The notes below the pieces were generated by a model, which did no database searches, had not been told where the DNA came from, and saw only the letters and a program-made list of their open reading frames with translations. Shown here one piece after another: positions 1 through 21,715 of a stretch of DNA of 21,715 nucleotides. The first letter of the stretch is position 1. Every line of letters starts with the position of its first letter. This DNA is from Oculatellaceae cyanobacterium bins.114 (GTDB taxonomy: Bacteria > Cyanobacteriota > Cyanobacteriia > Elainellales > Elainellaceae), in assembly GCA_033764315.1 (NCBI GenBank), contig JANRJA010000220.1, positions 1-21,715 of the forward strand, read 5' to 3'. The translations under genes were made by a program, and so were the position numbers.

Positions 1-139
1 ACACGGGATAGTCCTCCCTAATTCATGCTGCACCAGTAACCTTGCCCAACTGGAGTTCAAGGAAATGGTGTTTCTAGCAGATGGCCTTCTGTCTCATTTG
101 AGATCCCAACTTGTCAAAACTGAATTAATCGAGGTTCCC
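1..139. mobile_element. Probable right end of an insertion sequence; candidate terminal repeat GAATTAATCGAGGTTCCC at 122-139
   Basis: The motif resembles, from memory, termini of cyanobacterial DDE-type IS elements. It ends exactly where DUF5984-like similarity begins (TAT GTA GTA CGG = YVVR). The partner end and transposase would lie outside the window. Confidence 0.5.
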
Positions 140-742
140 TATGTAGTACGGCTTTGGGAGGATATTCTCGACATCCTCCCTGCAATCCTTGAGCCTTTAC
201 CCACTGAACTTTCTAGCCTTTTTGAGAGAGATAAAACTGCCTGGTTCGATTGGGAAGGCGCGGCGTCAACTTGGGTTGATCATCAACCTAACGAAGATGA
301 AATGTTTGAGTACATCACTTCGTGGCAACGTGCTCGTCGGCTAGATGCCGCTTATCTTAAGAACGCACCTCGAATTTGGATATGGTCTACTGAACAAAAT
401 GTCATCATTAGCTGGGATAACGCTGATATTGCATTAGAAGGGAGCCAAATTTGGTCAGCTGTGCAAGGGCACTATTGCATAGAAAGGGATGAGTTTTTGG
501 ATGAGGTTTATTCCTTCCACAATCGGTTAATGCGTGAAATGGCTGAGCGTGTTGAAGCCGTCTGCGATCGCTGGCATCGATCTACCATTTATGTAGACAC
601 CCAGGCTCTTAGACGTGAGCAGCAAGAGCGGGAAACGTGGCTTGAGCAAGCCCTTAAAAGATCTGCCTCTATAGTTTGGGATGATGTGCTGGCTGCAAAC
701 AGCGTAATGTTAGATTACTTCTCTAAGACGATGAGGGGATAA
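140..742 (+). pseudogene. DUF5984-like hypothetical protein, probably 5'-truncated (ORF track calls 65..742)
   Basis: YVVRLWEDILDILP, RRLDAAYL..APRIWIWS, WDN, WSA..G and F..EV.SFH.RLM..M..RV match the family as I recall it. The expected N-terminal PWG/LHWFGLTDG segment is absent and replaced by 25 unrelated codons. Confidence 0.55.
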
Positions 743-762
743 GAACTGCTTTATGCTTATCC

Positions 763-877
763 CTTTTCACTCTTTCCTCTTTCCTCTTTCCTCTTCCCTT
801 TTCATCCTTTAGCCTTCATCCTTTAGCCTTCATACTTTATCCTTTATCCTATTCGCCTTCATCCTTTCTTCCTTCTT
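763..877. repeat. Pyrimidine-rich heptamer tandem repeats (STRR-like)
   Basis: Units TTTCCTC, TTCATCC, TTTAGCC and TTTATCC repeat with 7-nt period in the intergenic region. Confidence 0.85.
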
Positions 878-911
878 GTTATCCTGAAGGGAGTTGCCCA
901 GTGAAGCGTCC

Positions 912-2132
912 ATGACTCAACAACCTGCCCGCATTTGCATCCTTGGTGGAGGCTTTGGAGGTCTTTACACCGCGTTGAAATTGAGCCAGTTTCCGTGGGA
1001 GAAACCTGAAAAGCCTGAGATTGTGTTGGTTGACCAGCGCGATCGATTCCTCTTTTCTCCCTTGCTATATGAGCTAATTACCGATGAATTAGAGACGTGG
1101 GAGATCGCCCCACCCTTCACAGATTTGTTGGCCAATACTGGGGTGCAATTTCACCAAACGGCTGTCGCAGGAATTGATCTGGACACTCAGCACGTGCATT
1201 TGCAGAATGGTTCTGACTTGTCGTTCGATCGCTTGGTGTTGGCGTTGGGAGGCGAAACCCCGCTAAATTTGGCACCGGGTGCGGCTGAGTATGCAATTCC
1301 TTTTCGCACGGTCTCCGATGCTTATCGGTTAAAAGAACAACTCCGACTGCTTGAAGCCTCTGATCGAGAAAAAATTCGGGTGGCGATCGTTGGGGCGGGC
1401 TATAGTGGGGTTGAATTGGCATGCAAGTTGGCAGAACGACTGGGCGATCGCGGTCGGGTTCGCATTGTCGAAATCGCTGATCAAATTTTGAGAACCTCGC
1501 CAGAGTTTAACCGAGATGCGGCGACTAAAGCACTGCAAGAGCGTGGAGTGTGGACAGATCTAGAAACGAAGGTGGTTTCAGTGAGTCCAGAGGCGATCGC
1601 CCTAGAGTATAAGGGCAAGGTAGATGAGATTCCTGTGGATATCGTCTTGTGGACGGTAGGAACTCAGATGCCAGAGGTGGTGCAAAACCTCCCCTTGAAG
1701 CACAATCAACGGGGTCAAGTCGTCGTCACGCCGACGCTGCAAGTCGTAGACGCACCCCATATTTTTGCTTTGGGAGATCTGGCTGAGTGTTATGACGCAG
1801 AAGGTCAGCGTGTTCCGGCCACGGCACAAGTTGCCTTTCAACAAGCCGAGTTTGCCGCCTGGAATATTTGGGCCTCTCTCAGCGTTGACCCCGCTGGGGA
1901 AACTGCTTCGCACCGCCCATTGTTACCCTTCCGCTATCAAGCGTTGGGCGAAATGATGTCGCTTGGCACAGCCGATGCTACCTTCGCTGGATTAGGGGTC
2001 AAGTTAGATGGTCTGCCGGCTCATGTGATGCGGCGACTGGCTTATCTTTATCGCATGCCAACGCTGGAACATCAGCTTAAAGTGGGGCTGAATTGGATGA
2101 TGCGGCCAATTCAAGATTTATTGTTGCCATAG
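912..2132 (+). CDS. ndbB: Type II NAD(P)H dehydrogenase, NdbB/NDC1-type (demethylphylloquinone reductase-like)
   Basis: Two Rossmann motifs (ICILGGGFGGLY; IVGAGYSGVELA), FLFSPLLYEL, WEIAP, ALGDLA, PATAQVAFQQA and RRLAYLYRMPT. ATG at 912 is preferred over TTG at 894. Confidence 0.85.
   Translation: MTQQPARICILGGGFGGLYTALKLSQFPWEKPEKPEIVLVDQRDRFLFSPLLYELITDELETWEIAPPFTDLLANTGVQFHQTAVAGIDLDTQHVHLQNGSDLSFDRLVLALGGETPLNLAPGAAEYAIPFRTVSDAYRLKEQLRLLEASDREKIRVAIVGAGYSGVELACKLAERLGDRGRVRIVEIADQILRTSPEFNRDAATKALQERGVWTDLETKVVSVSPEAIALEYKGKVDEIPVDIVLWTVGTQMPEVVQNLPLKHNQRGQVVVTPTLQVVDAPHIFALGDLAECYDAEGQRVPATAQVAFQQAEFAAWNIWASLSVDPAGETASHRPLLPFRYQALGEMMSLGTADATFAGLGVKLDGLPAHVMRRLAYLYRMPTLEHQLKVGLNWMMRPIQDLLLP
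1885..1911 (+). mobile_element. 27-nt in-frame insertion in a HIP1-like site (copy 1)
   Basis: GCG|TTGACCCCGCTGGGGAAACTGCTTCGC|ACCGC; 20/27 identical to the copy at 19005-19031. Confidence 0.7.
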
Positions 2133-2141
2133 ACGTTGAGG

Positions 2142-2163
2142 GAGATGTGATTAATTGCGTCTC
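2142..2163. repeat. Imperfect palindrome (REP-like hairpin) just after ndbB
   Basis: GAGATGTGATT/AATTGCGTCTC; all three mismatches are G-U compatible on the + strand RNA. Confidence 0.55.
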
Positions 2164-2239
2164 TTCTAACCTGACGCACGTTCTTTTCATTGCAGCAGTT
2201 CCATGAGATGATCAGGTCTTCAGGAGCGACCTGGAGCAC

Positions 2240-2887
2240 ATGAACCATCCTCAAGTTATTTTCTTAGACGCCGTTGGGACGCTGTTTGGGGTACGAGGCA
2301 GTGTTGGACAGGTGTATGCTGCCTTGGCCCAGCAATTTGGGGTAACGGCTGATCCTCACGTTTTAAACGAAGGATTCTTTAAAGCGTTTCGATCGGCTCC
2401 TCCAATGGCGTTTTCAGGAGTCAATCCTGCCTATATCCCAGAGCGAGAATATGCCTGGTGGTGGGCGATCGCGGCTGAAACCTTTCAAGCCGCAGGTGTG
2501 CTAGGGCAATTCTCTGATTTCGAGGTTTTCTTCACAGCCCTCTATGCCCATTTTTCTACGGCAGAACCCTGGTTTATTTACCCCGATACACGACATAGCC
2601 TACTTTACTGGCACGATCAGGGCATTGAGTTAGGAATTATCTCTAACTTTGACTCTCGTATTCATGCGGTGTTAGATGCGTTAGGGTTAGCCAAATTCTT
2701 TCAATCTGTCACGATCTCAACTGAAGTTGGGGTTGCAAAGCCCGATCCGCAGGTGTTTGTCGCTGCCCTCAAAAAGCACAACTGCTCCCCTGAGATGGCG
2801 TGGCATATCGGCGACAGCTATCGAGAAGATTATCAAGGGGCGCGATCGGCAGGGCTACGAGGCATTTGGCTGCGTCGCAAAGACTAA
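2240..2887 (+). CDS. HAD-superfamily hydrolase, subfamily IA (REG-2/HDHD3-like)
   Basis: FLDAVGTL (motif I), ISNFD (II), KPDP (III), HIGDS..ED..GA (IV); GGAG upstream of the ATG. Confidence 0.9.
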   Translation: MNHPQVIFLDAVGTLFGVRGSVGQVYAALAQQFGVTADPHVLNEGFFKAFRSAPPMAFSGVNPAYIPEREYAWWWAIAAETFQAAGVLGQFSDFEVFFTALYAHFSTAEPWFIYPDTRHSLLYWHDQGIELGIISNFDSRIHAVLDALGLAKFFQSVTISTEVGVAKPDPQVFVAALKKHNCSPEMAWHIGDSYREDYQGARSAGLRGIWLRRKD

Positions 2888-2901
2888 TAGCTTAGTTTTT
2901 A

Positions 2902-3318
2902 TCAAAATAAATCAAGCGGCAAGTGACCATAAATGTCATTGACGCCATCTGCGTAAGCCGATTGACATGACACTAAGACACCCCGATAGTGTCCCTCATA
3001 CGGATTGGCATAACACAATCCTGTTTTTGGGTTGAACTTGATGTAGACTGCTCCTTCTACTGGATTTAGTTGAGGTTGATAATCATATCCCAGGGCTGTG
3101 GTGTAACTTTTTAGAGTCGTTATGCCCTGTGTCAGCGTGTCAGCACAAATGCCTAAAATTTGATAATCAGAGTGATGGGCAACGGTTTTTAAAGCCGCTT
3201 GTAGTTGAGCACGATGTGAAGTCGTGTCCTCAATGGCGTTTTGCTTAACGCAGTCAAATTGCTTCAACAGGTGATGGGCAGATTCTAAAGTTAAAGGAGA
3301 GGTCATAGTGGCTTGCAT
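2902..3318 (-). CDS. DUF1824 family protein
   Basis: SDYQILGICAD, G.VYIKFN, Y.G.YRGVLVSCQS and C-terminal YGHLPLDLF. Confidence 0.85.
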   Translation of the reverse strand: MQATMTSPLTLESAHHLLKQFDCVKQNAIEDTTSHRAQLQAALKTVAHHSDYQILGICADTLTQGITTLKSYTTALGYDYQPQLNPVEGAVYIKFNPKTGLCYANPYEGHYRGVLVSCQSAYADGVNDIYGHLPLDLF

Positions 3319-3323
3319 GAAAT

Positions 3324-5048
3324 TTATACGGGTCGCATTGAAATGCTCAGGCTCACAGCCGCCAGCACTAATCCTCCCACTAAACTCACCCCATAAAACA
3401 CCAGCAATGCTATGCGAGTTGTCCAGCGAACGTTGGGTTCTTGCTGTAGTTGCACAAGTGATTTAACCAGACTGTATTTTTGGTTAAATGGCATTGCCCC
3501 ATAACCTGCTTGTCTAACAGCCGTAAATAGGGTCAACAACAAGTCGGGTAAGGTGCGATTTCTCTCTTGGGCAAACGGCTTAGCATCGTCACTCGATTGG
3601 ATCTGTTGCAGTTGTTTGAGAATACGAGCACTGCGATAACTGTTGGGGATGCTCGATCCCACAATGATGGCTAAAAACAGCAAGAATGGGTCGTTAAACG
3701 TCATGACCAGCAACACAATCAGAAATACGGTGACTCCTTTAAAGATCAACTCTGCCCAGGGATATCGCGAAAAGAGCAAGAGGTTTACGACCCGGCCTCC
3801 ATCGAGTGGAAAGATGGGTAACAGGTTGAGATAGTTGAGAATAATCAAAAAATTAATCGTCAATGCCAGTGAGCTAGATTGGTTGACCGTTTGAGGTAAG
3901 GCGATCGCCATGATACAACCCAACAGCAAACCAGGAAGTGGACCTGCTAACAACACCATCACCTTTTCGCTGAGGGTAGCGTGATCTTTGCGTCCTGCGG
4001 TGGCTGCCCCAAAAAATGGCAAGAAAAAGATAGAGGTATTTTCATAGCCAAAGCTGCGCATCGCTGCAAAGTGTCCCAACTCATGTAGAAAGAGCACTCC
4101 AATCAGGAGCAATAAATCTTGCCAGGGAAATAAATGGGTAAAAGACAGAAAAAACACCACCAAACTCAATGCCAAGATCCACAGCTTGGTACCTCGGCGC
4201 GATCGCCCCTGCTCAAATTTTTGGAGCTGTTGATAGGCGTCTACTTCTGCCTCAACCGGGATAAAGAGCGCATCATTGAGGGTGGGCTTTGCCTGTGTCA
4301 ATCGCTGTTTTAACACGGCCATTCGTTTAGGGTTGCCCCGTCCCATCTTGAGTGTGGTTTGCAGGGCAGGCCATAACCCTAAATGGAGACAAGAAGGCCC
4401 TGATGCTGCCAAGTTATTCTCTGTTCGAGGCGATCGCGTCAGAGTTTTCGACTGAATCAAACTATCAACATAAAGGGTTTCGTGTGCCTGGAGTTTAGCC
4501 ATAAAGGCTGTGTAGGTATCAACCTGAGCAAACTGACTATTACCCAGTTCCTGCAACTTGGTTTTATGGACATGCCACTGCTGCTCTGTAGTCAGCACAT
4601 AGTGATCTAGCACAAGGGTGTGAGGCATTTGACCGACAAGACCATGTGCCAGCGCATTCATTGTCATTAGCAGAAAATTGGGTTTGTCTCCCTGATCAAA
4701 AAAGGTATAAAAGCTAACAGTGACCGGATTTGCTGGATCAGGCAGAGCACTCACTATGAGAGCCGCAAACGATCGACAGGGCACCTGTTGCATCAAGATG
4801 CCCCACCGTCGAGCACCCACAATATCGTCAGTTTGGTAATAAGTACTAAACTCAAAGCCCAAGGTTTCCAATTCCTGTACTGAAGTTTTAAAGACCTGTT
4901 TGATGTAATCAGGCACCTCCTCCTGGTGCTTGAGCACATAGTTAGGATGCTGAAACGGCAAGCCTGAAATTTGTTGGAAAATGATCAGGTATGGGACTGC
5001 AACTAGCAGCAGATAAGCCGCAATGATGTACAGGAAAAGGTAAGACAT
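3324..5048 (-). CDS. Site-2 protease (peptidase M50) with long N-terminal extension
   Basis: HELGH zinc motif in a hydrophobic segment, LLAGP and NLLPIFPLDGGR. Start is placed at ATG 5048 (MSYLFLYII) rather than 5198 because the extra 50 codons overlap A/T runs and a REP-like palindrome. Confidence 0.85.
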   Translation of the reverse strand: MSYLFLYIIAAYLLLVAVPYLIIFQQISGLPFQHPNYVLKHQEEVPDYIKQVFKTSVQELETLGFEFSTYYQTDDIVGARRWGILMQQVPCRSFAALIVSALPDPANPVTVSFYTFFDQGDKPNFLLMTMNALAHGLVGQMPHTLVLDHYVLTTEQQWHVHKTKLQELGNSQFAQVDTYTAFMAKLQAHETLYVDSLIQSKTLTRSPRTENNLAASGPSCLHLGLWPALQTTLKMGRGNPKRMAVLKQRLTQAKPTLNDALFIPVEAEVDAYQQLQKFEQGRSRRGTKLWILALSLVVFFLSFTHLFPWQDLLLLIGVLFLHELGHFAAMRSFGYENTSIFFLPFFGAATAGRKDHATLSEKVMVLLAGPLPGLLLGCIMAIALPQTVNQSSSLALTINFLIILNYLNLLPIFPLDGGRVVNLLLFSRYPWAELIFKGVTVFLIVLLVMTFNDPFLLFLAIIVGSSIPNSYRSARILKQLQQIQSSDDAKPFAQERNRTLPDLLLTLFTAVRQAGYGAMPFNQKYSLVKSLVQLQQEPNVRWTTRIALLVFYGVSLVGGLVLAAVSLSISMRPV

Positions 5049-5075
5049 GGTCGAAACCGTTGAGAATAGTGTGGA

Positions 5076-5091
5076 GCGAATGGCTATTCGC
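5076..5091. repeat. Short REP-like palindrome GCGAATGGCTATTCGC
   Basis: Near-perfect palindrome resembling the cyanobacterial GGGCGAATGGCCATTCGCCC repeat as I recall it. Confidence 0.45.
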
Positions 5092-5275
5092 CAATGAAAG
5101 GGATTTTTTTGGAAAAAAGATTGCCTGAATTGGCTTTTGGCTGGGAAAAAGAAACTTGAAAGGCGATCGCCCCACCCAAGAGAGTACTCCGCAATCATAA
5201 AGCCCTAGAACTAATCTAAGGGTAACGGACAGAAATGCTTTCTCATGCGTAAGCTTAAAGGGGGGTACTTAGGCG

Positions 5276-5302
5276 ATCGCCCTCAAAGAAAAGCCGCTTT
5301 GC
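5276..5302 (+). mobile_element. Possible decayed third copy of the 27-nt HIP1-targeted element
   Basis: GCG|ATCGCCCTCAAAGAAAAGCCGCTTTGC|ATCAC; same length and flanks, 14/27 identical to each coding copy, differences mostly transitions. Confidence 0.4.
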
Positions 5303-5325
5303 ATCACGTTTAGGTAGGTTGAGAG

Positions 5326-5757
5326 ATGACACGGGGATTGTTGTGGTTGCCACTGCTCATCGTTTTTATCGGATTGGCATGGGCTGGGTGGAATGAATAT
5401 CAAAAGTTAGAAACCTACAAGGCATGGGCACAGCAGTTTGACCATGCCAAATATGACATTTATGCTGTGTTGGGGCAAAAAGGCAACGAATTAACCTGGG
5501 GTAAACCGACTCGAAAAGGCCCCATAGAGTTGCAATCCTTTTCGTTGCAAGAGGTCAATCAAATTCAAGTGGTGGTGGGCGATCGCGTTATCAACCTCAG
5601 CACGGTTAACCCAGAAACGTTAACTCAAAAGAGCGATCGCGCTGATCTGGAGTTTCAACTGACTACAACAACGATTCGCATTCCCTTTACCGAGCTACAG
5701 TTAGCCATCCAATGGGGCAATCACCTACAACAAGACTGGCAAGCCCTCAAGGGTTAA
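5326..5757 (+). CDS. Conserved cyanobacterial hypothetical membrane-anchored protein
   Basis: N-terminal TM helix (RGLLWLPLL...AWAGWNEYQK), then AKYDIYAVLG, TWGKPTR and IPFTE. Confidence 0.8.
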   Translation: MTRGLLWLPLLIVFIGLAWAGWNEYQKLETYKAWAQQFDHAKYDIYAVLGQKGNELTWGKPTRKGPIELQSFSLQEVNQIQVVVGDRVINLSTVNPETLTQKSDRADLEFQLTTTTIRIPFTELQLAIQWGNHLQQDWQALKG

Positions 5758-5815
5758 TCTGGCAGACGATCGCCGGAGACAAGCGGTTGAAAATGTGGAC
5801 AAAGAATCTAGGTAA

Positions 5816-5944
5816 GAAAGTGTTTGTAAATCAATGTTTCGATCCCCCTTAAATCCCCCGTTCCCTCCTTTTTAAGGAGGGCTAGGGAGGATCACTTCAG
5901 GGACTGCTTTTTAGCCAACTTTACACCCATTTACAAACAGCTTC
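5816..5944. mobile_element. 129-bp MITE with 16-bp imperfect TIRs and TAA target duplication
   Basis: TAA|GAAAGTGTTTGTAAAT ... ATTTACAAACAGCTTC|TAA (14/16 TIR match); internal GATCCCCC...GGGAGGATC hairpin at 5841-5893. Confidence 0.8.
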
Positions 5945-5967
5945 TAAAGAATGTAGACAAAGAATCA

Positions 5968-7245
5968 TTACAGCAGTCTTAACTGAGCTTGAGCCGGTTC
6001 TATTAAGCGATCGCCTTCTGTTTCGACCCAAACCTCTTCATCGGCTAGCAACCCCTGAGCCACATCTAACATCTCAGCGGCAATATCGCTTAAGTGAGAT
6101 TGATTCTCTAAGTAGGTTTTCAGCGATTCGATCGGGTCAGTGCTGTTGCCCACTCCTAACTCTGGCAAGCGAGACCGAGAAGACTGGCTGACCAACTCTG
6201 GATGAATCGTGTAGGTGTGAGCCAGACTCAGTGCCTCATGTAAGGCATTATTGTCGATCGCCTCTAGCTGATCAGACCGGATCTGGTATGCCAACCGCAC
6301 CACTGCATCTCGAATGGCATCAGGGGCGATCGCCCCTAACACTTGAGCTTGGGGATCATCCGCTTGAGACACATCGACACGAATCGTGCAAAACGGTCGA
6401 GCAGGCACTGAGCAAAACTGGATCTGGGTCGAACCGCGTTCAATCTCGACTAAAACAAACCCCTTTTCCTCAGCCTCTTCACTAAAGTCTACTCGCTCAA
6501 TACTGCCGGGATAAACGACGTAGGGTTGCTCACACAAGACTTGATGGCGATGCACGTGTCCCAGTGCCACGTAGTCAAAACAGGGACGGGTCAACAACCC
6601 CATAGGCACAGTGAACCCCTTTCCCACTGCCAGAAATCTCTCGGCTCCAAAACGAGCGGTGTCGGTCATCAAGTGTGCCAACAACACAGTAGGGAGAGTC
6701 GGGTCTAACCGACGAATCTCGCCTTCTAATGCCACTCGCAGACGATCGATCAATAACTCGTTGACCTCAATCATCGACAGTCCCTCAGTCTCAGGACGAG
6801 TCAACAGAGTTGAGCGCGTTAACCAGGGCAGCGTAATGATTTGAATGTCGCCATTGCGGGTGGTGATGCGATGGGTTTCCAGGCGATCGCCCACCACAAA
6901 ACCAGGCACCCCTAACGTCCGGTAGATACACAAACTGGCACCCCCCTGCCCTTGAGAGTGCTGGTCGTGGTTGCCCACAAGCAACACCGTGGGAATCTGA
7001 GCATCTGCCAACCGTCGAAACTGACTGGCAAATGCCTCTTGCACAATTGGGGGTGGTGTTGCGTCTGGAAAGGCGTCTCCGCCAAACATCACCAGATCAA
7101 CAGGCTCTGCGATCGCCCGATCGATACACTGGCTCAGAGCGTTGACAAAATCCTCTAACCTCGTGTTCAATCCCGTGACTGGGTTGATCCGACCGTGAGA
7201 AAATCCACTGCCCAGGTGAATATCAGAGAGGTGGAGGAGCTTCAT
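5968..7245 (-). CDS. sbcD: Exonuclease SbcCD subunit D (Mre11-like nuclease)
   Basis: Metallophosphoesterase motifs HLSDIHLG, GGDAF, VGNHD, LAH, YVALGHVH and YPGSIERVDFSE. Confidence 0.93.
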   Translation of the reverse strand: MKLLHLSDIHLGSGFSHGRINPVTGLNTRLEDFVNALSQCIDRAIAEPVDLVMFGGDAFPDATPPPIVQEAFASQFRRLADAQIPTVLLVGNHDQHSQGQGGASLCIYRTLGVPGFVVGDRLETHRITTRNGDIQIITLPWLTRSTLLTRPETEGLSMIEVNELLIDRLRVALEGEIRRLDPTLPTVLLAHLMTDTARFGAERFLAVGKGFTVPMGLLTRPCFDYVALGHVHRHQVLCEQPYVVYPGSIERVDFSEEAEEKGFVLVEIERGSTQIQFCSVPARPFCTIRVDVSQADDPQAQVLGAIAPDAIRDAVVRLAYQIRSDQLEAIDNNALHEALSLAHTYTIHPELVSQSSRSRLPELGVGNSTDPIESLKTYLENQSHLSDIAAEMLDVAQGLLADEEVWVETEGDRLIEPAQAQLRLL

Positions 7246-7271
7246 GAAAAAACTGAGTAGAATTTAGCAAC

Positions 7272-7285
7272 TAAACATTTGTACT
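7272..7285 (-). promoter_or_regulatory. Candidate LexA box upstream of sbcD
   Basis: Minus strand AGTACAAATGTTTA is a 12/14 match to the cyanobacterial RGTACNNNDGTWCB consensus. It lies 27-40 nt upstream of the ATG and just downstream of a TAGGAT -10-like hexamer (7287-7292). Confidence 0.5.
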
Positions 7286-7352
7286 AATCCTACACCAAGA
7301 CAATGCGAATGGAGGTGTCGAACCTGCACTTGAAAATAAGGGGACTAAACCC

Positions 7353-7516
7353 GGCGAATGAAGTCGCGTCTATCCGAACAAAGTCCGCCTTCGTGAACTG
7401 GGGGCATTTGAAACCTGCGAAGGCAGGTTTTGTTCTGGTAGTCGCGGTTTTAACCGCCACTCCGTTTCTATCCCCCCCCGCACGGGTGCCGACGAATGAA
7501 GTCGCGTCTATCCGAA
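7353..7516. repeat. REP-like cluster: inverted pair of 47-nt units plus a partial third unit
   Basis: 7353-7399 and the reverse complement of 7412-7458 align without gaps. CGAATGAAGTCGCGTCTATCCGAA occurs exactly at 7355-7378 and 7493-7516. Confidence 0.8.
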
Positions 7517-7702
7517 TTGACTAGAAATGTGCTGTTTCGTATCTTGAGATGCTAAATAGCAAACCCTTATTCTCTTAATCTCTGAGAAATTCAAAGCACT
7601 CTTGTGAGACAGACATTCTGGGTAGATTGAGCTGCAAATGCTTGCTAACAAAATAATGGCTGCAACTTCTCAGAGAGGCTCTTTCCATTCTCAAGGAAGT
7701 GT

Positions 7703-9118
7703 ATGTCTCAAGGACTTAAGCAAAACGCCCTTTCCATCCTGGATACCATTACATTAGCCGTTGCTGGAACGGCTCCCTCCTATTCGCTCAACGCAACAAC
7801 GGCAGCCTTAATTGCCTCTGTGGGTCTGGCATCACCTGCCGCGTTGCTATATGGGGCAATCCCAATGTTTGGCATTTCGTTTGCTTTTAAGTATCTCAAT
7901 GAGTGGCGGGCTGATGCCGGGGCAACCTATGCCTGGGTCGGGCGATCGCTCAATCCTTATCTGGGCTTTTTGGCCGCCTGGACGTTTTTGCTGCTGAGTA
8001 CGGCGTTTATGGTGGCAGCAGCCCTACCCGTCGGGGTGATTACCCTGGGAATTATCGCTCCCCAAAGTGGAGATAGTGTCCTCGCTGCCACTCTGGTAGG
8101 AGGGGTATGGTTTATTGGGGTAGCAACACTAACGATTCTAGGAGTCCATGTCGCGGCTGGGTTTCAGCGGGTGATGACGAGCATTGAGGCGATCGCCCTG
8201 CTAGTGTTGGCGGTGGGTGCCTTTGTCAAATTTTCCGCCGCACCCCAAAATCCCTTTTCGCTGGCCTGGTTTTCCCCGACCTCTTTTGGCAGCTTTGACG
8301 TGTTTATGACGGGGATGCTAATCGCAGTATTCTACTACTTTGGCTGGGATGTTTCCTCAAATGTGGCGGAGGAAACTCAGGGCGAAGGCTCCTCTGGAGG
8401 GTTGAGCGGTGTCTTGGGAATGGTCGGCATTGTCATGCTGTTTTTGCTGATTCAGGTGTCGGTGCAAATGGGCATGACGACCGCTATGGTGGAGGAAAAC
8501 AGTGCTAACTTACTCGGTTCGCTGGGAGATATGATTTTGCCTCACCCTTGGGGCGATATTGCGATTTTGGCAGTGTTGCTGAGTACGGTAGGTACGATTG
8601 AGACGCAGTTGACCCAATGCGCCCGACTGTTATTTTCAATGGGGCGCGATCGCGTTATCCATGAACGCTTTGCCGAAATTCATCCTCGCTTTCAAACGCC
8701 TTGGCTGGCCGGATTGGTGATTACGGTTTTGGCACTGTTTCTCATGATCCTCTCTAGCTCTAGTGAGAGTGTTGGCGCGGTCATGGGGAGTCTGATCAGT
8801 GCAATTGGTGTGATGGTTTCTTTTTACTATGGTCTAACCGGGATTGCTTGCGCCTGGTACTACCGCAAAACCCTGTCTCGCAACTGGCAAACTCTCTTGA
8901 TGCGAGGTGTGTGGCCCGCTATCTCAGCGATCTTTTTACTGTATCTGGGGGTTGCCCAAATCCCCTCGTTAGGCTTAGAAGTCGCGCTTTGGACGACAGG
9001 AGCGATCGCGTTAGGGGTGTTGGTTATGGTCTATTTCAAGCTGAAATACGGCAGTCTGTTTTATCAAGAACCAATTGAATGCCATGAAGAACCTGCCAAA
9101 GAGCTTGATTTGGTATAG
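7703..9118 (+). CDS. APC family amino acid/polyamine permease
   Basis: About 12 hydrophobic segments; AGTAPSYS in TM1, AGATYAWV, YFGWDVSSNVAEET, ARLLFSMGRD and HPRFQTPW. Confidence 0.9.
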   Translation: MSQGLKQNALSILDTITLAVAGTAPSYSLNATTAALIASVGLASPAALLYGAIPMFGISFAFKYLNEWRADAGATYAWVGRSLNPYLGFLAAWTFLLLSTAFMVAAALPVGVITLGIIAPQSGDSVLAATLVGGVWFIGVATLTILGVHVAAGFQRVMTSIEAIALLVLAVGAFVKFSAAPQNPFSLAWFSPTSFGSFDVFMTGMLIAVFYYFGWDVSSNVAEETQGEGSSGGLSGVLGMVGIVMLFLLIQVSVQMGMTTAMVEENSANLLGSLGDMILPHPWGDIAILAVLLSTVGTIETQLTQCARLLFSMGRDRVIHERFAEIHPRFQTPWLAGLVITVLALFLMILSSSSESVGAVMGSLISAIGVMVSFYYGLTGIACAWYYRKTLSRNWQTLLMRGVWPAISAIFLLYLGVAQIPSLGLEVALWTTGAIALGVLVMVYFKLKYGSLFYQEPIECHEEPAKELDLV

Positions 9119-9143
9119 TTCCTAACTCGATATTCCTGAAAGC

Positions 9144-9205
9144 AGGGACATCTAAAATGGGCTTCGACTCAACATGTTCCGTCGTTCCCAATTCAGCATG
9201 TCCCT
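9144..9205. terminator. Imperfect inverted repeat between convergent genes (possible bidirectional terminator or MITE remnant)
   Basis: AGGGACATCTAAAATGGG (9144-9161) pairs with CCCAATTCAGCATGTCCCT (9187-9205). Confidence 0.4.
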
Positions 9206-9220
9206 CTTTGAGCAATGCCC

Positions 9221-9955
9221 CTAAATGTGGATTCCACACTCGGTTTTACCCATACCGCGCCAGCGACCTGCCCGCTCATCTTCCCCTTCAGCAATGGGGG
9301 TGGTGAGGGGTTCATCTCCAATGCTGGCATAACCCTGATCATGCAGTGGGTTATAGATCATGCCGTGTTCTGCCACGTATGCCCAGGAGTCTTTACGAGT
9401 CCAGGCGGCTAGAGGGTTTACTTTCAAACGTTGATTGCCATCTAACTCAAACACAGGCATGTCTGCACGGGTGACGGCCTGATCGCGGCGGCGACCTGTA
9501 ATCCAGGCGATCGCCCCCAATTCTTGCAAGCCTCGTTGCAAAGGCTCAATCTTAGTCAAGTGATGGAATTGGGCAACATCGGTATCCCACAAGGCATCTC
9601 CATACTTGGCTTGAAATGCCTCTCGGCTATCAACCTCTGGAATTTTGTAGGTTTGCAAATTGAGGTTGTAGATGTCCTTCGCTTTTGCCACTAATTCCAG
9701 GGTTTGAGGAAAGTGATAAAGCGTGTCTAAAAACATCACAGGCACGGGTTGAGCGGGTCGAAGCTGACGATATAAAATGTCGGTAATCACCAGGTCATCG
9801 ACGTTAAAGGCACTCGTTTGCACCAATCCGGTCGGCAGGTTTTCAACACACCATGCCAGCACTTCACTTGGATGAGCCGTATTGTATTGTTGGTTCAGGG
9901 CTTCTAAATCGAGAGCCTGAGGCTGAATCAGCGGGGTAACAGGAGAGGTCGTCAT
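9221..9955 (-). CDS. cysH: Phosphoadenosine phosphosulfate (PAPS) reductase
   Basis: FLDTLYHF, KIEPL, WITGRRRDQ, YNPLHDQGYASIGD, ERAGRW and C-terminal ECGIH. No CC/CxxC Fe-S ligands are present, so it is the PAPS-reductase type. Confidence 0.93.
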   Translation of the reverse strand: MTTSPVTPLIQPQALDLEALNQQYNTAHPSEVLAWCVENLPTGLVQTSAFNVDDLVITDILYRQLRPAQPVPVMFLDTLYHFPQTLELVAKAKDIYNLNLQTYKIPEVDSREAFQAKYGDALWDTDVAQFHHLTKIEPLQRGLQELGAIAWITGRRRDQAVTRADMPVFELDGNQRLKVNPLAAWTRKDSWAYVAEHGMIYNPLHDQGYASIGDEPLTTPIAEGEDERAGRWRGMGKTECGIHI

Positions 9956-10039
9956 ACCCTTTACATTTATTTAGTATCTTGAAACACCTCCTATTTTACT
10001 GTGGAAAGGCACATAATCCGGTAGGAATAGAGCCTTGTC

Positions 10040-10372
10040 ATGACTAAGTTAATTTTGTATAGCAAGCCTGGTTGCCATCTGTGTGAAGGCTTACAGGAGA
10101 AATTAGAACAGATTCAGACGCTCGACTTTGAGTTAGAGATTCGAGACATTACCACTCGTCAGGAGTGGTTTCAAGCATACCAATACGAGATTCCGGTGCT
10201 GGTTTTGGAAGAAAGAAGAGCGAAAAAAGAAGAAGGAATACATCCTGAAGCCGCAACTGTAAGCCCTCAAAATTCGATCTTCACTCCCTTACCTCGCCTC
10301 TCACCGAGAGCATCAGTGCCACAAGTGGAGCAGATGTTACAGAAATTTGGACTAAAAAATAAGTCAGAATAG
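10040..10372 (+). CDS. Glutaredoxin-like protein (DUF836)
   Basis: LYSKPGCHLC (CxxC), YQYEIPVL and LPR.SPR; contains a low-complexity internal segment. Confidence 0.88.
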   Translation: MTKLILYSKPGCHLCEGLQEKLEQIQTLDFELEIRDITTRQEWFQAYQYEIPVLVLEERRAKKEEGIHPEAATVSPQNSIFTPLPRLSPRASVPQVEQMLQKFGLKNKSE

Positions 10373-10400
10373 GCGCAAGGTTATGTGAGGAGGTCTTGAC

Positions 10401-11909
10401 ATGAAATTGCGTGAGTTGTTGGCGACATTGCCCGATCCAGTGGCACTACCGCAGCACCCAGCCCTGGATGAAGACGTTCAAGGTCTAGCCACCAATTCCC
10501 ATGCGTGTAAACCAGGGGATGTGTTTATTGGCATGCCAGGAACGCGGGTGGATGGGGGTGAGTTTTGGTCAAGTGCTATTGCGGCTGGGGCGATCGCCGC
10601 TTTAGTCTCTCCCACAGCGGCTCAAAAATCGGCTCCTACGTCAGAGTTGCCACAAGCCTGTGTGATTGCCCTACCTGATATGGTCTCAGCCTGTGCTCAG
10701 TTAGCGGCGGCGTTTTATCACTATCCCGCTGAGCGTTTGCAACTTGTCGGTGTCACAGGAACCAACGGCAAAACGACCACTTCTCACCTAATTGAATTCT
10801 TTTTGTTGCAGGCACAGCACCCCACCGCCTTGTTAGGAACGCTCTATGCCCGTTGGATGAACTACCAAAAGACTGCTGTGCATACTACCCCTTTTGCGCT
10901 GGAGCTACAGCAGCAACTAGCCGAGGCTGTAGCCGCTGGGTGCAAGCTGGCGGTGATGGAGGTTAGCTCTCATGCCCTGGCTCAAGGGCGGGTGTTGAAC
11001 TGTCCTTTTGAGGTGGCAGTCTTTACTAACCTGACGCAGGATCATCTGGACTATCACAAAGATTTAGACGACTATTTTGCGGCAAAAGCATTATTATTCA
11101 GTCCGTCATACTTAAAGGGGCGGGCGATCGTGAATGGGGATGATCCCTATGGGCAACGCTTGATCGGCCAGCTAGAGCGCAATTGCGTTTGGTCTTATAG
11201 CGTCAACGACTCTACAGCAGACCTGTGGATGAGTGATTTGGTGTATCGAGCCAATGGCGTCTCTGGCGTGTTGCATACCCCTCAGGGAACGGTGCCGTTT
11301 GAATCACCCTTGGTGGGGCAATTTAACCTGTCAAATCTGTTAGCCTCGGTTGGAGCAGCCTTGCACCTGGGATTAGAGGTAGGGGCGATCGCCCAGGCAT
11401 TACCCCAGTTTGCCGGGGTTCCGGGTCGGGTTGAGCGGGTGCAGATCCATCCTACTCAAGACATCAGCGTCATTGTCGATTATGCCCACACGCCCGATAG
11501 TTTAGAGAATTTGCTAAAAGCGGCACGACCCTTTATCCAAGAGCGAATGATTTGTGTCTTTGGGTGTGGCGGCGATCGCGATCGCACAAAGCGACCTAAA
11601 ATGGGAGCGATCGCGGCTCAGTTATCCGATTGGGTCATCGTTACCTCTGACAATCCTCGAACTGAAGATCCACAGCGAATTTTGCAAGATGTCGTAGAAG
11701 GCATTCCAGAGTCGGTGAATCCGCTGGTCATTGGCGATCGGGCAGAGGCGATTCGGACGGCAATTTTGCAGGCACAACCGGGAGATGGGGTGTTAATTGC
11801 CGGGAAAGGTCATGAGGATTATCAAATTTTAGGAACTGAAAAGGTTCACTTTGATGATCGCGAACAGGCTCAACTTGCGCTCACTGAGCGGTTGTCTATA
11901 CTAGCGTGA
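10401..11909 (+). CDS. murE: UDP-N-acetylmuramoyl-L-alanyl-D-glutamate--2,6-diaminopimelate ligase
   Basis: GVTGTNGKTT, MEVSSH, FTNLTQDHLDYH, DYAHTPD, DNPR (meso-DAP specificity) and AGKGHEDYQ; GAGGAGG RBS. Confidence 0.97.
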   Translation: MKLRELLATLPDPVALPQHPALDEDVQGLATNSHACKPGDVFIGMPGTRVDGGEFWSSAIAAGAIAALVSPTAAQKSAPTSELPQACVIALPDMVSACAQLAAAFYHYPAERLQLVGVTGTNGKTTTSHLIEFFLLQAQHPTALLGTLYARWMNYQKTAVHTTPFALELQQQLAEAVAAGCKLAVMEVSSHALAQGRVLNCPFEVAVFTNLTQDHLDYHKDLDDYFAAKALLFSPSYLKGRAIVNGDDPYGQRLIGQLERNCVWSYSVNDSTADLWMSDLVYRANGVSGVLHTPQGTVPFESPLVGQFNLSNLLASVGAALHLGLEVGAIAQALPQFAGVPGRVERVQIHPTQDISVIVDYAHTPDSLENLLKAARPFIQERMICVFGCGGDRDRTKRPKMGAIAAQLSDWVIVTSDNPRTEDPQRILQDVVEGIPESVNPLVIGDRAEAIRTAILQAQPGDGVLIAGKGHEDYQILGTEKVHFDDREQAQLALTERLSILA

Positions 11910-11963
11910 GGTAGTGCAAACTTTGAAGAACTTTACAGATAAGTGGAAACTTCTTCAAGTTCT

Positions 11964-11993
11964 AGATACAGTCTGAAAAGATACAGTCTGAAA
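11964..11993. repeat. Perfect 15-nt tandem duplication AGATACAGTCTGAAA x2
   Basis: Directly visible between murE and the kinase gene. Confidence 0.85.
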
Positions 11994-12052
11994 GCAAGAC
12001 GGTTTTTCTGGCTATACCGTGGCTTCTAAAATTTGTGCCTCTCTGGAAACCT

Positions 12053-13660
12053 ATGATTTCATCTAGCTTGCATGATGTGTCTTTGTATGAATTGGCACTT
12101 AGCGTTGATCAACCCCCTCACCCTCTTCAGTTGAGTCCCACAACGTTTAAGTCAATCGTGACAACTTTTTTAGATGTCTTGATTGAACGGCAAATCCCAG
12201 CCACGTTGCTGCTCAAGTTGCCGCGTGGTGTCATCTGGCAATCTGAGGTAGACCGTTACTGCAAGTTAGCGGGTTCTAGTTACTCCATTTATAGCCTTCA
12301 TACCCACCGTGAAGAAGATAACAAGCTTGACGGTGGCGTTGCTAAGCCAACGACAGAGTCTCAAGCTTATTATCCATTAGAGTCAGATCCTTCAGCGATC
12401 GCAAACTCTGAGTTAATTGACGATTCAGATGTAGTGTCTGGGACAGGTGTTTACCCGACTCAAAATTTGATCTTGCCTTTGGCACCTGATAGCCAATTGC
12501 GACGGGAATATTTTTTGTTGATTATTTGCTCTGAGTTTTCAGGGTTGGTGCTAACCCATCGTCCTCGCTCGGTTCGCATCAATCGCTATGACCCAGCAGC
12601 AGAGGGCAGTGGGCAAATAACTATGGCAAAAGCAGGTCAACTGAGTGATGAGGAATTAGACCGCAAGCACCCATTATTAGGGCTGTGCTCTTTTGACAAG
12701 GTTACGATTCAACGCATTCTAGGGGGAATCCAACAGGCTATTCGAGTGGGTCAAGTTGAGCAACAGCCTAATCCAGAAACAGATGAACTGTTGCAAAATT
12801 GGGATGCATTGGCCAACTCAGCCGCAATCGATACTCCTAATGCTCTCGCATTGGGGCAGTTGTTAACTCGCCAGATTCAACATCAAGAGGAAATCTGGCA
12901 TAGCAGTGCAGCCTCGCGGCGGCAAGCAGAAACAGCGACAGCATTGCAAATGGAGAACGAGGAACTGCTGAATGCCATTCGGCTAAAAGATGAGTTTCTC
13001 AAGAATGTGGGGCAAGAACTGCGGACTCCCTTAACCACAATGAAAACCGCTGTAACCTTGCTAAATTCTCCCAATCTTAAACCGGCTCAACGACAGAAAT
13101 ATATGGAGTTGTTGACCCAGGAGTGCGATCGCCAGAGTGCTTTAATCACCAGTGTTTTAGATTTGGTGCAACTTGAAAACACAATGGATCGCAACTCCAC
13201 ACAACCCCTTCGATTAAATGAGATTGTGCCCGGTGTGGTTAGCACCTATCAACCCCTTGCCCAAGAAAAAGGAGTGATGCTGGCATACACCGTTCCTGAA
13301 GATTTGCCTACGGTTTCTTGCTCAAGTGCTTGGTTGCGTCAAATTGTCATTAACCTCTTGCACAACGGCATCAAATTCACCCCCAAAGGAGGACGAGTAT
13401 GGGTGCGGGCAAAGCAACAGGGTGACTATGTCCAGATTGAGTTTCAAGACACTGGCATTGGCATTGCCTCAACTGATATTCCCAAAATTTTCGATCGCTT
13501 CTATAAAGTCCGTTCCAGTCCTTCAGATGAGATCAGTGGTGCCGGATTGGGGCTGTCGATCGTGCAACAACTTCTCCTGCGGTGTGGTGGCTCTATTTCA
13601 GTTAAGAGTAAACCGACAGAAGGATCGATTTTTACGGTGTTGTTGCCGCTCTACCATTAA
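12053..13660 (+). CDS. Soluble sensor histidine kinase-like protein (DICT-like N-terminus, HisKA with His->Gln, HATPase); Hik34-like
   Basis: LRREYFL sensor motif; FLKNVGQELRTPL H-box; NLLHNGIKFT, DTGIGI, IFDRFY and GAGLGL boxes; no TM segment. Start is ATG 12053 or GTG 12035. Confidence 0.85.
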   Translation: MISSSLHDVSLYELALSVDQPPHPLQLSPTTFKSIVTTFLDVLIERQIPATLLLKLPRGVIWQSEVDRYCKLAGSSYSIYSLHTHREEDNKLDGGVAKPTTESQAYYPLESDPSAIANSELIDDSDVVSGTGVYPTQNLILPLAPDSQLRREYFLLIICSEFSGLVLTHRPRSVRINRYDPAAEGSGQITMAKAGQLSDEELDRKHPLLGLCSFDKVTIQRILGGIQQAIRVGQVEQQPNPETDELLQNWDALANSAAIDTPNALALGQLLTRQIQHQEEIWHSSAASRRQAETATALQMENEELLNAIRLKDEFLKNVGQELRTPLTTMKTAVTLLNSPNLKPAQRQKYMELLTQECDRQSALITSVLDLVQLENTMDRNSTQPLRLNEIVPGVVSTYQPLAQEKGVMLAYTVPEDLPTVSCSSAWLRQIVINLLHNGIKFTPKGGRVWVRAKQQGDYVQIEFQDTGIGIASTDIPKIFDRFYKVRSSPSDEISGAGLGLSIVQQLLLRCGGSISVKSKPTEGSIFTVLLPLYH

Positions 13661-13813
13661 GCACTCTAAAAAAGTTGGATCGAGTGTAACAGGCTCATGA
13701 CTACTAAACATTGATTTCTGGCGTTGCTGATGACTATATGAATCTCGTCAGGACATTTTGTGAAACACCCCTGCTGTCATGATCAGCGTCCATCAATCGT
13801 ACCCGCCTGATTT

Positions 13814-14545
13814 TTATTCTGACTCAGCCATTAAGCTGACGGTTTGCCCAACCCTAATTTCGCCTGCTCCAACGACAGTGCCATACGCCCCTGCATTGTT
13901 TTGATTGAGCCGCACTACGGCTTGCATCACTGCTGGATCAGGTGTGGCGGTATCTGGGTCTAAATTAATCATGGAACACCGGGGATCGGGCATCGTTACC
14001 TGAATAGCCGCATTTGTATCAGATCCAAATGTCAACTTTCTACCAACCCATGCATCTTCTGCAAAAGGTTTGCTCTCAAAGGTTTCAATGACAATATTGG
14101 GTCGAAATCGACGGATATCTATAGAACGCCCAATGGTGTGTTCAATGCTTTGCAAGGTTGTCAGGTTGATGATTGAAATGCTCGCTTCATCAAAAATGCC
14201 GTGATTCATTTGCATGAGTTCGACAGCACTGCCAAATCGACGCGAGATATCGTCTCGCAATGCCTCGCTAAACAGTTCAAACCTATCTCCGGTTGGGGTC
14301 TGAACGTGGGTCGGGGCGATCGCTCCATCATCTATATTCCGAAAAGGACGATAGAGGATTAACTCAGGCAGTCGTCCGGCAGTTAACCAGGGAAACCCAC
14401 TCTTATCACTTAAGCGACGAAAGGCAAAGCGGCGATCGCCCTCAATGCCATGCCAACCTAACTGGGCAACATCAACAGATTCACCCGCCATTGATTTAAC
14501 GGGGTAACGGAAGATGGCACTAATCCGTCCAACGTGAATGACCAT
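13814..14545 (-). CDS. MOSC domain-containing protein
   Basis: RYPVKSMAGE, GIEGDRRFA, RRFRPNIV, ED.W and conserved Cys in PRCSMINLDP. Confidence 0.9.
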   Translation of the reverse strand: MVIHVGRISAIFRYPVKSMAGESVDVAQLGWHGIEGDRRFAFRRLSDKSGFPWLTAGRLPELILYRPFRNIDDGAIAPTHVQTPTGDRFELFSEALRDDISRRFGSAVELMQMNHGIFDEASISIINLTTLQSIEHTIGRSIDIRRFRPNIVIETFESKPFAEDAWVGRKLTFGSDTNAAIQVTMPDPRCSMINLDPDTATPDPAVMQAVVRLNQNNAGAYGTVVGAGEIRVGQTVSLMAESE

Positions 14546-14558
14546 AATTAGCGACTGG

Positions 14559-14610
14559 GCTTTAGACTATACGCTTTAGACTATACGCCTTAGACGAGTA
14601 TGCCTTAAAC
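14559..14610. repeat. 14-nt tandem repeat GCTTTAGACTATAC (2 perfect copies plus degenerate ones)
   Basis: Directly visible between the ComFB-domain gene and the MOSC gene. Confidence 0.8.
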
Positions 14611-14637
14611 CCGCTCTTAGAAATCCCTAACACTCAA

Positions 14638-15354
14638 TTAGATGTTGTAAAACGGATCATCCCAGCCATATTCAGGAGGGGGAGTATCTGCTTCAATAGC
14701 GTTATAACGACCCAATCCGTTTCGTTTTGCGGCGACTTCCTGGGTTGGTTTGGGTGCAGGACGATAGTTCTGTGGCGGGGGCGGCGGGGGCGGGGGAGAT
14801 TGCAGGCGAGTGACAGGAGAGTCAATGGTTGTTTGCTCGGAACTATCATAGTTAGGATGGCGCAGAGCCGGAGGAACTCGTCGATTGGGATAGCTATGAG
14901 TCGTTGCTTCATATCGAGCATCCCAGGTCATACCCTTTTGAGGAGATACAGGCTCAGAGGTGGTTAAGGCCCGTTCTACTTCCTTAGGCAAGGTTTCCCA
15001 ATCAATTTTGTCATTCTTTAATAACAACCGTAGTTCATGCAAGACTTCTCGAAGCGGGGCACTTTGTTGAGGTGCTTGGAGCGGCGCATAAGTGCGAATG
15101 GGGTCTCGACGAATGGCAGCAAGGGCACGCCGCACTGCCTGGCCGATGTGCTCATTAAACTTAGAGCGTCCTCGTTGCAGTTGATATTCAAACCCTTTCT
15201 CACTGGTGGCATATAGAGAGGGCAACTGGTTTAAAGCATAGGCAATCAACTCTAGCCGATTAATATAAGCCGTTGATCGAGCAGGTAGTGCTCTTATCTG
15301 ACGATCAACTTCTTCTTCAACCAAAACTTCCATCGCATTTTTGTATGCCCCCAT
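14638..15354 (-). CDS. ComFB-domain protein with proline-rich C-terminal tail
   Basis: YKNAMEVLVEEEV...IAYALNQLPSLYATSEKG...RRALAAIRRDP.R. ATG 15354 is preferred over TTG 15450. Confidence 0.85.
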   Translation of the reverse strand: MGAYKNAMEVLVEEEVDRQIRALPARSTAYINRLELIAYALNQLPSLYATSEKGFEYQLQRGRSKFNEHIGQAVRRALAAIRRDPIRTYAPLQAPQQSAPLREVLHELRLLLKNDKIDWETLPKEVERALTTSEPVSPQKGMTWDARYEATTHSYPNRRVPPALRHPNYDSSEQTTIDSPVTRLQSPPPPPPPPQNYRPAPKPTQEVAAKRNGLGRYNAIEADTPPPEYGWDDPFYNI

Positions 15355-15762
15355 AATTGCAGTTCCTTGAGATGAATCCCCTAGCAGTGTTAAGCCAACC
15401 CAGAAGCCACTATCGCGGAATAAGCAATCACTATATTCAGCTCCATCCAATCCCTAGATCAGTCAATTATTCAGGGACGGGATAAGGTTTATAGCAATTG
15501 GGTTCGCTAATATACAAATCCAATTCTTCTCATGCCAATATCGGATGAGTTCAAGATGATTAATAGATTCTAAAAGAAAAACATTTAATTTTCAGTAGAT
15601 AGCAACTCTAACACCGAATAACAAATATAGAGAAGAGTTTGATCCACAATTACGCATATATGCTGACTCAAGTGCAGAGGTGTAAGCCATGACGCCGATG
15701 CTTAAACAAAATTAACAGAAGAAACTTATGAAATAGGATTACTCACTATTCAGTTAACTTTC

Positions 15763-16044
15763 ATGCTCTCCGCAACCTTGCCAACTATCATCCATGAAAC
15801 CTCTGTCAACCCCTTCACATTTTATTTTGACGGTAGTTTTCACCAGGGAATGAATCATCAGGGAAGATTGTACAAGCTGTTCACAACCTTTCTTCCGGCT
15901 CAACGAGCGACAGCATTTGTTTGTGCTTGCAAGCTAGCGGCTCAAGAAACTCAAACAATCGTTACTGCATCTGCCCACCATTATCGAGTTTGGACGGATT
16001 TGTCTGCGTCTCACTCACTCAAATCTGAAGCCTGTTGGAGATAG
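15763..16044 (+). CDS. Small hypothetical protein of a cyanobacterial family
   Basis: LP.II.E..V.PF.FYF.G....GM...G.LY.L...R..AF..AC.L...T.S...Y.VW..L pattern; ATG start after an AT-rich intergenic region. Confidence 0.7.
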   Translation: MLSATLPTIIHETSVNPFTFYFDGSFHQGMNHQGRLYKLFTTFLPAQRATAFVCACKLAAQETQTIVTASAHHYRVWTDLSASHSLKSEACWR

Positions 16045-16087
16045 AAACACCTTTGTAAGCTCAAGGCTTTGCCCCCGACCCCTTTAC

Positions 16088-16216
16088 TAAGTAGGAAGAC
16101 GTCATTACTTGTAAGACGCATCTCGACTACCTCAATGCTCAACTCCTGGCGAGAAGAGGGTTGAGCGCAGTCGAAACCCGGCAACTAAATTTAATTTAAT
16201 TTAGCTCACCTACTTA
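16088..16216. mobile_element. MITE-like element with TAAGTAGG...CCTACTTA ends and an internal REP-like unit
   Basis: 8-bp perfect terminal inverted repeat. GGGTTGAGCGCAGTCGAAACCC lies at 16158-16179 with a degenerate inverted partner at about 16121-16144. No target duplication was found. Confidence 0.6.
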
Positions 16217-16407
16217 CCAACTATCTCGACAGTTACGATATTAAAAATAGTAATTAAGCTTCTTGATATCAAGATACAAGGACGACGTACTGCAAATTGC
16301 TCGCTTGTTAGAAAAATACCGAGAAACTGTGCTAACAGCGTAAGACTCAAACGTTGATTGAATGCCTCCGAACAGTTCTTGTTTCATTCAATTGCTCAAT
16401 TTCTAGA

Positions 16408-17604
16408 TCAGGCAATGGGTGAAGGATCAGATGATTGTCTTTCAATCAGGTTAAAACGGCGTTCTAAATAGTTCCCAAACGTGATGAGTAAGGGCAAAGA
16501 CAAGTTAATCGTCAATAGACGAATTACATGACCAGTGGTGACAATTTCGCTATCTTGATGCAGCGTTAGGGCAATCCAAATCATTTCTGGTGAACCCCCA
16601 GGTGCCGCAATGAGCAGACAAGTGAGCCAGTTCCAATGGGTGAAAAGGTGAATCATTCCAGCTGCCATGCCTCCAGCGACAAACATCAGGGCGATCGGTA
16701 CGCCTGATCGAGCAACGGTAGACCATTTTGGCTTGGAGTTAATGCCCCAATATTCACCAATGGTGACTCCAAGCAACATTTGACCAACGAGATTAAACAG
16801 CAATGGCAGTTTGAGGTCAATTGAGGGTGTCATTGGCAATAAGAGTGGCACTATCTCAAACAACAACCCCACCCCGATCGCTCCTAAAAACGCTGCCATC
16901 GGTAGCTTTAACTTGCCACCAACATAGACAGTGAGAGCGGCGATCGCGATCATGGCACAAGACAACAACAGATCGTGCAGCGGAATGTTAAACAGTTGCT
17001 GGATAAAAACGGCAATCGGAGTATTGGCGGAGTGAGCAATACTGACGTTGGCAATCAGTGGCATCACTAAGATGACAGATGTAAACCGCATCAATTGAAT
17101 GAGTGAAACCAGACTAGTATTTCTGCTATAGTCTGCCGCAATACTGACCATGACCCCGATATTGCCAGGTGTAGTTGCCAGAATAGCCGTCAGCATATCT
17201 GTTTTTTCTACACGAGAATAAATCATGCCGATAACCCCACCGGCAACCACCAAAAACAAAGGCAACCCCAGAAACAAAGGCAATTGCAGTGATAATTGGT
17301 TGAAGGTGTCGTGTTGTAGGGATAACCCGATCGCCAAACCAATAATCATTTGGCCAATTTTTCTGGCTTTGCGATTGGGTTGTAGTGCTTGTTGAGTTAG
17401 GGTCTGATAGCCAAAAGCGACAACCGCTCCAGCAGCAATTCCCCCTAAAACCCAGGCTGCTCCATTCAAACCCAAACTAATTAACCCCAAACCGAGGAAT
17501 GCAGCAAGAATTAGCTCGATTGTGATGACCAGAGAAGTAGTCAAAAATCGTGTATTTCCTTCTAACTTTTGCCACCCTAGCCTTTGCCATGTAACCTCAA
17601 TCAC
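16408..17604 (-). CDS. AbrB family membrane protein (putative ammonia monooxygenase-like family)
   Basis: Internally duplicated hydrophobic halves: GQMIIG..IG / GQMLLG..IG, TPGN..VM / APGG..EM, Q.MR / H.IR. GTG start with GGAG upstream; start uncertain. Confidence 0.85.
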   Translation of the reverse strand: MIEVTWQRLGWQKLEGNTRFLTTSLVITIELILAAFLGLGLISLGLNGAAWVLGGIAAGAVVAFGYQTLTQQALQPNRKARKIGQMIIGLAIGLSLQHDTFNQLSLQLPLFLGLPLFLVVAGGVIGMIYSRVEKTDMLTAILATTPGNIGVMVSIAADYSRNTSLVSLIQLMRFTSVILVMPLIANVSIAHSANTPIAVFIQQLFNIPLHDLLLSCAMIAIAALTVYVGGKLKLPMAAFLGAIGVGLLFEIVPLLLPMTPSIDLKLPLLFNLVGQMLLGVTIGEYWGINSKPKWSTVARSGVPIALMFVAGGMAAGMIHLFTHWNWLTCLLIAAPGGSPEMIWIALTLHQDSEIVTTGHVIRLLTINLSLPLLITFGNYLERRFNLIERQSSDPSPIA

Positions 17605-17832
17605 ACTCTATTTCTCCATTACGGTTTGCTCTATTTGGAGCTGGCTTAGTCAATTTGAAACGTTTTAATTAAGTCTTGGTACATTCCTTCTCAGTACTAT
17701 AACAATCTTAAAGATAGTAACTCCACATTTACATTTATATCTAGATCGGTAAAGTTGCCCTAGCCTCTCGGCTATTGCCTCTCTTAACACCCCTTTTTCA
17801 GACAAGAGAAGACGTCAGAGGAATGTTCAATC

Positions 17833-18717
17833 ATGGCAAACCATCGCAGGTATTTAATGAATCCAACGCTAATTGGCTTTAGTGCCATTCTGATGTGGTC
17901 AACACTGGCGTTGTTGACGACCTTGAGTGGTTCTATTCCTCCCTTTCAACTCACTGCGATGTGTTTTTCGATCGCGTTTCTGCTTGGATTAGCCTTGTGG
18001 ATCAAGCAAGGAGGAAACGTTTTAACCCATCTCAAGTTGCCTTACAAAGTTTGGATGCTTGGTGTGATTGGTTTGTTTGGCTATCACTTCTTTTATTTCA
18101 TGGCATTAAGCCATTCCCCTGCCGTTGAGGCAAGTTTAATCGCCTATCTTTGGCCTCTATTAATCGTGCTGTTTTCAGCGTTATTGCCAGGTGAACGATT
18201 GCAGTGGTTTCACGTCGTTGGAGCGATCGCTGGTTTTGTCGGTGCTGCGTTGTTAGTCACCAAAGGACAGGCTTTTGTCTTGAATTTGCAATATAGCCTG
18301 GGATATGCGTCGGCCCTTCTATGTGCGGTTATCTGGTCGAGTTATTCTGTGCTGTCGAGGCGGTTTGGTGCGATTCCAACCAATGCAGTCGGTGGGTTTT
18401 GTGGAGTGACAGCTGTGCTTGCCTGGATCTGTCATGCCCTATTTGAGACAAGCGTTATCCCTATTGGTGGAGAGATTTTGGCAGTGCTCTGTTTAGGGAT
18501 AGGACCTCTGGGGTTGGCTTTCTTTACTTGGGATTATGGCGTCAAGCATGGCAATATCAAAGTTTTGGGTGCTCTCTCCTATGCGGCCCCCTTACTATCT
18601 ACCTTGTTATTGGTTGCGTGTGGGTTGGCAAGTGCCACTTGGGTGTTGGGGATTGCCTGCTTACTCATTGTGGGGGGTGCCGTTTTAGCGGCAGGTGACT
18701 TTATAGGCAAGCCGTAA
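17833..18717 (+). CDS. EamA/DMT family transporter (YddG-like)
   Basis: About 10 TM segments; AILMWS.LA, IPPFQL, GLFGYHFFYF.AL, IAYLWPLLIV, AFFTWDYG.KHG and SYAAPLLS. Confidence 0.9.
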   Translation: MANHRRYLMNPTLIGFSAILMWSTLALLTTLSGSIPPFQLTAMCFSIAFLLGLALWIKQGGNVLTHLKLPYKVWMLGVIGLFGYHFFYFMALSHSPAVEASLIAYLWPLLIVLFSALLPGERLQWFHVVGAIAGFVGAALLVTKGQAFVLNLQYSLGYASALLCAVIWSSYSVLSRRFGAIPTNAVGGFCGVTAVLAWICHALFETSVIPIGGEILAVLCLGIGPLGLAFFTWDYGVKHGNIKVLGALSYAAPLLSTLLLVACGLASATWVLGIACLLIVGGAVLAAGDFIGKP

Positions 18718-18885
18718 AGAGCGATACAAAGTCCTTGCCTAACGTCATTACGAGTCAAAAGATTGCCACTGTTAACGCTGGCTGTCATAGTGCCAAGCCC
18801 CTAAATACCGATGCAAAGACGGAGGTAATGCTGACAGATCTCCCAAATCAGCGATCGCCTCATACTTGTCATTTTCCTCTTTTTC

Positions 18886-19527
18886 TTAACGTCTTGCTTT
18901 TGCTCGTTTGGGTTGTGTAGCTCTCGACTCTACGGCAAATTCTGTGATATCCCGCAATTCTACTTCACTCAGACTGTATTGTTCACATACCAAGCTAAGA
19001 CGATACGAAGCAGTTCCCCCATTCGGGTAATCACCTAAAAACTCGATAGGATTGATCGAATGAGTTAAATCACCTTGAAAATAAACGACTGTATTGACTT
19101 GAGGCTTAATTTGTCCTACTTGTTGTTTGTGGTTGCGTAACACCAACTCGCCTCCCTGCATCATAGAGGGCACTTGAACATACAACACACTGACAACCAA
19201 CGGTGGATCAATCGTCTTGCAATACGATCGCAATGATCGATCAATATGTGGATCAACCCGAGATCCCTGCTTAAGCAGGAGCGGATTGAGATAAAAGGCA
19301 TTACACGTTGGCTGTAAGACTTGATCTAAATAGGATTTAAAGAAGGGAAATTGTCGCTCAACTTCGGTTATGTGCGATCGCTGAAATACAACCGAAAACC
19401 CCTTCGTTCCTACAAAATCACGATTCAGGTTATTAACCGCAAAATAAGGACATGCTAAAATCTCCCCTCGCAGGTCATTGAGGTAAGCGATCGAGAAGGC
19501 GTTAGAAGTCTGACGATAGTAATTCAT
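18886..19527 (-). CDS. 2OG-Fe(II) oxygenase family protein
   Basis: HxD (PHID), GGEL, distal His (FQGDLTHS) and RxS (RLSLVCEQY). Confidence 0.85.
   Translation of the reverse strand: MNYYRQTSNAFSIAYLNDLRGEILACPYFAVNNLNRDFVGTKGFSVVFQRSHITEVERQFPFFKSYLDQVLQPTCNAFYLNPLLLKQGSRVDPHIDRSLRSYCKTIDPPLVVSVLYVQVPSMMQGGELVLRNHKQQVGQIKPQVNTVVYFQGDLTHSINPIEFLGDYPNGGTASYRLSLVCEQYSLSEVELRDITEFAVESRATQPKRAKARR
19005..19031 (-). mobile_element. 27-nt in-frame insertion in a HIP1-like site (copy 2)
   Basis: Minus strand GTG|ATTACCCGAATGGGGGAACTGCTTCGT|ATCGT; 20/27 identical to the copy in ndbB. Confidence 0.7.
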
Positions 19528-19558
19528 TGAGAATTGATCATACCTCAGAATGTCCTTG

Positions 19559-21715
19559 TCATGGGTTCCGCGCTATCTGCTGTTGCAGTTGACGGCACTT
19601 AAGTTCTAGTGCGGTTTTAACCTTAGAACATTCCACTTCTAACAGTTGGATGGCTACCGCTCCTTCTGATAAATCCCCTTGACGTCCTACTATTTCTAGT
19701 TCTCTACACAGTTGAGCAAGGTTTAACGCGCCCAGAAAAGTGCTACTTGATTTCAAAGTATGGGTTGCATGTTCTAACCTAGCAGCATTATTCTGATCAA
19801 ACGCCTCAACTGCTTGCTGTACTAATAACGGAGCATCTTCCAGGTAATCCATCAATAACTGAACTATGAGTTCCAAATCGATTTGGCCAAAACTTTCCAA
19901 TGATGCTTGTAATGCTTCTTCATCAATGCACTCTAATTTCGGCTCTAAGGTCTGCTCTAAAGAAGGTTGAGCAGTTGTAACGCCATTAATTTGATTTTCT
20001 AGAGGGAGTTGAAACACATTTTGAGTCTCCAAAGCAAGGGGTTGCAGATGATTTAGACCTGAAGTGAGAGGTTGACATTGTTTCAAGGCCCGCACTAACT
20101 CCTCAACTCGAATTGGTTTACTCACATAATCATCCATTCCTACTTCAAGACAGGTTTCGCGATCGCCCCGCATAGCATTCGCTGTCATCGCAATAATTCT
20201 GGGACGAGGTTGATGCCATTCCTCACAAATCAAGCGAGTTGCTGTTAAACCATCCATTTCAGGCATGTGTACATCCATCAAAATCACATCATACATTTGC
20301 CGACGTAATGCATCTAATACCTCTAGCCCGTTTCCCGCTACATCGGCTCGATATCCCATACGGTTGAGCAGTTGTAAAGCAATTTTTTGGTTAGTTCGAT
20401 TATCTTCAGCCAAGAGAATGCGTAACGGCAGTTGTTCCGCTAGATCATGTTCAATCACAAGGTTACTCAGCGGTTTCTGCTTAAACTGCACCTTCTGAGT
20501 GCCAAAAATATTGATCAGGGTGTTGAATAAGAGAGATTGCTTAATTGGTTTGTTGAGATACGCTACAAAATGATCTTGAATCAATGACCGATCTATATCA
20601 CTCTGTCCGAGTGATGTTAGCATCACCAATGGCAGCTTTTGAGAAGCTTCTAATCGGTGAATTTCAACAGCTAAAGAGCATCCATCTAGATCTAGCATTC
20701 GCATATCTAAAATCGCCAGATCAAACGACTCCCCTTGCCGCAGCAAATTCATCGCTTCTAATCCAGAAGAGACCATGCAAGGTAAGATGCCCCAAGTGCT
20801 CACCTGCTTATCTAGAATCTGCCGATTTGTCGCACTGTCATCGACGATGAGTACGCGCTTCCCAATCAACTCAGGTTGCAAAATATCAAATTCTTCTAGC
20901 GTTTGTTCTGCAATTGATTCAGCCGTGATCGTAAAGTAAAAAGTACTGCCCTCGCCAACAGTGCTCTCAACCGAAATCTTGCCTCCCATCATTTCAGTTA
21001 GTTGCTTGCAGATGACTAATCCCAGTCCTGTTCCTCCATACTTACGAGTCGTTGAAGAATCGATTTGGCTAAATGATTTGAACAAACGGTCTAGACGTTC
21101 ATTTGGAATTCCAATCCCTGTATCTTTAACTGCAAACCGAATCTCATATTGAGTAGAAACTCGATTCTCTAGTAGATGAGGAGAGTTGACTGGATGAGCA
21201 GTTACAGCCAGAAACACCTCTCCTTGATGCGTAAATTTAATAGCGTTATTCAGAAGGTTAACCAGAATTTGTCTCAGCCGAGTAATGTCACCCAAAATTA
21301 CCTTAGGAACGCTAGGGTCAAGCTGGAATGCTAACTCCAGTTTCTTTTCAGCCGCTCTAGTTGCCAGTAAATCAAAGGCTTCTTCAACACATACGCGCAG
21401 TTCAAACGGATACTCTTCAAGTTCTAAATTACCTGATTCAATTTTAGAAAAATCTAGAATATCGTTAATCACTGTTAGTAAGGTATCACCCCCATTTCGG
21501 ATCGTTTCTACAAAGTCCCGTTGTTCTGAGGTTAGAGATGTATCTAGCAGCAATCCTGTCATGCCAATCACTGCATTCATCGGGGTGCGGATTTCATGGC
21601 TCATCGTTGCTAAAAACTCACTCTTTGCGCAAGTAGCAGCTAGAGCTTCATCCCGTGCTTGTGCCAGATCTTGGGCCGCTTGTTGACGCTCAATTTCACT
21701 GCCAATCCACTGCGC
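19559..21715 (-). CDS. Hybrid sensor histidine kinase (HisKA-HATPase-REC-REC-Hpt), 5' part beyond the window
   Basis: The frame stays open to the window edge ([12 protein letters not shown]...[18 protein letters not shown]). It has N/G1/F/G2 boxes, two receivers ([14 protein letters not shown]) and an Hpt motif [17 protein letters not shown] resembles a GAF-domain end. Confidence 0.95.

Follow-up and report, generated by a model that had tools for sequence, protein, structure and literature searches.

A family of 27-base small dispersed repeats within HIP1 sites of a Leptolyngbyaceae-like cyanobacterium

To our knowledge, SDR5 is the sole element previously known to target HIP1, the cyanobacterial palindrome GCGATCGC. 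Small dispersed repeats were reportedly described by Elhai, Kato, Cousins, Lindblad and Costa (Genome Res 2008;18:1484) as highly repeated and dispersed sequences of 21-27 nt. They are said to show recent mobility and a common secondary structure with compensatory changes, and an RNA intermediate was reportedly proposed, not shown. HIP1 itself is hyper-abundant in cyanobacteria and, according to two articles, still without an agreed function (PMC5861425, PMC13756078). The position of SDR5 is inside HIP1, between nucleotides 3 and 4 of the palindrome (PMC4390886), and its length is 21 nucleotides (PMC13756078). Moreover, SDR repeats were reported as not found outside Nostocaceae (PMC5861425).

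The DNA analysed here (the window) is a stretch of 21,715 nucleotides from a 6.6-Mb genome (G000), and its host belongs to a Leptolyngbyaceae-like family, not to the Nostocales. An initial annotation had proposed a 27-base insert in ndbB with a sister copy in an unrelated 2OG oxygenase gene. The quoted letters were found at their places: the ndbB copy reads GCGTTGACCCCGCTGGGGAAACTGCTTCGCACCGC and lies within a 412-codon ORF, and the sister 27-mer occupies positions 19005-19031 on the opposite strand. Counted on the letters, the two 27-mers are identical at 20 of 27 bases, a similarity far beyond chance, and both are indeed read in one phase, giving the peptides SVDPAGETASHR and GDYPNGGTASYR. 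They represent two copies of a family with the consensus GCGAT-TACCCC-N4-GGGGAACTGCTTCGCAY-CGC (Table 1). Both copies are real, but three older ones in the window had been missed. For the copy starting at 4403, the ortholog in the same-genus genome G001 still has the residues RLPRRGN and that in G011 shows a 9-residue gap; for the one starting at 3555 the ortholog alignment, with a 6-residue gap in G011, is merely suggestive.

Table 1. Coordinates of host genes, element copies and their parts within the window.
Feature	Position	Strand	Details
NDH-2 type-2 NAD(P)H dehydrogenase ('ndbB')	894..2132	+	Pfam Pyr_redox_2, E 1.3e-49
35-base ndbB unit	1882..1916	+	GCGTT (1 change from GCGAT) + 27-base insert + CGC; matrix 42 bits
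27 gained bases GACCCC...TTCGCAC	1887..1913	+	boundary GCGAT^...^CGC; codes ..SL-S VDPAGETAS H-RPLL...
Small hairpin CCCC-GCT-GGGG, 4 bp	1889..1899	+	family form CCCC-N4-GGGG, loop freely varying
Old decayed copy	3555..3589	+	27 bits; in ORF 3324-5198 (-), opposite orientation to gene
Old decayed copy	4403..4437	-	20.8 bits; in 624-aa ORF 3324-5198 (-), same orientation as gene
Older copy, HIP1-restored ('CG') type, GCGATCGCCCTCAAAGAAAAGCCGCTTTGCATCAC	5273..5307	+	34.6 bits; intergenic, no long ORF across
2OG-Fe(II) oxygenase superfamily protein, 213 aa	18886..19527	-	Pfam PF13640, E 9.2e-06, at cut-off
Sister copy GTGATTACCCGAATGGGGGAACTGCTTCGTATCGT	19000..19034	-	matrix 38 bits; gained bases 19003-19029

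In the unit of 27 bases, a lead of 2 bases is followed by a 4-bp CCCC/GGGG hairpin, whose loop of 4 bases is free, and then by the 13-base tail AACTGCTTCGCAY; the unit has no coding capacity. As had been claimed, it possesses neither terminal inverted repeats nor a target duplication: TACCCC at one end and TTCGCAY at the other do not form an inverted repeat, and the AT pair flanking the insert appears to be donor-derived rather than a duplication of the target. The target lies inside HIP1 and is used in either orientation at the bond GCGAT^CGC, which due to the symmetry of HIP1 equals GCG^ATCGC on the other strand. The insertion of 27 nt into HIP1 had been recognised correctly, but the boundary assigned to it, GCG^...^ACCGC, is only one of several rotations. 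Ten of the 15 youngest copies have a C at consensus position 31, and so does a site that shows GATCGC in its empty alleles; since this C is part of the copied unit, the bond valid for the whole family is GCGAT^...^CGC. The sequence GCGTTCGC is a mutated form of HIP1. Base pairing within the suggested CCCC-GCT-GGGG hairpin is possible yet gives only a weak fold (-5.3 kcal/mol and z -0.5 versus shuffles for the ndbB copy, with z ranging from -0.5 to -1.7). The loop differs among otherwise perfect copies, while stem and tail stay constant. Within G000 no covariation of the stem was found; C>T and G>A changes occur independently, hence the structure does not appear to be maintained in resident copies. 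The Rfam search gave no match near the element, its sole hit being a chance one (E 1.8), and in the C117 island tRNAs were the only Rfam families found.

Evidence for insertion comes from the orthologous sites. Exactly these 9 codons are missing in all 29 other NdbB orthologs, which is the clean gap that the initial annotation had expected, and six of them have AGC GAT CGC, i.e. HIP1, at the site. For the 2OG oxygenase, 28 of 29 orthologs are free of the 9 codons and four genomes (G001, G002, G009 and G019) have GGC GAT CGC (GGCGATCGC) there; in the 29th ortholog, from G007, the same bond holds a variant insert of independent origin. A gene of the alr0857 family is filled in G000 and G006 and insert-free in 18 of 21 aligned relatives, two of which have GGGCGATCGCTC at the site. 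Furthermore, 42 copies of G001 were compared with G000. Among the 20 informative ones, 15 are empty in G000 and five are filled in both, a presence/absence pattern that indicates recent mobility. Eleven of the 15 empty sites correspond to a gap of exactly 27 bases, six of these at an exact GCGATCGC; two of the 11 clean sites are not HIP1-like in G000. The ndbB and 2OG oxygenase copies are both absent from G001, and only a minority of insertions is common to the two sister species. NdbB, the 2OG oxygenase, the alr0857 gene and the 11 G001/G000 sites each show a net gain of 27 bases. The best explanation overall, which we regard as highly probable, is that the window copies are real insertions of a mini element which has no coding function, does not move autonomously and belongs with the 'small dispersed repeats'.

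Regarding the host protein NdbB, whose true start is probably the ATG at 912, the nearest solved relatives are the Caldalkalibacillus NDH-2 structures 5kmq/4nwz, and the insert falls in a gap versus solved NDH-2. In the AlphaFold model it comes after the helix 311-329, and residues 331-340 have a mean pLDDT of 56, compared to 92 and 89 in the flanking blocks; the insert is thus predicted as a low-confidence loop following a helix.

The presence of more copies with HIP1 half-site flanks across the genome, which had also been expected, was confirmed against controls. The exact 14-base core GGRRAACTGCTTCG occurs 15 times in G000, and with up to one mismatch it was found 49 times versus 11 times for the backwards control. 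With 8 substitutions at most, the 35-base consensus gave 124 matches versus 0 in the reversed genome, and a scan with a position-weight matrix (at least 16 bits) retrieved 216 non-overlapping copies, again versus 0 in the reversed-genome control. The same genome has 10,682 copies of HIP1, i.e. 1.6 per kb. According to our own ORF-plus-codon-score rule, which is not a gene finder, 150 of the 216 copies (about two thirds) lie in ORFs and 66 outside.

These numbers bear on the assumption that the 27 bases are not mobile DNA at all but a selected motif, for example a peptide module or a regulatory or RNA signal, which has arisen repeatedly. In favour of it, the two copies of the window are read in frame and in one phase, and their common orientation and codon phase had been noted initially. 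Within the family this is nothing special: 79 genic copies have the same and 71 the opposite orientation relative to their gene, and their summed frames (f0 79, f2 58, f1 13) mirror the frame usage of HIP1 (f0 1274, f2 857, f1 440 and non-coding 429 among 3000 sampled sites), except for the stop-carrying frame (opposite-f1, TAA) with only two copies. The spread over five reading frames, both orientations and sequences outside ORFs already contradicts a selected motif; moreover, resident copies decay freely (median of 6-7 mismatches), Rfam holds no match, and the orthologs do well without the insert. Hence, hardly any credence can be given to this assumption. On the reading as mobile insertions, copies landing in the mostly genic HIP1 sites would survive as 9-residue surface-loop insertions, presumably because 27 is a multiple of three and five of the six consensus frames are open, and the orientation/frame combination carrying TAA would be almost absent among the survivors. 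In this way the family adds loops of 9 residues to some 150 proteins of G000, a cheap source of protein length variation.

Some copies form tandem arrays in which each unit sits at GCAT^CGC of the preceding one, directly head-to-tail and without spacers, as seen by eye; the TRF listing contained no 27-base arrays of the family. A search of G000 for a larger parent element with the same ends found none: the left and right motifs are 4 apart in 16 cases, and all other distances are singletons. One could nevertheless regard the 27 bases as the excision footprint of a larger HIP1-targeting transposon, with the arms as its termini and the variable middle as the repair junction. The central 4 bases vary between two constant arms, in line with this idea, and at the site L193 G000 has GCGAT-TAC-CGC where G001 has the whole element. 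However, arms of 6 and 17 bases that are intact in hundreds of copies, as well as tandem arrays, are unlike footprints, and the longer element is missing from G000, though in an assembly of 251 contigs with 90.7% completeness, from which repeats may be missing. We consider the footprint explanation very improbable.

The family has a narrow distribution. Among 185,579 species genomes, all 53 matches to the exact core belong to Leptolyngbyaceae-like taxa or to a small number of other cyanobacterial MAGs, with none in Nostoc. In a sample of the phylum, carriers occurred in families f1 and f15 only, i.e. the host range comprises one Leptolyngbyaceae-like family and one neighbouring family. Pattern matches per genome amounted to 47 in G000, 45 in G001, 110 in G005, 28 in G020 and 7 in G327 (family f15), with zero copies in 26 relatives in the same comparison. 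In a BLAST search against plasmids, those of Leptolyngbya sp. NIES-3755 and Kovacikia minuta CCNUW1 were the only ones with real matches; 40 rows of enterobacterial plasmids with E = 4 were discarded as chance matches. The identical core is kept across genera in which NdbB is only about 70% identical.

A second, shorter element came from the alr0857-family gene: in G011 the site that is filled by the 27-base copy in G000 holds the 24-base sequence GCG^TTCGGCTTTGCCGTCTCGAAGAGA^ATCGC, also in frame. The two elements share the bond and an organisation of short lead, 4-bp hairpin and 11-12-base tail; they differ in sequence and length, and only about 4 copies of the 24-base element exist in G000. 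Its hairpin varies between genomes (CGGC/GCCG versus CCC/GGG) and the tail TCTCGRAGAG is kept; stems that differ and yet pair were seen in two genomes (n = 2).

The earlier suggestion of a 'transposase-less' spread is plausible. Among 93 distinct sites from other genomes, position 31 was non-T in 15 of 18 sites with T at position 3 and in 25 of 64 with A at position 3 (Fisher p = 0.001). It must be mentioned that this linkage rests on 18 sites with 3 to 4 register-shifted matches in related, not independent genomes, and that it was not significant in G000 alone (4/15 versus 39/118, p = 1). Such a linkage of junction variants is a hint of copying from a template, with the two halves of HIP1 as anchors. 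As the variants at positions 3 and 31 travel together, the donor tract would comprise at least 29 bases and would replace the central AT of the target. An existing copy would then be the template for each new one, held in place by the HIP1 half-sites, the copying proteins would be supplied in trans, and stem and tail would be retained by selection for being copied, from which the loop would be free. If plain microhomology were sufficient, many arbitrary HIP1-flanked segments should spread; only two hairpin-bearing HIP1-flanked families were seen in G000, which weighs against this copying model.

Several of these features could also be explained by a dedicated enzyme acting in trans on a single-stranded hairpin, such as an HUH/Y1 transposase (IS200/IS605 or RAYT type) or a nuclease specific for HIP1 combined with ligation. 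Stem and tail would be its recognition features, and it would place the element on the 3' side of GCGAT, leaving the target unduplicated. Such an enzyme would agree with the missing terminal inverted repeats and target duplication, with the conserved small hairpin and tail next to a free loop, with 31 positions identical across genera, and with the precise bond beside a fixed pentanucleotide. It fits less well that position 3, which lies outside the 27-base unit that follows GCGAT, is inherited together with position 31, a misfit for an element with fixed ends. Furthermore, the copies are mostly genic, unlike REP elements, and REPIN-like inverted doublets were not found, given that pair distances other than 4 are singletons. 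We therefore think a dedicated enzyme unlikely and tentatively prefer copying from a template. In a more general form of this model, the half-sites of HIP1 would be homology arms by which unrelated tiny hairpin cassettes of 21, 24 and 27 bases are copied without a transposase, through template switching or a process like gene conversion, at the same bond in Nostocaceae and Leptolyngbyaceae-like cyanobacteria; we hold this general form to be possible rather than probable.

With the present family (about 200 copies, in a different order) and the 24-base family, a second unrelated and a third family are now found at the bond of SDR5. That unrelated families of 21, 24 and 27 bases share one bond argues that specificity lies in the target and not in the element, and that something regularly opens HIP1 at GCG^AT^CGC. 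If the general copying model were true, the cassettes would make visible a nicking or stalling event that is conserved at the HIP1 centre and offer a direct experimental handle on the 30-year-old question of the HIP1 role, and the smallest known mobile DNA would have a mechanism of a new kind. The insertions are also clean presence/absence markers for strain phylogeny, and the free loop is a natural tagging place for following the movement of donor copies.

Compared to other classes of repeats, the element resembles MITEs in being non-autonomous, dispersed and polymorphic between relatives, but MITEs are several-fold larger, and the element has neither terminal inverted repeats nor a true target duplication, and no parent in G000. 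It differs from CRISPR repeats in that its copies are single and dispersed and its only arrays are head-to-tail without unique spacers. REP and REPIN sequences with their RAYT transposases are extragenic and arranged as inverted doublets (Bertels and Rainey 2011, PMC3116915). The element shares with them that it is short, hairpin-forming, highly repeated, non-coding and, presumably, moved in trans; it differs in the large share of copies in ORFs, in its single or direct tandem arrangement and in having one defined palindrome as target. In full-text literature, the core letters were found only in an irrelevant plant primer paper and no report of an in-frame HIP1 mobile insertion in Leptolyngbya was found; Elhai 2008 was compared through citing papers, and its figures or supplements may hold a similar family.

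The closest relative is SDR5. A presumed SDR5 was extracted from the Nostoc punctiforme plasmid pNPUN01 (NC_010631), where GCG-TAGGCGYAGCCCGCCGYAGGC-ATCGC accounts for 5 of 14 GCG-N21-ATCGC matches. The distinctness from SDR5 claimed initially is supported: the element has 27 instead of 21 bases, and TAGGCGYAGCCCGCCGYAGGC shares nothing with ATTACCCC-N4-GGGGAACTGCTTCGC, this SDR5 consensus being self-derived from pNPUN01 and not the published one. Moreover, the loop of the 27-base element varies freely, and its hosts are Leptolyngbyaceae-like with none in Nostoc, whereas SDR5 is reported as confined to Nostocaceae. On the other hand, both are non-coding, measure tens of bases in a multiple of three and contain a 4-bp G+C hairpin, and both use the same HIP1 bond, as empty sites of the element read GCGATCGC and filled ones GCGAT+27+CGC, or GCG+27+ATCGC when the other strand is read. 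In size and dispersal, with 27 bases and 216 copies on many contigs versus 0 in the control, the element also agrees with the small dispersed repeat class (21-27 nt). Hence, the 27-base family is a new family of a known kind, a relative of SDR5 of Nostoc.

The initial annotation had read a 27-nt, HIP1-targeted mini-element inserted in frame into ndbB and had expected further copies with HIP1 half-sites across the genome. This reading turned out to be essentially right. The genome holding the window (G000; 6.64 Mb, 251 contigs, 90.7% complete, 47.6% G+C) contains 10,682 exact HIP1 sites (GCGATCGC), and a 14-base core of the family is found there 15 times exactly and 49 times with at most one mismatch, compared to 11 in a backwards control. 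Alignment of the copies gave the consensus GCGAT-TACCCC-NNNN-GGGGAACTGCTTCGCAY-CGC, a unit of 35 bases including the HIP1 halves, on which positions are numbered below. It was matched 4, 10, 29, 70 and 124 times at up to 0, 2, 4, 6 and 8 substitutions, respectively, and 0 times throughout in the reversed genome. An iterated weight matrix with a cut-off of 16 bits called 216 non-overlapping copies versus 0 in the control. Beyond the 35-base unit the flanks are random, save for the usual G preceding and C trailing HIP1. The 27-base elements are thus a genuine repeat family, and coincidence is excluded: a protein-less unit was added hundreds of times, in either orientation, at one HIP1 bond. Most copies are old: across the 28 positions scored, the mode is 6-9 mismatches, and 15 copies have at most 2.

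The window holds five copies, three beyond the pair in ndbB and the 2OG-Fe(II) oxygenase gene that had been noticed initially. For this pair, all letters quoted in the initial annotation are present in the window, and the two 27-mers are identical at 20/27 positions and share their reading phase. The best solved relatives of the ndbB product are the NDH-2 structures 5kmq/4nwz, and the HMMER alignment to solved NDH-2 has a gap at the insert. AlphaFold models NdbB with a mean pLDDT of 85 and places the insert after helix 311-329; residues 331-340 average a pLDDT of 56, flanked by blocks of 92 and 89.

Copies of the 27-base family in the window and the ndbB host gene
Feature	Position	Strand	Remarks
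ndbB copy	1882-1916	+	reads GCGTTGACCCCGCTGGGGAAACTGCTTCGCACCGC
ndbB host ORF, type-2 NAD(P)H dehydrogenase, 412 codons	894-2132	+	Pfam Pyr_redox_2, E 1.3e-49
Sister 27-mer	19005-19031	minus	in 213-aa ORF of 2OG-Fe(II) oxygenase superfamily
Older copy	5273-5307	+	intergenic
Older copy	3555-3589	+	within 624-aa ORF 3324-5198
Older copy	4403-4437	-	within 624-aa ORF 3324-5198; 21 bits

Orthologous genes without the element show the copies to be insertions into HIP1. A clean nine-codon gap had been predicted for NdbB orthologs, and exactly nine codons are absent from the best match in all 29 other genomes compared (identity 64-87%). The empty site reads AGC GAT CGC, i.e. HIP1, in six of them (L011, L014, L023, L030, L034 and, with AGT, L015), and ACA GAT CGT in the same-genus genome G001. 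Likewise, 28/29 oxygenase orthologs lack the nine codons, with GGC GAT CGC at the empty site in G001, G002, G009 and G019. The only filled ortholog, in G007 from a different genus, carries a variant of the element at the same bond, acquired independently. A third host on contig C117, the gene of the alr0857 family (NCBIfam NF045647), has the element in G000 and G006; 18 of 21 aligned relatives have no insert, two of them with GGG CGA TCG CTC at the site, and G011 has a different 24-base insert at the exact bond used by the 27-base element in G000.

In the reciprocal comparison, 40 stretches of G001 with 42 copies were aligned to G000: 20 copies aligned across the site, 21 gave flank matches only and 1 had no match. 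Five of the 20 aligned copies are filled in both genomes and 15 are empty in G000; the insertions are polymorphic between sister species and add nine residues in frame. The gap is exactly 27 bases at 11 of the 15 empty sites, where G000 has exact GCGATCGC (6), one-mismatch HIP1 (2), two-mismatch HIP1 (1) or other sequences (2). Three of the 15 align messily, and one G000 site reads GCGAT-TAC-CGC. The latter (C151:~3828-5038), opposite a whole element in L193 (G001:C1), corresponds to HIP1 with the element's first three bases added, and may be an internal deletion of 24 bases, a scar left by excision or an artefact of the alignment. Moreover, the decayed minus-strand copy within the 624-aa ORF occurs in G001 too, with a 9-residue gap in the more distant ortholog of G011. 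Ortholog, reciprocal and decayed-copy comparisons together indicate that the family has been inserting over a long time and was still active after the G000/G001 split.

Copies ending in ...CGCAT-CGC leave the boundary rotatable by two bases. Of the 15 youngest G000 copies, however, 10 end in ...CGCAC-CGC. The G007 oxygenase insert has this ending too, at a site where empty alleles have GATCGC. From these endings it follows that position 31, the right junction site, is donor-derived and that the bond is GCGAT^CGC, which, HIP1 being palindromic, corresponds to GCG^ATCGC when read on the opposite strand. GCG^ATCGC is the bond given for SDR5 (small dispersed repeat 5) of Nostocaceae in passages of PMC4390886. 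In the subfamily that includes the ndbB copy, T replaces A at position 3, the left junction site (GCGTT...). Among 93 distinct sites in other genomes, position 31 is non-T in 15/18 copies with T at position 3 and in 25/64 copies with A (Fisher p = 0.001, with non-independent relatives and 3 to 4 of the 18 being register-shifted matches); G000 taken by itself shows no significant association. If this linkage is real, both junction dinucleotides would have been passed on from the donor copy, and the copied tract would span at least 29 bases, replacing the central AT of the target. We infer, with moderate support, a template-directed copying from resident copies with the GCG/CGC halves of HIP1 as anchors. 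Ligation of an element with fixed ends, or the filling-in of a staggered cut, would fit less well, again provided that the linkage is real. The left junction of G000 copies furthermore falls into four types at consensus positions 5-6 (TA 57, CG 50, GA 32, TC 29) with few intermediates; the 50 CG copies have a full GCGATCGC there, adjoining the hairpin. These types represent either separate lineages or a HIP1-creating process acting on the junction.

The element itself lacks both terminal inverted repeats and an ORF, and no longer element with its termini was found in G000. Young copies have a constant 4-bp CCCC/GGGG stem, and the loop varies among otherwise perfect copies (AAGA, CAAG, AGAG, GAAG, AAAG and ACAG in G000; GAAG is commonest in other genomes, 21/53). 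This pattern suggests that stem and tail are required for being copied and that the loop is dispensable. Decaying resident copies in G000 show no compensatory changes, and the hairpin energy is ordinary (ndbB copy -5.3 kcal/mol, z -0.5; perfect copy -6.2 kcal/mol, z -1.7). Head-to-tail arrays occur in non-coding DNA, one of three units on C239 and two of two units on C218, every unit at GCAT^CGC of the preceding one. A tail subfamily has CTGCGAAGCAAC in place of CTGCTTCGCAC, with GCTTCGC swapped for its reverse complement GCGAAGC, and is found at independent sites in two genomes (L158, the G007 2OG oxygenase; minus strand of G000 C32, offset 29476 of the reverse complement). In G001, three copies that share their loop (L184, L189, L196) lie at the end of four tandem repeats of 84 bases, with ~150 shared bases after them; the mini-element is here embedded in a larger repeated unit; G000 C170:9753-9929 has two 84-base units without the element.

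Copies were scored as genic, by a rule of our own, when the longest open frame reached 100 codons or more and scored 15 bits or more for codon usage. By this rule 150/216 G000 copies are genic (66 non-genic), compared to 2571 genic and 429 non-genic among 3000 sampled HIP1 sites, and this lower share suggests that genic insertions were partly lost. The summed frames of the copies are similar to the frame usage of HIP1 itself. Only the combination opposite-f1 has TAA in the consensus (2 copies). The shared orientation and phase of the ndbB and oxygenase copies, noted initially, is real but not special, because same-f2 is what that HIP1 frame yields most often.

Frames of genic copies and of sampled genic HIP1 sites in G000
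Set	Total	f0	f1	f2
Copies, same orientation as gene	79	25	11	43
Copies, opposite to gene	71	54	2	15
Copies, both orientations	150	79	13	58
Sampled genic HIP1 sites	2571	1274	440	857

Among 40 relatives, matches at up to 3 mismatches are concentrated in G000 (47), G001 (45), G005 (110) and G020 (28); counts are 1-4 in eleven others and 0 in 26, with a nil control save for one match in G025. In an even phylum sample of 401 genomes, matches at up to 2 mismatches were found only in family f15 (3/3 genomes) and in G000 (family f1), and neither in the other f1 genome nor in the 25 large genomes of family f19; isolated 3-mismatch matches elsewhere are at control level. The exact 20-base core occurs in 53 stretches among 185,579 species (one genome each), all cyanobacterial and none in Nostoc. 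Carriers are Leptolyngbyaceae/Leptolyngbyales, Myxacorys, Stenomitos, Kovacikia, Pantanalinema, Elainella, Phormidesmis, 'Phormidium tenue' FACHB-886, FACHB-502, FACHB-471, JS3, and MAGs named Allocoleopsis and Crinalium. Plasmid matches, out of 72,556 plasmids, are confined to those of Kovacikia minuta CCNUW1 and Leptolyngbya sp. NIES-3755. The core is identical between genera whose NdbB is only ~70% identical, which points either to a constraint imposed by copying or to spread by horizontal transfer. The copy in the alr0857-family gene lies in a block that also has six tRNA genes (seven in G006) and a small HNH endonuclease gene (G000 C117:1-2730, L069). This block shares 82-94% DNA identity with blocks in G006, G010, G002, G001 and G011, and the similarity stops sharply at ~C117:2730 in all five. 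Because the block is far more alike across genera than housekeeping genes, it is probably a tRNA-array island that moves horizontally; an element copy also lies 150-370 bases past its end in G010, G002, G011 and G001.

G000 has several further short repeats of very high abundance as well, among them the palindrome GAGACGCGATTAATCGCGTCTC (core 14-mers ~160 times), tandem heptamers GAGTTTT, GGCGGTTGAAACCGCC, TATAGCAGTCCTAAATCATTTGTGA and AGCAACCGGGGATCT. A 24-base family also splits HIP1, with GCG|TTCGGCTTTGCCGTCTCGAAGAGA|ATCGC in the G011 alr0857-family gene (L072, C97) and GCG|ACCCCTWGCGGGTATCTCGGAGMG|ATCGC in four G000 copies (C4:~255, C113, C158:~8692, C232:~8880); the tails are identical, and the stems differ yet both pair. 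It is a third member of the HIP1-splitting kind.

The original SDR paper reportedly distinguished eight families of 21-27 nt, proposed RNA intermediates and noted a secondary structure common to SDR4-6. Plasmid pNPUN01 of Nostoc punctiforme has 14 matches to GCG-N21-ATCGC, 5 of which share TAGGCGYAGCCCGCCGYAGGC, taken here as SDR5; the 27-base element has no sequence similarity to this presumed SDR5. In the relevant passages of SDR5-citing papers, SDR5 is a 21-nt repeat of unknown function that separates the 3rd from the 4th nucleotide of HIP1, and these passages report no SDR-like repeats outside Nostocaceae (PMC13756078, PMC4390886, PMC5861425). Full-text literature searches with the core letters, and with HIP1 combined with Leptolyngbya and mobile elements, gave no description of the 27-base family. 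Compared via the presumed sequence and the citing papers' descriptions, SDR5 resembles the 27-base family in its HIP1 target, the same bond, a multiple-of-three length and a small G+C hairpin, whereas the 27-base family differs in sequence, length, host order and its free loop. The family is new; its kind is already known, although it has been studied very little. The value of the family lies in comparison: unrelated cassettes, three in all and from separate lineages, point to the same HIP1 bond.
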